Positions 1 through 64,000 of a DNA stretch of 64,000 nt are shown here, piece after piece. Every line of letters begins with the position of its first letter. The stretch's first letter is position 1. Below the pieces are notes generated by a model that was not told where the DNA came from, ran no database searches, and saw nothing but the letters and a program-made list of their open reading frames with translations. This DNA is from Anaerolineales bacterium (lineage in GTDB: Bacteria > Chloroflexota > Anaerolineae > Anaerolineales > UBA4823). The stretch spans positions 133,999-197,998 of the forward strand of contig PQAL01000037.1 of the NCBI GenBank assembly GCA_003105035.1, in the 5' to 3' direction. The position numbers and the translations under genes are program-made.

Positions 1-132
1 ACGCTGGCAGAGCTGCCGGCATTCGATGGCCCCAAGGTCGTTTACGCCGATGGCTGCAAGATTGGGCTCGAACGGTTGCGAGAGCTGAACGTAACATTCA
101 AGCAAATTCCTTACCAGATCAAGGTGCGGTGA
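1..132 (+). CDS. mod: C-terminal end of type III R-M DNA methyltransferase (Mod), partial
   Basis: Frame 1 reads TLAELPAFDGPKVVYADGCKIGLERLRELNVTFKQIPYQIKVR*, a typical Mod C-terminus. The stop is 3 bp before the res start. Confidence 0.75.
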   Translation, partial: TLAELPAFDGPKVVYADGCKIGLERLRELNVTFKQIPYQIKVR

Positions 133-135
133 CCT

Positions 136-2763
136 ATGCTATCCCTCAAAGAATATCAACAGCGCGCCCTTGATAATCTACAGGCCTATTTTCGCCTCTC
201 TCTGCAGTTGGGTGACGCCGATACCGCTTTTTACCGCCTGACCCGCGAATCTTTTGGACACGGTATCCCCTATCAGCCGGTCGAAGGTCTCCCCGGGCTG
301 CCCTACGTCTGCCTGCGTATCCCCACCGGCGGTGGGAAGACGTTGGTAGCCAGCCACGCTATCGGTATCACCTCACACGACCTACTGCATACCGATCACG
401 CCCTGGTGCTCTGGCTGGCGCCATCAAACGTCATCCGCGATCAAACCCTGCGCGCCCTCTCAGACCCCAACCATCCCTACCGCCAGGCAGTAGAATCGCG
501 GGTGGGGCCTGTCACAGTGATGAACGTCAGCGATGCGCTGTACGTCCAGCCGGCTGTGCTCAACTCCAGCACGACCATCGTCGTCGGAACCATTCAGGCT
601 TTCCGGGTGGACAATACCGAAGGCCGCAAGGTGTACGAATCGTCCGGCGCGCTGATGAGCCACTTTACCGACCTCCCCACAGACTTGCAGGCCGGGCTGG
701 AAATGATAAATGGAGAGCCGAAGAAATCACTGGCGAACGTGCTCTACATGCGCCGCCCTATCGTCATCGTAGACGAAGCCCACAACGCCCGCACCCCGCT
801 TTCCTTCGAAACCCTAGCGCGCTTCCACCCCGCCTGCATCATCGAGTTCACCGCCACCCCAGCCACCCAAGACCATCCTTCCAATGTACTGCACTCCGCT
901 TCTGCTGCTGAATTGAAAGCGGAGGCGATGATCAAAATGCCCATTCGTCTAAAGGTACGCCCTCAGTGGAAGGAGCTGCTTTCGGACGCCATCGCCCAGC
1001 GCAACCGGCTGGAAGCCGCCGCTAGGCTGGAGCAGCGGCAGACCGGCGAGTACCTGCGCCCGATCGTGCTCTTACAGGCCCAACCTCGCAGCCAGAGCAA
1101 AGAGACGCTAACCGTAGAAGTCGTCCGACAGACGCTGCTCGACGATTTCAAGATCCCCGAAAGCCAGATCGCCCGCGCCACTGGTGACGTGGACGAAATC
1201 GGCGACACCGACCTCAGCCAACCGGACTGCCCCATACGTTACGTCATCACTGTCCAGGCGCTGCGCGAGGGCTGGGACTGCCCATTCGCCTACGTGCTTT
1301 GCTCAATTGCAGAGAGCAAATCCAGCACGGCGGTGGAGCAAATCCTGGGGCGCGTGCTGCGACTACCGAAAGCCACGCACAAAGAGATCGAACCCCTCAA
1401 CCTGGCTTACGCCTTTGCTACTTCAGAGAGTTTTGGTGTGGTGGCGAACCAATTGCGCGACAGCCTGGTGCAGAACGGCTTCGAACGCTACGAAGCTCAA
1501 ACGATGATCCAGACTCCACCCGAACAGATCGATTTACCGCTGTTTGGAGAAGGATCGGATTCTGCCTTGCCCGAACCGGCCACCATTGCCGTTCCTACTC
1601 CGCCAGCGTTAGAAGATATGCCCCTAGAAATCGGCGCGAAAGTTCAATACGACGTTACAACGCAGGCATTAGTGATCCGAGAGTGGCTTGAACCAGAGGA
1701 GGCTGCCTTACTGGTCGCCATGCTGCCCATCGCAGTTGTAGATACTGGCGTCCGGGCAGTCATCGACCGCGTTACCCGCCCGAATCCGCTACCGCCCACT
1801 GTATCTCCGGCTGAACGCGGCGAAGTACTGTATGTCCCGCAGCTTGTCCTGCGACGCGGCCAGCAGTTGGAGCTTTTCGAAGAAACTGCCTTCCTGGATT
1901 ATCCGTGGAATCTTTCCCAATGTGAAACCCTGCTGGCCGAAAGCGAATATTCCGGCCAGCGTCTGGGCGGAACCGAGATCGAGTACGACGTGACCGACAA
2001 GGGCAAGCTGAAAGAGCAATTCATCGAAGAGCTGCAGAACACCATGACGCTCTTTACTACCGATCAAGGCTGGACGCCGGCGGAGGTGGTCTACTGGCTC
2101 GACCACAACATCCCTCACACCGACGTTACCTTCCGTGAATCGAACGCTTTTCTCACCCGCCTGGTCATGTGCCTGATCGACGAGCGCAGCTTCACCCTAG
2201 ACCGGCTTGTCATGGACAAGTACCGCCTACGTGACGCTGTGGCAGCAAAGATTCAAGCGCACCGGCTCGAAGCACGCAAGCAAGCGTACAACCGATTCCT
2301 GCTGCCCGATTGTCAGACCCCACTGGAAGTGCATCCTGAAATTTGCTTCACCTATCCGCGCGACGCCTACCCCTACAACACGCTCTACCGCGGCGCGTAC
2401 CCATTCAAGAAGCACTATTATACCCAAGTCGGTGACCTGGAGGATCGGGGCGAAGAGTTCAATTGCGCTGTGTTCCTGGATAGCTTGTCAGATGTGAATG
2501 TCTGGGTGAGAAATCTTGAGCGCCGGCCCAATCACTCCTTCTGGCTGCAAACCTCCACGGATCGGTTCTATCCGGACTTCGTTTGTCTTCTGAATGACGG
2601 ACGCTACCTGGTGGTCGAATATAAGGGAGAAGACCGCTGGAGCAACGAGGATTCTAGGGAGAAACGGATCATTGGAGAGGTGTGGGCGAAAAGGAGCGAT
2701 GAGAAGTGCTTATTTGTGATGACGAAGGGACAGGAGTGGAATATTGTTAGGGAAGTTATATAA
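136..2763 (+). CDS. res: Type III restriction endonuclease Res subunit (SF2 helicase + PD-(D/E)XK nuclease)
   Basis: Walker A IPTGGGKT, DEAH box, LREGWDCP, QILGRVLR motif VI, C-terminal FYPDFV...VEYKG nuclease motif. Confidence 0.92.
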   Translation: MLSLKEYQQRALDNLQAYFRLSLQLGDADTAFYRLTRESFGHGIPYQPVEGLPGLPYVCLRIPTGGGKTLVASHAIGITSHDLLHTDHALVLWLAPSNVIRDQTLRALSDPNHPYRQAVESRVGPVTVMNVSDALYVQPAVLNSSTTIVVGTIQAFRVDNTEGRKVYESSGALMSHFTDLPTDLQAGLEMINGEPKKSLANVLYMRRPIVIVDEAHNARTPLSFETLARFHPACIIEFTATPATQDHPSNVLHSASAAELKAEAMIKMPIRLKVRPQWKELLSDAIAQRNRLEAAARLEQRQTGEYLRPIVLLQAQPRSQSKETLTVEVVRQTLLDDFKIPESQIARATGDVDEIGDTDLSQPDCPIRYVITVQALREGWDCPFAYVLCSIAESKSSTAVEQILGRVLRLPKATHKEIEPLNLAYAFATSESFGVVANQLRDSLVQNGFERYEAQTMIQTPPEQIDLPLFGEGSDSALPEPATIAVPTPPALEDMPLEIGAKVQYDVTTQALVIREWLEPEEAALLVAMLPIAVVDTGVRAVIDRVTRPNPLPPTVSPAERGEVLYVPQLVLRRGQQLELFEETAFLDYPWNLSQCETLLAESEYSGQRLGGTEIEYDVTDKGKLKEQFIEELQNTMTLFTTDQGWTPAEVVYWLDHNIPHTDVTFRESNAFLTRLVMCLIDERSFTLDRLVMDKYRLRDAVAAKIQAHRLEARKQAYNRFLLPDCQTPLEVHPEICFTYPRDAYPYNTLYRGAYPFKKHYYTQVGDLEDRGEEFNCAVFLDSLSDVNVWVRNLERRPNHSFWLQTSTDRFYPDFVCLLNDGRYLVVEYKGEDRWSNEDSREKRIIGEVWAKRSDEKCLFVMTKGQEWNIVREVI

Positions 2764-2885
2764 TTGGAAAACATAACAGGAATACTATTTCAACACATGC
2801 AAGCCCGAAAATTACTAGCGATAATGTACGTCAGGCTTGTTTGATAAGACGGTGTTTTTACTAGAGATAAGTTAAAGCCCTAAAT

Positions 2886-4853
2886 ATGAAACTTCAAGAG
2901 ACTCAGAATCGAATTAGAGACTTGCTATCATTATTTGTGACAATGATTAAAGCAGATACCGCTATGGGCAGGCAGGATTTGAATAAAATCGCGGAAAATT
3001 TGTTAATACCTATTTTCGCCCTAACTTTTGATTATCAATCTTTAGAGAATCTGAACTTTTCGGAGGGTGGAAATTTCCCTGCCATAGATCTCGGTGATAA
3101 GACGGCACGTGTTGCGGTTCAAGTAACAGCAACCACAGATAGCGAAAAAATAAAATATACGCTTTGTAAATTCGTTGAGTTCGAGCTCTATAAAGAATAT
3201 GACCGTTTGATTATCTATATCTTGAGTGAAAAGAAATCATATTCTGGTAAGGGTTTTGACGGAATTATTCAGGGTAAATTCACTTTCAACAAAGAACAAG
3301 ATATTTGGGATTACAGAGAGATCCTCACCAAAGTTGCTGAATTTCAGATTCAAAAAGCAGTACAAATCCTGGATATTTTGGAACAAAATATATCCAGTAG
3401 GGCAGGGAGAACTCCATATGACCACAGAAACACAATCTTTCTTAGCTCCTTACAGTTAGAGGAAGAAGATTTTGTTCGATGGTTAGCATTTAAGCTCATC
3501 TCAGCTGGATATTCTGTATGGTGCACCCCACTCAATAAAAAAGGCGGAGATGATCTTAATCAACAGACACAAGCAATTATTGAACGAACAACTGCTTTAT
3601 TTCTTTATATTGTTACGCCTAGGACGAACACTGATCCGGCATCGCTTGCAGAACTCCAAAAAGCCTATGACATTATGAGAAGGGATCAGCTGGATGGTTT
3701 CATCGTACCTTTGCTTCTAGATACATCATCGCTTAGCTCAATAAACATTCTTTTAAAAGGACTCCAACCGATTACTTTTTATGATAGTTGGGCTAAAGGA
3801 TTAAGCGATTTACTCAAGGTATTGGAAGAGCGCGATTTTCCGAAAGATGCATCGTTGTCACCAAATACTGCAAATATCCTGTGGCGACAGCAATTTGAAC
3901 CAGAGCGAGGAATAATAAGCAAAGAAGAGGAATATCTTTCTAACTGGTTCCCTATCACCCTCCCAGAATATATCTATTTTCATGAACTTCAGCGAAGTAG
4001 CACTGGTCCAATCGAAATAAGAAAAAACTTACCATTTCCTGGTTTTCAGCATAATATATACCTCGTTTCATTTGCAGAAGCAGATGATTTTCAAGGCCAA
4101 CTCGGAACATATATATCAATAAAATCTTCTAATCCTATTTCAATCACGAATTATCTAGATGAAGAATACGACCCGAAATTGGTAAATCCTGATCTCTCTT
4201 GGCGTTTTGTAATACAGTTATTGCAGCAAACGTGGGAGAGGTACATGTATCAAAAAGGATTAGGCATGTACCAGTTAGCAAACGGAAAGAATGCTTATTA
4301 TTTTCAAAGGGGTTTTAGTGAAAAGAGGATATCATTTATCGGGACAGATGGTAATATAACGAGCCGGGCATTATCTGGCTATAAAACAGTAAAGCTATCC
4401 ACCGAGGAGAAAGTTAAGAGATATTGGTTGTTCGGGATATCTGGGAAGCCAATACTGTACCCCTTTCACGCTTATGTGATTAAGGCACATGTTGTCTTCA
4501 GTGACGATGGGTACCAAATCTGGAAAAGTAAATCCAGGCTTCATCGAGCTCGAAGAAGTTGGTGTTCTGACTGGTGGAACGATGATTGGCGGGATCGATT
4601 GTTAGCAAGTCTATCATGGCTCAGCAACAACCAACCATCGTTACAATTGCCGGTTGCAAAAAACACTAATCTTGTCGTTGAACGTCATTCGGCTGATTTT
4701 CGAAGCCCTGTTACCTATAACGATCCTAATACTGATTTACCTCAGACTAAAAACGAAGTAAATGATGATCTTGATGAAGTGGAAGGAGAAGAATTCAATC
4801 TTGAAAACGATGATTCTTTATTGGACGACGAGGAAGAATTAGATGACGAATAA
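2886..4853 (+). CDS. SMEK-TIR-APAZ effector, partner of short prokaryotic Argonaute
   Basis: aa ~1-170 SMEK-like (AENLL..LENLN..NFPAIDLGDK..AVQVT). aa ~181-320 TIR (RNTIFLS..FVRWLAFKLISAGYSVWC..LAELQKA). C-terminal APAZ (EEYLSNWF..WWNDDWRDRLLA) with acidic tail. Overlaps the pAgo start by 11 bp. Confidence 0.88.
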   Translation: MKLQETQNRIRDLLSLFVTMIKADTAMGRQDLNKIAENLLIPIFALTFDYQSLENLNFSEGGNFPAIDLGDKTARVAVQVTATTDSEKIKYTLCKFVEFELYKEYDRLIIYILSEKKSYSGKGFDGIIQGKFTFNKEQDIWDYREILTKVAEFQIQKAVQILDILEQNISSRAGRTPYDHRNTIFLSSLQLEEEDFVRWLAFKLISAGYSVWCTPLNKKGGDDLNQQTQAIIERTTALFLYIVTPRTNTDPASLAELQKAYDIMRRDQLDGFIVPLLLDTSSLSSINILLKGLQPITFYDSWAKGLSDLLKVLEERDFPKDASLSPNTANILWRQQFEPERGIISKEEEYLSNWFPITLPEYIYFHELQRSSTGPIEIRKNLPFPGFQHNIYLVSFAEADDFQGQLGTYISIKSSNPISITNYLDEEYDPKLVNPDLSWRFVIQLLQQTWERYMYQKGLGMYQLANGKNAYYFQRGFSEKRISFIGTDGNITSRALSGYKTVKLSTEEKVKRYWLFGISGKPILYPFHAYVIKAHVVFSDDGYQIWKSKSRLHRARRSWCSDWWNDDWRDRLLASLSWLSNNQPSLQLPVAKNTNLVVERHSADFRSPVTYNDPNTDLPQTKNEVNDDLDEVEGEEFNLENDDSLLDDEEELDDE

Positions 4854-6363
4854 TCTCCTTTTTATTGAAGAGCCGAAGCTATTATTTGGGCATGGACAAA
4901 GTGTCGAAGATCCACGCGATGGCTTGATTCTTTTTGGCCCCTTGGAAAAAGGAAAACCATACGGAGTTCATTATGGAATCATTGGAACACAGGAAGGGAT
5001 AAGAAGGTTTAGAAGTTGGGCAGAACGTCTGAATCAACCCATTCATGATAGCAAGAAGAGTATTGCGAGGCCTCCTTTTTTAGGTTTCGAAACAATATTT
5101 GATACTCCCTGGTCATTAAGTCCTGACTTAGAGCTGGTAATACCGACTGAAGATTTATTCAAGGCAATTTATCTAGATGATAAATACCAAAGGGTTTATA
5201 AGACCGTTGAATTATATTCTTCACGAATTATCAGGGCAATAAGTGAAGAAGAAACTAAAGTTGATATATGGTTTGTTATAGTGCCTGATGAAGTCCATAA
5301 GTATTGCCGACCAAAATCTATTATTGATGTGACAAAACTAATGCAAGCTGACACAAAGATGGACCCAAAATATGCACGGAGTTTACGGACACAGCCCTCT
5401 CTACTTTTTCAAGACGATAATATCAACGCAATTCCATACCAGTATGAAGTGAATTTCCACAATCAGCTAAAAGCTAGGTTATTAGACAAACTCGTCCTAA
5501 CTCAGATTGTTCGAGAAAGCACAATTGCCCCGGGTGAGCTGCTGGATAGATTTGGACGTCCGGCTAGAGGCATGGATAAATTACAAGCATCTGCAGCGTG
5601 GAATATTTGCACCGCTGTATTTTACAAAATCGGTGGAAGACCCTGGAAAATAAGCGGAATACGTGAAGGAGTTTGCTATATTGGTTTAGTATTTAAAAAA
5701 ACGATGGATTCTTCAAACGCTGATAATGCATGTTGTGCTGCTCAAATGTTTTTAGATTCTGGTGATGGTATTGTTTTTAGAGGAGATGTTGGGCCTTGGT
5801 ACAATCCAGACAAAGGAGATTATCATCTGAAACGGAAGGCTGCTCATGAACTAATTGAAATCGCTGTAAATACTTACAAAAGATACTTCAATAAGCCCCC
5901 AGACGAATTATTTATTCATGGAAAAGTTGAATTTAACTCGGAAGAATGGCAGGGTTTTCAGGATGCGGCCGATGATAAGGATACAAACTTAGTCGGAGTA
6001 AAAATACAAGATAGCAACGAGATAAAACTCTTTCGAAAATCGGATCACCCTATCCTGAGAGGATTAGCTTACATTCGCAGTAAGCGGTCAGCATATTTAT
6101 GGACAAGAGGTTATATCCCACGTTTACAAACATATCCTGGTCTAGAAGTACCCAACCCTCTTTATATCAAAATCTGTAGAGGCCAAGCTGATATTGAAAT
6201 AGTACTTCAGGATATCCTTGCTCTTACAAAGTTAAATTACAATGCCTGTGTTTATGCGGATGGTGTTCCAGTTACGCTAAAATTTGCAGATGCAGTCGGT
6301 GAAATCTTAACAGCGGGGCCAATCAAAGGAGATGTACCTTTGCCTTTTCGTCACTATATTTAA
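4843..6363 (+). CDS. ago: Short prokaryotic Argonaute (MID-PIWI, catalytically inactive), SPARTA-type
   Basis: 506 aa. IEEPKLLFGHGQ..DPRDGLILFGP start, MID FHNQLKARLL / TQIVRESTI, YKIGGRPWK, CYIGLVFKK, ACCAAQMFLDSGDG, LTKLNYNAC..PVTLKFAD, C-terminal PLPFRHYI. No DEDX tetrad. Confidence 0.95.
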   Translation: MTNNLLFIEEPKLLFGHGQSVEDPRDGLILFGPLEKGKPYGVHYGIIGTQEGIRRFRSWAERLNQPIHDSKKSIARPPFLGFETIFDTPWSLSPDLELVIPTEDLFKAIYLDDKYQRVYKTVELYSSRIIRAISEEETKVDIWFVIVPDEVHKYCRPKSIIDVTKLMQADTKMDPKYARSLRTQPSLLFQDDNINAIPYQYEVNFHNQLKARLLDKLVLTQIVRESTIAPGELLDRFGRPARGMDKLQASAAWNICTAVFYKIGGRPWKISGIREGVCYIGLVFKKTMDSSNADNACCAAQMFLDSGDGIVFRGDVGPWYNPDKGDYHLKRKAAHELIEIAVNTYKRYFNKPPDELFIHGKVEFNSEEWQGFQDAADDKDTNLVGVKIQDSNEIKLFRKSDHPILRGLAYIRSKRSAYLWTRGYIPRLQTYPGLEVPNPLYIKICRGQADIEIVLQDILALTKLNYNACVYADGVPVTLKFADAVGEILTAGPIKGDVPLPFRHYI

Positions 6364-6580
6364 TATACAGAAACTCCAGCCGATGATTAAAATTATCTCC
6401 TATTATTAAACTTAAAATCAGACAGAGCAATGCTCCAAACAACTTTAAAAGTTCCACTGTTTAGTAGAATCTCCTGTCTTTTAGTGCCTTATCCTTAATG
6501 AATAATATCGCTTCCTTCACACTCATCAAGACTGATATCAAATATACATAACGTCAAGAGAAAATTTCTTTCTTCTCAAT

Positions 6581-6620
6581 CGGTTTACAAATTGTTATAA
6601 ATATGCTATAATGTAAACCG
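6581..6620 (+). promoter_or_regulatory. Sigma70-type promoter flanked by a 9-bp inverted repeat (probable XRE operator)
   Basis: TTTACA (6584-6589), 17 bp, TGn-TATAAT (6607-6612). CGGTTTACA / TGTAAACCG arms overlap both boxes. RBS AGGAGG at 6633-6638. Confidence 0.75.
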
Positions 6621-6643
6621 TAAGGACGCGAAAGGAGGCCGCG

Positions 6644-7696
6644 ATGACCATCGGTCAGCGCATTAAACAAGCTCGCAAGGCGAATGCTCTGAGCTTACGA
6701 AGATTGTCGGAAAAGGCTGAGATCAGCGCGATGGCAATCTCGAAGTATGAACGGGATCTGGATACGCCCAGTTCAGGTGTATTGCTACGCTTGGCGTCGG
6801 CACTCAGTGTCTCAATTGACACCTTTTTCCGTCCACAGACGATATCGGTTCAGCTCCAAGCCTATCGCAAACATGCTGCATTGGGTGTGAAAGAGCAAGA
6901 AGCTGTCCAAATGCGGATCCAAGAATGGTTGGAAAGATATTTGGAAGTCGAAAGCTTTTTCCCAAATGAAGGACGGGCGATTTCTCTGCCAATATATTCG
7001 ATACACTCGATAGAACAGGTGGAAGATGTTGCCTTAGAACTGCGCGGAAACTGGAATCTGGGCTTAGATCCAATAGAGAACCTTACCCAACTGCTTGAAG
7101 ATCAGGGAATCAAAGTTGGAATAGTCCCTGGATTTGAGCATTTCGATGCCAGTACGTTTTTAGCAAACGGAGCTCCTGTAATTGTCTCAAAGGCTGAGTT
7201 ACCCGGTGACCGGCAACGTTTCAATTTGTGTCACGAATTAGGCCACCTGATCTTGAACGTCAATGAAACGCTTGATCCAGAAGCTGTCTGCCATCGGTTT
7301 GTTGGGGCCTTTATTGCCCCAGCACAGGCAGTCCGCTTCGAGTTGGGTGCCCGACGCACTATGCTAGACATAAATGAGCTACTTCTGCTCAAACATAAGT
7401 ATGGACTTAGCATGCAAGCATGGATTTTCCGGGCAAGAGACTTAGGAATCATCTCGGAGAGTATAGCTGCACGACTTTTCCACCATTTTCGAGCAAATGG
7501 CTGGCACCGGCGTGAGCCTGGTGAGCCAATACCCAGTGAAAAGCCCTTACGTATGGAGCGATTGATATTTCGCGCCTTAGCCGAAGATTTGATATCACAC
7601 TCCAAAGCACAAGAGTTGCTTGGTGAGCCCTTACAAATGCCCTGGGTGATGGAGGCAATGCAACAGGATGACGTTGCAGTCGGTTCTGGTCACTGA
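6644..7696 (+). CDS. XRE-family HTH fused to ImmA/IrrE (M78) metallopeptidase
   Basis: N-terminal IGQRIKQARK..ISKYERD HTH, and RQRFNLCHELGH HExxH motif. Confidence 0.9.
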   Translation: MTIGQRIKQARKANALSLRRLSEKAEISAMAISKYERDLDTPSSGVLLRLASALSVSIDTFFRPQTISVQLQAYRKHAALGVKEQEAVQMRIQEWLERYLEVESFFPNEGRAISLPIYSIHSIEQVEDVALELRGNWNLGLDPIENLTQLLEDQGIKVGIVPGFEHFDASTFLANGAPVIVSKAELPGDRQRFNLCHELGHLILNVNETLDPEAVCHRFVGAFIAPAQAVRFELGARRTMLDINELLLLKHKYGLSMQAWIFRARDLGIISESIAARLFHHFRANGWHRREPGEPIPSEKPLRMERLIFRALAEDLISHSKAQELLGEPLQMPWVMEAMQQDDVAVGSGH

Positions 7697-8162
7697 CACA
7701 AATATCTGGGTTGACCTTGAAAATGGCGGCGTTCTGGTCGAGGTCTTCCAACTGCCCTATCAGTTTTTGATACCTGACTTTGCAATTTCCGAGCTTCTTC
7801 ATCCAAGGTGGGAGACTCTGGAAGTATTAGGTCTTCGAGCACACGAACTACCAGGTGAAGAAGTAATTGAGCTATTCCAATTAAGACAGGTCCATAAAAA
7901 CCTCTCAATTATTGATTTGTCAGCTTACTTACTTGCTAAAATGCTGGATGCAACACTCCTGACCGGTGACTGGCACATTAGCGAATTAGCCATTGCCAGC
8001 GGTCTTTCAGTGCACGGTGTCCTCTGGTTATTGGATGAGATGGTACATTTCAAGGCTCTTACACCAACGCAAGCCGTTACGGCCCTCAAACGGATGCTCA
8101 AATTAGGTGCAAGACTACCTGCCGAGGAATGTAATATCCGATTAACGAGATGGTCGATATGA
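7668..8162 (+). CDS. PIN-domain protein (putative toxin RNase)
   Basis: VLVTDTNIWVDL, LSIIDLSAYLLA..LLTGD acidic PIN motifs. Overlaps the upstream gene. Confidence 0.8.
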   Translation: MTLQSVLVTDTNIWVDLENGGVLVEVFQLPYQFLIPDFAISELLHPRWETLEVLGLRAHELPGEEVIELFQLRQVHKNLSIIDLSAYLLAKMLDATLLTGDWHISELAIASGLSVHGVLWLLDEMVHFKALTPTQAVTALKRMLKLGARLPAEECNIRLTRWSI

Positions 8163-8180
8163 CCAAAGGAGGTGATGAAA

Positions 8181-8378
8181 ATGAGCAAAGCCAAAACGCC
8201 AACTTACAGGCCAGGCCAGAAAGCTCCGGAATCGGGGCAATATGGCGTCATTGGACCTAAGGGCGGTAAAACCGGCAATGAGGTGACGGTATCGAAAGGT
8301 GAGACGTTACCGCCTACTCCGAAACCTGGTCAGACCTTCGTGCTGGTAGACAAAACCAAGCACAAGCGTGACGATTAG
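8181..8378 (+). CDS. YjzC-family small protein
   Basis: YRPGQKAPESGQY..GPKGG..EVTVSKGETLPPTPKPGQTFVLVDKTKH pattern. Strong RBS AGGAGGTG at 8167-8174. Confidence 0.8.
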   Translation: MSKAKTPTYRPGQKAPESGQYGVIGPKGGKTGNEVTVSKGETLPPTPKPGQTFVLVDKTKHKRDD

Positions 8379-8400
8379 GTACTATAGAGGGCAAAATCAA

Positions 8401-8433
8401 GCTACCCCTGCAAATAACAGGCCGGGGTAGTTT
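8401..8433. terminator. Hairpin between convergent yjzC and recombinase genes
   Basis: GCTACCCC...GGGGTAGT stem followed by T residues. Confidence 0.45.
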
Positions 8434-8468
8434 GCGTTAATACGAAAGCTATAATGTTTCAAGGGGAT

Positions 8469-9404
8469 TTAACAATCGTCCAATTCACCTATCGCATTTG
8501 CTAAATCCTCTTCTCCCGGTGTTGTATAAATCCTGGTTGTATTCAAGTTGCAATGCCCCAACAGTGCCGCGACCTTTTCCAGAGATACGTCTGCATCGAT
8601 CAATGCTTTTGCAAAACTATGCCGTAAGGTATGGGGAGTAATGTTCTTCAACCCAGCTTTCTTCGCAAAGCGCTGTACAGCTCGCTGAACCGTCTTGCTC
8701 TGCACACCATCATTTCGTTGACTAAGAAAGAGATCATTTTTCTCCGTGTCTGGCCTCATATGCAAATAATCGAGTAAAGCCTTTCGTGCTTTTGAATTCA
8801 ACGGGATCTCCCGCCGTTTCGTTCCCTTCCCCTCTCTGACGACCACACTCCCCTTGCGCTCATCCAGAATAATATCGCTCACGCGCAATTGGATAATCTC
8901 ACCCACACGCAGCCCAGCAAATAAAATCAGTTTGACAATAGCTGCATCCCTTAAGTACATTAATCGTAGGCGCGGGTAACAGCGCATAGCATCTTCAACT
9001 TCCTTATCCACTGCACGAAGTAAGGCTGCACGTTGCTTCTTATCCAGCCATTTCGGAGCCAGTGCCACCTCTTTCACCGCCTTAACTCCTTGCACCGGGT
9101 TACGACCATTCTTGACATATCCAGCCTGCTCTAACCAGTGGGCATATACTGCTAGAGCTGCGAGCCGCCGGTTGATCGTCTTGGGCTTATTGGCCTGGTC
9201 AAGTAGATATTGCTTGTATCCTCTCACGGCATCGTTTGTTAAACCTTCAGGAGTCAGTGACTCTCGGTTCTGCTTTTCGAACCACTGCGCGAACAGACAC
9301 ACATCCCCGGTATACCCCACGATTGTCACCGGCGAGCGATCCTCTGCAAGTAGATAAGCCCGAAATTCATCCAGATGCAGGTCGTCTATCATTTTTATAT
9401 CCAT
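8469..9404 (-). CDS. Tyrosine recombinase (XerC/D-like integrase or resolvase)
   Basis: AGLRVGE (R), GKGTKRR (K), TPHTLRHSFA (HxxR), LLGHCNLNTTRIY (H, Y). N-terminal SAM-like domain. Confidence 0.92.
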   Translation of the reverse strand: MDIKMIDDLHLDEFRAYLLAEDRSPVTIVGYTGDVCLFAQWFEKQNRESLTPEGLTNDAVRGYKQYLLDQANKPKTINRRLAALAVYAHWLEQAGYVKNGRNPVQGVKAVKEVALAPKWLDKKQRAALLRAVDKEVEDAMRCYPRLRLMYLRDAAIVKLILFAGLRVGEIIQLRVSDIILDERKGSVVVREGKGTKRREIPLNSKARKALLDYLHMRPDTEKNDLFLSQRNDGVQSKTVQRAVQRFAKKAGLKNITPHTLRHSFAKALIDADVSLEKVAALLGHCNLNTTRIYTTPGEEDLANAIGELDDC

Positions 9405-9509
9405 CCTTCTTTGTTCGTGTTTACCCTATTCAGGGTGATTTTTATTCCGCATGACCTGATATAGCCATTTGCTTTGTTGCGAAGCTCCTGGGCCTTCCTG
9501 GTGGCTTAA

Positions 9510-9602
9510 AGGACGTCCTATCTCAGCAAATGCAGTATTTGGTAGGACGCCCTAATAGGACGTCCTTATAGGACGCCCCATCTTTTTCCATAGGACGCCC
9601 TA
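9510..9602. repeat. Array of five AGGACG(T/C)CC quasi-palindromes; candidate parS centromere
   Basis: Copies at 9510, 9544, 9557, 9570 and 9592. Three have an exact 13-bp period. AGGACGTCCT is a perfect palindrome. Directly downstream of parA-RHH. Confidence 0.7.
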
Positions 9603-10022
9603 TCGCGGACCATTTTCACCATTTCGGAGAACCTCCTCGGCGTGTCGGTTGAGGTCGATATTCCACTCAAATTTCCTGCAGCCAGAGGACGCCTTGTAGC
9701 CCCACAAGCTGATCATGCGTGTCTCCAACCGGAGCACCGGTTCATAAAGCAAGAAGGCAACCAACTGGCTGACCGGCACACCTTCTTTCTTGGCCAGGAT
9801 CTCCAGGCGCTTTTTTAAGTCGACCGGCAGTTCCAGGTTGACCCGCTTTGCCAAGCGCTTCTGTGCTCGCTCCCGTTCTTTCTTTCGCTGAGAGCGCAGG
9901 TTTTTCGGTAGGTGAGATTCGACGTTGCGGCGCGCTCCCTGGTCCAACAGGGACTCGACGGCTGGGTCGATACCGGGAAGATCGTCAAAACCGGTGAAGC
10001 CTTGCTTGCTCGTGTTTTTCAT
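9600..10022 (-). CDS. Ribbon-helix-helix protein, probable ParA partner (ParG-like)
   Basis: KRVNLELPVDLKKRLEILAKKEGVPVSQLVAFLL RHH pattern after a flexible basic N-terminus. Overlaps the parA stop by 4 bp. Confidence 0.65.
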   Translation of the reverse strand: MKNTSKQGFTGFDDLPGIDPAVESLLDQGARRNVESHLPKNLRSQRKKERERAQKRLAKRVNLELPVDLKKRLEILAKKEGVPVSQLVAFLLYEPVLRLETRMISLWGYKASSGCRKFEWNIDLNRHAEEVLRNGENGPR

Positions 10023-10792
10023 ATCAGCTCCTGGATGCGTTCTAAAACTTGAATGTATCCACCGATACGCCTATTGCCCTGGTCATAACCAGTCAGGGCT
10101 TTGGCGTTCGGTTCGTAATCCCACAGGGTCTTCCCGAAACGACTAGCAACCCTACATTGGGTATCCTGTGGGATAGGCGGCAGCACAAGCTTTCCAAAGG
10201 TTTGTGCCAGGTGGATGAGTTGGTCATGGCTCTCCAAGGTTACCCGCTCGTAGAAAGTCGGGAGGATGCCCGCCACTTGGCAATGGCTGATCCGCTTCAG
10301 CGCCGCCAGGGTTTGTAAGGCATCCCTCACACCATTGACCGCCAGTTTGTCCAGGCGGGTGGGGATTAGCAGATAATCGGCAGCGACGATTGCTGCAAAG
10401 TGCAGTAGATCCACGGAGGGGGCGCAGTCGAGGGCGATCACATCATAGTCTGAACCTTGCAATACATCCGCTAGGATATATTCCCGCAGAGTCACGCCTG
10501 CGAGGGTTTGCTTCAAGGAGGTTGTGCTCTTGTCGGAACGGATGATTGCTAGGCGGTCCAACCCACTTGGGGTGATTGCCTGATCAAGCGGAATGTGTAG
10601 ATCGGGAGAGAGAAGGCGACGGAGATCGTCACCGTGAGGCAATCCCAGGCTATCAGCAACGTTTCCTTGGGTATCCAGATCGACTAGAAGCAAATGGTAT
10701 CCCATTCTGGCTAGACCTGAGGCCAGCGTGACCGCGGTAGTCGTTTTACCCACTCCGCCTTTCTGATTCAGGATTGCGAAGATTGTTGGCAT
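10019..10792 (-). CDS. parA: ParA/Soj-family ATPase
   Basis: NQKGGVGKTTT deviant Walker A, LVDLDTQGN, ALDCAPS. Confidence 0.92.
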   Translation of the reverse strand: MPTIFAILNQKGGVGKTTTAVTLASGLARMGYHLLLVDLDTQGNVADSLGLPHGDDLRRLLSPDLHIPLDQAITPSGLDRLAIIRSDKSTTSLKQTLAGVTLREYILADVLQGSDYDVIALDCAPSVDLLHFAAIVAADYLLIPTRLDKLAVNGVRDALQTLAALKRISHCQVAGILPTFYERVTLESHDQLIHLAQTFGKLVLPPIPQDTQCRVASRFGKTLWDYEPNAKALTGYDQGNRRIGGYIQVLERIQELI

Positions 10793-10942
10793 ATAACCTC
10801 CTTGAATTTAGTTTTCATATTGACCTACTGTCTAGCTCCACAAATCATGAGGTATATCCAGCAAATCATCAGTGTCAGCATCCTCATTGCCTTGGGAGAG
10901 CAACTGGGTGAACAGCCACTGCTGTTCAGTGGGCATTTGCAG

Positions 10943-11275
10943 TCAGAGATCGGTTTCTTCGGTTTTCCTCGAGTGAGCATCCGGGTCATCAATCCACCTG
11001 CTGGAGACGAACTCATGGTATGCTCGCCCAATCCGGATCAGCCGCCGGGCGATGAGATACATAGCCAGAACGAACAGCACCGCGAAGGCTAATGTCACCA
11101 ATAGCAGAATCAGGGTTTGAGCGCGGCTTATGTCGCTGACACCCTGGTTAGCTAGTTGAGCTGTTCGCGTTGTTTCGAAAATGCGCGGAGCCTGGGCGGT
11201 ACCCACCGCGTTGCCTCTTGACCCATAGGCAACCAGCACAGGTATAATCAGGATGAAGAATCCGATCTTTTTCAT
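10943..11275 (-). CDS. Hypothetical membrane protein
   Basis: Signal-like N-terminus MKKIGFFILIIPVLVAYG plus one TM helix. RBS AGAGGTG upstream of the ATG at 11275. Confidence 0.55.
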   Translation of the reverse strand: MKKIGFFILIIPVLVAYGSRGNAVGTAQAPRIFETTRTAQLANQGVSDISRAQTLILLLVTLAFAVLFVLAMYLIARRLIRIGRAYHEFVSSRWIDDPDAHSRKTEETDL

Positions 11276-11304
11276 GTCACACCTCTGTGATTTTGAATGA
11301 ACCA

Positions 11305-13395
11305 TTAATAACCAGTATCAGGAACAGGTATGCCCAGCTGATCCGCTAACGTTCGCAAGCGATCTCGTGGCCCGCCTTCCATTGCTTTCCGCCAAGCCTG
11401 ATCCCAGGGACTTTGTCCAGCCAATTCCCTGGTCAGCATGTCTGCCAGCTCACTGGCTGGTAATTTAGCAAGCTTATCCAGAGCACCTCCCGCGCCGTGA
11501 GTTGGATCAGGAATCAGGCGGCTAACAGCATGTGCGATGGGATCACGTATCCCAACGCCCGCCAGGCTGGCTGAATAGAGAAGCCAGGAAACAAATGACT
11601 GAGCATTGAGGCTGTTTTCCATGAGCATTTCCTGGTTTTTTACACCTACCCGGTTTCGAGAGAGTAATTCTGACAAATTCCATTCTGCGCCTACCACCCC
11701 CTTCTCATGCCTAGCGAAGGGGTCCGCAAGGTCAGATTTAATGCCGTCACCGGCGGTGGTTGGAGTATTTTTCTTGGGAGTTAAACCAAGCGCTAAGGTA
11801 TTTAAACTGTGCCACTCGCGCCAATCAAAGGTGACAGCTGCGCCATTCTTATGAGTGTCATTCCCGCCAAGAGATGTACCATTCGCGCCAACAGGAGTGT
11901 CAATCGCGCCAATATAGGTGCTAACTGCGCCAACGGGAGCGTTGATCGTTTCACTGCTAATGGTGTCAGATTCGCCTTTATGGGTGTCAACCGCGCCAAT
12001 AACGCTATCGGTTCGTTTATCCCTAATAGTGTCATTTGCGCCAAAGCCTCTCTTGGCTAACATTCCATTTGCCCGTATCCGGTCTTCCTCAGTCATCGGC
12101 TCACCCAAGCAAACTTTGAAGCGGCGTGGCGATTCTTCCCAATCATCGATCTCATGCCTTATCTCGCGAACAAACCGGGCGACATCATCAATACGAAGCC
12201 ATTCCCAAATGGTTTTGACGCGTTTCAAACCCAACCAGTCAGCAATCTCTGAATAACCCTGGTCTACCAGAGCTTCATCCCGGATTTCGCCTGTACGTGG
12301 GTTTAGGTAACATCGATCGCGGATCAGCACCACGAACCATCCCTGCCCATGACCTAATTTAGGCAACCATCGGGTTACGAAGTAGTGCGTCAGGAAGACC
12401 AGGTCTCTGGGAGGCATCAGGTGTTGCGCCAGCTGATCAGCGAGTTCCTGGAAGTGCGACCGGTCGTTTTCCGATATCGGACCACACACGGCATGCAATA
12501 CATCTTGGACTGAATGGAGTTCGATGCTTCCATCTCTATATGATGGTGTGTTCTCATGTCGTGGGATCAGCTCATCCACCGGGATTTCTAAAGCATCCTG
12601 GAGCGCTGCAAGTGGGTTTTTTCCTTCAGCCAGACTCTTGTAAAGCCAGGCGCGGAGAGAAAGCTCGTCGGCTGGAGTTAGGGGGAGGGTCATCGCCACC
12701 CGGTAGTAGCGAGGTGTCCGGTGGGGGTGATTGTCATTTCCATATTGCCACTGGGGTTTATCCTCAGCAGGTGTAACCAGATCGCGTAAGCGCTGCCATG
12801 TATCGGGGTTTGCAGAGTACCGCCGGAAGGTGCGCAGGCTCATCCCAGAGTACCTAGCTACGTTCTTCGCTGGAGCGCCAAACATCTTACCGGGCTGCTT
12901 GGCTGCACCAGCTTCGTAAGCTGCCTGGCGAAAGCCAATGTACAGCCAGGCCAGATCCAAACCAAGCACCGAAATGAACCGGAGAAAGTATCCAGGAACG
13001 ACGATCACCTGGTGGGGCTGGACGATCTCATCGTAAATCGACTGGTATTCCGCCTGAAGCGAGAGCACAGCTGGATCTTCCATGGGAGCCGAATTTTCGT
13101 CCTCATGGGGCTTTTCGATCCCGTCTTCACTCGTTTCTTCTACAACAATGAATCGAACCTCCACCTTTTGGTTCAAGATCCCGATCAGCAAGCGGGTGAA
13201 GGTACTGGTCAGGCGGCTGGCGAGCCACTCGCGGCCATACTCATTCGGTGTGCCCACGGTGAATATTCCCTCTTCAAAGGAGATAAAGCTTGCATCCTGT
13301 ACCCAGGTATCAAAAGAGGATTTCGGCATATCTAATCGCAGCTGATCGAGGGTTATTTGCAAGGCTTTCTCTGGGCTAAATGATGCACCTTTCAT
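11305..13395 (-). CDS. Putative replication initiator with N-terminal DnaA domain I and two wHTH-like modules
   Basis: LDQLRLDMPKSSFDTWVQD..VGTPNEYGREWLASRL is DnaA_N-like. Duplicated YF...LG...W modules. Internal 7-aa repeats. Sits between xis and parA. Confidence 0.7.
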   Translation of the reverse strand: MKGASFSPEKALQITLDQLRLDMPKSSFDTWVQDASFISFEEGIFTVGTPNEYGREWLASRLTSTFTRLLIGILNQKVEVRFIVVEETSEDGIEKPHEDENSAPMEDPAVLSLQAEYQSIYDEIVQPHQVIVVPGYFLRFISVLGLDLAWLYIGFRQAAYEAGAAKQPGKMFGAPAKNVARYSGMSLRTFRRYSANPDTWQRLRDLVTPAEDKPQWQYGNDNHPHRTPRYYRVAMTLPLTPADELSLRAWLYKSLAEGKNPLAALQDALEIPVDELIPRHENTPSYRDGSIELHSVQDVLHAVCGPISENDRSHFQELADQLAQHLMPPRDLVFLTHYFVTRWLPKLGHGQGWFVVLIRDRCYLNPRTGEIRDEALVDQGYSEIADWLGLKRVKTIWEWLRIDDVARFVREIRHEIDDWEESPRRFKVCLGEPMTEEDRIRANGMLAKRGFGANDTIRDKRTDSVIGAVDTHKGESDTISSETINAPVGAVSTYIGAIDTPVGANGTSLGGNDTHKNGAAVTFDWREWHSLNTLALGLTPKKNTPTTAGDGIKSDLADPFARHEKGVVGAEWNLSELLSRNRVGVKNQEMLMENSLNAQSFVSWLLYSASLAGVGIRDPIAHAVSRLIPDPTHGAGGALDKLAKLPASELADMLTRELAGQSPWDQAWRKAMEGGPRDRLRTLADQLGIPVPDTGY
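11809..12044. repeat. Nine imperfect 16-bp direct repeats GTGTCA-N3-GCGCCAA (iteron-like) inside the Rep gene
   Basis: Copies start at 11809, 11831, 11855, 11876, 11897, 11918, 11963, 11984 and 12029. Several are spaced exactly 21 bp. Confidence 0.8.
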
Positions 13396-13400
13396 GGCCG

Positions 13401-13649
13401 CTATCGACCGCTCGCTTTCCGATCGGCAACAGATTTGTTATAACCGTTCTTATTCAGAAACTTTCCAACGGCATCTTCTGGGACACGGAAAGTGCGAGGG
13501 CCGAATTGAATGGCTTCGAGATTGCCATCCTTGATCCAACGATAAACGGTTTTCGGGTGGACGCGTGCCCATTCTGCAACTTCGAGCACTGTGAGCAAGT
13601 TCCTGGCATTCCAGGTGCTCGACGGTGGGTGGACAGATTGTGTTGTCAT
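13401..13649 (-). CDS. xis: Excisionase-family HTH DNA-binding protein
   Basis: LLTVLEVAEWARVHPKTVYRWIKDGNLEAIQFGPRTFRVPED, a classic MerR-like Xis pattern. RBS GGGAGA upstream. Confidence 0.85.
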   Translation of the reverse strand: MTTQSVHPPSSTWNARNLLTVLEVAEWARVHPKTVYRWIKDGNLEAIQFGPRTFRVPEDAVGKFLNKNGYNKSVADRKASGR

Positions 13650-13682
13650 CTCATTTTCTCCCACCGGCTTTTCGGGAGAATC

Positions 13683-13738
13683 AAAAAGCCGGCTCTCAAT
13701 CTGACTTGTCAAACATAGGTTCAGATCGAGAGCCGGCT
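13683..13738 (-). terminator. Intrinsic terminator downstream of tRNA-Ser
   Basis: 18-bp stem AGCCGGCTCTCGATCTGA / TCAGATTGAGAGCCGGCT (one G-U pair) followed by a T run on the minus strand. Confidence 0.75.
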
Positions 13739-13769
13739 AATAATTACTTTTAGCTCACTTTACGCTCTG

Positions 13770-13857
13770 CGGAGAGGGTGGGATTCGAACCCACGGTGGG
13801 GACGAGCCCCACAACGGTTTTCGAGACCGTCCCATTCAACCACTCTGGCACCTCTCC
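13770..13857 (-). tRNA. tRNA-Ser(CGA)
   Basis: Reverse complement GGAGAGGTGCCAGAGTGGTTGAATGGGACGGTCTCGAAAACCGTTGTGGGGCTCGTCCCCACCGTGGGTTCGAATCCCACCCTCTCCG. Anticodon CGA, long variable arm, G discriminator, CCA not encoded. Confidence 0.96.
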
Positions 13858-13871
13858 CATGCGCGCAGACC

Positions 13872-13880
13872 ATTATACCA
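13872..13880 (-). promoter_or_regulatory. Extended -10 promoter of tRNA-Ser
   Basis: TGGTATAAT on the minus strand, 14 bp upstream of the mature 5' end, followed by a GC-rich discriminator-like stretch. Confidence 0.55.
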
Positions 13881-13893
13881 AGATGTTTTTATT

Positions 13894-14154
13894 TCACAGC
13901 CTGAAGATTTCATGCCCGGCTTGTTCAGCCTCTGCAATGATCTTCTTAGCTTCTTCTTTGACTTCAGGTGTAGCACTGGGTGTTTTCGGAATAAACTGGA
14001 CCAGCTCGCGTGCCTGGCGTAACAATCCTTTCACCTCAGCCATGTATGATAGATCGTACTTCCCACCCCACTCTGGAACGGGGTAATCACGCGCCTCCTG
14101 GATTAACCCGCGAGCTCGTTTGATGCGCTCCGCAGCCGTTATCAAGCGTGCCAT
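13894..14154 (-). CDS. Hypothetical helical protein
   Basis: ORF with a strong RBS (AAAGGAGGA) before MARLITAAE, downstream of the beta-CASP gene. Confidence 0.65.
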   Translation of the reverse strand: MARLITAAERIKRARGLIQEARDYPVPEWGGKYDLSYMAEVKGLLRQARELVQFIPKTPSATPEVKEEAKKIIAEAEQAGHEIFRL

Positions 14155-14199
14155 GAATCCTCCTTTGCAGCTCATCCTCTCCAATTGCATCTTTTGACT

Positions 14200-15603
14200 T
14201 CACCGTTCGATCTCCACGCTTTCTTGCCAGGTGGGATAAATTGGTTTTTCCATGCCAGCTTCAACCAGTTTCTCAGAGAGTGCTTCAGCTGGCCCAGTCT
14301 CGCCATGTACCAGGTATAGCTGCTTCACGCTGTGCTTAACCCGCAAAGCATATTCCAACAAAAAGTCTTGCCCAGCATGCGCAGACAGCCCTCCAATAGT
14401 CGCCACTTCAGCTTTTACAGCATACTCCTCACCATATATCCGCACCCTCTTTTCCTTATCCGCCAACCTGCGTCCCAGCGTATAGGGTGCCTGCCAGGAG
14501 ACGATCAGGATGGTGTTCCTGGGATTTTCGATATTATTACGCAGGTGATGCAGGATTCGCCCAGCCTCTGCCATTCCCGAGGCTGATATGATAATCATCG
14601 GATCGGTGCGGCTGTTCAATGCTTTCGATTGCTCCACCGAACGGGTATAGATCAGCCGGTCGAATCCCAGGGCAGTATGATGTTTATCAGCCTTGATAAA
14701 CTGCTTGGTCTGATCATCGAAGCACTCGGGATGCAGCTTGAAGATATCGGAGGCGTTAACTGCCAGGGGGCTATCTACATATACCGGAACACTGGGAAGC
14801 TGATGGCTTTCGATCATCTGATGAAGCGCATAAACGATTTCCTGCGTCCGGCCAACGGCAAAGGCTGGGATGATCACCTTGCCCCCTCGTTTCAAAGTCC
14901 GCCCGACAACCTGGCGCAGTTCATCATAGGCAATTTCAGGGTCAGTGTGCGGTTTATCTCCGTAGGTACATTCCATGATGAGAATGTCTGCCCCGTCAGG
15001 CAGGATGGGATCGCGGATTAAGGGCAGCTTACGCCGGCCGATATCTCCGCTGAACCACAGGCGTACTTTGAGCCCTTTTTCCTCGACATCCAGCACAACT
15101 CCAGCTGATCCTAAGATATGCCCCGCGTCCACGAGTCGTGCGGTTACACCTGGGATGGGCTCAAAATCCTGGTCATATTTTACCGGATTGAAATACTGTG
15201 CCACCTGGGCAGCCTCCACCTGCGAATAAATGGGTGTAGTCAAAGGTTGCCCCTGCTTGATCCGACGCTTGTTTAGGAATTCAGCATCAGCTTCCTGAAT
15301 GTGCCCGGCGTCCATGAGCATGATGTTCGCCAGATGAGCAGTCGCGGAGGTAGTATAAATTGGACCGTTGTAGCCCTGTTTCACCAGGTTAGGCAAGTTG
15401 CCACTGTGGTCAATATGGGCATGTGAAAGGATGACCGCATCGATTTGCCACGGGGAGAAGGGGAAGTTACAGTTTCGATCATATGACTCCTGGCGTTTAC
15501 CCTGGAAAAAACCACAATCCAAGAGTAATTTGGCACCATTGATAGTCAACAGGTGTTGCGATCCTGTAACAGTCTGGGCCGCACCGTCAAATTTTATCTG
15601 CAT
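14200..15603 (-). CDS. MBL-fold beta-CASP ribonuclease
   Basis: GAAQTVTGS, SHAHIDHSG, AGHILGS, FSGDIG, AVGRTQE, LSAHA, LVHGE motifs. Confidence 0.93.
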   Translation of the reverse strand: MQIKFDGAAQTVTGSQHLLTINGAKLLLDCGFFQGKRQESYDRNCNFPFSPWQIDAVILSHAHIDHSGNLPNLVKQGYNGPIYTTSATAHLANIMLMDAGHIQEADAEFLNKRRIKQGQPLTTPIYSQVEAAQVAQYFNPVKYDQDFEPIPGVTARLVDAGHILGSAGVVLDVEEKGLKVRLWFSGDIGRRKLPLIRDPILPDGADILIMECTYGDKPHTDPEIAYDELRQVVGRTLKRGGKVIIPAFAVGRTQEIVYALHQMIESHQLPSVPVYVDSPLAVNASDIFKLHPECFDDQTKQFIKADKHHTALGFDRLIYTRSVEQSKALNSRTDPMIIISASGMAEAGRILHHLRNNIENPRNTILIVSWQAPYTLGRRLADKEKRVRIYGEEYAVKAEVATIGGLSAHAGQDFLLEYALRVKHSVKQLYLVHGETGPAEALSEKLVEAGMEKPIYPTWQESVEIER

Positions 15604-15779
15604 ATAGCCTCCTTGATCAGTTACCTTGTGTATTATAGCCCAAGGGTACCTGCATAAGTAATGAGCAACCTATTCAATACAAGCCTGACAGATGAAAATT
15701 CCGAGGCTAAAACACCTTTGTTTGTGCTAAAATAGTAATCAGCCAAAAGTGTTTTCCAAACCGAATAGGCTATTGATCA

Positions 15780-16151
15780 ATGTCTGATAAGGCATCAATC
15801 CTGGTTATTGATGATGAAGAAAGCATACGCTGGACGCTGGCAAAAATCCTCCAGCGTGAAGGCTATGAGGTAGCAACCGCAGCCACGATTAAGGATGCCT
15901 GGGCATGCTTGCAAGGCAGCTCTTATGACCTGGTATTCCTGGATATCAAGCTACCCGATGCCAATGGGCTCACTGTACTGCCTGAGCTGCGAAACCGATT
16001 TCCAAGAACACATGTGGTGGTTCTCAGCGCTCAGGATAAATTGGATACCGCTCTTGAGGCCGTCGTAGGGGGGGCTCGTGATTACCTGCTGAAACCGATT
16101 GATCCTCCCGATCTGCTGTTACGCATCCAAGAGATCCTCTCCGATAGTTAA
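15780..16151 (+). CDS. Single-domain response regulator (receiver)
   Basis: LVIDDE, FLDIKLPDANG, YLLKP. Confidence 0.9.
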   Translation: MSDKASILVIDDEESIRWTLAKILQREGYEVATAATIKDAWACLQGSSYDLVFLDIKLPDANGLTVLPELRNRFPRTHVVVLSAQDKLDTALEAVVGGARDYLLKPIDPPDLLLRIQEILSDS

Positions 16152-16357
16152 TCAAAGCAATTGCATCAAATAATTTCTGTTTTGATTGCAACCGGTGAAC
16201 CCAGCATGCATTCGATTTTTTATTTACCTGATATGGCTCACCAAATATTGTGACCTGCATCCCCCTTTGATACACTCAAAACGTCTTAACGAAGACCACC
16301 TTTATGCAGTCACCTTTCCCGATAATAATTTTTCCGCAGGAATATTCTTGCGGATAA

Positions 16358-17512
16358 TTATCTGCGTGATTCAACCTTCCTAAGCAGGATCAGTATTTCT
16401 TCCCCATATTGTTCCTGTCTCCAGGGTACGCCGTGTAAAACTTCAGATAACTCATCCATATTCCCAGGATTCTTGCTAGCAATATCATGCAACAGATCGC
16501 GGGGGAGGATGATGTCAGATTCAACCTCCAGTTCCTTCGCCTTAAGCTTACGCCACTGTTTCAAGGCTTCAACCCGAGCCAAAAAGCGGTCGTCTGGTCT
16601 CGCACTCCGAGGTCGATGGACGGGATCGGATTGCAAGCCACGCTGAACCGCCTGAAGGATGGCCTTCCCATGACGGTCGAGCTGGTGCTGGGTCATTCCC
16701 GGCAGACTTTTGAGCTCTTCCACGCTATTGGGTGAAGAGCTGGCGATTGCCTGCAAGGTACTGTCACTGATCACCTTGAATAAGGGTCTGTTTCGCTGGC
16801 GAGCCACATCATCACGGTATTTGCACAGCTCTTGCAGGATGGCTGCTTGCTGAGGTGAAAGTTTATGCACTCCATTCACCTTCCAGTAGGTTGTTTTACC
16901 GTTTTCTGGGTTGGCTTCCACGGTGCAGAGACGAATGAAATCTTCTCGAGCCAGTTTTTCCAACCCTTTTTCTTCCAGCTCTGGTTGAAGCTTATCGCGT
17001 AGAGGTAAAAGGTAATGTGTATCCTGGCGGGCGTAGTCAAGAAGGAAATCAGGCAAGGGTCTCTGCCCCCAATTGGCACGCTGATGGCGTTTGTCTACCT
17101 GAATACCAAATTCTGCTGCCAGGATAGATCCTAACCCCACTTCCGTGCGGCCCAGGATACGGGCTGCCAGCATGGTATCGAACAGATTGTTGAAGCTGAA
17201 CCCAAAGTCACGCTTCAGGCAGATCAGATCATATTCAGCAGCATGAAAGACTTTTTGGATGCGTGCATCCGTAAATATCGGACCAAGCGGGGAGAGGTCG
17301 TCCAGTGCTAGCGGATCAACGAGGAAATCTAGATCTGGGATGGAAAATTGGATCAGGCACACCTGTTCACGATAGGCGTACAAGCTGTTAGATTCGGTGT
17401 CCACTGCGATGGCAGGCTGAGTAGCCAGGATATTTGCCAATTTTTTCAACCCATCTGGTTTCGTGATAGGTTTTTGTGTGTCAGGATCGGGCATGGGGGT
17501 ATTATAGCCCAA
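16358..17512 (-). CDS. rnd: Ribonuclease D (DEDDy exonuclease + HRDC)
   Basis: AVDTESNS, KVFHAAEYD, FDTMLAA, NWGQRPL, YARQDT, C-terminal HRDC domains. Confidence 0.9.
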   Translation of the reverse strand: MGYNTPMPDPDTQKPITKPDGLKKLANILATQPAIAVDTESNSLYAYREQVCLIQFSIPDLDFLVDPLALDDLSPLGPIFTDARIQKVFHAAEYDLICLKRDFGFSFNNLFDTMLAARILGRTEVGLGSILAAEFGIQVDKRHQRANWGQRPLPDFLLDYARQDTHYLLPLRDKLQPELEEKGLEKLAREDFIRLCTVEANPENGKTTYWKVNGVHKLSPQQAAILQELCKYRDDVARQRNRPLFKVISDSTLQAIASSSPNSVEELKSLPGMTQHQLDRHGKAILQAVQRGLQSDPVHRPRSARPDDRFLARVEALKQWRKLKAKELEVESDIILPRDLLHDIASKNPGNMDELSEVLHGVPWRQEQYGEEILILLRKVESRR

Positions 17513-17577
17513 TTATTCATTTAGCCACGATTTAAGACTTCCGTCTGGAGCGGGAGTCATTGCAAGTGTGGCAGTTG

Positions 17578-18054
17578 TTACAAGCTGATTTTTGTCTTTT
17601 CCATGACCAAAGCGGCTTCACCGTCCTGGTAATATTTTGTCCACTCCCCCACTTTACTATAGCCTAACTTCTCATACAAGCGAATTGCCACATCATTGGT
17701 GGGCCGTACGCACAACCTGATCCGGTTCACCGGCACCTGTGCTTCGCATGCCTCGATGAGCATCGCACCGATCCCGCGACCACGGTACTCAGGAAGCACG
17801 CCCACAGTGGCTATCCAGGCGACACCTTCCGTTCGGCGCACATCCCCAGCAATAAAACCCACCATCTGCCTGTCATGAACTGCCTTTAAACGGACCACTC
17901 CCCGGAAGGACAATACACTGATCAGATCCAGTAATGGCCAGGCATCTTTGGGAAAGCAGATTTGTTCCAGGTGGCGTAAAGGACCCAGGTCATGTAATGT
18001 CGCTGCTTCGATGGTTACGTTAGTAGCTGAATGGATATCTGAGGTGGTATTCAT
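17578..18054 (-). CDS. RimI-like GNAT N-acetyltransferase
   Basis: VLPEYRGRGIG, LCVRPTNDVAIRLYEKLGY, YYQDGEAALVM. Confidence 0.85.
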   Translation of the reverse strand: MNTTSDIHSATNVTIEAATLHDLGPLRHLEQICFPKDAWPLLDLISVLSFRGVVRLKAVHDRQMVGFIAGDVRRTEGVAWIATVGVLPEYRGRGIGAMLIEACEAQVPVNRIRLCVRPTNDVAIRLYEKLGYSKVGEWTKYYQDGEAALVMEKTKISL

Positions 18055-18084
18055 GAGTAGGAAAGTGAATTATCGCTAAAATAC

Positions 18085-18125
18085 ACGCAATACGGAGCAC
18101 CAGCGAAATGTACTCCGTATTGCGT
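18085..18125. terminator. Hairpin after the SPFH gene
   Basis: 13-bp perfect stem ACGCAATACGGAG / CTCCGTATTGCGT. Confidence 0.65.
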
Positions 18126-18142
18126 TATTCATCGGCTATGTA

Positions 18143-19057
18143 CTATTTCTGCTCTTCCTTCGCTTCACCTTTCATAAAACTCGATAGCAGGCTGGTGAAT
18201 TCCATCGGGAAGATATACTTCGTGGAGGCACCTAACCCGATTGACTTCAGGGTTTCAAAGTACTGTAAGGTCATGGTCTTCTGATCCACGGTCTTGGCGC
18301 TGGCGTAAATCTTCTCCAAAGCCATCGAGAAACCTTCAGCGCGTAGGAGCTGCGCCTGCCGCTCACCTTCTGCACGCAGGATGTTACCCTGTTTCTCGCC
18401 CTCTGCACGCAGGATGGCACTCTGCTTCTCACCGTCAGCTACGTTAATGGCGGCTTCACGGGTACCAGTGGATTCGGTCACCACGGCACGGCGGATACGC
18501 TCAGCAGACATCTGGCGGTTCATGGCATCCTGTACGTCGCGCGGTGGGATGATCTCACGGATTTCAACGTTGGTTACCTTGACACCCCAGCGTTCGGTCA
18601 CCTCATCCAGACGGGTGCGGAGCATGTTGTTGATATGCTCACGCTCGGAAAGCACTTCGTCAAGCATGATCCCACCGATGACAGCACGCAAGGTAGTGGT
18701 TGCCATACCCAGGGCGGCTGCCTCAAAACTCCCAACCTGCAACACGCTATCCATCGGATTCAGCACCTTGTAGTACCACAAGAAGTCGATACTGATTGGG
18801 GCGTTATCTTTGGTGATGGAAGTTTGATGGGGCACTTCACGCACCTGTTCCCGCAAGTCTACAGAGACGCCCCGATCGACGATAGGGATCAGGAGAACGA
18901 TGCCTGGGCCACGTGCGCCTACACAACGGCCCAGCCGAAAGACGACCAGGCGGACATATTCCGGCACCACCCGGATGGCGCTGGCCAGGAGGATGATCGC
19001 CAGGATGATCAAACCTCCAACCAGGCACAAGACAATGGTTAACTCAGTACTTCCCAT
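18143..19057 (-). CDS. SPFH/band 7 (stomatin-like) membrane protein
   Basis: N-terminal TM helix, VVFRLGR..GPG, ITKDN, TTLRAVIG, AMNRQMSAER, AEGEKQ repeats. Confidence 0.92.
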   Translation of the reverse strand: MGSTELTIVLCLVGGLIILAIILLASAIRVVPEYVRLVVFRLGRCVGARGPGIVLLIPIVDRGVSVDLREQVREVPHQTSITKDNAPISIDFLWYYKVLNPMDSVLQVGSFEAAALGMATTTLRAVIGGIMLDEVLSEREHINNMLRTRLDEVTERWGVKVTNVEIREIIPPRDVQDAMNRQMSAERIRRAVVTESTGTREAAINVADGEKQSAILRAEGEKQGNILRAEGERQAQLLRAEGFSMALEKIYASAKTVDQKTMTLQYFETLKSIGLGASTKYIFPMEFTSLLSSFMKGEAKEEQK

Positions 19058-19100
19058 AATTAGCCTCCTTGGAAAATGGGTTGAACGATATGAATATCAA

Positions 19101-19718
19101 TCATAAGGTGTTCTCTTCTGGTGATGGCACCAGCTCGACCTCCAGAATAAAACCATCCCGTTTCACCACCTTCACTTTACTACCCGAATAGATTTTTGAC
19201 TTGCTGCGTGCACTCCACAGCTCTGAGCCAATCTGGACAGAGCCTTCATCCAGGATATCGGTTTTGGCTTCGCCTATATCGCCAATGATTTTCGCTAGGT
19301 CGTGTTTTGGCTTCAACTTCTCTGATTCTAGGACCTTGGTGCCTGCGATCCAGATAAACCCACACGCAAGAACAGATCCAATGATGGCCAGTGCAGGGTT
19401 CACCCCAGGTAGCCACCACTCCTCGCCCTGAAACAGGTACGCTGAGCCAAGCGCAAAGGCAATCAGGGCGACAACCAGGAAAGCGATATTACGCGATTTC
19501 CGTACAGCCAGGATGAATGGGACCACACCTAAGATCAACAATCCCAGGGCCCAAAAATTGATGGGGAGCTGAGTCATCTCCCAGCCTGCCAGCAATAGGA
19601 CAAACAAGGCGCTGACTTCCAGGATTCCCGTACCTGGGGCAAACAATGCCATGACTGTCAGGACCACACCAACGACCAGAATGATATATGCTACATTAGG
19701 ATTGATCAATATCTCCAT
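19101..19718 (-). CDS. NfeD-family membrane protein
   Basis: NPNVAYIIL, PGTGILE TM region, C-terminal OB fold GSVQIGSELWSARS. Paired with SPFH. Confidence 0.88.
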   Translation of the reverse strand: MEILINPNVAYIILVVGVVLTVMALFAPGTGILEVSALFVLLLAGWEMTQLPINFWALGLLILGVVPFILAVRKSRNIAFLVVALIAFALGSAYLFQGEEWWLPGVNPALAIIGSVLACGFIWIAGTKVLESEKLKPKHDLAKIIGDIGEAKTDILDEGSVQIGSELWSARSKSKIYSGSKVKVVKRDGFILEVELVPSPEENTL

Positions 19719-19841
19719 ACGTATGCCCTCCAGAGGCGATTTGATTATACATCAGATTGATTTTTCGTCTCTTGACACTAATTATGCAACCAAATTCCCA
19801 CAGGTGGCTGAGGGAATCTTAGGATTTGGTATGATTAAGCC

Positions 19842-20558
19842 ATGCAGCCATTCTCGATGATCATCGGCTTAGGCGCGTTAGCTGGTTTGCTGCTCGTAAC
19901 CTGGCGTGCGCCGCAAAAAGAGCGCTTGCGATATGTAGACGCAGGAATATTAACATTATTGGGTTCATTGATTGGCAGTCGCCTGATGACAGTTGCGGTA
20001 AATTGGTCTTACTATGCATCCAACCTGGGTGAGATATTCAAAGTATGGATGGGTGGTCTATCTGGAATAGGGGCCTTGACTGGAGGAATTCTGGCAGTTT
20101 TGATCCTGTCGTTATGGTGGAAAACCCCCTTGGGAGTACTGGCGGATGCCTTACTTCCCCTGGCTGGAACGGTCACCATTGCAGCCTGGCTGGGCTGCTG
20201 GCTGGATAGCTGCAGCTACGGGTATCCATCAACAGCCTGGTGGGCAATCCCAGCCAGGGACGAGTGGGGGGTAAGTGCCAATCGCTTCCCTGTCCAATTC
20301 ATCGGAGCGATCCTGACCCTGATCATGATCTGGAGTATTGACAAAGCTGGGTTGCACCTTCAGGCTCAAGGTTTAAGCGCGGCGTTAGGTTTGTTCGGAT
20401 TATCTGCAGTAATACTCGGGCTCTCCTACTTCAGGATCGATCCGACACCAGTCTGGCATGGATTGAGGCTGGAAGCCTGGGGGGCACTTGCGCTGATGAT
20501 ATTCTCATCTGTAACAGTGGTGGTATTATTGTTGCGCTGGATGTTAAGTAAAAAGTAG
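19842..20558 (+). CDS. Prolipoprotein diacylglyceryl transferase (Lgt)-like membrane protein, divergent
   Basis: LIGSRL, WMGGLS..GG, LADA, LGCWLDSCSYG, RFPVQ follow the Lgt layout, but key residues are substituted. Confidence 0.7.
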   Translation: MQPFSMIIGLGALAGLLLVTWRAPQKERLRYVDAGILTLLGSLIGSRLMTVAVNWSYYASNLGEIFKVWMGGLSGIGALTGGILAVLILSLWWKTPLGVLADALLPLAGTVTIAAWLGCWLDSCSYGYPSTAWWAIPARDEWGVSANRFPVQFIGAILTLIMIWSIDKAGLHLQAQGLSAALGLFGLSAVILGLSYFRIDPTPVWHGLRLEAWGALALMIFSSVTVVVLLLRWMLSKK

Positions 20559-20598
20559 ATATTCCCAGGCTGATGCATTCCAACCTGGGGAGGTGAAC

Positions 20599-21468
20599 AT
20601 GAAGTTAAAGATCGCCTTAGCCCAAATCAATACCCACCTGGGTGATGTGAACGCCAACCTGGACAAGCACCTTGAGCTGATCAAACAGGCACAAGAATCC
20701 GGTGCGCAGTTGGTTGTGTTCCCTGAGTTATCGCTTACCGGTTATTGTTTGCAAGACATGGTACCCAATGTAGTCCATAAGGCATCCAGCGATGATCCAA
20801 TATTCGGACCACTGCTTACAGCCAGCCAGAATTCAGACATCGTGGTAGGTTTTGTTGATGAAGACCAGCGGCATCGCTTCTTCATTTCATCAGCTTATCT
20901 GTCGGGCGGGCAGGTGTTACACGTCCATCACAAGGTGTATTTACCCACCTACGGGCTCTTTGATGAGGGGCGTTTCTTCGACTGGGGTGATTCAATCCGG
21001 GCATTTGACACGCCTTTTGGACGGGTAGGAATCCTGATTTGCGAGGATTTCTGGCATGCTTCCCCACCCTACCTGCTGTGGCTGGATGGAGCCGACATCT
21101 TCCTGCTTACGTCTGCTTCTCCAGGACGCGGATTAGGTCCCGAGCCTGTAATCGGATCTGCTCGCTGGGTAGAGGACGTAAACAGGGCCTACTCCAGCTT
21201 ATTCACAACCTTTATAGTGCACGCCAACCGGGTCGGCTTCGAGGATGGTTTGAACTTCTGGGGCGGATCGACCATTTACGACCCGAATGGTGAGCTGGTC
21301 GCCAAAGCTCCATACTTTGAGGAAACCCTGCTTTTCTCTGAAATAGACCTGAACCAGATGCATCGCACACGCGCTCGCCTGCCGTTGCTGCGTGACGAGC
21401 GTACCGCCCTCACAATGCACGAGCTTCGCAGGATCTTGGGTACAACTGATCCGACCAATACCAGATAG
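20599..21468 (+). CDS. Carbon-nitrogen hydrolase; glutaminase subunit of NAD synthetase
   Basis: FPELSLTGY, HHKVYLPTYGLFDEGRFF, LICEDFW (E-K-C triad). Adjacent to nadE. Confidence 0.88.
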   Translation: MKLKIALAQINTHLGDVNANLDKHLELIKQAQESGAQLVVFPELSLTGYCLQDMVPNVVHKASSDDPIFGPLLTASQNSDIVVGFVDEDQRHRFFISSAYLSGGQVLHVHHKVYLPTYGLFDEGRFFDWGDSIRAFDTPFGRVGILICEDFWHASPPYLLWLDGADIFLLTSASPGRGLGPEPVIGSARWVEDVNRAYSSLFTTFIVHANRVGFEDGLNFWGGSTIYDPNGELVAKAPYFEETLLFSEIDLNQMHRTRARLPLLRDERTALTMHELRRILGTTDPTNTR

Positions 21469-21516
21469 TGAGCAGATGATGGTAGTATGGATGATTACCT
21501 CAAACAAGACTATTGA

Positions 21517-22362
21517 ATGGGTGAGCCTATGAAACACAAACAAGTCGACCTGACCATCAACACCGATACCGCCAGGCAGATCCTGACCGGTTTCATCCAC
21601 TCGGAACTCACCCGGGCAGGTTTTTCAAAGGCAGTGGTCAACATCTCAGGCGGGTTGGATTCCTCATTATCATGCTACCTGGCCTGCGAAGCATTGGGAG
21701 CCGAGAACATCCTGGCGCTGCGCCTGCCATATAAAACCTCGGCAGCCGATGCCAATGACCACGCTCAGCTGGTGATTGATGGACTGGGTATCCAATCCCT
21801 GACCATCCCCATCACTGAGATGGCTGATGGACTGATCAGCCAGTTCCCAGACATGAACCGGGTGCGCCAGGGGAATATCATGGCGCGCATGCGCATGACC
21901 GTCCTGTACGACCAGTCAGAAGCTTTCCATGGCCTGGCGGTAGGCACCGGCAATAAGACCGAGATTTTGCTCGGATATACTACCCTATATGGTGATTCAG
22001 CCTGTGCGGTCAACCCACTGGGTGACCTGTATAAGACACAGGTGCGCCAGCTGGCCAGGGCAGTGGGAGTCCCGCAAGTGATCATTGACAAGCCGCCCAC
22101 CGCAGACCTATGGCTTGGGCAGACTGACGAAGGCGAGCTGGGCTTCACCTATGCCGAAGTGGATCAGCTGCTTTTCCTGCTCGTGGACCAGCGCTACAGC
22201 CCGGAGGATTGCATTGAAGCTGGTTTCAGTGAAAGCTTCGTGCGGACGGTGATCGAAAGGATCAGGCGCAACCAATTCAAACGCCTGATGCCCCCGGTTG
22301 CCAAGCTAAGCAACCGCACAGTCGGTTATGACTTCTTATATCTCCGCGATTGGGGGACTTGA
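21517..22362 (+). CDS. nadE: NAD+ synthetase
   Basis: ISGGLDSS, GNIMARMRM, GTGNKTE, GYTTLYGD, DLYKTQV, PPTADLW..QTDE. Confidence 0.95.
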   Translation: MGEPMKHKQVDLTINTDTARQILTGFIHSELTRAGFSKAVVNISGGLDSSLSCYLACEALGAENILALRLPYKTSAADANDHAQLVIDGLGIQSLTIPITEMADGLISQFPDMNRVRQGNIMARMRMTVLYDQSEAFHGLAVGTGNKTEILLGYTTLYGDSACAVNPLGDLYKTQVRQLARAVGVPQVIIDKPPTADLWLGQTDEGELGFTYAEVDQLLFLLVDQRYSPEDCIEAGFSESFVRTVIERIRRNQFKRLMPPVAKLSNRTVGYDFLYLRDWGT

Positions 22363-22371
22363 CGACCACCA

Positions 22372-23694
22372 TTGTTGCCCACGTCTCCATCATCAAACCA
22401 GTCGCCTCCTGACAAAGCTCACACGAGGGGTAAGCACCGATTCCGCATCCACATCCCGCCATCTCTCCATCACCGGCGCTACTTCCTGCTGTGGCTAGGT
22501 TTATTGATATCCATAACCGGCTCACAAATGCAGGTATGGGCGGTTTTGTGGCAAATCCGTACGCTGACTGACCAACCGATTGCCCTGGGAGGCGTTGGGC
22601 TGGCGCGTATCATCCCGGTGATCGTCTTCTCCTTGATCGGCGGAGCTTTCGCAGATGTGCATAACCGGCGCCATATCCTGTTTATCACCCAATCGGGGAT
22701 GGCTATCGTAGCACTGATCCTGGGTTGGCTGAGCCTGACAGGGAATATCGATCTCTGGCATATCTATTTGCTGATGGCCTTGCAGGCAGTTGCCATGGCA
22801 TTCAACGGCCCCGCACTTCAATCGCTGGTGCCCAACCTGGTGCCAGGGAAGGACTTGCCGAATGCCTTCAGCATGAACTCGATCGCCAACCAGGTTGGAT
22901 CGATCGTTGGTCCAGCACTCAGCGGCATCGTCATCGCAGCCGGAGAACTATCCTACGTCTATATAATCAATGCAATTTCCTTTATGGCGGTGATCGTGGC
23001 GTTATTCCTGATGGGACCTGTCGAGCAACAGAAGACGGCTGGCGCAAAGAATGGAAAGGTCAGTGTGACAGCCATTGCAGAGGGTGTACGCTTCATCTTG
23101 AACCAGCCACTGATTCTGTCAACCATGATCTTGGACTTCTTCGCCACATTCTTCGCTTCGGCTAACACGCTTATGCCGATCATCGCCCGTGACGTCCTGC
23201 ATGTTGGGGCAGTGGCGTATGGATGGCTTTCTTCCGCACAGGCGATCGGGGCAATGGTCGCCGCGCTGGTTATCTCGCAGATGCACCAGATCCGCCGCCA
23301 GGGGATGATTTTCCTGTCAGCTGTGATTGTTTTCGGGGCAGCTACAATCTTTTTCGGATTCAGCCGTAGCTTCATCCTGGCAATGCTGGCCTTGATCGTT
23401 ATCGGTGGGGCCGACACGGTCAGCACGATCATCCGCAATACCATCCGCCAGCTTTCCACACCCGATTACATCCGCGGCCGCATGACCAGCGTTAACCAGA
23501 TCTTCTTTCAGGGTGGTCCGCAGCTGGGTGAGGTTGAAGCAGGCCTGGTAGCACAAATCACTTCTGCCCCGATTGCTATTATCACTGGCGGCATTGGATG
23601 CATCGTAGCCACCATCTGGATTGCACGACGCTGGCCACAAATTCGCACGTATAATGGCGATGAGCCGATAGCTGCTGGGAAATCCGCACCCTGA
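22372..23694 (+). CDS. MFS transporter (DHA3/EntS-like)
   Basis: About 12 TM helices, GGAFADVHNRR motif A, TPDYIRGRM. Confidence 0.88.
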   Translation: MLPTSPSSNQSPPDKAHTRGKHRFRIHIPPSLHHRRYFLLWLGLLISITGSQMQVWAVLWQIRTLTDQPIALGGVGLARIIPVIVFSLIGGAFADVHNRRHILFITQSGMAIVALILGWLSLTGNIDLWHIYLLMALQAVAMAFNGPALQSLVPNLVPGKDLPNAFSMNSIANQVGSIVGPALSGIVIAAGELSYVYIINAISFMAVIVALFLMGPVEQQKTAGAKNGKVSVTAIAEGVRFILNQPLILSTMILDFFATFFASANTLMPIIARDVLHVGAVAYGWLSSAQAIGAMVAALVISQMHQIRRQGMIFLSAVIVFGAATIFFGFSRSFILAMLALIVIGGADTVSTIIRNTIRQLSTPDYIRGRMTSVNQIFFQGGPQLGEVEAGLVAQITSAPIAIITGGIGCIVATIWIARRWPQIRTYNGDEPIAAGKSAP

Positions 23695-23719
23695 ACACCT
23701 CTGCTATAATCACAACACC

Positions 23720-24268
23720 ATGGTAGTCTCTGACCCAAGCGAAGTCTATATCTGCGTGGACGTGGAAACCTCCGGGCTGATCCCAGTCGACTATTCACTG
23801 CTTTCCATCGGTGCCTGCACGATCATCGAGCCGCGATCCACATTCTATATCGAGCTAAAACCCATCAACGAAAACTCTACTGCTGAAGCAGCCAATGTGC
23901 ACAAACTCTCATTTGAACGCCTGATGCACACTGGTGTTTCTCCCGTGACAGCCATGCAGAATTTCGCAGGATGGTTGGAGCAGCAAACCCCGCCAGGTAA
24001 ACATGCTATCTTCGTGGCGTTCAATGCGCCCTTTGATTGGATGTTTGTTAACTACTATTTCATCCACTATATAGGCCATAATCCCTTTGGCCATGCAGCC
24101 CTGGACATCAAAGCGTATTACATGGGCCGGGCAGGAGTATCCTGGTCACAAACCTCCTGGCGGTTCATCAGCCCAAACCTGACAGAAAAGGAAAGCCTAA
24201 CCCACCATGCCCTCCAGGATGCGATTGACCAGGCAGACTTATTCCTGAAGATTCTCAAGGAGACATAA
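23720..24268 (+). CDS. DEDDh 3'-5' exonuclease
   Basis: VDVETSG, FNAPFDW, THHALQDA. Confidence 0.88.
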   Translation: MVVSDPSEVYICVDVETSGLIPVDYSLLSIGACTIIEPRSTFYIELKPINENSTAEAANVHKLSFERLMHTGVSPVTAMQNFAGWLEQQTPPGKHAIFVAFNAPFDWMFVNYYFIHYIGHNPFGHAALDIKAYYMGRAGVSWSQTSWRFISPNLTEKESLTHHALQDAIDQADLFLKILKET

Positions 24269-24272
24269 ACCA

Positions 24273-25604
24273 GTGACTGAAGCACAAGCACCCACCCCCG
24301 GCGCCGATCTTAGGCGCATCATCGATTCAGCCCACCGACTCGGTATCGAGCTGGATGAAACCGAAGCCCTCCAGTGGCTGACGGCGATTGTATCCTTTAA
24401 ATCCACCATGGACATCTCTGTGGACGCCGATACCGGAGTATTCGGCAACAAGATTGTCATGCTGGATTTCAGCACCCAGGACCTGGCACATTTCCGTGAG
24501 GTGGGCCACCTGGTGGAATTCTACGACGAGCCTGGTGTGGTTGAAACCGCTCTGGCACTCTCTGGGTCATCAGCCCAATCCAAGATCCAAACCTACCCTG
24601 GGGACTGCGACTATTTTGAACGGATCAACATCATTGCCACGACAAGAGAGCAAGCCTGTCAGATCCTTTCGCGCCTGATGCGTGATAAGGCCTTGAGCTC
24701 AATGAAAGGGCCCACCTACCAACTCCTGGAAGTCAAGTTCGGCAGTTACCCATTTGACTTACTGAAGGGTGACCGGCAGGTGCGGGCTGGCACCCCTATA
24801 TCCTGGTTGCCGGATGAGATCCAAGCAGGACAGATCGATGGCAGGCTGGCAGACGGAGCAACCGCGGCTGTTCGTTGGGAGGATGTAGCAGTCAACCCCG
24901 GCTGGTGCAAGCTAGACTGGGTGATTGCTGACCCAGTACGCGGTCAGCTTTCCAATGCCAGTAACATGCTGGATGTGACCTGGGAAGCCCCGGATGGCTC
25001 AATCACGCCCCTGGATGGATACCTCGACCCATATTTTCAGGAGGTTTACCTGGATGCACAATCCATCCCGATCTTCTCAAAGCTATCCAGGCACGTCTCG
25101 GCAGATGCGCTGGATGAGTACGTGAGGCAGCTTGAACACGAAGTGAACAAGTACCTGACCAAAGATATCAACTACGGCAAGGTGGCCAAGCGCCTTTATA
25201 ACATCTTCCGGCTCACTGGCCGCTATGAAGACGCGGCCTTCCTGCGCGACTTGTTTGATGAACCAACCACCCTGCTGTACCAGGTATGGTCGCTGATCCG
25301 CACCATCGACGATGCATTCAAACCTGAAACATCGATCACGCTTGACCAACTGCTTTCACAGGCTGACCAGTTGATCTTGGGTGTCATCCGCGTGCTGGAA
25401 GGCGACCAGGAATCAGAGATCGTACGCCTGCTGCTCAGGCTGAGAGACGCTTTGAGCCGTCAGGAACCCGGGCAAGCGCTCAGCGGAGCTGCTGAAGCTG
25501 CTCGGGCGGAGGTAATCAACCTGGTCAACAACTTCTTCTATGAAAAGCTGACTGCGGTCCCGTCTATCAAAGAGTACATGGATGGCATAAGGATGGCTGG
25601 CTAA
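24273..25604 (+). CDS. Hypothetical protein with Pol-beta-type nucleotidyltransferase motif
   Basis: LSGSSAQSKIQTYPGDCDYF (hGS...DxD), candidate third Asp in CKLDWVI, helical C-terminal domain. Confidence 0.55.
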   Translation: MTEAQAPTPGADLRRIIDSAHRLGIELDETEALQWLTAIVSFKSTMDISVDADTGVFGNKIVMLDFSTQDLAHFREVGHLVEFYDEPGVVETALALSGSSAQSKIQTYPGDCDYFERINIIATTREQACQILSRLMRDKALSSMKGPTYQLLEVKFGSYPFDLLKGDRQVRAGTPISWLPDEIQAGQIDGRLADGATAAVRWEDVAVNPGWCKLDWVIADPVRGQLSNASNMLDVTWEAPDGSITPLDGYLDPYFQEVYLDAQSIPIFSKLSRHVSADALDEYVRQLEHEVNKYLTKDINYGKVAKRLYNIFRLTGRYEDAAFLRDLFDEPTTLLYQVWSLIRTIDDAFKPETSITLDQLLSQADQLILGVIRVLEGDQESEIVRLLLRLRDALSRQEPGQALSGAAEAARAEVINLVNNFFYEKLTAVPSIKEYMDGIRMAG

Positions 25605-25628
25605 TCTTCTGGGGAGGAACCATATCTT

Positions 25629-26312
25629 ATGACAGGGTTGACTGATCAGGCAGGCGGCATGAAGGTGACAGGTGGCGAGGCGATCGAAAAGGCGCACCAG
25701 GCCTGGCAGGAGAGCATGCTGAAACAGCTGGATGTGCTGCGCAGCGAGATCCTGGCGACCCAGCCAGGCAGGCTGGCAGCAAATTGCGCAGGCACTCTCA
25801 AGGACCAGCAGATTCTACTCAGATACTGGGGGCAGGAGGTGAGCATCTCCCTTCCTGACCTTCGGGCTCACAAGCTGGCAGATGGCACTGAATGCTCGGT
25901 GTATGATTCCGGAGTGCTGTTGTACTACCTCCGGGAAGCCGATGGCACACCCATGGCAGACCATTGGATCGGCTACCGCGAGCTGCCTGGTGGCAGTTTT
26001 TACAGCCAGGCTTTCCAAGGCTACAGCGGTGACCGGCTGGCACGTGTCTTCGGTGAGAATGCGGACGGCTATACACAAGCAGCACGTGCCATCGGAGGGA
26101 CAGCACTCACCGGTTTACCCGGGCTGGCGTTTAGCTTTTTACCCTTGCCGCGTGTCCGCCTGGCAGCGATCCTGTACCCAGGGGATGAAGAATTTGCGGC
26201 ACGTGGCTCGGTTCTGTTCGACGCGGCCGCCAGCCATTATATGACCACCGACGGTTTGGCGCTGTTGGGAGCAGGGTTGGTGGGCAGATTGGTTCGGGTG
26301 GGAGAAGCATGA
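25629..26312 (+). CDS. DUF3786-family protein
   Basis: LLYYL..WIGYRELPGGSFYSQAF..LPRVRL..GDEEFAARGSVLFD. Confidence 0.8.
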   Translation: MTGLTDQAGGMKVTGGEAIEKAHQAWQESMLKQLDVLRSEILATQPGRLAANCAGTLKDQQILLRYWGQEVSISLPDLRAHKLADGTECSVYDSGVLLYYLREADGTPMADHWIGYRELPGGSFYSQAFQGYSGDRLARVFGENADGYTQAARAIGGTALTGLPGLAFSFLPLPRVRLAAILYPGDEEFAARGSVLFDAAASHYMTTDGLALLGAGLVGRLVRVGEA

Positions 26313-26391
26313 AGATTTACGGGGGTAAGTAGAGTGTTGGGTTTTGGGCTAAAATGCAGCCCTCAACCGGTAAAGAACATGCCAGGTCACC

Positions 26392-26419
26392 CTAACCTAT
26401 AACTTCGCTTATGTAACAA
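26392..26419 (+). other. dif-like Xer recombination site (11-6-11)
   Basis: CTAACCTATAA-CTTCGC-TTATGTAACAA in an intergenic region between convergent genes. Confidence 0.45.
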
Positions 26420-26601
26420 AAGATCAGATCCCGGCATAGCCCACCGGGCTGGTGTTTCGGGGTTGGAAAGACACCAAACCCTCTCAATGACAAATAATTT
26501 TGTCTACATCTGCCATCACATTGACAACTGATTTCGGGCAAGATAGCCCTTGTGAAGTCCTAAAAAATCCTTTGTGTCCTTTCTGTCCTTTGTGTTTTTC
26601 T

Positions 26602-29600
26602 TTAAAAGCCTTCCAACTTTGACATATCCGCCACGCTGCTTCCAAGGGCGACGATGCGTTGCAGCAATGCCAGGCGATTCTGGCGCAGGAGGGCGTCCTC
26701 AGTCATCACCAGCACTTCATCGAAGAAGCGATTGACCTCTGGGATCATCGGCAGGAAAGCCGTCAGGAAACTATTGACAGTGTGGATGCGCGACAGGTGG
26801 ACAGCTTTTTCAGCCTGCTGCAGGGCAGCATACAGGCTTTCTTCAGCCTTTTCGGCAAATGCCTGCGGGTCCAGATTGAAGGTCTCGCCAATATCGCGGG
26901 TGATGCGCACGCAACGGGCATAGGCTGGGAGGATGTCATGCCAATCGGGGCGGATGACCCAGCTGGATAGCTGGGTGACCGACAGATAGGTACGGGCCGG
27001 GTTATACCCCTGGGCAGACACTACTGCTTCAACGACATCGTAGTGGTAGCCACTCTCGAGTAGCAAGTTGCGCAGGCGTTCGATGATAAACACCTGGCAG
27101 GCAACCAACGTGTCCGGCTCAATGGCAATCGGCAATTGCCCAGCGGCGAACCCCAGACCCATGCACAGGTCGAGACTGGCATTCTGAGCGATGAGGGCCT
27201 GCACTAAACCCAAAGCAGCCCGACGCTGGGCGAATGGATCACGGGCACCGGTGGGGGCCATCCCGGCGGCAAACAACCCCACCAGCGTATCCAGGCGGTC
27301 AGCAGTACCAACGACCAGCCCTGGGCAGGTTTTGGGTGGCTGATCTCCGGCGAAGCGTGGCAGGTAGTGCTCATAGATGGCTTCAGCAACCGCTTCACTT
27401 TCGCCGGAAGAGAGGGCGTAATAACGTCCCAGGATACCTTGCAAGGAAGTCATCTCGATGACCATCTTGGTCGCCAGGTCAGCTTTGCACAGCTCTGCCG
27501 CCCGGTGAGCAATCTCCGCCTCTGCAGGGTTAAGACTGAGCATAGGTGCCAGTTGATCTGCCAGGGCGGTGATGCGGTGGGTTTTATCGAGCATTGAACC
27601 TAGCTTGGCCTGGAAGGTGAGCGTACCCAACCTGGGCAGGAAATCAGCCAGCTTGTGTTTCCGGTCATCGCGCACGAAGAAATCTGCATCGGCGAAGCGA
27701 GCGCGAATGACATGCTGGTTTCCTTCGATGATCAGCTCAGTGCCAGGGATGGGATGTATGCCTCGTGAAGGATGATTGGCCACGGTGATAAAGTAAGGTA
27801 GCAGCTCACTTTCATCGGCAGGAAGCAGGAGCTCTGAAGGAATAGATGTACGCCCGGAGGTGGGCGGCTGGATTGAAAACACCGGAAAATAGCGTTGATG
27901 TTTCTTCATCACCGAGATGAGCACTTCGCGTGGCAGGTTCAAGGCAGCCGCATCGAACGAGCCAAGCACGGCAGTGGGGGCTTCAACCAGGTTGGCAATC
28001 TCCCCCAGCAACGCCTGATCGGGTATGCTGCGCCCATGGATTTCACTGACCAACCCATCTAGCTGTGTTTGGATCAGAACGGTTCGATCAGCCTTTTCAA
28101 GGATGATGCCTTGCTCTTTAAGCCGCCTGAAATAATCGATGGCGTTCTCCACGGGGAATTCAGCCGGTGATATCGTGCGCAAGCCGCGCGTGCGGTTTGA
28201 TGATCTCAATCCAGCGAACTCAAAGGGGATTACCAGCTCACCAAGCAAAGCCAGCAGCCAGCGGATGGGGCGCGAGAAATATACATTGGTCCGGTTCCAG
28301 CGCATCGATTTATCAAAGCGCAGGGAGGCGATCAACCCCGGCAAAGCTTCACCCAGTACTTCAGCTGCCGGTCGGCCTGCCTGACGGACCGTGGCAGCTA
28401 CATAACGCCCACCGTCCAGGTCTACGACCTGCAGGTCGTGCAGGCTGACACCTTTGCTGCGGGCGAAGCCTTCGGCTGCCTTGGTAGGGGCTCCGAACGA
28501 GTCGAAGGCCCGGTCGGCCGGTGGGCCTTTGACGAGTTGTTCCAGATCGGGCTGGCGGGGGGAGACAGCCATTACATGCATCACCAGGCGGCGCGGTGTT
28601 CCCGAGACATGTACATCCCCATGAGCAAGGCGCAGCTCATCCAGCAGGAGGGGAAGGCGCTTGTTCAGCTGTTCGATAGCCGAATCCAGGTCACCAGCGG
28701 GGAGCTCCTCGGTGCCGATCTCAAACAACAGGTCGGCGGGGGCCGAAAGGGAGGTCGTCGCTGATAAGGAAATTCTTTCAGCCTGAGCTTGCTCTGCAAT
28801 CTGGTCTTCATCCAGGAAAGGATATTCCAGGTGCTGCCGCTGGGCAAGGTAGGCTTCAGCCACGCGCCTTGAAAGGTCGCGCATCCGTCCAAAGTAAGCC
28901 TGGCGCTCTGTGATTCCGATAGCACCACGCGAATCGAGCACGTTAAAGGTGTGCGAGCATTTCAAGACGTAATCATGCGCAGGCAGGACCAGGTTCATAT
29001 CCAGGCAGGCTCTGGCCTCCTGCTCGTAAAGGTCATACATAGCTTTCAAGCGGCCAACATCGGCCACCTCGAAATAGTACGTGCTCTGTTCCTGCTCAGC
29101 TTGCAGGTTTACGTCTCCGCTGGTGAACCGGTCATTCCAGCGGATGTGGGTAAAGCCATCCACACGCTGCAGAGCGATGGCGATGCGGTCAAGCCCATAA
29201 GTGATCTCGACAGAAACTGGGTCACACAGCGCTCCTCCGGCCTGCTGGAAATAGGTGAACTGGGTGATCTCCTGACCATCCAGCCAGACTTCCCAGCCCA
29301 ATCCCCAGGCACCCAGGGCAGGGCTTTCCCAGTTATCTTCCACGAAACGCAGATCATGTAGAAGTGGGTCGATACCGAGGGCAGCCAGGGAGGCAATATA
29401 CAGCTCCTGGGCGTTGCCCGGGTCGGGCTTGAGGATCACCTGGAACTGGTAGTGCATCTGCATGCGGTTGGGGTTCTCACCATAGCGACCATCATCCGGG
29501 CGGATGGATGGCTCCACATAAGCCACATTCCAGGGTTCAGGCCCAAGCACACGCAGGGCCGTAGCTGGGTTGAGCGTGCCAGCGCCTACCTGCTGGTAGT

Positions 29601-29685
29601 AGGGCTGCCAGATGAGGCAACCTCGCTCTGCCCAGAAATGCTGCAGGGTGAGGATGATGGATTGGAAATCGAGTGTTTCAGTCAT
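26602..29685 (-). CDS. glyQS: Glycine--tRNA ligase, fused alpha+beta subunits
   Basis: Alpha motifs [30 protein letters not shown], followed in frame by beta motifs [28 protein letters not shown]. Confidence 0.96.
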
Positions 29686-29962
29686 GGCTACTCTTTAATG
29701 GTCATGGTTTGGATAAATCAGGGAGATTATAACCGTAAAAAGTGTTGGCGGTTCTGGATTTGTAATAAATTAGGAGTTGGGATGACCGGTAGAAAAGGTC
29801 TGGGCTTTGTTGAAATCACACAACCCAACCAACAAAAAAATCACACTGGAAACATAATTATATGTGTGAGATAATTGGACAATTCTTGTGTTATTTGTGG
29901 AATAATTTTCGATGATGTCCAGAGCAGGAGCAGGTTTGGAGCAGTGCGCAGATGATTTGGCG

Positions 29963-31486
29963 ATGAAAGTCTTAGTAAGCGGTGCAACGGGAAATATTGG
30001 CAGCAAGCTGATCCCACGCCTGGTGGCGGCAGGCCATGCGGTGAGTTGCATGGCCAGGCAGCCAATATGCCTGGAAAGGTACCAGTGGCAGGGTGTTGAG
30101 ATTCACCAGGCTGATGTGCTTGACCTGCCCAGCCTGTCGAAGGTCATGCAGGGTATTGAAGTGGCCTATTACCTGATCCACTCGATGGCAGACGGGGTGA
30201 AGGGGTATATCGAGCAGGATATAAAGGCAGCCGAAAATTTCAGCAGGAGTGCCCGCCAGGCAGGCGTACAACGCATCATCTACCTGGGAGGTCTGGGGGT
30301 ATGCGAACACGACCTGACATCCCATCTGGCATCCAGGCAGCGCGTGGGTGAGATTTTACGGGCTTCGGGCGTGCCAGTTACCGAATTCCGTTCGGCAGTG
30401 ATCATTGGGACAGGCAGTGCCTCCTTTGAAATAATTCGCTACCTGATGGAGCGGATCCCATTGATCCTCGCACCCCCCAGCATACAGACCTACTGCCAGC
30501 CAATCGGTGTGGAAAATGTACTGGAATACCTGACAGCCTGCCTCTTAGCACCTCACTCGATCAATAAGTTATACGAAATCGGCGGACCAGATATCCTCAG
30601 TTATCAAGAGATGCTCAGGGAATATGCCGTAATCCGTAAGTTGAAACGAAAAATGGTGCGTATACCTGGGCTTTCACCAAAACATGCTGCGCGGATCATG
30701 CATTTATTTACACCCATCCCTATCGCATATGCCGAACCGCTGCTAGATGGGCTTGGCAGCGAGGTGATCGTGCGCGACCCGAGCGCACAAGAGGATTTCA
30801 AGATAAACCTTACCAGGTATGCTTTCAGCCTGAGGCAGGCGCTGCAACGCACCGGTTCTGGAGAGGTGGAACATTACTGGCGTGGAAATCATCCGGGGCT
30901 TGAGCCCGGCGTAACCCACCTGGATATTGAAGGTATGTTCATCGAGCAGCGACGAACCACCAGCTCAGCCAGACCGGAAATGCTGTTTACAGCTTTCGCA
31001 GGAATTGGCGGCCGGCATGGATGGTATTATGCCAACTGGCTGTGGAAGCTGCGCGGCTGGGTGGATAAGCTGGCAGGCGGCATGAGCCGGCCAGCTAGCC
31101 GGACTAACCCGGACGAGTTGCATCCTGGTGATATACTGGAAGGGTGGAGTGTGGAGAAGGTCGAACCTGGCTACTTGATCAGGCTGAAGTTCGAGATGAA
31201 AGCACCAGGCCCAGCCTGGATGCAGTTTGAAGCTCAAGCATATAAGGACGGAGGATCCCTGCTCATCCTTACGTCTTTTTTTGAGCCTCATGGCATCGGC
31301 GGGTTGATCTACTGGTACTGCCTCTACCCTTTCCACCAATGGATCAACAAAGGTCTATCAAAAGCGATCGTCAGGCAAGCAGAAGATATAAGCCATACCA
31401 GCGACGCATCCAGTAGTAACCTTGGAAAGACCAACAACAACATCGAGGCAAATTTCATTGAGAACAATGGTCGAAATCCGTACTGA
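29963..31486 (+). CDS. YbjT-like NAD(P)-binding SDR with DUF2867 domain
   Basis: VLVSGATGNIG, AYYLIHSM, HLASR, C-terminal IGGRHGWYYANWLWKLRG..EMKAPG..LIYWY. Confidence 0.85.
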   Translation: MKVLVSGATGNIGSKLIPRLVAAGHAVSCMARQPICLERYQWQGVEIHQADVLDLPSLSKVMQGIEVAYYLIHSMADGVKGYIEQDIKAAENFSRSARQAGVQRIIYLGGLGVCEHDLTSHLASRQRVGEILRASGVPVTEFRSAVIIGTGSASFEIIRYLMERIPLILAPPSIQTYCQPIGVENVLEYLTACLLAPHSINKLYEIGGPDILSYQEMLREYAVIRKLKRKMVRIPGLSPKHAARIMHLFTPIPIAYAEPLLDGLGSEVIVRDPSAQEDFKINLTRYAFSLRQALQRTGSGEVEHYWRGNHPGLEPGVTHLDIEGMFIEQRRTTSSARPEMLFTAFAGIGGRHGWYYANWLWKLRGWVDKLAGGMSRPASRTNPDELHPGDILEGWSVEKVEPGYLIRLKFEMKAPGPAWMQFEAQAYKDGGSLLILTSFFEPHGIGGLIYWYCLYPFHQWINKGLSKAIVRQAEDISHTSDASSSNLGKTNNNIEANFIENNGRNPY

Positions 31487-31495
31487 TGATAAGGT

Positions 31496-32446
31496 ATGAT
31501 CACTCAACAGAAATATCAGGGTGAAGGTGATAAACAAAGGATGATCGAACTGGCGGTTGCTACCCAGGCCGAAAATATCCATTTCATTGACCTGCCTTAC
31601 CGGCTGAGCTCATGGGCGCTGGATGAAACGGAGAACATCGGGCTGTGGGTGGATGGGCGTGGGCAGCTGGCGGCTTGGGCTGTGATGCAATCTCCATTCT
31701 GGACAGTGGACTGTGTGATCCGGCCAGACAGCTTCAGAAGCGGCTACAGGCAGATCCTTGAGTGGGTAAATAAACGCTCTACAAACCTATTGAACACGGA
31801 TTATGGCCATCCATGCTGGTTCATGAACGCCTTCCCACAGCAAGGCGAGCGCAGGCAGGCACTTGAGCAAGCCGGGTATGTATGCCAAGCTTACCTTCCC
31901 AAAGATGCCTGGTCATCGGTGTGGATGGAACTCGAACGGATAAAGCAGATTCCAACCTATCATCTTGCTGAAGGTTTCACTTTCCGACCCCTGGGGGGAC
32001 CTGGAGAAGTGGATGCCTACGTTGAGCTGCACCAGGCCGTATTCGAGACCAAAAATATGACCAGTGACTGGCGCGGGCGCACACTGCAGCAACCAGTTCA
32101 TAAGCCCGAGCTGGACATGGTGGCCGTCGCACCTGACGGAAAGCTGGTGGCTTTCTGCATCGGCTGGCTTGGGACAGATAGGCAAGGAAACCTGGTGGGG
32201 CAGATTGAACCACTGGGATGCCATGCCGACTATAGAAAGTTCGGGCTCGGGCGGCAGGTGCTGTGCGAGACGCTCAAGCGCTTGCGGCAATACGGCGCAG
32301 GGAATATCTATGTTGAGACGGATGACTTCCGCTCGGCAGCCTTTCATCTCTACCAGGGCATCGGATTTGAAGTTGTAAATCAGGTGTTGGTGTACCGCAA
32401 AGATGTCGGTGAGCCCGTAACAGTAGATGATATGGTCAATCAATAA
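31496..32446 (+). CDS. Tandem GNAT N-acetyltransferase
   Basis: GQIEPLGCHADYRKFGLGR, AFHLYQGIGF. Confidence 0.8.
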   Translation: MITQQKYQGEGDKQRMIELAVATQAENIHFIDLPYRLSSWALDETENIGLWVDGRGQLAAWAVMQSPFWTVDCVIRPDSFRSGYRQILEWVNKRSTNLLNTDYGHPCWFMNAFPQQGERRQALEQAGYVCQAYLPKDAWSSVWMELERIKQIPTYHLAEGFTFRPLGGPGEVDAYVELHQAVFETKNMTSDWRGRTLQQPVHKPELDMVAVAPDGKLVAFCIGWLGTDRQGNLVGQIEPLGCHADYRKFGLGRQVLCETLKRLRQYGAGNIYVETDDFRSAAFHLYQGIGFEVVNQVLVYRKDVGEPVTVDDMVNQ

Positions 32447-32458
32447 TCATGGAGGAAC

Positions 32459-32914
32459 ATGTTGATCAATTGGGATGGATGGAATTATCTGCTGGGTGAG
32501 TGGGAAGGTGGGCATGCAGTCCACCCGGAGCAGGGGCAGGGAACATTCAGCTTCAGTTTTGAGCTGGACCAAAACATCCTGGTGAGGCGCAGTCGCACGG
32601 TTTTCCCCGCCACAGCTGAGCGTGAGGGCTTCAGCCATGATGATTTGCTGATCGTGTACACCGAATTTACCGGGGCGAAACGGGCGATCTATTTTGATAA
32701 TGAAGAGCATGTCATCCACTACGAAGTAGGAATCTCGCCTGATAAGAAGAATATTGTGCTTGAGAGCGATGCGGTTCCCTACGCACCCCAGTTCAGGTTC
32801 ACTTACAGCAATACGGGTGAGGATACGCTGGAAGCCAAATTTGAGATGGCACCACCCGGGAAGGCGGGTGAATACTTTACCTACCTTCAAGGGACAGCCA
32901 AACGTATAAAATGA
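32459..32914 (+). CDS. Hypothetical beta-barrel protein (DUF1579-like)
   Basis: YLLGEWEG start, AIYFDNEEHVIHY, PQFRFTY. Confidence 0.55.
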   Translation: MLINWDGWNYLLGEWEGGHAVHPEQGQGTFSFSFELDQNILVRRSRTVFPATAEREGFSHDDLLIVYTEFTGAKRAIYFDNEEHVIHYEVGISPDKKNIVLESDAVPYAPQFRFTYSNTGEDTLEAKFEMAPPGKAGEYFTYLQGTAKRIK

Positions 32915-33459
32915 CCGTGTTTATCTCCTTGCTGCAGGGTATCAATGTGGGGGGGCAAAAAAGACTGGGGATGGAAGCGCTGCGCAAGATTTACCAGGAT
33001 CTTGGGTTTTCTCTCATCCGTACGTATGTGCAAAGCGGGAATGTCGCATTTTCTACCGATGAGGAAAACTGCGCACTACTCAAGGATAAGATCGAAGTAG
33101 CTATTACCAGAGCGTGTGGATTTTCCACCCGGGTGTTCATCCGGACAGCGGGTGACCTACAGCGTATATTGAACAGTAATCCTTTCCTGACCAAACGCAT
33201 GGAAGAGGCAAGTAAGCTACATATATCGTTCCTATACCAACCGGTTGAAAGTTCTGCGTGGAGCAGGCTGTCAGTACCCCAGGGCAGCCAGGACGAATAC
33301 GCACCCGGCAAGATGGAGGTGTTCCTGTTTTGCCCGAATGGCTACGGTAAGACAAAATTATCAAACAGCTTTTTCGAGCGAAAATTGGGTGTGCCGGTGA
33401 CCACTCGGAACTGGAATACACTAGAGGCGCTTTACAGGATGGCGCAAGATGTTCCCTGA
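32911..33459 (+). CDS. DUF1697-family protein
   Basis: LLQGINVGG, TYVQSGNV, TTRNWNT. Confidence 0.88.
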   Translation: MTVFISLLQGINVGGQKRLGMEALRKIYQDLGFSLIRTYVQSGNVAFSTDEENCALLKDKIEVAITRACGFSTRVFIRTAGDLQRILNSNPFLTKRMEEASKLHISFLYQPVESSAWSRLSVPQGSQDEYAPGKMEVFLFCPNGYGKTKLSNSFFERKLGVPVTTRNWNTLEALYRMAQDVP

Positions 33460-33850
33460 ACGCTATATCGAACAATATCTGCTGCAAATTCCTCCTGAAT
33501 TACGCGATATTGTGCTGGAGATCAGGAATATTGTTGCTAGCGTGGCACCCGGTGCCACCGAAAAACAGCACAGCCGCGGCTTCAGTTATTATCACAAAGA
33601 ACGGGGAGGCCCGGTGAGTGCGGGGATTTGCCAGATTGGCATCTTCGGCGATCACATCCGCCTGGCTTTCATCCACGGGGCGTTCCTGGATGACCCGGAG
33701 GGCATGCTGAGAGGTAAAGAAAAGGCCAAGAGATATATGCCAATCTATAGCTATGAGGAGGCTCCCTGGGAGTATATTCGAAGCTTGATTGAGGCCCATT
33801 CGCGTTTTGACCCCTACACTTATTTCAAGAAAAATAATGAAACTGCATAA
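33449..33850 (+). CDS. DUF1801 (YdhG-like) protein
   Basis: IRLAFIHGAFLDDPEGMLRGKEKAKRY. Confidence 0.75.
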   Translation: MFPERYIEQYLLQIPPELRDIVLEIRNIVASVAPGATEKQHSRGFSYYHKERGGPVSAGICQIGIFGDHIRLAFIHGAFLDDPEGMLRGKEKAKRYMPIYSYEEAPWEYIRSLIEAHSRFDPYTYFKKNNETA

Positions 33851-34283
33851 AGGAAAATCAATTTTTTTATTGTTTTCTCTGGCGATAATTGTTTCGGCCT
33901 GTGCAGCACGGACAGGCACCCCAGGCGCCACCCTCAACCCGGTGTCTGACCCCACCCAGACGCCCGCCCTGCTGGCGACACCCTATGCACAGCAGCCTGC
34001 AGCCGGGATCTGTGCGAGCCCCGATGGCCAAGCCGTGGTCATCACTCTCAACCCGGATATCCCTGACCCGCGCTGCAGCAAAGCACGGCCTGACCAAAAG
34101 CTCATGGTGATCAACCGCACTCAGGCTAGCCTGCTCGTTTCGATTGGCAAGTTCGAAGATTTACTGCCACCCGGTGGGCAATTCACGGTGGATGAGCCTT
34201 TTGGAGAGTACCTTGCAGCCGGGGTACATCAGCTGAGTGTTTCGCCCTGTTGCAGCGCTGAGATCTGGCTGGAGGAGAAATAG
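33837..34283 (+). CDS. Putative lipoprotein with cupredoxin-like C-terminus
   Basis: Lipobox IVSAC after a hydrophobic signal, then a Pro/Thr linker. Confidence 0.6.
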   Translation: MKLHKGKSIFLLFSLAIIVSACAARTGTPGATLNPVSDPTQTPALLATPYAQQPAAGICASPDGQAVVITLNPDIPDPRCSKARPDQKLMVINRTQASLLVSIGKFEDLLPPGGQFTVDEPFGEYLAAGVHQLSVSPCCSAEIWLEEK

Positions 34284-34907
34284 ATGAAATTAACCCCCAA
34301 GATCATCCTGGAAGGCACACGGCTAACCCACAAGACTGACATCGCCTTCGCCTTGAATGAACACCCGCGCATTGTTGGACCGCGCAAATATCGCTACCAT
34401 TCTCCGCTGGTGTCAGCGGAATGGTGCGGCTTCACTAACTTTCCCTGGGGGCGCGGCCTGATCAATTTCGACCCACAGGAAGAAGCCCTGGCAATGGATA
34501 CCTACCACACGTGGGTGAAGCTCTTCCAACAATTACGATATTACTCATGGATCGTCGACCGCTTTCACATCTCAACCCAGACATACCAATTTATCCAGCG
34601 GGCGAAAAGCTATGATTTTGTCTGGCTGGAGCAGACCCTGAAAGAGCTGGATTTCAGGCTAATCTTCTGTACACGCTCAGCTGGTTCATTCGCCCAGGCG
34701 CGGGAGCAGAGGATCAAAGTGTCGGGGAAGCCATCGCAATATGATGACCTGCAGATTTTCGTCAAGGAGCAGGAGGTGATGCAAGGGTTTATTAATGCCT
34801 CCAGGCTGCAAACGCTGAAGGTGGATATCTCAGATGATGATGTGACCAGGGTAGTCGAAAATATTGCGGACTGGATGGAACAAACCGGTGGATTATACTC
34901 AAACTAA
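34284..34907 (+). CDS. Nucleotide-kinase-like protein with deviant P-loop
   Basis: IILEGTRLTHKT, IVDRFHIS (dTMP-kinase-like DR motif). Confidence 0.55.
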   Translation: MKLTPKIILEGTRLTHKTDIAFALNEHPRIVGPRKYRYHSPLVSAEWCGFTNFPWGRGLINFDPQEEALAMDTYHTWVKLFQQLRYYSWIVDRFHISTQTYQFIQRAKSYDFVWLEQTLKELDFRLIFCTRSAGSFAQAREQRIKVSGKPSQYDDLQIFVKEQEVMQGFINASRLQTLKVDISDDDVTRVVENIADWMEQTGGLYSN

Positions 34908-34924
34908 ACCAGGGCTGGAAATTG

Positions 34925-35491
34925 ATGTACATATTCCTGATGCCCCTGCTGATTGGTTTCATATTTAACTCCCTCAGCGCATTTACCTGCTATCTCAGCC
35001 AACGCCTGGGGGAGCGGAATGGGCGGGTTGCTTGCATCATCCTTCGGGATGTACTGGGAATACCGATGTGGGCAATCGGCTATGCCATGGCGGAAAATGC
35101 AGCCTCAAGTCTGATATATACCCCCCTGTGGTTCATTTCCGTATTGGCTGGCTTATTGATGCTTGCGGGCGCAGCTAGCATTATCATCGGGCTGGCGTCA
35201 ATCGCCGGGCGTGCCTTTGCGCCCTCCACCAAGGACACACTGGTGAGCAGTGGGATCTACGCCTATATTCGACATCCGCTGTACAGCGGGTTAATGCTCG
35301 AGCTTGCTGGCCTATTTTTATATATTCCAAAAACGACCGTCCTCATAGCCTGCCTGCTTGGATTTGGGTGGGTGCTGATCCAGTCGCGCCTGGAAGAATA
35401 CGACCTGGTAATACGACTTCCCGCATACCATGAGTATATGCTGCGGATACCTCGCTTTGTGCCAAATGTGGGAAAGCGTAAGGTGGACTAG
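34925..35491 (+). CDS. Isoprenylcysteine carboxyl methyltransferase / PEMT-family membrane protein
   Basis: LVSSGIYAYIRHPLYSG, EEYDL..YHEYMLRIPRF. Confidence 0.85.
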   Translation: MYIFLMPLLIGFIFNSLSAFTCYLSQRLGERNGRVACIILRDVLGIPMWAIGYAMAENAASSLIYTPLWFISVLAGLLMLAGAASIIIGLASIAGRAFAPSTKDTLVSSGIYAYIRHPLYSGLMLELAGLFLYIPKTTVLIACLLGFGWVLIQSRLEEYDLVIRLPAYHEYMLRIPRFVPNVGKRKVD

Positions 35492-35985
35492 TGAGTGTTT
35501 GAGGGCAGGGGGATGGTTACATCCGGACGTGGTTGGATAGTCATAGTCCGGGCCAGCGTATGCGCGACATTTTTTAATATCCGGCCAGTTTGGTCCCGGC
35601 AGCTCGGGAGAAGCTCGGATACTGGCACGGCAACGTGAACCTGCTGCCAGATTTCAGAATCGATGACCTGTCCATCAAACAGAATGATATCCAAATCAAT
35701 TGTGCGCGAGGCATTCTTGTCATCCGAGCGTACCCGGCCCATGCTTGCTTCCAAAGGACGCAGGATCCGATCTCGCAGGTTTTGCCGATCCAATTCGGTG
35801 GATACCAGCACTGCCATATTGAGATAATTTGGATAACAGCAGTCTGCTGAGGGTGTTTCATAAACAGATGAAACCCGCACTATGGTCAGCTTTGCCTGAA
35901 GCAAGGAGACTGCCCGGGGAATGTTAATTTCAGGCTCAATATTCGAGCCAAGCAGAAGGCAAGCTTGATGCTTAAGAATCATCAT
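35488..35985 (-). CDS. folK: 2-amino-4-hydroxy-6-hydroxymethyldihydropteridine diphosphokinase
   Basis: LLLGSNI, SSVYET, YLNMAV, MGRVR..SRTIDLDII. Confidence 0.88.
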   Translation of the reverse strand: MMILKHQACLLLGSNIEPEINIPRAVSLLQAKLTIVRVSSVYETPSADCCYPNYLNMAVLVSTELDRQNLRDRILRPLEASMGRVRSDDKNASRTIDLDIILFDGQVIDSEIWQQVHVAVPVSELLPSCRDQTGRILKNVAHTLARTMTIQPRPDVTIPLPSNTH

Positions 35986-35994
35986 ATCTCTAGG

Positions 35995-36720
35995 CTACAC
36001 CAGATGGCGACCGCCGTCAAGGTGGATGATCTCGCCCGTGACGTAAGCAGGACCGGCTAAGAGAAAGACCAGGGCCTGACCCACTTCAGCTAAATCAGCC
36101 CACCTGCCAGCGGGGACGTTTTTAAGGATATTGGACGGTGCTTCGCCTTCACTGGGGGGTAACACCGCACCCAAGGCCAGGCCATTGACGCTGATGCGCG
36201 GTGCAAGCGATACCGCCAGCGCCTGGGTAAGAGCCGCCAGGGCAGCCTTGCTGATCGTATAAGGCAGGTGGTCCGCTGTAGGGCGTAAGGCGCGCCAATC
36301 CAGGAGATTGACGATACGCCCCCAGCCATCCGGGTACAGCTGCTCGGCAAAGGCCTGACTGAGCAGGAAGGGGGCGGTGAGGTTGACCATCAGGTGATGA
36401 TTCCATTCTTCCAGATGGGTAGTCTGCCAATTCAAGCTGCCGAAAATAGCCGCATTGTTAACCAAACCATACAGGGTCCCAAATTCTTGGGTCCGCCGGA
36501 CCAGATCTCTCACCTGGGTCGGATCATTCAGGTCGGCCTGGAGCAGGTGGGCTTTCTGTCCTATTGCCGTGATTTCGTCAAGCAGGCTTTCAGCCTGGGC
36601 CTTAGAATGCTGGTAGTGAATGACCAGGTCACCCCCATTACGGGCAGCGGTGAGCGCCAGCTCGCGTCCCACCCGTTTGGCGGCGCCAGTGATCAGGATC
36701 AGTTTTCCATCAAGCAGCAT
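35995..36720 (-). CDS. Pteridine-reductase-like SDR (FolM/PTR1 type)
   Basis: ITGAAKRVG, VIHYQHS, LVNNAAIF, YTISKAAL. Adjacent to folK. Confidence 0.8.
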   Translation of the reverse strand: MLLDGKLILITGAAKRVGRELALTAARNGGDLVIHYQHSKAQAESLLDEITAIGQKAHLLQADLNDPTQVRDLVRRTQEFGTLYGLVNNAAIFGSLNWQTTHLEEWNHHLMVNLTAPFLLSQAFAEQLYPDGWGRIVNLLDWRALRPTADHLPYTISKAALAALTQALAVSLAPRISVNGLALGAVLPPSEGEAPSNILKNVPAGRWADLAEVGQALVFLLAGPAYVTGEIIHLDGGRHLV

Positions 36721-36803
36721 ATTCCGCCTTCTTTCTAGAGTGCATGCAGGTGCAATGAACAATTATCAACCACCTGACTGCCTCCATAACGATTATATCG
36801 GGT

Positions 36804-37649
36804 TCAGCCTTTGTAGGTCAGCACCCGCCCCCACAGGCTCTTGGTGCCCCAAATGCCAGCCCGCAGAGTTTCCAGCTGGACGATCTGACTGTGATCAACA
36901 AACAGGTTGACATCAGCACCGTAATTCTTAATATACCAGGCAAACACTTCTGGGTCGGCAGCCTCAAACATGGGCTTCTCGAGACCGATGGCATTGATGA
37001 TCTCGGCCACTACATCAGTCCGCCAGGTGGTGACATTCTCAGTGATGCCTTCCGACTCGATCATGATCATATATGCACCGGCATCTACGAAGCGCCTAGC
37101 TTGCTGGATGGCCCAACCCGGATCACGGGTGCCTTCCGCTGCCAGCTCGGCGGCGGCTGTGGCTCCACCTGCACCGAATTGGATGCCCACCTCTGGCTTG
37201 GCTTTCAAGCCAGCCTTCTGCACCTTGTCCACCAGACGCAGCCAATCGTCGGTGGGTATCGTGATGAAACCGGAAGAAATCTCAATGATATCAAAACCGA
37301 GATTCTTACACTCCTGGATATACTGGTCGACCGCTTGAGGACCTAAGGTGAGAACGTGCTCGATGAAGCCTCCCGTTGAAACCAGCACGTCGTAGCGATG
37401 GCACAGGTCCAAAAGCTCCTTAACGGCTGGACGCGGCATGAGGCTGAAAGAACCCCCGGCAAATTTCAACACATCCACGTATTCGCCCATGGTCTCCAGG
37501 ATATCCTCCAGGTAGCGTTTGCCCATGGGAGTGTAATATGGCCCACGGATCTCTGTGATTCCCTGGCGGCGAGGCTTAGGCTGGCGTTCATTAATGCGCA
37601 GGAAAGGGAACGCACGCTTATCGATGGGACTTTTATCTGATTTATCCAT
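36804..37649 (-). CDS. comA: Phosphosulfolactate synthase (ComA) family protein
   Basis: KPRRQGITEIRGP, VDVLKFAGG, IEISSGF, KPEVG, IMIESEG, MFEA, VNLFVD..LETLRAG. Confidence 0.85.
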   Translation of the reverse strand: MDKSDKSPIDKRAFPFLRINERQPKPRRQGITEIRGPYYTPMGKRYLEDILETMGEYVDVLKFAGGSFSLMPRPAVKELLDLCHRYDVLVSTGGFIEHVLTLGPQAVDQYIQECKNLGFDIIEISSGFITIPTDDWLRLVDKVQKAGLKAKPEVGIQFGAGGATAAAELAAEGTRDPGWAIQQARRFVDAGAYMIMIESEGITENVTTWRTDVVAEIINAIGLEKPMFEAADPEVFAWYIKNYGADVNLFVDHSQIVQLETLRAGIWGTKSLWGRVLTYKG

Positions 37650-37658
37650 ATTTACTTC

Positions 37659-39029
37659 CTATCTCTTTAAGTGATCTCCCCCAAGCAGCTGCATGAAATC
37701 ACGAATTTTAAGGGTTTCCAAATTTAATACAGCTTCTTCAAGCATTTTTTGCATTATTGAGGAGATACGCGAATGGGTTAATCCCTCAAATTTATTCACC
37801 GCTGTGTGCCAATGCATGGGGCGGGTGAGAAAGCCCTCGTAATCACGCTTCTCATTGATCAATTGGATACCATCCTGCAGAGTGATGGTGATGCGGCAGG
37901 GCATTTCGTGAGGAAAACGCTGGCTAAAATCGGAGCGGGGGCAGATCACCACCTTGCGTAACAAGGATTGCACATCCTCCTTCTGGATACGAGCGGGACG
38001 ATACTGGTCCGGTAGCACCTGGTCATCCAGCAAGGCGACTGCTACGATATACGGCAGGCTGTGGTCGGCCTCTTCCTTGGTGCGCACGGTGTACTTCTCT
38101 CCTTCTTCACCACCGCCGATGATATTGTAGGCAACCTCAAAGGTCTCGATATCGATCGCCTGTATGCTATGTGGATTGAGCTGATGCTCGTGTTTGAGCT
38201 CAAGCACGCCTTCCACCGTAGCCTGGGAATGAATCTCAGCGTTATACCGTTTAACGATGGTCTCGGTGATCTTTTCCAGGTTCTCCCTCGGCCAATCCAA
38301 TGAGAAATGACCCGCAATAGCATCCATGAAACCCTTGTTGCCTTCAAAGACCTCCCCGGGGCCGGTGATACCCCGCATGGCCAGGAAGGCGGCGTGGACG
38401 GCGGCCATGGCTGTATTGGGATAAGCCAGGCCTTTCCAATTGGAGAGTAGCCCGGTGCGGGTGACGCGCAAGGCATTATTCGCCGTACCAGCGATGGCGA
38501 TCGCATTCGCCGTTTTGGCTTCATCCAGGTTGAGGGCACGGGCGACCCCGGCAGCCAGGGCATAAGCGCCTTGAGTCGTGTGGTCGAATCCACGGGCACG
38601 CACTGGGGCGACTTCGCTCAGGCGACAATGCACCTGATAGGCAACCGCCAGGGCAGTGAGCAGGTCACGGCCTGAACCACCTGCGTATTCACAGGCAGCC
38701 AGCACCGCAGCCAGGTTATCACTGGGATGGCAGGTCTCGCCCCGGGCCAGAAAGCTATCGTTGAAATCAAGGTAACGCACCAGGGCGCTGTTGTAAAACG
38801 CAGCCCGGTCGGGGGCAGTGCCCTCGCCACCGATCTGGGTGCAGAGTGGGTTGCCCCCAAACTCGGCGTTCTGGAGGGCGAGGGTATTAATCACACCAGC
38901 ATCCAGGGCGGCAATGGCGCACCCGAGCGAGTCGAGCACACGGACCTTCGCCTGAGCCCTGGCAGCTTCGGAGAGCTGATCATAGGTAGCGTGCACGACA
39001 AACGAGGCCAGCTCATTGACCATTGCCAT
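37659..39029 (-). CDS. MmgE/PrpD-family protein (2-methylcitrate dehydratase-like)
   Basis: LVRYLDFNDS..CHPSDN, GFDHT, SNWKG, EADHSLPY. Confidence 0.9.
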   Translation of the reverse strand: MAMVNELASFVVHATYDQLSEAARAQAKVRVLDSLGCAIAALDAGVINTLALQNAEFGGNPLCTQIGGEGTAPDRAAFYNSALVRYLDFNDSFLARGETCHPSDNLAAVLAACEYAGGSGRDLLTALAVAYQVHCRLSEVAPVRARGFDHTTQGAYALAAGVARALNLDEAKTANAIAIAGTANNALRVTRTGLLSNWKGLAYPNTAMAAVHAAFLAMRGITGPGEVFEGNKGFMDAIAGHFSLDWPRENLEKITETIVKRYNAEIHSQATVEGVLELKHEHQLNPHSIQAIDIETFEVAYNIIGGGEEGEKYTVRTKEEADHSLPYIVAVALLDDQVLPDQYRPARIQKEDVQSLLRKVVICPRSDFSQRFPHEMPCRITITLQDGIQLINEKRDYEGFLTRPMHWHTAVNKFEGLTHSRISSIMQKMLEEAVLNLETLKIRDFMQLLGGDHLKR

Positions 39030-39044
39030 GAGACACTCTCCTGC

Positions 39045-40217
39045 CTAGATGCGGCCTCGGAGGCTGGCAGTCGTGAACGGCCCCGGCTCGGCAATCAGGT
39101 CCCGCGCCTTGGGGATTGAATCCCATACATTCCACAGAAGCACACCGCGCACCCAGCCATGGTCAAGGTAGTAAACGACACCTTTCTTGTACTCTTCCTT
39201 CCAATCCACGAAGGTCTCGAAGCGAGAGTCAAGCTCACCGACGGCTTCGTAACCCAGCTCAAACAGGTCCGAATAGAAAAAGGACAGGTGATGGTAAGGC
39301 TCTGCAGCACCGACCATGTTACGCCCAACCTGCTTACCCATCGTGTTGGCATTATCTTCATGCTCAATGCGCAGGCGCTTCCCCAGGGTGGGATTGGCAA
39401 ATTCGGCCACATCTCCAGCAGCGAAGATATCAGGCTGGCTGGTTTGCAATGTGTCATTTACCACGATACCATTAGCAACCTGCAAACCGGCTGCCTGGGC
39501 CAGCTCGATATTGGGTTGAATGCCAATTCCGGCAACCAGGGCGTCCACCTGGAGCTGCCGGCCGTCATCCGTGAAGAGCTGGTAGCCACCATCCTGCTTC
39601 TGCACATTGACCAACTTGGTTTGAGTCAGTACTTCTACACCTTTGGCTCGAAAATAGGAATTGAGATAATCAGCCAGTAGGGCCGGATAGATGCGACCGC
39701 CAATACCGGCTTCAGGAAATAGCATGGTCACCTTTTTACCATTCATCGCCAAGGCTGCCGCAATCTCCGAGCCGATGAACCCACCGCCGACTACTCCGAA
39801 ATGCTCTTTCTGGCTGGATAGCTCACGCAGTTTTTGGTAATCTTCAAGACTGCGATAATAGATGATGCCTTCATCACCGAAAGGCAGTTTGCGAGGAGTG
39901 CCGCCAGTGGCAAGGAGTAGTTTTTCGTAGCTGTATTCGTCCCCACGGTCATCGCGAACTGTCTTCGCCTGTGGGTCGATGGACTGCACTGTCCGTCCCA
40001 GATGCAAGTCGACGGTGAACTGCTCGGTCCTACGCCAGATACTGTCCAACGATTTACCTTTCCATAGAGCTTTGGTGAGGGGCGGGCGATTATATGGTGG
40101 ATTGGAGTCACTACCGATGATGGCAATCGTGCCATCCTTGTCCAGCTCGCGAATTCCCCGTACGGCTGCATCAGCCGTCATGCCTGCACCGATAATCAAG
40201 TATTTGTAGGCTGCCAT
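39045..40217 (-). CDS. FAD/NAD(P)-dependent oxidoreductase (ferredoxin-reductase-like)
   Basis: IIGAG, PYNRPPLTK, LLATGG, VGGGFIGSE, FAAGDVA, RIEHEDNA. Confidence 0.9.
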   Translation of the reverse strand: MAAYKYLIIGAGMTADAAVRGIRELDKDGTIAIIGSDSNPPYNRPPLTKALWKGKSLDSIWRRTEQFTVDLHLGRTVQSIDPQAKTVRDDRGDEYSYEKLLLATGGTPRKLPFGDEGIIYYRSLEDYQKLRELSSQKEHFGVVGGGFIGSEIAAALAMNGKKVTMLFPEAGIGGRIYPALLADYLNSYFRAKGVEVLTQTKLVNVQKQDGGYQLFTDDGRQLQVDALVAGIGIQPNIELAQAAGLQVANGIVVNDTLQTSQPDIFAAGDVAEFANPTLGKRLRIEHEDNANTMGKQVGRNMVGAAEPYHHLSFFYSDLFELGYEAVGELDSRFETFVDWKEEYKKGVVYYLDHGWVRGVLLWNVWDSIPKARDLIAEPGPFTTASLRGRI

Positions 40218-40292
40218 TTATTCCTCCCATGGGTACATTTACTTGCCTTCACTCATATTATTCTTCTTGCAATAATATGATAAAATCGATTA

Positions 40293-40311
40293 TATATCGC
40301 ATTACGATGTA
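40293..40311. promoter_or_regulatory. Imperfect palindrome, candidate MarR operator
   Basis: TATATCGCATTACGATGTA in the AT-rich divergent intergenic region. Confidence 0.5.
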
Positions 40312-40373
40312 AGTCAATCTCAAGAGCTCTACGCTCGACATTTTATATAAAATATTAATACAGGCGCCTTCAT

Positions 40374-40805
40374 ATGACAGATTTTTCAACTTTTTCAAAG
40401 GAAGACTACCAGACCCTGGCTGAGTTTCGCTACGCACTGCGCTTTTTTTTGCGTTTCAGCGAGAGTGCTGCTCGGTCAGCCGGGCTGACGCTGCAACAAC
40501 ACCAGGCAATGCTGTTCATCATCGGCTATCCTGGTCGTGAACAGGTTACCATTAGCGAGCTGGCGGAGAGGCTGCAAATCCGACACCATAGCGCGGTTGG
40601 GCTGGTGGATCGATTGGAAGATCAAGGTCTGGTGAAAAGGGTTCAAAACCAGGAAGACCGACGTCAGGTGTTCATTAGGCTGAGCGATAAAGGGGTTGGC
40701 GTATTAACCAGCCTGACGAATATACACCGCGAAGAGCTGCGCCACCTGGGGCCACAGCTTTGCAGCATGCTAGAGCAGATTACCAGCCTGACAGGGGGAA
40801 TTTGA
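40374..40805 (+). CDS. MarR-family transcriptional regulator
   Basis: TISELAERLQIRHHSAVGLVDRLEDQGLVKR..EDRRQVFIRLSDKG. Confidence 0.92.
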   Translation: MTDFSTFSKEDYQTLAEFRYALRFFLRFSESAARSAGLTLQQHQAMLFIIGYPGREQVTISELAERLQIRHHSAVGLVDRLEDQGLVKRVQNQEDRRQVFIRLSDKGVGVLTSLTNIHREELRHLGPQLCSMLEQITSLTGGI

Positions 40806-42257
40806 TCAGCGGCTGGCTTTCACCTGGGTAAGGGCCAGGACTGAGAACAGGAACAACAACCCATAGATGGTGAAGAGCAGCACATAACCGAACCCGGCCA
40901 GGTGAGGCACCTGAGCCGTGACAAAGTCGGCGATCGGGCCACCAATGTAGGCACCCACGGCCCCGGCTCCGGCCCCGGCCAGGTTGGAGATGCCCAGGTA
41001 CCGCCCGGCTTCTTCTCGGGGCACCAGGAGCGTCCCCAATGCCCAATTAGCTGAGTAAAAGAAACCCGCCCCAATGCCAATCAGGCAACCACCCACATAG
41101 ATGGCAGGCAAACTGGGAATGCTTAGGGCTATTAAAGTGCCAGCCACAGCGACCAAGCCGGCGACCGCTACCATGCGTTTCTCACCGAAGCGGTCCGTCA
41201 GCCAACCGGCTGGGAGAGTGGAGAGCAGGATAAACAGACCTACGAACAGGAGCAGCTTACTGGCAGGGCCAGCCGCAGCTGCATGCTCGTAACCCAAACG
41301 ACCCTGGAGAAAATACACTGCAAACGTGGATAAATTGACAATGCCCACCAGGAAAGCCAACCTATTGACCACCCACCAGGTAAATGAGGGATTGCGCTGG
41401 GCTGATTCCCCCAGGCTGATGCGCACGCTGAGCCATACCCCCAAGGCGACAGCCACCAACATGCCTCCCAGCCCAACGATACCCATGATGGTGAAAATCT
41501 GCGCCGGAGACGTGATGTCGCTGATCAGCTGGCTGACCAGATTGACGGCATACCCACAACCAACGATAATCAGGGCGAATACCAGGGTCATCCCCAACAA
41601 ACGGAGAAAAGGTGACCATTCGATGGCAGTGAGAGTCTGTTTTAGAGGATTCTCGTGTACCAGCATGGTCAGTAACATGGTGATGATCAGAGAGGCCAGG
41701 ACGATGGCGAGCGCAGCCCAATACTGCTCATGACTGACCAGCTTACCAATCACAAGGGCGACCACGATTAATGGTAGTGGTATCTCAAAGAGAGCTTTTA
41801 CCCCCGAGAAGCGGCCGCGTTTATCCTCCGGCACCAGATCTGGAATGATGCCCTGCTCACCTGCCTGAGCGGTGTTGGAAGAAAGCTGCAACATAATGAC
41901 GACTACGAATAACACCCAAAAACCGGAGATGCCTTGCAACCCAGCAGTGAACCCGACAAGGATGAGAAATATGCTGCTCATCACACTCCCTGCTGCGATG
42001 AAGGGACGGCGCTTGCCCCAAGGAAGGATACTCCGGTCTGACAGCAACCCCATCAATGCCTGGGCCAGTAATGCCACCATCAGGCTGGCCAGACGCAAGC
42101 GACCCAGGTATGTTCCTTTCTGCGCTTCACCCACAAATTGTTCAACGAGCAGCGGAGTGATCAACCCCATGGTCTGCCAGATAATCTGTATGCCAAAAAA
42201 GAAAACGTTGAAGGTGATGTAGTCATACCAGCGGAATATTTGGGTCATATCTGGCAC
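40806..42257 (-). CDS. MFS transporter
   Basis: Multiple TM helices, GLLSDRS..WGKRRPF, GWLTDRFGEKR. Confidence 0.88.
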   Translation of the reverse strand: MPDMTQIFRWYDYITFNVFFFGIQIIWQTMGLITPLLVEQFVGEAQKGTYLGRLRLASLMVALLAQALMGLLSDRSILPWGKRRPFIAAGSVMSSIFLILVGFTAGLQGISGFWVLFVVVIMLQLSSNTAQAGEQGIIPDLVPEDKRGRFSGVKALFEIPLPLIVVALVIGKLVSHEQYWAALAIVLASLIITMLLTMLVHENPLKQTLTAIEWSPFLRLLGMTLVFALIIVGCGYAVNLVSQLISDITSPAQIFTIMGIVGLGGMLVAVALGVWLSVRISLGESAQRNPSFTWWVVNRLAFLVGIVNLSTFAVYFLQGRLGYEHAAAAGPASKLLLFVGLFILLSTLPAGWLTDRFGEKRMVAVAGLVAVAGTLIALSIPSLPAIYVGGCLIGIGAGFFYSANWALGTLLVPREEAGRYLGISNLAGAGAGAVGAYIGGPIADFVTAQVPHLAGFGYVLLFTIYGLLFLFSVLALTQVKASR

Positions 42258-42296
42258 CTTTGGAAAAAGTGATGGGTGAAATACACCATAAAAGCG

Positions 42297-43058
42297 TCAG
42301 CTCAGCACACGCTGCAGAAAATAGATGGTCAGGCTGGCAGCCAGGTCGCGCTCACGGTCCAGGATGACGCAGTGAGTAGAATGCTCGAGCCAGTGCAGCT
42401 GTTTGACTGGCGAGCTGACCTGGGCGTAGATGAGCTGTGGGGATTGAGCAGCGACCGTTGGGTCAAGCCTGCCTTGCATGATCAAGATCGGCTGGGTGAT
42501 AGCAGCCAGCTCGGTATGAACGACCTTTTGCAGGTGCCTGAGCTGAACGGCGGCTTTCAAGGGCTGGACGGCATAGCCCTGCCATGGGTTATCATCCATG
42601 GCAGGCGGTTTGGGAATCGATGTGATGAACGGAGCGCACAGGGTAAGCAGGAAGACCTTAAGCGGGCTCAGTTTAAGGCACAGGGCAGGGGCATAGCACA
42701 AAACAGCCGCGACTTCAGGATGATTCACCGCCAGGTGTAAAACCAGCAAAGCTCCAGCAGATTCGCCCCCGATGACCACTCTCTGACATTTGTCAGCGAG
42801 CTGCAGGTAGGCTTCATCGAGAGCCGCGTACCAATCCTGCCAGGAGTAACGATTGCAGTCCTGTGGGGTAGTTCCATGGCCTGGCAACAGCGGACCGGCC
42901 ACAGAATAGCCCTGGGTATGAAGGGAGCCTGCCAGCAGGCGTACTTCGGCGGTAGTGGCGGTGAGGCCGTGGCAAAGCAGCACCCCAGTGGAACCGGCCT
43001 GCCAATAAAACGCTGAGCCATCGAGCTGAGGGTTGCGGAGGACAGATGGAATGGCCAT
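42297..43058 (-). CDS. Alpha/beta-hydrolase carboxylesterase (YvaK/Est-like)
   Basis: LLCHGLT, LPGHGT, GGESAG nucleophile elbow, GRLDPTV, STH. Confidence 0.88.
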   Translation of the reverse strand: MAIPSVLRNPQLDGSAFYWQAGSTGVLLCHGLTATTAEVRLLAGSLHTQGYSVAGPLLPGHGTTPQDCNRYSWQDWYAALDEAYLQLADKCQRVVIGGESAGALLVLHLAVNHPEVAAVLCYAPALCLKLSPLKVFLLTLCAPFITSIPKPPAMDDNPWQGYAVQPLKAAVQLRHLQKVVHTELAAITQPILIMQGRLDPTVAAQSPQLIYAQVSSPVKQLHWLEHSTHCVILDRERDLAASLTIYFLQRVLS

Positions 43059-43082
43059 GGATAGGGAAGTGCTCGGTGATTA

Positions 43083-44474
43083 TTATCGAAATAGAAGGAA
43101 AAGAAAAGCCAGGATAACGATCAGCAGGACCAATCCTGTGGCCATCAGCAGGACCATCTTCACCATATCCTGGGGCTTGGCACCACTGACTTTACCGGTT
43201 TGACCATTGACATACAAACGATAGCGTTTGCCTTGATAGGCATAATTGCCGATGAAGAGGGGTAATAGGGCTAGCTTGTAGGTAAGCCCACTCCATTTGC
43301 CCGCCCCGGTGGAGAAATTCCGCTTGGCTTGCTGCGGGTCTACTTCACTGGCCAGGGTGCGTTTAACCTTTTTGATCACAATTTCGCGTGCCTGAAGTGA
43401 AGCATCCGCCAGGGGATGATCGTATGTGAGAGCTACCCAACCAGGGAGAAAATCGGGTGAAAATTCCACCATTTCATCCAGGTTAAATGGCTGTATCGCA
43501 GCGATATCAACAGAAGATAGCTTACGTAACCCAGGCACAAGGACATTCTTGAACATCTCGAATTTGGAGCCACTCCGGGTTTCCCATTTGGGCAGCTTGC
43601 TGGTACCCTCATTCGCATCATAAAACCAGGGCACCTCAAGCGTGCCATCAAAAATCCAGAAGGGATAGTAAGCCGGGTGAAGCTGCATGCCCGCGTGTTG
43701 GGTGGCAAGATCATCCGGGGCAAAAAAACCCTTCCCAAGCCAGGCCTTAACACTGTTCCCAGCCGCCTGAGCATCCATCTTAAATAAACCGATCACCTGG
43801 GGATCCACCAGCTCCATCAAGGATTGCGAAGCCACAAAGCGGTTCGAAGCACAGTAAGGGCAGCTATCGGTAGTCTGGCCAGGTGGAAGGATGATAATCG
43901 CCCCACACTGCTCGCAGGTGATGCGCGACTGGTTCTCAGCCCAACGGTGGGCACGGCCAGTTGGTAGGGTCATGTCCAGCACCTGGTCGGAACTCTCGTC
44001 GATCACATGCTGGTCCACCTTGCCGGTAAACCCACAGAACTGGCATACCAGGGTGGTTTCCTGGATATCAAAGGTAATTGAAGCACCACAGTTTGGACAC
44101 AGGTAGGTCTTGATGACAGCTTCTTGAGCGGCAGGTTCTTCCTGTGGGGAATAGGAAGCCCCTTCAGGCATCAGCTGGCTCTCATCCAACGTCTGGTTAA
44201 CCAGCATCAAACCGCGCTTGGCGGTGGCATTGGATGGATCGGCAGCCACCGCCCGTTCCAGGTAAGTCCGCCGCTCCTGCAGGTCTTGTGTGGTCGCTGA
44301 CAGCCAGATCCAGATGCGCGGGTCAGTAGAGTTAATCAGAGCAGCCTGCTCGAGTAAACTCCTGGCCAACGACAGGTTGCCATTCTTTACGGCAGTAATA
44401 CCCTCTTGAATATGCTGCTCAAGTTCTCGGGCTTCAATTGAGCTGGAATCGTCAGTAAATGCGGGTGGGTGCAT
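43083..44474 (-). CDS. TPR + double zinc-ribbon membrane-anchored protein
   Basis: N-terminal TPR pair, CPNCGA/CQFCG and CEQCGA/CPYCAS, YYPFWIFD, VNGQTGKVSG, C-terminal TM helix. Confidence 0.75.
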   Translation of the reverse strand: MHPPAFTDDSSSIEARELEQHIQEGITAVKNGNLSLARSLLEQAALINSTDPRIWIWLSATTQDLQERRTYLERAVAADPSNATAKRGLMLVNQTLDESQLMPEGASYSPQEEPAAQEAVIKTYLCPNCGASITFDIQETTLVCQFCGFTGKVDQHVIDESSDQVLDMTLPTGRAHRWAENQSRITCEQCGAIIILPPGQTTDSCPYCASNRFVASQSLMELVDPQVIGLFKMDAQAAGNSVKAWLGKGFFAPDDLATQHAGMQLHPAYYPFWIFDGTLEVPWFYDANEGTSKLPKWETRSGSKFEMFKNVLVPGLRKLSSVDIAAIQPFNLDEMVEFSPDFLPGWVALTYDHPLADASLQAREIVIKKVKRTLASEVDPQQAKRNFSTGAGKWSGLTYKLALLPLFIGNYAYQGKRYRLYVNGQTGKVSGAKPQDMVKMVLLMATGLVLLIVILAFLFLLFR

Positions 44475-44541
44475 TATTAAATTATATATCGGAATTCAAC
44501 TGGAGGGTTAATGAACGCGGTTTTGAAATGCAGCGGTTCGA

Positions 44542-45159
44542 TCAGTCTTGATGGACGAAAAAACCACTTAAGGCATGGCGGATGGGAGGCAAGCGCAGGA
44601 CCAGCAAGAAGATGATCACGATCATCCAGATATAAGGTTCAACCACACCCTGCTTGACCACCCATAGATAATGCAAAGCCGCCAGTATGTCGATGCCGTA
44701 TACCAGGCTATGCAGGCGTTTCCAGTTTTTACCCATCCGTTTTGGCCAGGGCGGGAAGGAGGTAATAGCCAGGGGAATCAAGAACAAACCGGCGATTAAA
44801 CCGACAAAGGCGTAAGGCCGGGTTAGTTCGTGAACAATCAGCTGAAAATCGAAACCGTAATCCAGGCTGACGAAAATGGCAAAATGGAGACAAACGTAGA
44901 GGAAGGCATAATCTCCCAAGGTCCGGCGGACCCGCAGGGCGGGGGAGAAGCCAAAGATGGTGTTCAAGGGCGTACAAGCCAGGCTTAACACCAGCAAGAC
45001 CAAGGCGATCTTACCGGTGCGCAGGATGGCCGCGCGAATGGGATCGGCGGTTAAATTACCCTGTGCAGCGTCAACAAGTAGCCAGGGGATAGGCAGCAGG
45101 CAGGCGACATGCACGAGCAAAGGAAACCAGTGATCGAAAAACCTGTTCTTGAAGTTCAA
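44542..45159 (-). CDS. msrQ: Methionine sulfoxide reductase heme-binding subunit
   Basis: LACTPL, RRTLG..YVCLHF, PLAITS, WKRLHSLVY, LHYLW. Confidence 0.93.
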   Translation of the reverse strand: MNFKNRFFDHWFPLLVHVACLLPIPWLLVDAAQGNLTADPIRAAILRTGKIALVLLVLSLACTPLNTIFGFSPALRVRRTLGDYAFLYVCLHFAIFVSLDYGFDFQLIVHELTRPYAFVGLIAGLFLIPLAITSFPPWPKRMGKNWKRLHSLVYGIDILAALHYLWVVKQGVVEPYIWMIVIIFLLVLRLPPIRHALSGFFVHQD

Positions 45160-46088
45160 TAATTTATCTTTAAGTCCATCCCTGAATAAAGGTTTGCCAC
45201 CTGGTCTTCGTAGCCATTGAACATCAAGGTATTTATCCGGCCTACCTCGCCAATCCGGCGCTCCGTGGCCTGTGACCAGCGGGGATGGTCAACATTGGGA
45301 TTCACATTGGCATAAAAACCATATTCCGTGGAGTCAGCCAGGTTCCACAGTGTGGTCGGTTGGGAATCAACCAGCTCGATCTTGACGATGGCTTTGATGC
45401 TCTTGAAGCCATATTTCCAGGGGACCACCAGGCGCAAAGGCGCACCATCCTGCTTGGGCAAGGATCCACCGTACATCCCCGTGACCATCAAGGTCAGGTC
45501 ATGCATGGCTTCATCCATCCGTAACCCCTCCGTGTAAGGCCAGGGCAGGAAATTGCTACCCTGGAGTGGCATATCCTTGGGATCGTAGATGGAAGTGAAT
45601 TTCACAAATGCTGCTTTAGAAGTGGGCTGGACATCCTCCAGCAAGCGATGCAACGGAAAGCCAATCCAGGGGATAACCATCGACCAGGCTTCCACACAGC
45701 GTAAGCGATAAACCCTCTCTTCTGGGGAAAACTTCTGCAGGTCATCGATGGTATAGGTTTTGGGATTGTTGACCAGGCCGGTTACCTCGATGCTCCATGG
45801 GGAGATAGGGAAGGTGGAGACCAGATCTGCTACCGCTAATTTATCGGTGGAGAATTCATAATAGTTATTGTAATGGGCGATATCTTCATAGGAGGTAAGC
45901 GACGCTCCCAGCTCGTCAGTCGTAGGCCCAGAATAGTTAACCGTGGGTTCAGCGGTGACAGGCAGATTGCCTCCACAGGCCGCCAATGCCAGGGCGCTTG
46001 CCAGGGTGAGGCCAGTACCTCCGATAAACTGGCGCCGTGAGAGGTAAAGGCGTTTGGGAGTAATCTCTGAGGGATCGATCTTTTGCAT
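45156..46088 (-). CDS. msrP: Methionine sulfoxide reductase molybdopterin catalytic subunit
   Basis: SEITP, Tat motif SRRQF, YNNYYEF, RLRCVEAWSMV, LVVPWKYGFKSIK, HPRWSQATER. Confidence 0.96.
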   Translation of the reverse strand: MQKIDPSEITPKRLYLSRRQFIGGTGLTLASALALAACGGNLPVTAEPTVNYSGPTTDELGASLTSYEDIAHYNNYYEFSTDKLAVADLVSTFPISPWSIEVTGLVNNPKTYTIDDLQKFSPEERVYRLRCVEAWSMVIPWIGFPLHRLLEDVQPTSKAAFVKFTSIYDPKDMPLQGSNFLPWPYTEGLRMDEAMHDLTLMVTGMYGGSLPKQDGAPLRLVVPWKYGFKSIKAIVKIELVDSQPTTLWNLADSTEYGFYANVNPNVDHPRWSQATERRIGEVGRINTLMFNGYEDQVANLYSGMDLKINY

Positions 46089-46233
46089 TCCTTGTCTCCT
46101 TGAGCAACGAGTAAGATAATTTTACCCAATCCCCAGTTGATTTTCGTAAACAAAAGATTAGGGGTAATTAAGGACACAAATCCGCAACCAGGAGATGCGG
46201 CTTGCGTAGATCATAGTGAAGAAGGAGACACTT

Positions 46234-46455
46234 ATGATTGACCCAAAGAAAAGCCCCTGCCTGCTGCGGCCATTTATCTGGCTGTGGAATTTTATTGCTT
46301 GGATAGTTGGTTTGACCGGCAGACTGCTGGCAGTCATCCTGGGGGCAGTGATCATGATTCTGGGCATCCTGCTAACCATCACCGTGGTAGGAGGGATCAT
46401 CGGCGTCCCCCTCATCGTCCTGGGCTTGTTGCTCGTCATCCGAGGATTGTGGTAG
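46234..46455 (+). CDS. Small membrane protein
   Basis: RBS AAGGAG, hydrophobic hairpin ILLTITVVGGIIGVPL. Confidence 0.7.
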   Translation: MIDPKKSPCLLRPFIWLWNFIAWIVGLTGRLLAVILGAVIMILGILLTITVVGGIIGVPLIVLGLLLVIRGLW

Positions 46456-46500
46456 GACAACAGATTGACCACAGAGACGAAGACTAGCGAGCGCTAGAAA

Positions 46501-46535
46501 CGATCAGGCTCTTCCAGATTGGAAGAGCCTGATCG
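46501..46535. terminator. Bidirectional terminator hairpin between convergent genes
   Basis: Perfect 16-bp stem CGATCAGGCTCTTCCA / TGGAAGAGCCTGATCG with a 3-nt loop. Confidence 0.8.
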
Positions 46536-46557
46536 CTTGTTATAAGCCATACAGGGA

Positions 46558-47919
46558 TCAAGTGTAATCGACATTGATTGATGTGCGGCTGGTCAACCGG
46601 CTTTCATGCTCAACAGCTTCAAGGAGATCGGTCGCACCAAATTCGTTAGCTGGTGCAAGTGAAGTGCCATTTCTACCGTCCTCGAAGTGCATGATCGCGG
46701 GAACAAACAGGCTGCCGATGCCCATGACGGTAGTGACTACCCCGCCAATAATAAACCAGGTTTGCACACCCAGTTTATCTGAGATGGGACCGGCAATCAT
46801 CAATCCAAGGGGAGACATGGCAGCCGCCATGGTGCTGATCAGGGTGAACACCCTGCCTTGCATTTCGGGAGCGACGGCAGCTTGCACGGCAGCCATCAGC
46901 GGACCATTGACGATCGGGTTAACGAAACCCAAGAAGAACATGGTGGCAACCGCCAGGGTGAAGGCAGTGGAAGGTAACAAACCCATGACCAGGCAGCCCA
47001 CTCCGGTGCCCAGTAGACCCAACATACAGGTCATTATTCGACGCTTGAAACCGCCCCAGGCGCTGAGCAGCAAACCACCAACGATGAAACCGATGCCCAT
47101 AAAGGATTCGAGGCTGGCTAGCTGGATGGCTTGCCCGTGGTAGTGCTTGGTGACCAGTATCGGGAGCAGCGAAAAAGCTGGAGTAAGCAGGAAATTGATC
47201 ACAGTGGCCATGACTCCGATCAACATCAGTCCAGGCCAGCCCCAGACATATCGGAAACCTGCCTTAAAATCCTGCCAGTAGCTGGATCTCCCATTGGCCT
47301 CAGGCGCTAAATCATTACGTTCTGGTTGAGGGATTTGGAAAAACAACAGAGGAATGACTGCCAGCATGGCGGTGAATACATCAATGGCAAGGATACCCTG
47401 CATGGGCAGCACTGCCAGGAGCAACGCTCCCAGGGGGGCAGAGGCAATGCTCATTCCCCCTTGCAGCATCTGGTTAAGGCCCTGGATGCGGGTGAGATGC
47501 TCCTTGGGCACCATGAGGGTGGTGGAAGCCTGCATGGCAGGCCAGTGAAAACCACCACACACTGAGCGGATAAATAGCAGGATGTAGACCTGCCAGATCT
47601 GTACATGACCAAGCGCAAAGAGCACAGCAAGGCCAACCGTGGCCAACGCAATTAAACTATCGGCCAGGATCATGATCAGGCGGCGATTCCACCTATCCAC
47701 AAGGGTACCCGTAAAGGGACCGAGGACGACCTGGGGGATCAGGCCAACCAGGGAGGCAGTCGCGAGAATGGTGGCTGAGCCAGTCGTCTGAGTGAGCCAC
47801 CAGATGACAGCAAAGGAAACCAGCTGGCTGCCAAACAGGGAAAACGCCTGGCCCGTCCAAATGGTGAAGAAACGAGGCGCCCAGCGTTCTTGTTTTTCGA
47901 GAGCAGGATTGGCATTCAT
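46558..47919 (-). CDS. MFS efflux transporter (DHA3, MefA-like)
   Basis: FFTIWTGQAFSLFGS, GTLVDRWNRR, PEMQGRVF. Confidence 0.88.
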   Translation of the reverse strand: MNANPALEKQERWAPRFFTIWTGQAFSLFGSQLVSFAVIWWLTQTTGSATILATASLVGLIPQVVLGPFTGTLVDRWNRRLIMILADSLIALATVGLAVLFALGHVQIWQVYILLFIRSVCGGFHWPAMQASTTLMVPKEHLTRIQGLNQMLQGGMSIASAPLGALLLAVLPMQGILAIDVFTAMLAVIPLLFFQIPQPERNDLAPEANGRSSYWQDFKAGFRYVWGWPGLMLIGVMATVINFLLTPAFSLLPILVTKHYHGQAIQLASLESFMGIGFIVGGLLLSAWGGFKRRIMTCMLGLLGTGVGCLVMGLLPSTAFTLAVATMFFLGFVNPIVNGPLMAAVQAAVAPEMQGRVFTLISTMAAAMSPLGLMIAGPISDKLGVQTWFIIGGVVTTVMGIGSLFVPAIMHFEDGRNGTSLAPANEFGATDLLEAVEHESRLTSRTSINVDYT

Positions 47920-48147
47920 GGTAGTTACCTCAAAAACGATACTTACACAAGTATATTCAAATTATACATATAAATATTTAATTGTCAATAGATATTTTTG
48001 AATATTATTAATTTTCATATTAATTTATTCAAAGTGTATTTATTCTATCCTTGCGCAAGGCACTAATCATACACCAAGAAGCGATGTTTATCAACCTCGG
48101 GTATAATCACTTCGGATATTTATAGCCTGATCGTGGAGGATGTTGAG

Positions 48148-48402
48148 ATGGTTATGCCGGTAATGCAATATGCCCCTGAAACCTGCGCCTGGTGCAACGG
48201 CACTGGAAAATTCGGGCAATATGGAGATGTATGCCTGGTGTGTAATGGTCAGGGCAGTGTGCTGGTAGCCCAACCTTCCCGGCAATGCCCGCATTGTTCA
48301 GGCACCGGCACGCAGATGGCGGGTGAATATCAGGACAGGTGCAAGATCTGTGGAGGGGCAGGCTGGTCGCACGTCTTTAAAAATCCTTCATCCATCCGTT
48401 AA
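48148..48402 (+). CDS. Stand-alone DnaJ-type zinc-finger protein
   Basis: Four CxxCxGxG repeats (CAWCNGTG, CLVCNGQG, CPHCSGTG, CKICGGAG). RBS GGAGGA. Confidence 0.8.
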   Translation: MVMPVMQYAPETCAWCNGTGKFGQYGDVCLVCNGQGSVLVAQPSRQCPHCSGTGTQMAGEYQDRCKICGGAGWSHVFKNPSSIR

Positions 48403-48410
48403 GGGGCAGC

Positions 48411-49160
48411 ATGAGGCTCGAGAATAAGATTGCCCTGGTCACCGGGGGAACCTCGGGGATCGGTAAAACTACAGTCGAATTATTCTGCAACGAGGGGGCA
48501 AAAGTGGCCTTTACCGGACGGCGGAAAGAGCTGGGTGAGCGGGTAGCCGAGCAGACCGGGGCCTTCTTTATCCAGGCTGACCACCGACAAATGCAAGGCT
48601 GCCAGCAGGCGGTGCAAGCCACCATGGAAAAATTCGGGCGAATCGACATCTTATTCAATAACGCCGGAATTGTGGTCAGCGGTACAGCTGAAACAACCAG
48701 TGACAAGGATTGGGAGGATACCCTCCTGCTCAATGTGACCGCCGTCTGGCGGATGTCAAAGCTGGTGATCCCGATCATGCGCCAGCAAGGCGGGGGAGTG
48801 ATCATCAACAACGCCTCGGATTGGGCTTTTATCGGAGCGCCAGCGGTGGTGGCGTATTGCACCTCCAAGGGAGCTGTGGTGCAAATGACGCGCGCCATGG
48901 CCATCGACCATGCGAGCGAGAACATCCGCATCAATGCCGTATGCCCGGGCGATACATTCGTGGAGCGATGGATGAATGAAGGCTACTACAGGGCGTCAGG
49001 AGCGGTTAGTGAGCAGGAAGCCAGGAAGAGCGACCTGCCCATGGGGCGGGTGGCTGATACGCTCGAGATCGCCAAAGCGGTTCTGTTCTTGGCTTCGGAT
49101 GATTCAAGTTTTGTGACTGGCACGGCGCTGCTGGTGGACGGGGGCAGTACAGCCCGGTAA
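48411..49160 (+). CDS. SDR-family oxidoreductase
   Basis: TGGTSGIG, FNNAG, YCTSKG, NAVCPG, VDGG. Confidence 0.92.
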   Translation: MRLENKIALVTGGTSGIGKTTVELFCNEGAKVAFTGRRKELGERVAEQTGAFFIQADHRQMQGCQQAVQATMEKFGRIDILFNNAGIVVSGTAETTSDKDWEDTLLLNVTAVWRMSKLVIPIMRQQGGGVIINNASDWAFIGAPAVVAYCTSKGAVVQMTRAMAIDHASENIRINAVCPGDTFVERWMNEGYYRASGAVSEQEARKSDLPMGRVADTLEIAKAVLFLASDDSSFVTGTALLVDGGSTAR

Positions 49161-49167
49161 ACGATTT

Positions 49168-49986
49168 TTAGCTTTTCTTTTCCAATATGGAATACAGCAT
49201 CACCCCGGTGGCCACAGCCAGGTTCAAGGAAGTCACCCGACCCTGCATGGGGATTTTGAGCATATGATCGCAAATTGAAGCCTGTGAAGGTTTCAACCCC
49301 TCCCGCTCACTACCCATCAAGAGTATAAGAGATATCGAAATGGGTTCGATTTGACGGTAATCAGCAGTAGCATGAACCGAGGTGCCGTAGATCGAATAGC
49401 AGTGTGACTTTGCCCAGCCTGTAAAATCTGAAAACCTGGCGATGATGGGCGGGTACCAGAAGATCGAGCCCATGCTGGCGCGTACACTGCTTGGGTGATA
49501 TGGATCGGTGCAGTATTGGTCATGCTCTGGATCGTCCAACAGCAACAAACCACTGGCACCTACGGCATCAATGGTGCGCAGGATGGCCCCGATATTACCC
49601 GGATCCTGCGGGGCAACCAGGGCTACACCCCATGGGAAATTCAGCTCAGAGAGATCATCCAGGGATAATTTAGGCTTATGCACAACCGCCATGATGCCTT
49701 GTGGGTTGTCTTTACCCGCCAGGCTGCTAAAGGTATCCCTATCAACAGCCAAACACGGGATCCCGTGCTGGGATTGATCCTGGATCAGCCGGGATCCAAA
49801 CTCACTGTTTAGCAGGTCAGGTGCGTAGCAGATATATTCTACCGTTGCGCCTGCATCTACGGCTTCACCGGCGTGGCGAATGCCTTCGGCAACAAAAAGC
49901 CCGGTTTGCTCACGTTCCTTGCGGTGAGCCAACAATTGCCGAACCTGCTTAATTTTCGGGTTGTTTCGGCTGGTGAGAATCGTCAT
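49168..49986 (-). CDS. TrmH/SpoU-family RNA methyltransferase
   Basis: QDPGNIGAILRT, VRASMGS, MGSEREG, SLNLAVA. Confidence 0.92.
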   Translation of the reverse strand: MTILTSRNNPKIKQVRQLLAHRKEREQTGLFVAEGIRHAGEAVDAGATVEYICYAPDLLNSEFGSRLIQDQSQHGIPCLAVDRDTFSSLAGKDNPQGIMAVVHKPKLSLDDLSELNFPWGVALVAPQDPGNIGAILRTIDAVGASGLLLLDDPEHDQYCTDPYHPSSVRASMGSIFWYPPIIARFSDFTGWAKSHCYSIYGTSVHATADYRQIEPISISLILLMGSEREGLKPSQASICDHMLKIPMQGRVTSLNLAVATGVMLYSILEKKS

Positions 49987-51658
49987 TCTGGTTCAGCGGG
50001 ATCCAGGTCAGTACCGAGGTACCCTTGCCAGGTTCAGAATTTACCTCAATGTCACCCCCCATTTTACGGGCGCGGGTACGCATATTAGCCAGGCCATGAC
50101 CCAGCACCAGGCGCGTTTTGGTTAAGTCAAATCCCACACCATCATCGGTCACTTCCATCAGCACCCTGCCAGGTGCCGTCCACAGGTTTATCTTAGCCTG
50201 ATGAGCCTGGGCGTGCTTGGCGATATTGGCGAGTGCCTCCTGGGAAATGTGGAACAAGGCTGTAGATATGGTGGTTGGAAGGATCATAGTGCCGCTATCC
50301 GGCCCGCTGAACGAAATTTCCAGCTCGGTATTTGCCCGGGTTTCGTCAATTAGACGCTGCAGGCTGTCAACCAGGTTCTCACCCCGGAACTGTCGCGGCC
50401 TCAAATCCATGATATAGGTACGGATATCGCGGATGGTGCTGTTCAGCCCATCAATGGCCTGTTCAAGCTTCATCAATGCCTTGTTGGGATTGGTTTCAAC
50501 TTCCATGCGGGCATAATCCAACGCCAACCCAACAGCATAGATGGACTGGATGATGCCATCGTGCAGGTCCATGCCAATGCGCTCCCGTTCCTCCAGCACG
50601 GCAAGCCTGCGCCCTTGTTGGTTCAGGCGAGCATTTTCGATGGCAGTGCCAGCCCAAACACCTATGGAGGTGAGCAGGTTAATCTCACGGGGCTCAAGAG
50701 GCTGTAGCTTGCGCGTGGCAATGCCCATGACGCCGACAACATTGGCGCGCGACACCAGCGGGATGCAAGCAAGGCACTGGAAACCAGCATTGACCACCTG
50801 CTTGCGCAGGAAGCGCACATCCTGGCGCAACGAACTGGTAACAAGAGGCTTCGCACTCTCGGCTACAAGCCCAACAAAACCTTCACCTACCCTGAACTGG
50901 TCCTTAGTCCAGAAGGCATCGCCAGCTTCGCCGCGGTGGATGGCCATCCGCAGGGATAATCCATCTTCCTCGGTCAGGAATATCTCGCCCGCCTCGACCC
51001 CCAGGTAGGACATGACATGCTCGAGTGTCTTTTCAAGGATGACATCGATCTCGGGGGTGCCTGCGAGCATCTCCCCAATGTCATTGAGCAGCTTGAGGTC
51101 CCGGTTGCGCTGCAAGAGTGTATCATCCCGCTGCTCCAATTCGCGGAACATGCGAGCGTTGACGATGGCTACGGCTGCATAGGCAGCCAACATCTCAATC
51201 ACGCGCTCATCATCACGCGTGAATTCACTGTAATCTTCCTTATCGGTCAGATAGATCTGGCCTAAGAGCTGGCCACCGGACAGGATGGGCACACCCAGGA
51301 AGGAGGTCATGGCTGGGTGGTAAGGCGGAAAGCCGACACTGCGTTGATCATGGGAGATATCGGCAACCCGAATAGTGCGCTGCTCCTTGGCAATGGCGCC
51401 AATCAAGCCCAACCCAATTGGCGGGTGGTCCATCTGCCGCATCTCTTCCGAAGTCATACCGACCGGTATGAAATGGACCAGCTTCCCCTGGTCATCCAAC
51501 ACACCTAAGGCGGCATAGCGTGCTCCAGCCTGCTCACGGGCTAGCTGGGCGATACGCTCCAACACCACTTCAAGGGATAAATCACTGACCAGCTCAAGGC
51601 TGGCGCGATGTAAAGCCACCAAGCGAGCTTCAATTTGCTCACGAGTTAACAAGACCAT
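49949..51658 (-). CDS. GAF-GAF sensor histidine kinase (DosS/DosT-like, HisKA_3)
   Basis: GFPPYHPAMTSFLGVP in GAF-A, ERERIGMDLHD H-box, EALANIAKHA, DDGVGF, GHGLANM. Confidence 0.9.
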   Translation of the reverse strand: MVLLTREQIEARLVALHRASLELVSDLSLEVVLERIAQLAREQAGARYAALGVLDDQGKLVHFIPVGMTSEEMRQMDHPPIGLGLIGAIAKEQRTIRVADISHDQRSVGFPPYHPAMTSFLGVPILSGGQLLGQIYLTDKEDYSEFTRDDERVIEMLAAYAAVAIVNARMFRELEQRDDTLLQRNRDLKLLNDIGEMLAGTPEIDVILEKTLEHVMSYLGVEAGEIFLTEEDGLSLRMAIHRGEAGDAFWTKDQFRVGEGFVGLVAESAKPLVTSSLRQDVRFLRKQVVNAGFQCLACIPLVSRANVVGVMGIATRKLQPLEPREINLLTSIGVWAGTAIENARLNQQGRRLAVLEERERIGMDLHDGIIQSIYAVGLALDYARMEVETNPNKALMKLEQAIDGLNSTIRDIRTYIMDLRPRQFRGENLVDSLQRLIDETRANTELEISFSGPDSGTMILPTTISTALFHISQEALANIAKHAQAHQAKINLWTAPGRVLMEVTDDGVGFDLTKTRLVLGHGLANMRTRARKMGGDIEVNSEPGKGTSVLTWIPLNQNDDSHQPKQPEN

Positions 51659-51704
51659 CTAAGGAACCTCACCACGCAGGTATTTTACCTTAATTGGTGA
51701 TGTT

Positions 51705-51733
51705 TGACTAATATTGCCTATGACATTAGTCAC
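51705..51733. promoter_or_regulatory. Palindromic site, DosR/NarL-box-like
   Basis: TGACATTAGTCA (51721-51732), plus TGACTAAT...ATTAGTCA inverted arms, in the divergent promoter region. Confidence 0.4.
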
Positions 51734-51783
51734 CCAGCAGCAATAAAAGGTAGGATCGCAGTAAAATATCCGGGGAGGTGCGC

Positions 51784-52347
51784 ATGACAAACCACGTATT
51801 GGTCTTTAAAAGCAGCCCAAGGGTGAAGGGAAATAGCAGCCTGCTAGCTGAAAAAGCAGCCGAAGGCGCTAAGGATGCTGGGGGCCTGGTAGAGAGCTTC
51901 TCGCTACATCAGCTGGATATCCGCCCATGTGATGCCTGTGACATCTGCCAGGAGACGGGGGTGTGCGTGCTCAAGGATGATATGCAAGAGCTCTATCCCA
52001 AGCTGCGGGCTGCCCAGGCGATCCTGATTGCCAGCCCAGTGTACTGGTTCACGCTGAGCGCCCAGGCAAAGCTATTCATTGACCGCTGGTACGCACTCGA
52101 ATCGCCCCAGGGAAGTGCACTGAAAGGGAAAAAATTCGGATTGATCCTGACTTACGGTGACAGCGACCCCTACACCTCCGGTGGAATCAATGCCATCCGC
52201 ACATTCCAGGATATGATGCGTTATATCAAGTCAGACGTGGTAGGGATCGTTTATGGAACGGCCAATAAAGAGGCTGAGATCCTGAACCAGCCCAAGCTCT
52301 TGGAAAAAGCTTACAAGCTGGGTGAAAAACTCGCCACGGCTGGCTGA
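51784..52347 (+). CDS. Iron-sulfur flavoprotein (Isf) / flavodoxin-family
   Basis: SSPRVKGNS, CDACDIC-x5-C cluster motif, ASPVYW, KLFIDR. Confidence 0.88.
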   Translation: MTNHVLVFKSSPRVKGNSSLLAEKAAEGAKDAGGLVESFSLHQLDIRPCDACDICQETGVCVLKDDMQELYPKLRAAQAILIASPVYWFTLSAQAKLFIDRWYALESPQGSALKGKKFGLILTYGDSDPYTSGGINAIRTFQDMMRYIKSDVVGIVYGTANKEAEILNQPKLLEKAYKLGEKLATAG

Positions 52348-52518
52348 ACCCCACCAAGGTTTTCTTCTCTAATAATTGGCACGCAGCCGTGATGTTTATA
52401 CCATTGCGGCTTGGTTCAGCATCGAAAATCGCAGCCGTGGGTGAACATTTATCCAGGGGGATAAGTAATTCTAGTGTACCGATCCACCAGACCGCGTACC
52501 AGTGGGAGGCTGCATTTC

Positions 52519-53247
52519 ATGAATGATACTGGCAAAATGGACAGTGCGGAAGTTGCATTAAGCAAACTAGAAGCCGGGCAGGTGCTTGATGTCGCCACCG
52601 GGAACGGGGGCTTCATCACCTTCCTGTTGGACAATATCAAGAGCTTTACGGAAATCACGGGGATCGATCTGAACGAACGGCCCCTTGATGCAGCGCGCAA
52701 GGTATTCCTGCAAGGGAATATCCGCTTGCTTAGGATGGATGCGAATCAGATGGAATTCATGGATGGCGTTTTTGATACGGTGTGCATTGCCAACTCGCTG
52801 CACCACCTGGAAAATCCGGATCAGGTGCTTGCGGAAATGTGGAGAGTTTGTAAAACAGACGGGACCCTGCTCATCTGCGAAATGTACCGGGACGGGCAGA
52901 CGAAAACACAGCAAACGCACGTTGACCTGCATCACTGGTGGGCAGCAGTGGACAGGGCGGACGGGATACATCACCTTGAAACGTACACGCGCCAGGAAAT
53001 CCTGGACATCACCCAAAAACTGGGCTTGAAAGCCATGGAATACTTTGACATGAAAGACCTGGAGGCAGATCCAAAAGAGCCCGAGTTGGTGAAAGATTTG
53101 GATGGGATCATAGACCGTTACCTCCAACGAGCTCAAGGATCGAGCGGTGAAGCACAATTAATCGAACGGGGTGAGGAGCTACGCAGGCGGGTGCACGCGA
53201 CAGGGTTTCATGGAGCAACAAGCCTGCTGGTAATAGGCAGGAAATAG
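52519..53247 (+). CDS. Class I SAM-dependent methyltransferase
   Basis: VLDVATGNG, GIDL, FDTV..SLHHL, EMWRVCK. Confidence 0.88.
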   Translation: MNDTGKMDSAEVALSKLEAGQVLDVATGNGGFITFLLDNIKSFTEITGIDLNERPLDAARKVFLQGNIRLLRMDANQMEFMDGVFDTVCIANSLHHLENPDQVLAEMWRVCKTDGTLLICEMYRDGQTKTQQTHVDLHHWWAAVDRADGIHHLETYTRQEILDITQKLGLKAMEYFDMKDLEADPKEPELVKDLDGIIDRYLQRAQGSSGEAQLIERGEELRRRVHATGFHGATSLLVIGRK

Positions 53248-53430
53248 CTCGCAATGCAAATCTGGGATATGGATATATTCACTCGCTTAAGCGGCTGGTG
53301 GATATACAATCATGACAGAAATTCGCACCACTTAATAAATTCATAATAACCTGATATCTTTCTTTGAAATGGATGGACACACATTCACAGGCTAGTTACA
53401 ATCACCTCTGGCTGTGAAGGGACGTGCTAA

Positions 53431-54342
53431 ATGGAAAATCTGATCTACGTAATTTATCTCGGCAGGGGTGATGCAGATAAAGACTCCCTGAGATTGGCGA
53501 GCAGCATACGGGCTTTCGCTGGCGGGCTAAGCGCCAATCCGATCTGGATGCTTACCCAGCGTGCTGAAGACGATCTCAGCCTGGCGATGCGGCAGGAATT
53601 GCGCGACTTGAATACCAGGCTGGTGACCATTGAGATGGATGAGGCTGGTGCTAGGTTCCCATTCGCGGCCTATGTGCAGGTAGCCGGGCAAGCAGAAGCC
53701 TTGGCAGAGGGGCAAAGCAGATTACTGGTCATGCTGGCCTCTGAAACACTGGTCCTACAACCACCACAGGTTTTCTTGCTCGAAGCGGGCAAGGTGCTGG
53801 GAGGCTGCCCCGTCCACCTGAAACTGCTGGGATCCGGGGTGCATGAGCCTGTGGATGATTTCTGGCGTGCCATCTACAAATATTGCAAAGTCGGTGTGGA
53901 TCAAATTTTTGCGATGACCAGTGTGGTGGATGAGCAGCCAATACGGGCTTATTTCAACGCCGGATTGTTGGTTGTCCGACCGGAGGGCGGTATCCTGCGC
54001 AGGTGGTGGGAAGATTTCCAAGCAGTTTATCAACTACCTGAATTCAAGGAGATTTATCAATCAAGTGAACTGTATAACATCTTCATGCACCAGGCAGTCC
54101 TGGCGGGCAGCATACTAGCTACCATAAAGCCTGGGGAATTCCAGCTGTTCCCCCCAGGGATCAACTACCCACTACACCTGCACGATAAGGTGGATACCAG
54201 GTGGAGACCGACGAATCTGAATGAACTGGTCACCTGCAGGTATGAAAATTTCGGTGAATTTTTCACCGACCCAGACCTTGACCAAAAGATCAGGATCGAT
54301 GCACCTTTGAAAGACTGGCTGAACAGCCAGCTTGAGCAATAA
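53431..54342 (+). CDS. Hypothetical protein, GT8 glycosyltransferase-like fold
   Basis: AYFNAGLLVVRP, HQAVLA, INYPL. The DxD position reads ASET. Confidence 0.5.
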   Translation: MENLIYVIYLGRGDADKDSLRLASSIRAFAGGLSANPIWMLTQRAEDDLSLAMRQELRDLNTRLVTIEMDEAGARFPFAAYVQVAGQAEALAEGQSRLLVMLASETLVLQPPQVFLLEAGKVLGGCPVHLKLLGSGVHEPVDDFWRAIYKYCKVGVDQIFAMTSVVDEQPIRAYFNAGLLVVRPEGGILRRWWEDFQAVYQLPEFKEIYQSSELYNIFMHQAVLAGSILATIKPGEFQLFPPGINYPLHLHDKVDTRWRPTNLNELVTCRYENFGEFFTDPDLDQKIRIDAPLKDWLNSQLEQ

Positions 54343-54373
54343 ATGTTCGATCGATCGTGCCAGGAAGATAGGC

Positions 54374-55243
54374 ATGAGTGATAACCAGCTTGCCAATTAC
54401 TCAATCCGAGAGATGCATGAGGCCGATTTAGACTTCGCAGCAGAATGCACGGCCAATGAAGGCTGGCTGAGCGAGGACCGCACCACGCTGGAAGGCTCCA
54501 TCAAATTTGACCCACACGGATGTTTTATCGCTGAGCAGAACAATCGGCCAGCAGGGATGTGTATCGCCACCCAGTATGGCAAGAGCGGTTTTATCGGTGA
54601 GCTAATCGTGCATAGCGATCAGCGCGGTAAAAACCTGGGGGCAAGGCTCTTAAAGCAATCCATCGCCTATTTGAAAGAAGGCCAGGCAGAAACGATCTAC
54701 CTGGATGGGGTTTTGAAAGCGGTGCCATTATACGAGTGGCACGGCTTTCGTAAAGTTTGCCGCTCTTGGAGATTTTCTGCAAACCTGGATGGAAGGTCGA
54801 GCAGGAATGTACGCCCGATGAAAGTTGCTGATCTGGAGCAGGTCTGTGAATTGGACATGGCAGCGTTCGGGGCAGACCGTAGCTTCTTTATCAGACGCCG
54901 CCTGGAAATCTACCCAGAGTTGAGTTATGTGATGGAAGAAAATGAGAAGATTAATGGTTACATCACAGGCCGGGGTTATCCTGAACGGCTTTATGCCGGT
55001 CCATGGATAGTGGAAGAAAAGATCGAGAATCCTCAGGACCTGCTGCTCAGCTTGGCCTTGCAGGCAAGAGGCAGGCCAATCAGCGTTGGAGTCCTGGACG
55101 TCAACCTGAAAGCTTGTGCACTGGTAAGGTCGCTGGGATTTGAAGCGCGGGATGACAGCCCCTGGCGCATGTCACTTGGATGGCCCGATGACCTGGGGAC
55201 CTCGCCCACCTGCTTTGCGATCGGTTCAGCCGCCAAAGGTTGA
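54374..55243 (+). CDS. GNAT N-acetyltransferase (YitH-like tandem)
   Basis: IVHSDQRGKNLG, AVPLYEWHGF, AFGADRS. Confidence 0.82.
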   Translation: MSDNQLANYSIREMHEADLDFAAECTANEGWLSEDRTTLEGSIKFDPHGCFIAEQNNRPAGMCIATQYGKSGFIGELIVHSDQRGKNLGARLLKQSIAYLKEGQAETIYLDGVLKAVPLYEWHGFRKVCRSWRFSANLDGRSSRNVRPMKVADLEQVCELDMAAFGADRSFFIRRRLEIYPELSYVMEENEKINGYITGRGYPERLYAGPWIVEEKIENPQDLLLSLALQARGRPISVGVLDVNLKACALVRSLGFEARDDSPWRMSLGWPDDLGTSPTCFAIGSAAKG

Positions 55244-55351
55244 TACACCAAAGTACCTTGGTTAAATAGTAGGTGACCACGAATAATTGTGGCCACCTCG
55301 AATCAATCTTGTCTCGCCCTTGGAGGAAGGCGAATGAGACCTATGAGTTGA

Positions 55352-55669
55352 TTAGCGGGGATTGGTAAGTCGCGGCTGATGTTTAAACGGCTGCTTGACG
55401 GACTCTACATGATCCTGCAGCTCATTCAGGCTGTACTTGAACTGAGAGTTCGCCAATGCCTGGATAACCACAGTGCCGGGTTTCGTTACCCAAAAATTCT
55501 TACCGGCTTCGATAACATAGTCTTTCAAGTCGTCTTCCTGGGTGACCCACAGGGAGCCACTGAGGCAGCTAATCATATCACCGCGTCGATTGCCCTCGAT
55601 GGACCAGGTCTTGAACTTGGGCAGGGTAACATCGGTGTAGGTATGCAAGTTTTGTTTCGTGTTTAACAT
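55352..55669 (-). CDS. DUF2917-family protein
   Basis: ISCLSGSLWVTQEDDLKDYVIEAG..VVIQAL. Confidence 0.82.
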   Translation of the reverse strand: MLNTKQNLHTYTDVTLPKFKTWSIEGNRRGDMISCLSGSLWVTQEDDLKDYVIEAGKNFWVTKPGTVVIQALANSQFKYSLNELQDHVESVKQPFKHQPRLTNPR

Positions 55670-55756
55670 GGTACTCTCTCCTTATCGTCTTTCAATGCCT
55701 ATTTTATGCAGAACAAAATAAAATAACAGATGCAAGGAAATACAATTGTAACCATA

Positions 55757-55809
55757 ACAGTTTTGGGGTTCATAAACTGTACTGCTTATAAGTTATAATA
55801 ACTGTACTG
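55757..55809. promoter_or_regulatory. Direct plus inverted repeat operator for the MocR regulator
   Basis: AACTGTACTG at 55775 and 55800, and inverted ACAGTT at 55757. Confidence 0.55.
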
Positions 55810-55823
55810 GCAGGAGGTGGAAC

Positions 55824-57275
55824 ATGGGCGATGAGACAAACCAGGAGGGTTATTTATATGAACAAGTGGCGAACGAGCTGGCGCAGCTGATCAGGCTGGG
55901 TACCTTTCGCCCAGGCGAACGTATCCCGTCTGTCAGGCAGCTCAGCCGGCAACGCAAGATCAGCATCACCACCGTGCTGCAGGCCTACATGCTGCTGGAA
56001 GATCAGGGGTTGATCGAAACCCGACCCCAATCGGGATACTACGTGCGCTCCAGGTTGCCCGAGGAATTGCCTGAGCCGGAAACCTCCAACCCGGTGCAGG
56101 ACCCCACCCTGGTGAGCGTACGCGAGCTGGTGATGATGGTGCTTAAAGATTCCGTCAACCCCAACCTTATCCAGCTGGGGGCGGCCATCCCCAACACTGA
56201 AGTGGTGATCCCTCATAAGCTAAACCAGATCATGGCCAAGCTGCCACGCCAGGTGGAAAGTCAATATAATACTTACGACATCCCACCTGGGAATGAGGCT
56301 TTACGCATCCAGATTGCCCAACGTATGGTAGGAATCGGCTGCAACCTGACTCAGGCGGATGTGGTGACCACCTCCGGCTGTCTGGAAGCCTTCACGCTCA
56401 GCCTGCGGGCGGTGTGCAACCCGGGTGATACTGTGGCAATCGAGAGCCCAATGTATTTTGGAGTGCTGCAGGTGCTAGAGTCTTTAAAACTAAGGGCATT
56501 GGAAATCCCTACCCACCCGCGGGATGGTATCAGCCTGTCAGCCCTTCGCTTCGCCCTGGAGCATAATTCAATCCAGGCATGCCTGGTGCTCTCGAATTTT
56601 AACAACCCGCTCGGAAGCTGCATCCCCGATGAAAACAAGCAGCAGCTGGTGGAGTTATTACATCACCATGATGTGCCGCTCATCGAAGGGGACGTGTGTG
56701 GAGAGCTGTACTTCTCGGGAGTGCGACCGAGTGTATGCAAAGCTTACGACCGCAAGGGGCTTGTCCTGCTTTGCTCTTCATTCTCTAAGGATTTAGTGCC
56801 TGGCTACAGGGTAGGTTATGTCGCACCAGGCAGGTTCAAGTCGACGATCGAGTGGTTGAAATACACCACCAATGTGGCTACCTCCACTCTTCCGCAGGTG
56901 GCAATCGCCAAATTCCTAGAGTCAGGCGGCTACGAGCGCCACTTGCGCAGCATCCGCAGGCTGTATGCCGGGTTCATGTCGCAGCTCTCGCAAGCGGTGT
57001 TACGCTATTTTCCGGAGGGTACACGCGTTACCCGCCCGAACGGGGGGATCGTGCTGTGGGTGCAGATGCCCGATTATGCGGATTCGCTCGAGCTGTACAA
57101 GCAAGCCCTGCAGGTCGATATCACCCTGGCCCCAGGGTACATGTTTTCTGCTACGGAGCAGTACCGTAACTTCATCCGCTTGAACGCCGCTTGGTGGACC
57201 TATGAGACCGACCGGGCGATGCGCCGGTTAGGTGAATTGGTGGCAGAGCAAGGGGATCAGCGGAAGATAAACTAA
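55824..57275 (+). CDS. MocR/GabR-family regulator (GntR HTH + PLP aminotransferase domain)
   Basis: LYEQVA..PGERIPSVRQL..RPQSGYYV, NFNNPLG, SSFSKDLVPGYRVG. Confidence 0.93.
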   Translation: MGDETNQEGYLYEQVANELAQLIRLGTFRPGERIPSVRQLSRQRKISITTVLQAYMLLEDQGLIETRPQSGYYVRSRLPEELPEPETSNPVQDPTLVSVRELVMMVLKDSVNPNLIQLGAAIPNTEVVIPHKLNQIMAKLPRQVESQYNTYDIPPGNEALRIQIAQRMVGIGCNLTQADVVTTSGCLEAFTLSLRAVCNPGDTVAIESPMYFGVLQVLESLKLRALEIPTHPRDGISLSALRFALEHNSIQACLVLSNFNNPLGSCIPDENKQQLVELLHHHDVPLIEGDVCGELYFSGVRPSVCKAYDRKGLVLLCSSFSKDLVPGYRVGYVAPGRFKSTIEWLKYTTNVATSTLPQVAIAKFLESGGYERHLRSIRRLYAGFMSQLSQAVLRYFPEGTRVTRPNGGIVLWVQMPDYADSLELYKQALQVDITLAPGYMFSATEQYRNFIRLNAAWWTYETDRAMRRLGELVAEQGDQRKIN

Positions 57276-57583
57276 CCCCAGAGGCATACAGATGAACGCA
57301 GATGAGACCGTGTTTAGATTTCTTTCCATTTCATAGGTGTGCTGAGGGATGATGGAAATGGTAAATAGTATTCACGTGGGCGTGTAAGTAGTAAACACTC
57401 AGCTCGTTGAGATGTCTCGTTTACCCAAAGCGAGATTCTATTTTATTGATGCCGGAAAATCGTCCACGAATGAGCTCACAAATTCGCGAATAGTAGATTA
57501 ATTGCCATACGAATAACTAGAAATTTAAATCAAAGGATTGGTTAAAGATAAACCCAGGATACATAGATCATTTGCTACAGAGA

Positions 57584-57979
57584 TTAAGGCAGGCGGGCTT
57601 CGGGAAGGATGGGTTCGAACAGCTCGACCGGATTTCCGGATGGATCTTCCAGCAGAACCTGCTTACCACCCGTGCCAATCACGATGTCACCGCGGAAGCG
57701 CACTCCTTTTTCGCGCAAATTCTCAACCAGTGCTGCCAGGTCATTGACCTCGATCGAGAAGCGGTTCCAGCCACCTGGTGCCTGTTGCGTGCCATCGGGC
57801 ATGGGGGCACCGCCGCCACTCCCCGGTGTATTAGGCACGTTGAGTGCCAGCCGCAAGTCACCACGGGTGAGCATCGCAAAACCAGGCGAAGGGTGCATGA
57901 CCAGCTCAAAACCGAGCAGCTTCGCATAAAAGTCAATCGCTACAGCAGTATCTGTGACAATATAACGGACCAGGACTAT
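57584..57979 (-). CDS. VOC/glyoxalase-family protein with apparent ATA start
   Basis: In-frame upstream extension IVLVRYIVTDTAVAIDFYAKLLGFELVMHP after RBS AAAGGAGA. C-terminal GGKQVLLEDPSGNPVELF. Confidence 0.8.
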   Translation of the reverse strand: MVLVRYIVTDTAVAIDFYAKLLGFELVMHPSPGFAMLTRGDLRLALNVPNTPGSGGGAPMPDGTQQAPGGWNRFSIEVNDLAALVENLREKGVRFRGDIVIGTGGKQVLLEDPSGNPVELFEPILPEARLP

Positions 57980-58151
57980 GATGTCTCCTTTCTAGACCGA
58001 ACATCCAGGAGCAACAGATTTACAAGCATGCAAATGAGCTGACTGGATCGGTCATCTCCCCACTTCAAGCCATTATTATACCGCCAGTATTGGGTGAAAC
58101 ATCGAGAATAGGCCCAGGGTTATAGCAGCCAGGCTACTTCAATTGCGTGGG

Positions 58152-58502
58152 TTAACGGGTGCGTGAATCCTGCCAGATGAGCTGCTCGTTCGTCCTCACA
58201 GAATAGAAATCGGGGCACTTGCCATCCCCTGTTCCGGTAATCCCACCATCAGGCGCACACAGCACGCTGCCATTGTTATCATAGACCACGCTGAAGATAT
58301 CACAGCAATGGGCGGGGACGAAGTACACGGGCTGCCCATTGTAATCATAGAGCCAGATGGACAAGGGCGGGTTAGCAACCGGGTCGCTTTGATATTGCTT
58401 GATTAACTTATCCACCCAGGCGGGGTTAGCGGTTGAAGTTGGCTGCGAACAGCTCGCTAGCAGAATCATTGCAATAAAAAGTACCAATATATAAGGTCGC
58501 AT
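58152..58502 (-). CDS. Small lipoprotein (DUF6970-like)
   Basis: Lipobox LLASC, YNGQPVYFVPAHCCD..LCAPDGGITGTGDGKCPDF. Confidence 0.7.
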   Translation of the reverse strand: MRPYILVLFIAMILLASCSQPTSTANPAWVDKLIKQYQSDPVANPPLSIWLYDYNGQPVYFVPAHCCDIFSVVYDNNGSVLCAPDGGITGTGDGKCPDFYSVRTNEQLIWQDSRTR

Positions 58503-58596
58503 AGATACACCTGAATACATCATCAATGTGTGGCTGAAATCATCATCTCACTCCCCTGACGCATCACCAGGAAATATTGTTCCCCAAAGATGTTCT

Positions 58597-60102
58597 TTAG
58601 GGTGTCCAGAGCACCTGGAAAACGCTATCTTCCACGCTGCTCATTTGATGAGGGGCAAAATCAGGATAGGTTGCAGCGTAGATTGATCCATTCGAAAGGG
58701 CAATTAGCAGCGTTTTCCCTTCCACAGGATCCCAAATCAACTCGTCGATCTTACCACCCATGATGGTCCGCCAGTCTTTGCCCGGAACTCGGCTCATTAC
58801 CCGTCCCTGGAAGTTTTCGATCACCTCCCAGGCTTGATAGCCTTGTTTGGAAATCGCTGGCTTAAAAGATTTATCATATACCGGCGATGCATAATACATC
58901 TGCCCATCGACTGAAAACAAGCCTTCGGGATAGGCATCGAAAATCCCGCTTTCTGGCATCCATTCTACTGTCCAGGCTTTGATATCATGAAGCTTGATCG
59001 GATCAGCCTGCCCAGACGGAAGAATGAAAACGCCTGCCCCAAGTGAATCCGGGCATCCCACGTCACTTGAGAACAAGATTGCCCCATTCACCGGAGAGCG
59101 AGCAATGTAGTGGTAAAAACTGGCCTCCATCAATTGGGAAACTTCCCCGGATATGATATCAACGGTGTGCAGGTTCTCGGAGGAGCACTCACCGGAATCA
59201 TATGTGATGTAATGGGTGTCGTCCTCCCAGCCCAGGAAATGCGGGTTGCTGCCCTTATTCACAGGCAGGGTGATGATCTCACCATCGCTAGCACGCACAG
59301 CCCAAACCCCATCGAGGTAGTTGGCACCGCCAATGGCACCCCCGAAAGGCGGCCGCCAGCTCACACCAAAATGCAGGATATATTGCCCATCCGGTGACCA
59401 GACCGGTAATACCGCCTGTGCTGGGCCCGAAGTGAGCTGAGTGATTTTCTTTGTTACGGTATCGTATAAGTATAAATCGGAGGTGGGCCCTTCGATGGCA
59501 CCAGTGAATGCCAGAAAACGACCATCAGGAGGCTGCCAGGCGATGCTCCCATAGTCGCGGATAGCATATAAGGCGAAAGAGTTAGGGCTGATGGGATCAT
59601 AAATCCCCTCGGACGCATCTAGCAAGTGGACAATGGTCTCGCTTTCCCCACTGGGGATTTCTACCATAACCAGGTCCAGTCCTCCCTCATTGTTGACCAC
59701 CATAGCCAGGCGGTCTCCGTTGGGCGAGACCATCGGGTGCAGGTCGAGGTTGCTGGTCATATCGTAATCTAGCAAACGTGTGGCGAAGCTGCCATCTGGA
59801 TTGGTGATCCATATACCACTGTGGGCAGCGAACATGACATACGGACCGCTGGGGTTCAACCCTTGAGGCGCAGGCGTATCAGTCGGGGTAGGAGACGCGG
59901 ATGTCTCTGTAGCTGTGGGCAGGATAGGCGTTTCGGTAATGGCAACCTGCGTTGCGGTTAGGGCTGGCTTGGTTGGCAGCACTTGCTCTCGCGTTACAGG
60001 CCCTGGGGTAGCGTTCGCGATAGCTGTCGTCGGTTGCATCTTGCAGGCGGAGAGCACAAGCAGGATAAACATCAGCATCGTAATAATTTTACACTTATAC
60101 AT
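58597..60102 (-). CDS. Lipoprotein with TolB-like beta-propeller
   Basis: Lipobox LSAC, Thr/Pro linker, VSPNG / WQPPDG / WSPDG repeats. Confidence 0.72.
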   Translation of the reverse strand: MYKCKIITMLMFILLVLSACKMQPTTAIANATPGPVTREQVLPTKPALTATQVAITETPILPTATETSASPTPTDTPAPQGLNPSGPYVMFAAHSGIWITNPDGSFATRLLDYDMTSNLDLHPMVSPNGDRLAMVVNNEGGLDLVMVEIPSGESETIVHLLDASEGIYDPISPNSFALYAIRDYGSIAWQPPDGRFLAFTGAIEGPTSDLYLYDTVTKKITQLTSGPAQAVLPVWSPDGQYILHFGVSWRPPFGGAIGGANYLDGVWAVRASDGEIITLPVNKGSNPHFLGWEDDTHYITYDSGECSSENLHTVDIISGEVSQLMEASFYHYIARSPVNGAILFSSDVGCPDSLGAGVFILPSGQADPIKLHDIKAWTVEWMPESGIFDAYPEGLFSVDGQMYYASPVYDKSFKPAISKQGYQAWEVIENFQGRVMSRVPGKDWRTIMGGKIDELIWDPVEGKTLLIALSNGSIYAATYPDFAPHQMSSVEDSVFQVLWTP

Positions 60103-60227
60103 ATACATCCTCCCATTGGTGCATCGCCAGGAATCCATGGTATAAGAGCCGCTTCAGCGTGATCATCCCACAGCCATCCGAGCTCCAGCTAGCTGAGCAG
60201 CAAATACAGGATATTCGGCCTATCCTT

Positions 60228-60644
60228 CTATAGTTTTTTCACCAAGTAATAGCGCTGATGGCCCGGTGGAAAATCTTCCAGTGTGCCAAACACCTGGTAG
60301 CCATTTTTCTTGTAAAATTCAGGAGCTTGAAAGCTAAATGTGTCGAGGTAAGCGTGGGTAGCACCGCGCTTACGCCCTTCCTCCTCTGCGGCGCGCAGCA
60401 GCTGCCAGCCAAAACCTTGTCCTCGCAGTGCTTCCGGGAGCCACATGAGGTTAATAAATAACCAATCCCAGTGGGTCTCGCCAATCACCCCTCCCAGGAT
60501 CGTTTGGTCAGGCCCAAACAAGGCGAAACATAATGACCTCCCGTGACCGTTTCCAGCTTCTTGGTTGTTATAGTTGGCGAGGCCCCCGCCGATAATTTCC
60601 CAGGCGGGCTCTTGAAGGTATTCAATGCGATATTCATCATCCAT
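60228..60644 (-). CDS. GNAT N-acetyltransferase
   Basis: LWxPEALRGQGFG-like motif, LDTFSFQAPEFYKKNGY. Confidence 0.9.
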   Translation of the reverse strand: MDDEYRIEYLQEPAWEIIGGGLANYNNQEAGNGHGRSLCFALFGPDQTILGGVIGETHWDWLFINLMWLPEALRGQGFGWQLLRAAEEEGRKRGATHAYLDTFSFQAPEFYKKNGYQVFGTLEDFPPGHQRYYLVKKL

Positions 60645-60846
60645 GTAGACACATCCTATTATCTTGAAGAATTAGCCAGCAAAGAAAATCGGTTGAGGAA
60701 AAATTATTTTACGGACTAAGGTTTTTCTGTCATTGATTTTACAGCGGATATACTAAAATGATAATGTAATTCACCATATCACGCGGCATGAAAACCGAGA
60801 AGCAGAAACGCGTGCCAAAAATATTTATTGGGCTAAACAGCAAGGG

Positions 60847-60874
60847 TCAAAATCATCCCGATCGATGATTTTGA
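60847..60874 (+). terminator. Hairpin in the leader upstream of HMG-CoA reductase
   Basis: TCAAAATCATC / GATGATTTTGA 11-bp stem followed by TAGTTTTT. Confidence 0.45.
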
Positions 60875-60922
60875 TAGTTTTTGCCAGAATGGTAAGATAG
60901 ACTCATTCTGATAGGTAAAAAA

Positions 60923-62221
60923 ATGCCAACATCCAAAAAAAGTTCACGCATTCCTGGTTTTTATAACATGAGCCTGGAGCAACGTCTGGCTGAGCTCGCC
61001 CGGAATGGGGATCTCAACAATGAAGACCTCGCCATACTTAGCGGGCAGGCAGGCTTGAAGGTGGAGCAAGCCGACCACATGATCGAAAACGTGGTAGGCA
61101 TCCACGCGCTGCCATTGGGGATTGCGCTTAATTTCATTGTCAATGGGCGGGAGGTGCTGGTGCCCATGGCGATCGAGGAGCCATCGGTGGTAGCGGGGGC
61201 GTCGTTCATGGCGAAATTGGCACGCGCAGGAGGTGGCTTCGCTGCCCAGGCCGACCCACCGGAGATGATCGGCCAGGTGCAGCTGATCTGCCTCACTGAC
61301 CTGGCAGCTGCCAGAGAGGCCATCCTGGAGCAAAAAGCACACCTGCTGGCAGAGCTTACCGAGCTCGACCCAGTAATCAAGCGCCTGGGGGGTGGGCCGC
61401 GCGACCTGGAAGTGAGAACCATCGATAATTCAGCCATCGGGGCGTTCCTGTTAGTGCACCTCATCTACGATGTGCGCGATGCCATGGGCGCCAATGCGGT
61501 CAATACGGCAGTAGAGAGCCTGGCGCCACAGCTGGAAAATATCACCGGCGGCAAAGCCCACCTGCGTATCCTGTCCAACCTGGCAGATCACCGTCTGGCA
61601 CGCGCCAGCTGCACCATCCCACTCAATGAGCTGGCTTTCGATGGCTATCCCGCCGAAGAAGTGCGCGATGGCGTCATTTCGGCCTGGGCTTTTGCCCAGG
61701 CAGACCCTTACAGGGCAGCCACGCATAACAAGGGCATCATGAACGGGATCGATCCGGTCGTGATTGCCACAGGCAACGATTGGCGTGCCATTGAAGCGGG
61801 GGCGCATGCCTATGCGGCTCGCTTTGGCCGTTATACCTCGCTGTCCACCTGGGGGCAGGACAGGGATGGCAACCTGACCGGCAGCCTGGAAATGCCTTTG
61901 GCAGTCGGCATCGTGGGCGGGGCAACCCGGGTGCATCCCGTGGCGCGTGTCGCGCTGAAACTTATGGGTGTAAAAACTGCGACGGAATTAGCTGAGATCA
62001 TTGCTTCCGTGGGGCTAGCCCAAAACCTGGCTGCCCTGCGCGCACTGTCTACGGAGGGCATCCAGCGCGGGCACATGGGACTGCATGCCCGCCAGGTGGC
62101 CATTGCAGCGGGTGCACAGGGTGAGCAGGTCGAACGGCTGGCTGCCCAGATGGTGGCTGAAAAGACCGTCCGCATTGACCGGGCGAGCCAAATCCTGACA
62201 GAGTGGAACGAGAAGACATAA
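60923..62221 (+). CDS. mvaA: Hydroxymethylglutaryl-CoA reductase, class II
   Basis: MIENVVG, PMAIEEPSVVA, DAMGANAVN, ILSNL, ATHNKGIMNG, GIQRGHM. Confidence 0.95.
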   Translation: MPTSKKSSRIPGFYNMSLEQRLAELARNGDLNNEDLAILSGQAGLKVEQADHMIENVVGIHALPLGIALNFIVNGREVLVPMAIEEPSVVAGASFMAKLARAGGGFAAQADPPEMIGQVQLICLTDLAAAREAILEQKAHLLAELTELDPVIKRLGGGPRDLEVRTIDNSAIGAFLLVHLIYDVRDAMGANAVNTAVESLAPQLENITGGKAHLRILSNLADHRLARASCTIPLNELAFDGYPAEEVRDGVISAWAFAQADPYRAATHNKGIMNGIDPVVIATGNDWRAIEAGAHAYAARFGRYTSLSTWGQDRDGNLTGSLEMPLAVGIVGGATRVHPVARVALKLMGVKTATELAEIIASVGLAQNLAALRALSTEGIQRGHMGLHARQVAIAAGAQGEQVERLAAQMVAEKTVRIDRASQILTEWNEKT

Positions 62222-62245
62222 ACGATCTCGATAGGTCATTTGGTG

Positions 62246-62612
62246 ATGAATAAATATTTACCCTGGGTGTGTTTGGTAATGGCTTTTTGTGGAGGCGTCT
62301 TCGCTGGCTGGGTGGATTTCAACAACGACGAACCCCTGGCGACCGTGATGGTGATCCTGGTGGTGACCTTCCTGCTGGGAATGCTCCTGCCCAAAAAAAG
62401 CCTGGCTATGGGCAGTGATGGTTGCGGTGTGCGTTCCAGGGGTATACCTGTTCGCCCGCAGCCAGGGTTACCAACCCATCAGCCCGCCCAGCCCGGGATG
62501 GTACGCTTCGCTGTTGGCCATTATCCCTGCCCTGATGGGTGCTTACGCAGGTGCCATTGGGCGGGCGATCCTTAACCAGACCCTGGCAAAACATGAGCCT
62601 GGTCAGAAATGA
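62246..62612 (+). pseudogene. Membrane protein gene split by a +1 frameshift in an A7 run
   Basis: Removing one A from 62393-62399 joins the two ORFs into one continuous hydrophobic protein (..LLPKKAWLWAVMVAVCVPG..). Confidence 0.7.
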
Positions 62613-62710
62613 TATACTTCATTGCTAAAATGTGAATGCCACGCTCCGTGAAGGCACCGCAACACAGAAATACCACCCATGGAGCAGGTGACGAGAAAGA
62701 AGCAAACGAT

Positions 62711-63793
62711 ATGGACCTGACACAATCAAATTTACGACCCAGACTGTTGAAACCCAACCTCCCGGTGGGGATCATCGGCTATGGAGCCTATGTACCGCGT
62801 TACCGGCTACCGGCAAAAGAAGTCGCTCGCATCTGGACGGATGGAGCGGGTGGCCTACCCATCAAGGAGAAAGCGGTGCCCGGGCTGGATGAAGATGTGG
62901 CTACCATGTCTATTGAAGCGGCGCGCAACGCCATGTCACGCGCCGGCATTCACCCGGAGGATATCCGAGCAGTGTGGGTGGGATCGGAATCGCACCCTTA
63001 TGCGGTCAAACCCACCTCGACCCTCGTAGCCGAGGCTATTGGGGCAGTACCCTATGTGCAGGCAGCCGATTGGGAGTTTGCCTGCAAGGCTGGCACGGAA
63101 GCCATGGTGGCGGCGATCGGTTTTGTGGGCAGCGGGATGGCCCACTATGCCATGGCGATCGGGATGGACACAGCCCAGGGCCGCCCAGGCGATGCGCTTG
63201 AATATACCGCCGGCGCGGGTGGAGCAGCCTATCTGCTCAGCCCGGCCGAAGAAGCCCTGGCAATATTTGAAGGCTCATATTCCTATGTGACCGATACCCC
63301 TGACTTTTGGCGTAGGGAATATCAAAGATACCCCGAGCATGGACAGCGTTTCACCGGTGAGCCGGCTTACTTCAAGCATATCGTTGAAGCTGCCCAGGCA
63401 TTGATGGAAGGCACCAATACCACCGCCAAGGACTACACCTGGGCAGTTTTCCACCAGCCTAATGCCAAATTTCCGCAGCGCGTGGCTGCCCAGCTGGGGT
63501 TCACCAAGGAACAGATCACCCCAGGGCTGCTGGTACCGGTGATCGGTAACACCTATGCCGGGGCAGCCTTGATCGGCCTGACGGGTATCCTGGATGTGGC
63601 TGAGCCGGGAGACCGTATCCTGATGGTTTCCTTTGGTTCGGGAGCCGGCTCCGATGCGTTTGCCATCCGGGTGACCGAGGCGATTCGCGAGCGGCGCGAT
63701 CGAGCCCCAAAGACCCAGGACTATATCGCCAGGCGCACCGAGATCGACTACGGTACATACGTGCGCTACCGCGGCAAGCTGGCCATGAAATAA
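62711..63793 (+). CDS. Hydroxymethylglutaryl-CoA synthase, archaeal type
   Basis: [58 protein letters not shown]. Confidence 0.92.
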
Positions 63794-63809
63794 CCGGGGG
63801 GAAGCAACC

Positions 63810-64000
63810 ATGAGTGATGTTGTCATTGTGGGTCTCGGCCAGACGGATGTTGGAGAGCATTACGGTATCTCCTTGCGTGACCTGGCCTTATTAGCCATTG
63901 AACCGGCTCTGCAGGATGCAGGAGGTCTGAAACCCGATATCCTCTTCGTGGGGAACATGATCGCTCCGGCTGCCTCCCATCAGGCACACTTGGGTGCGCT
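63810..64000 (+). CDS. Acetyl-CoA acetyltransferase (archaeal-type thiolase), partial
   Basis: MSDVVIVGLGQTDVGEHYGISLRDLALLAIEPALQDAG..LFVGNM. Follows HMG-CoA synthase and runs off the window end. Confidence 0.8.
   Translation, partial: MSDVVIVGLGQTDVGEHYGISLRDLALLAIEPALQDAGGLKPDILFVGNMIAPAASHQAHLGA

What the first reader, a model, noticed from the sequence alone, without database searches (positions are those of the whole stretch)
2886..6363. Short Argonaute system with a three-domain SMEK-TIR-APAZ effector
Seen: a 506-aa MID-PIWI Argonaute lacking the DEDX tetrad, overlapping by 11 bp with an upstream 655-aa protein. Residues ~181-655 of that protein follow the TIR-APAZ layout of SPARTA, but ~180 extra residues precede the TIR and carry the SMEK-family signature (AENLL..LENLN..NFPAIDLGDK..AVQVT). 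Known: canonical SPARTA uses a ~450-aa TIR-APAZ, and guide/target binding drives oligomerisation and NAD(P)+ depletion. SMEK-type domains occur in other defence effectors and resemble the restriction-endonuclease fold. Mrr-TIR-APAZ fusions have been noted, but I do not know of a characterised SMEK-TIR-APAZ. Inference: a guide-programmed abortive-infection system with two outputs (DNase plus NADase), or one where TIR assembly switches on the SMEK domain.
Basis: partly seen in the sequence, partly recalled or inferred. Interest (0 to 1): 0.92.

Follow-up and report, generated by a model that had tools for sequence, protein, structure and literature searches.

The report
Argonaute nuclease mounted on dead TIR
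This two-gene bacterial Argonaute defence system carries a predicted DNA-cutting domain in front of its usual NAD-destroying (TIR) domain, which has lost key conserved residues and is likely inactive, so it likely kills infected cells by cutting DNA; its relatives carry four other kinds of toxic domain at the same spot.

Summary
Confirmed: a 655-aa SMEK-TIR-APAZ gene overlaps a 506-aa short Argonaute gene by 11 bp. SMEK is predicted to have an Mrr-like PD-(D/E)XK nuclease fold and matches the Kordia SPARMA nuclease domain.

The 'two outputs' reading is probably wrong. The TIR keeps its catalytic Glu but lacks W46, G73 and H9 (each kept in 91 of 91 unfused relatives) and carries a natural R54E, a change that abolishes NADase activity in SPARTA. 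The protein belongs to one APAZ clade (31 fused proteins) with an eroded TIR and a swappable N-terminal effector: SMEK, Cap4, HNH-like, TIR or SEFIR-like. Nine unrelated fusions to other domains keep the TIR largely intact. The published Mrr-TIR-APAZ group has a different nuclease family, and its TIR lacks the catalytic Glu (0 of 5).

Best model (0.65): guide/target binding dimerises the Argonaute and switches on the SMEK nuclease, with TIR as a non-catalytic mount. Against: the closest relative keeps W46, G73 and E77, and no activity was measured.

New variant of a known kind; interest 0.66.

The parts
2886..4853 (+). SMEK-TIR*-APAZ effector gene, 655 aa (TIR* = eroded TIR)
2886..3410 (+). 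SMEK domain (aa 1-175), predicted Mrr-like PD-(D/E)XK nuclease; putative active-site E37, D68, Q79, T81, K88
   Evidence: Pfam/NCBIfam; PDB 26bh match; D68, Q79, K88 invariant and E37, T81 at least 90% kept in 27 SMEK domains; model pLDDT 92.6; fold hits
3426..3845 (+). Eroded TIR domain (aa 181-320): E256 (=E77), G221 (=G42), D223 (=D44) kept; H9>S188, T11>Q190, F45>L224, W46>N225, R54>E233, G73>A252, Y105>L283, R114>G292
   Evidence: alignment to 8j8h_B
3918..4721 (+). APAZ region (aa 345-612), intact: 29 of 31 conserved columns kept, including N353 (=N174)
4743..4850 (+). Acidic C-terminal tail (19 of 36 residues D/E), likely autoinhibitory as in SPARTA
   Evidence: function from PMC10899771 (passages)
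4843..6363 (+). Short MID-PIWI pAgo, 506 aa, clade S2A; MID H206/K210/Q221/K262; dimer-interface positions Y40, E136, E137, D141, Y261 and K395 kept; no DEDX
136..2763 (+). Neighbour: type III restriction Res subunit (its N6-methylase Mod gene lies just upstream, C37:132547-134130)
6644..8162 (+). Neighbours: HTH + IrrE/ImmA-type peptidase gene (6644-7696) and PIN-like gene (7668-8162)
8469..13857 (-). Integrative-element module: tyrosine integrase (8469-9404), ParA-like ATPase (10019-10792), DnaA_N-bearing protein (11305-13395), HTH_17 protein (13401-13712), tRNA-Ser (13769-13857)

Best explanation
This is a SPARTA-lineage short Argonaute system whose TIR domain has lost key conserved residues and is likely inactive, so it likely serves as a mount for the N-terminal SMEK domain, which is predicted to be the real effector, a DNA-cutting nuclease. 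Shown: operon, domains, residue losses, clade structure and effector swapping. Inferred from SPARTA work: pAgo and effector form a heterodimer, the acidic tail blocks the channel, a 5'-phosphate RNA guide binds in the MID pocket, and ssDNA target binding causes pAgo-pAgo dimerisation. Inferred from other nuclease effectors (DREN, HNH, Cap4): clustering lets SMEK domains form an active oligomer that degrades DNA non-specifically and stops the infected cell. Whether the active state is a dimer, tetramer or filament is open.
For: TIR erosion: in 127 aligned relatives (91 unfused, 31 fused, 5 fragments dropped) W46 is kept in 91/91 vs 1/31, G73 in 91/91 vs 1/31, H9 in 91/91 vs 11/31, R54 in 64/91 vs 0/31, R114 in 68/91 vs 1/31; both R54 and R114 are missing in 6/91 vs 30/31. 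The window protein keeps 19 of 32 conserved TIR columns but 29 of 31 APAZ columns. R54E and R114E abolish NADase in vivo and W46E reduces it (PMC10899771, passages); T11A, F45A, W46A, Y105A, R54A and R114Q impair it (PMC10474274, passages). The fused proteins are one side of one branch in APAZ-only trees (SH-aLRT 98, 95 and 89) and 5 of their pAgos likewise (99). Five effector kinds sit on this scaffold: Cap4 11, SEFIR-like TIR 9, SMEK 5, HNH-like 5, TIR 1, with their own motifs intact; 10 of 31 gained a second TIR/SEFIR-type domain, and 8 of 11 Cap4 forms lost E77 itself. Control: 9 fusions outside the clade keep E77 9/9, R54 9/9, H9 9/9, W46 8/9, G73 7/9. The eroded TIR is under purifying selection like APAZ (dN/dS 0.14-0.17 vs 0.12-0.16 in 3 pairs of relatives). 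SMEK: best fold hits include the N-terminal domain of LlaBIII (Z 8.3, rmsd 3.6, 129 aligned), N.BspD6I, FokI and the N-terminal domain of Avs4; Kordia SMEK-APAZ was reported to have weak collateral DNase activity (as cited in PMC12205087). pAgo guide pocket and dimer residues are kept.
Against: E256 (=E77) is kept here and in 23 of 31 fused proteins, in all 5 SMEK forms of the first set. The closest relative P0003 keeps W46, G73, E77, R114 and 27 of 32 TIR columns, so at least one SMEK fusion may still be an NADase. T11, R54, Y105 and R114 also vary among unfused relatives, so those losses weigh less. SMEK has Q-x-T where Mrr enzymes have Q-x-K (Mrr motif recalled), the fold scores are middling and Foldseek gave no hit at E<=0.001. 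No activity was measured. The trees are quick searches without bootstrap on sequences gathered by likeness to the query, and clade members are not independent.
Confidence: 0.65

Rival explanations
1. Dual output: the TIR still hydrolyses NAD+ through a remodelled pocket or interface, and SMEK adds DNA cleavage.
For: E77, G42, D44 and I110 equivalents kept; purifying selection on the TIR; P0003 keeps most of the signature; REase-TIR-APAZ proteins were proposed to act as double effectors (PMC10810196, passages).
Against: W46, G73 and H9, invariant in 91 of 91 unfused relatives, are lost; natural R54E; 8 of 11 Cap4 forms and 5 of 5 Mrr_cat forms lack E77.
Confidence: 0.13
2. The TIR has changed chemistry rather than died: it keeps the Glu and makes or binds a nucleotide signal that gates SMEK.
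For: E77 kept in all 20 SMEK, HNH-like, TIR and SEFIR-like forms of the first set; a new shared motif around the old pocket in the largest subclade; dN/dS under 0.2.
Against: The nicotinamide-stacking F45/W46 are gone and position 46 is highly variable across the clade; the Glu is lost in most Cap4 forms; the window's own pocket residues differ from the subclade motif.
Confidence: 0.08
3. TIR-TIR contacts, rebuilt on new surfaces, are still what assembles the active oligomer, and the TIR is a signalling-type scaffold rather than a passive mount.
For: The TIR fold is retained in all 31 fused proteins and is under selection; G42 is kept in 29 of 31; non-enzymatic scaffolding TIRs exist (PMC10899771, passages).
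Against: Both known tetramer residues R54 and R114 are missing in 30 of 31; no conserved replacement surface was identified.
Confidence: 0.09
4. The system is decaying or SMEK is not a nuclease, so the locus gives little or no defence.
For: One Cap4-type relative has an insertion-sequence-like element in its TIR (L025); SMEK nuclease activity rests on one report of weak activity; the APAZ region was found in only 1 of 401 genomes of the class.
Against: Both ORFs are whole; APAZ, tail, MID pocket and SMEK motifs are kept; the same fusion occurs in five other proteins at 42-49% identity for the three scored full-length; selection is purifying in relatives.
Confidence: 0.05

Closest known systems
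SPARTA (short pAgo + TIR-APAZ, clade S2A; Koopal 2022, PMC9097488)
   Same: Operon order, S2A pAgo with HKQK-type MID pocket and dimer residues, APAZ, acidic tail, TIR fold and E77.
   Different: Extra 175-aa SMEK domain; TIR lacks W46, F45, H9, T11, G73, R54, R114; predicted output is DNA cleavage, not NAD+ depletion.
Mrr-TIR-APAZ subclade of S2A (Koopal 2022; PADLOC PDLC02416 REase-TIR-PNTD1-PNTD2)
   Same: Nuclease-TIR-APAZ layout of about 640-650 aa before a short pAgo; its TIR is also eroded (H9 0/5, E77 0/5).
   Different: Its nuclease is Mrr_cat (PF04471) with no BLAST match to SMEK; TIR-APAZ identity to the window is only 23-27%; it keeps W46 and loses E77, the reverse of this clade; it falls elsewhere in the best tree, though a shared origin is not rejected (AU p 0.26).
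SPARMA / SMEK-APAZ (Kordia jejudonensis, clade S2B; PDB 26bh)
   Same: Same SMEK effector family with the same motif residues; 50-57% identity to SMEK domains of SMEK-APAZ proteins.
   Different: There SMEK is joined directly to an S2B APAZ without TIR; here it sits on an S2A TIR-APAZ with an S2A pAgo.
SPARDA and SPARHA (DREN- and HNH-APAZ)
   Same: Guide-triggered nuclease effector activated by oligomerisation: the functional model for this system.
   Different: Clade S2B, no TIR, shown to form filaments; filament formation here is untested.
Lamassu LmuA effectors (PMC12663957)
   Same: A conserved scaffold with swappable N-terminal effectors including SMEK, Cap4, HNH and Mrr.
   Different: SMC-type sensor, not a guide-loaded Argonaute; the scaffold is not a former enzyme domain.

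Membership tests
SPARTA (S2A) | Short MID-PIWI pAgo without DEDX | tested here: met
   (tetrad positions from recalled motifs)
SPARTA (S2A) | Co-encoded TIR-APAZ protein directly upstream | tested here: met
SPARTA (S2A) | TIR catalytic Glu77 | tested here: met
   E256
SPARTA (S2A) | TIR NAD-binding pocket (T11, F45, W46, Y105) and invariant H9, G73 | tested here: not met
   Q190, L224, N225, L283, S188, A252; roles
SPARTA (S2A) | TIR tetramer interface R54 and R114 | tested here: not met
   E233, G292; roles; both also missing in 6 of 91 unfused relatives
SPARTA (S2A) | Guide/target-triggered NAD(P)+ hydrolysis and tetramer formation | not testable with these tools
   needs biochemistry
Mrr-TIR-APAZ subclade | N-terminal Mrr_cat domain (IPR007560; its mapping to PF04471 is recalled) | tested here: not met
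   No Mrr_cat hit at E<=0.1; PDLC02416 covers only aa 172-630 here but the full length of 3 of 3 plasmid Mrr proteins scanned
Mrr-TIR-APAZ subclade | Same APAZ lineage | tested here: inconclusive
   Separate in the best tree; AU test does not reject one clade, p 0.258
SPARMA / SMEK-APAZ (S2B) | SMEK ('Mrr-like') effector domain | tested here: met
SPARMA / SMEK-APAZ (S2B) | SMEK fused directly to an S2B-type APAZ | tested here: not met
   PDLC02399 matches aa 1-173 only but the full length of 7 SMEK-APAZ proteins
PD-(D/E)XK (Mrr-like) nucleases | Restriction-endonuclease fold | tested here: met
   Best Z 8.3, rmsd 3.6, 129 aligned; many restriction-type nucleases among the top rows; scores middling
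PD-(D/E)XK (Mrr-like) nucleases | Canonical catalytic set E...D...(Q/E)xK | tested here: inconclusive
   E37, D68, Q79 conserved; T81 stands in place of K, and K88 is invariant nearby; canonical motif recalled
PD-(D/E)XK (Mrr-like) nucleases | Metal-dependent DNA cleavage | not testable with these tools
   needs biochemistry

The most novel reading that the evidence does not exclude
A SPARTA lineage has turned its TIR enzyme into a plug-in socket: one Argonaute-APAZ-TIR* sensor drives any of at least five toxic domains (SMEK, Cap4, HNH-like, TIR, SEFIR-like), and the same conversion happened separately in the Mrr-TIR-APAZ group, so 'double-effector' short Argonautes are in fact effector-replacement systems.
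Probability: 0.5. Interest if true: 0.8.

Novelty: new variant of a known kind. Interest (0 to 1): 0.66.

Why it matters
It changes how three-domain SPARTA effectors should be read: not two weapons at once, but an enzyme domain kept as structure after a new weapon was added. The clade shows, in one family, how a programmable sensor changes its output, and makes this directly testable with a few point mutants. If the scaffold accepts several natural effectors, it is a candidate chassis for guide-programmed nucleic-acid detection with a choice of read-out. It also gives a second setting in which to work out the SMEK domain, a common defence effector whose activity rests on thin evidence.

Tried and rejected
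Full-length AlphaFold2 with 5 rows failed (pLDDT 38.5) and was not used, so the position of SMEK relative to TIR is unknown. Foldseek of the SMEK model gave no hit at E<=0.001; 26bh did not appear in either fold search. The SMEK four-copy complex job gave no answer and is not used either way. No RNA holder was listed. Promoter and terminator scans found no more than chance (7 vs 12.5 expected; 3 vs 2.8). No att-site repeat of the tRNA-Ser region was found in the genome, so the element's left end is not mapped. Internal start near aa 180: rejected. Assembly chimera: rejected. 'Any N-terminal fusion erodes the TIR': rejected by 9 fusions outside the clade. P0110 (109-aa extension, intact TIR) was counted as unfused because the extension looks like a mis-called start and it groups with unfused proteins; counted as fused, W46 would be 2 of 32. 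The SMEK-only tree was unresolved for the window protein, so no donor is named. dN/dS for the window itself was saturated or nearly so. The genome-contig scan gave only 4 loci, none with a fused effector. The supplements of PMC9097488 held no list of Mrr-TIR-APAZ proteins that my terms could find, so the plasmid proteins are taken as that group from Pfam and PADLOC. Three look-ups of earlier scan findings returned nothing.
Full report
Observation. The first has SMEK_N at aa 9-150 (E 8e-43) and TIR_2 at 185-309; aa 180-638 match solved SPARTA TIR-APAZ chains. The second is a short S2A pAgo (PADLOC pAgo_I E 1e-203; SPARTA chains E about 1e-165). Contigs from two studies cross the SMEK/TIR junction with no differing letters, though two of the runs may be this DNA's source. 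No plausible in-frame start lies near aa 180. The two genes are about 39% G+C against 51% for the genome and 57% for the upstream gene. They sit after a type III restriction-modification pair and before an HTH-peptidase/PIN pair, an integrase, a ParA-like gene and tRNA-Ser. Further upstream lie two Schlafen AlbA_2 genes, a DUF4365 gene and a TIR gene. This looks like a defence island on an integrative element (inference). A pAgo match was found in 4 of 401 genomes of the phylum and an APAZ match in 1 of 401 of the class, the window's own genome included.

The SMEK domain. Residues 13-167 match PDB 26bh, the 'Mrr domain' of the Kordia jejudonensis system (E 4e-24). A model from 27 rows is confident (pLDDT 92.6). 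Its best structural matches among 48,161 chains include the N-terminal domain of LlaBIII (Z 8.3, rmsd 3.6, 129 aligned), N.BspD6I (7.2), FokI (7.0), the N-terminal domain of Avs4 (6.8), NucC, MspJI and AspBHI, mixed with helical-bundle noise; Foldseek found nothing at E<=0.001. D68, Q79 and K88 are invariant and E37 and T81 at least 90% kept in 27 SMEK domains. The same domain occurs at about 50-57% identity in SMEK-APAZ proteins and on STAND/TPR proteins, so it is a mobile effector. Kordia SMEK-APAZ is reported to have weak collateral DNase activity (PMC12205087, passage citing Kim 2020, which I did not see).

The TIR is eroded. Numbered on the alignment to 8j8h_B (first Met taken as residue 1), the window keeps E77, G42, D44 and I110 but has H9S, T11Q, F45L, W46N, R54E, G73A, Y105L and R114G. 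In SPARTA, R54E and R114E abolish NADase in vivo and W46E lowers it (PMC10899771, passages); T11A, F45A, W46A, Y105A, R54A and R114Q impair it (PMC10474274, passages). I aligned 127 relatives: 91 unfused, 31 with a real N-terminal domain, 5 fragments dropped. Unfused vs fused: W46 91/91 vs 1/31; G73 91/91 vs 1/31; H9 91/91 vs 11/31; R54 64/91 vs 0/31; R114 68/91 vs 1/31; E77 91/91 vs 23/31. Of columns conserved in at least 90% of unfused proteins the window keeps 19 of 32 in TIR and 29 of 31 in APAZ, so the loss is specific to the TIR. T11, Y105, R54 and R114 vary among unfused proteins too, so W46, G73 and H9 carry the argument.

A clade with swappable effectors. In an APAZ-only tree of 126 rows the 30 fused proteins with enough APAZ (plus 2 fragments) form one group (SH-aLRT 98). 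Two other samples gave 95 and 89. Five pAgos from fused loci group at 99 among 25. The N-terminal domains are Cap4 nuclease (11), SEFIR-like TIR (9), SMEK (5), HNH-like (5; weak in Pfam, E 5e-16 to a SAVED-HNH profile for the one scanned in PADLOC) and TIR (1), and their own motifs look intact. In the tightest subclade SMEK, HNH-like and SEFIR-like forms are interleaved on near-identical APAZ regions. Six of 80 metagenome loci belong to the clade, and in all six a pAgo gene starts right behind the effector (two cut by contig ends). A sixth SMEK form, P0152, came from the 50% representative search. The eroded TIR is not drifting: dN/dS is 0.14-0.17 against 0.12-0.16 for APAZ in three pairs among L010, L012 and L013.

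Controls. Among 150 representatives, 135 with a whole TIR, nine fusions outside the clade (two DprA/SLOG, one 2H-phosphoesterase-like, six to a DUF488-like lead) keep E77 9/9, H9 9/9, R54 9/9, W46 8/9 and G73 7/9. The 119 unfused keep W46 114/119 and E77 118/119; the seven clade members, labelled after inspection, keep W46 0/7 and E77 4/7. Fusion alone therefore does not erode the TIR. I then looked at 11 of 34 plasmid hits. Five are 640-650 aa proteins with an Mrr_cat-type N-terminus (Pfam E 4e-6 to 9e-3 in the 4 scanned, two above the cut-off; full-length PDLC02416 match in the 3 scanned), i.e. the published Mrr-TIR-APAZ type. Their TIR lacks H9 and E77 in 5 of 5 but keeps W46, whereas six unfused plasmid proteins keep all three. 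Their nuclease shows no match to SMEK. They fall apart from the window's clade in the best tree, but the AU test does not reject a common origin (p 0.258).

Mechanism. The pAgo keeps the MID residues H206/K210/Q221/K262 and the dimer-interface positions Y40, E136, E137, D141, Y261 and K395; K504/Y505 read R503/H504, a site that varies in unfused systems too. APAZ N353 (=N174) and the acidic tail are kept. I infer that sensing works as in SPARTA up to pAgo-pAgo dimerisation, and that the output has moved to SMEK, activated by clustering as shown for HNH, DREN and Cap4 effectors (PMC12738770, bioRxiv 2025.04.08.647717, PMC12663957; passages). The TIR would be a mount that conveys the rearrangement. 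Confidence 0.65. Against it: E77 is kept in all SMEK forms, the closest relative P0003 (49% identity) keeps W46, G73, E77 and R114, and nothing was assayed. Rivals are dual output (0.13), rebuilt TIR-TIR scaffold (0.09), changed TIR chemistry (0.08) and a decaying locus (0.05).

What is in print. Koopal 2022 notes one Mrr-TIR-APAZ subclade (PMC9097488, passages). [quoted passage not shown] A SPARDA preprint places SMEK in clade S2B and (Mrr-)TIR in S2A (bioRxiv 2023.06.08.544223, passages). Ryazansky 2018 and the SPARSA preprint were read as passages and add nothing on this. Ten searches (one search listed 20 of 44 hits) showed no paper on a SMEK-TIR-APAZ system, on Cap4-, HNH- or SEFIR-TIR-APAZ, or on an inactive TIR in such fusions. 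The library lacks most subscription papers, figures were not seen, preprint supplements are closed, and the paper behind PDB 26bh was not found, so this is not proof of absence.

Verdict. Real feature; new variant of a known kind. It is SPARTA by descent but fails the TIR pocket and interface tests, and likely works like the nuclease-type short Argonautes. The architecture alone is a modest novelty, since nuclease-TIR-APAZ is already noted. The finding worth following is the clade-wide conversion of the TIR into a mount for interchangeable effectors. Interest 0.66.

Noticed in passing
L091:1946-3871, L092/L093:1937-3886, L094:1946-3874, L098:346-2268: The Mrr_cat-TIR-APAZ proteins on alphaproteobacterial plasmids lack the TIR catalytic Glu and the SHA motif (5 of 5), so the published 'double-effector' type is likely a nuclease-only system too.
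   Followed up: partly
proteins P0252, P0254, P0259, P0269, P0274, P0279: TIR-APAZ proteins with an intact TIR and an unannotated ~180-aa N-terminal domain; Atlas leads (score 0.80-0.84, under the 0.9 mark) point to DUF488.
   Followed up: partly
proteins P0228, P0263, P0155: DprA/SLOG-TIR-APAZ fusions (two, apart in the tree) and a 2H-phosphoesterase-like TIR-APAZ fusion, all with an intact TIR.
   Followed up: no
proteins P0006 (aa ~170-190; locus L011:3437-5509) and P0151 (aa 1-43): A Gly/Asn/Ile-rich segment that recalls RHIM-type amyloid motifs (recalled resemblance) lies between the outer and inner TIR of P0006; its close relative P0151 has only such a segment and no effector in front of its eroded TIR.
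   Followed up: no
L025:5161-8594: A Cap4-TIR*-APAZ gene interrupted in the TIR by a ~1.2-kb element with a transposase-like ORF; an uninterrupted near-copy is in L014.
   Followed up: partly
L013:3764-5383: A second SEFIR-like TIR gene directly follows the pAgo of a SEFIR-TIR*-APAZ locus.
   Followed up: no
window 3405-3459: An out-of-frame ATG at 3418 with a purine-rich stretch upstream lies at the SMEK/TIR junction, five bases before the R-N-T-I-F start of the TIR; possibly a relic of the former gene start, possibly chance.
   Followed up: no
window 6644-8162: HTH + IrrE/ImmA peptidase gene with a PIN-like partner and a near-consensus sigma-70 site at 6584-6612 (11 of 12); could be a toxin-antitoxin or regulatory pair.
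   Followed up: no
L102 (G000:C37:120159-134130): Upstream island genes: two Schlafen AlbA_2 proteins, a 535-aa DUF4365 protein, a TIR protein, and a PDZ/GAF histidine kinase, polyprenyl-synthetase-like gene and LuxR response regulator trio.
   Followed up: partly
protein P0284: An unfused 447-aa TIR-APAZ whose TIR lacks W46, G73 and E77, the only one of 119 without the Glu; its effector may be encoded separately or it may be broken.
   Followed up: no
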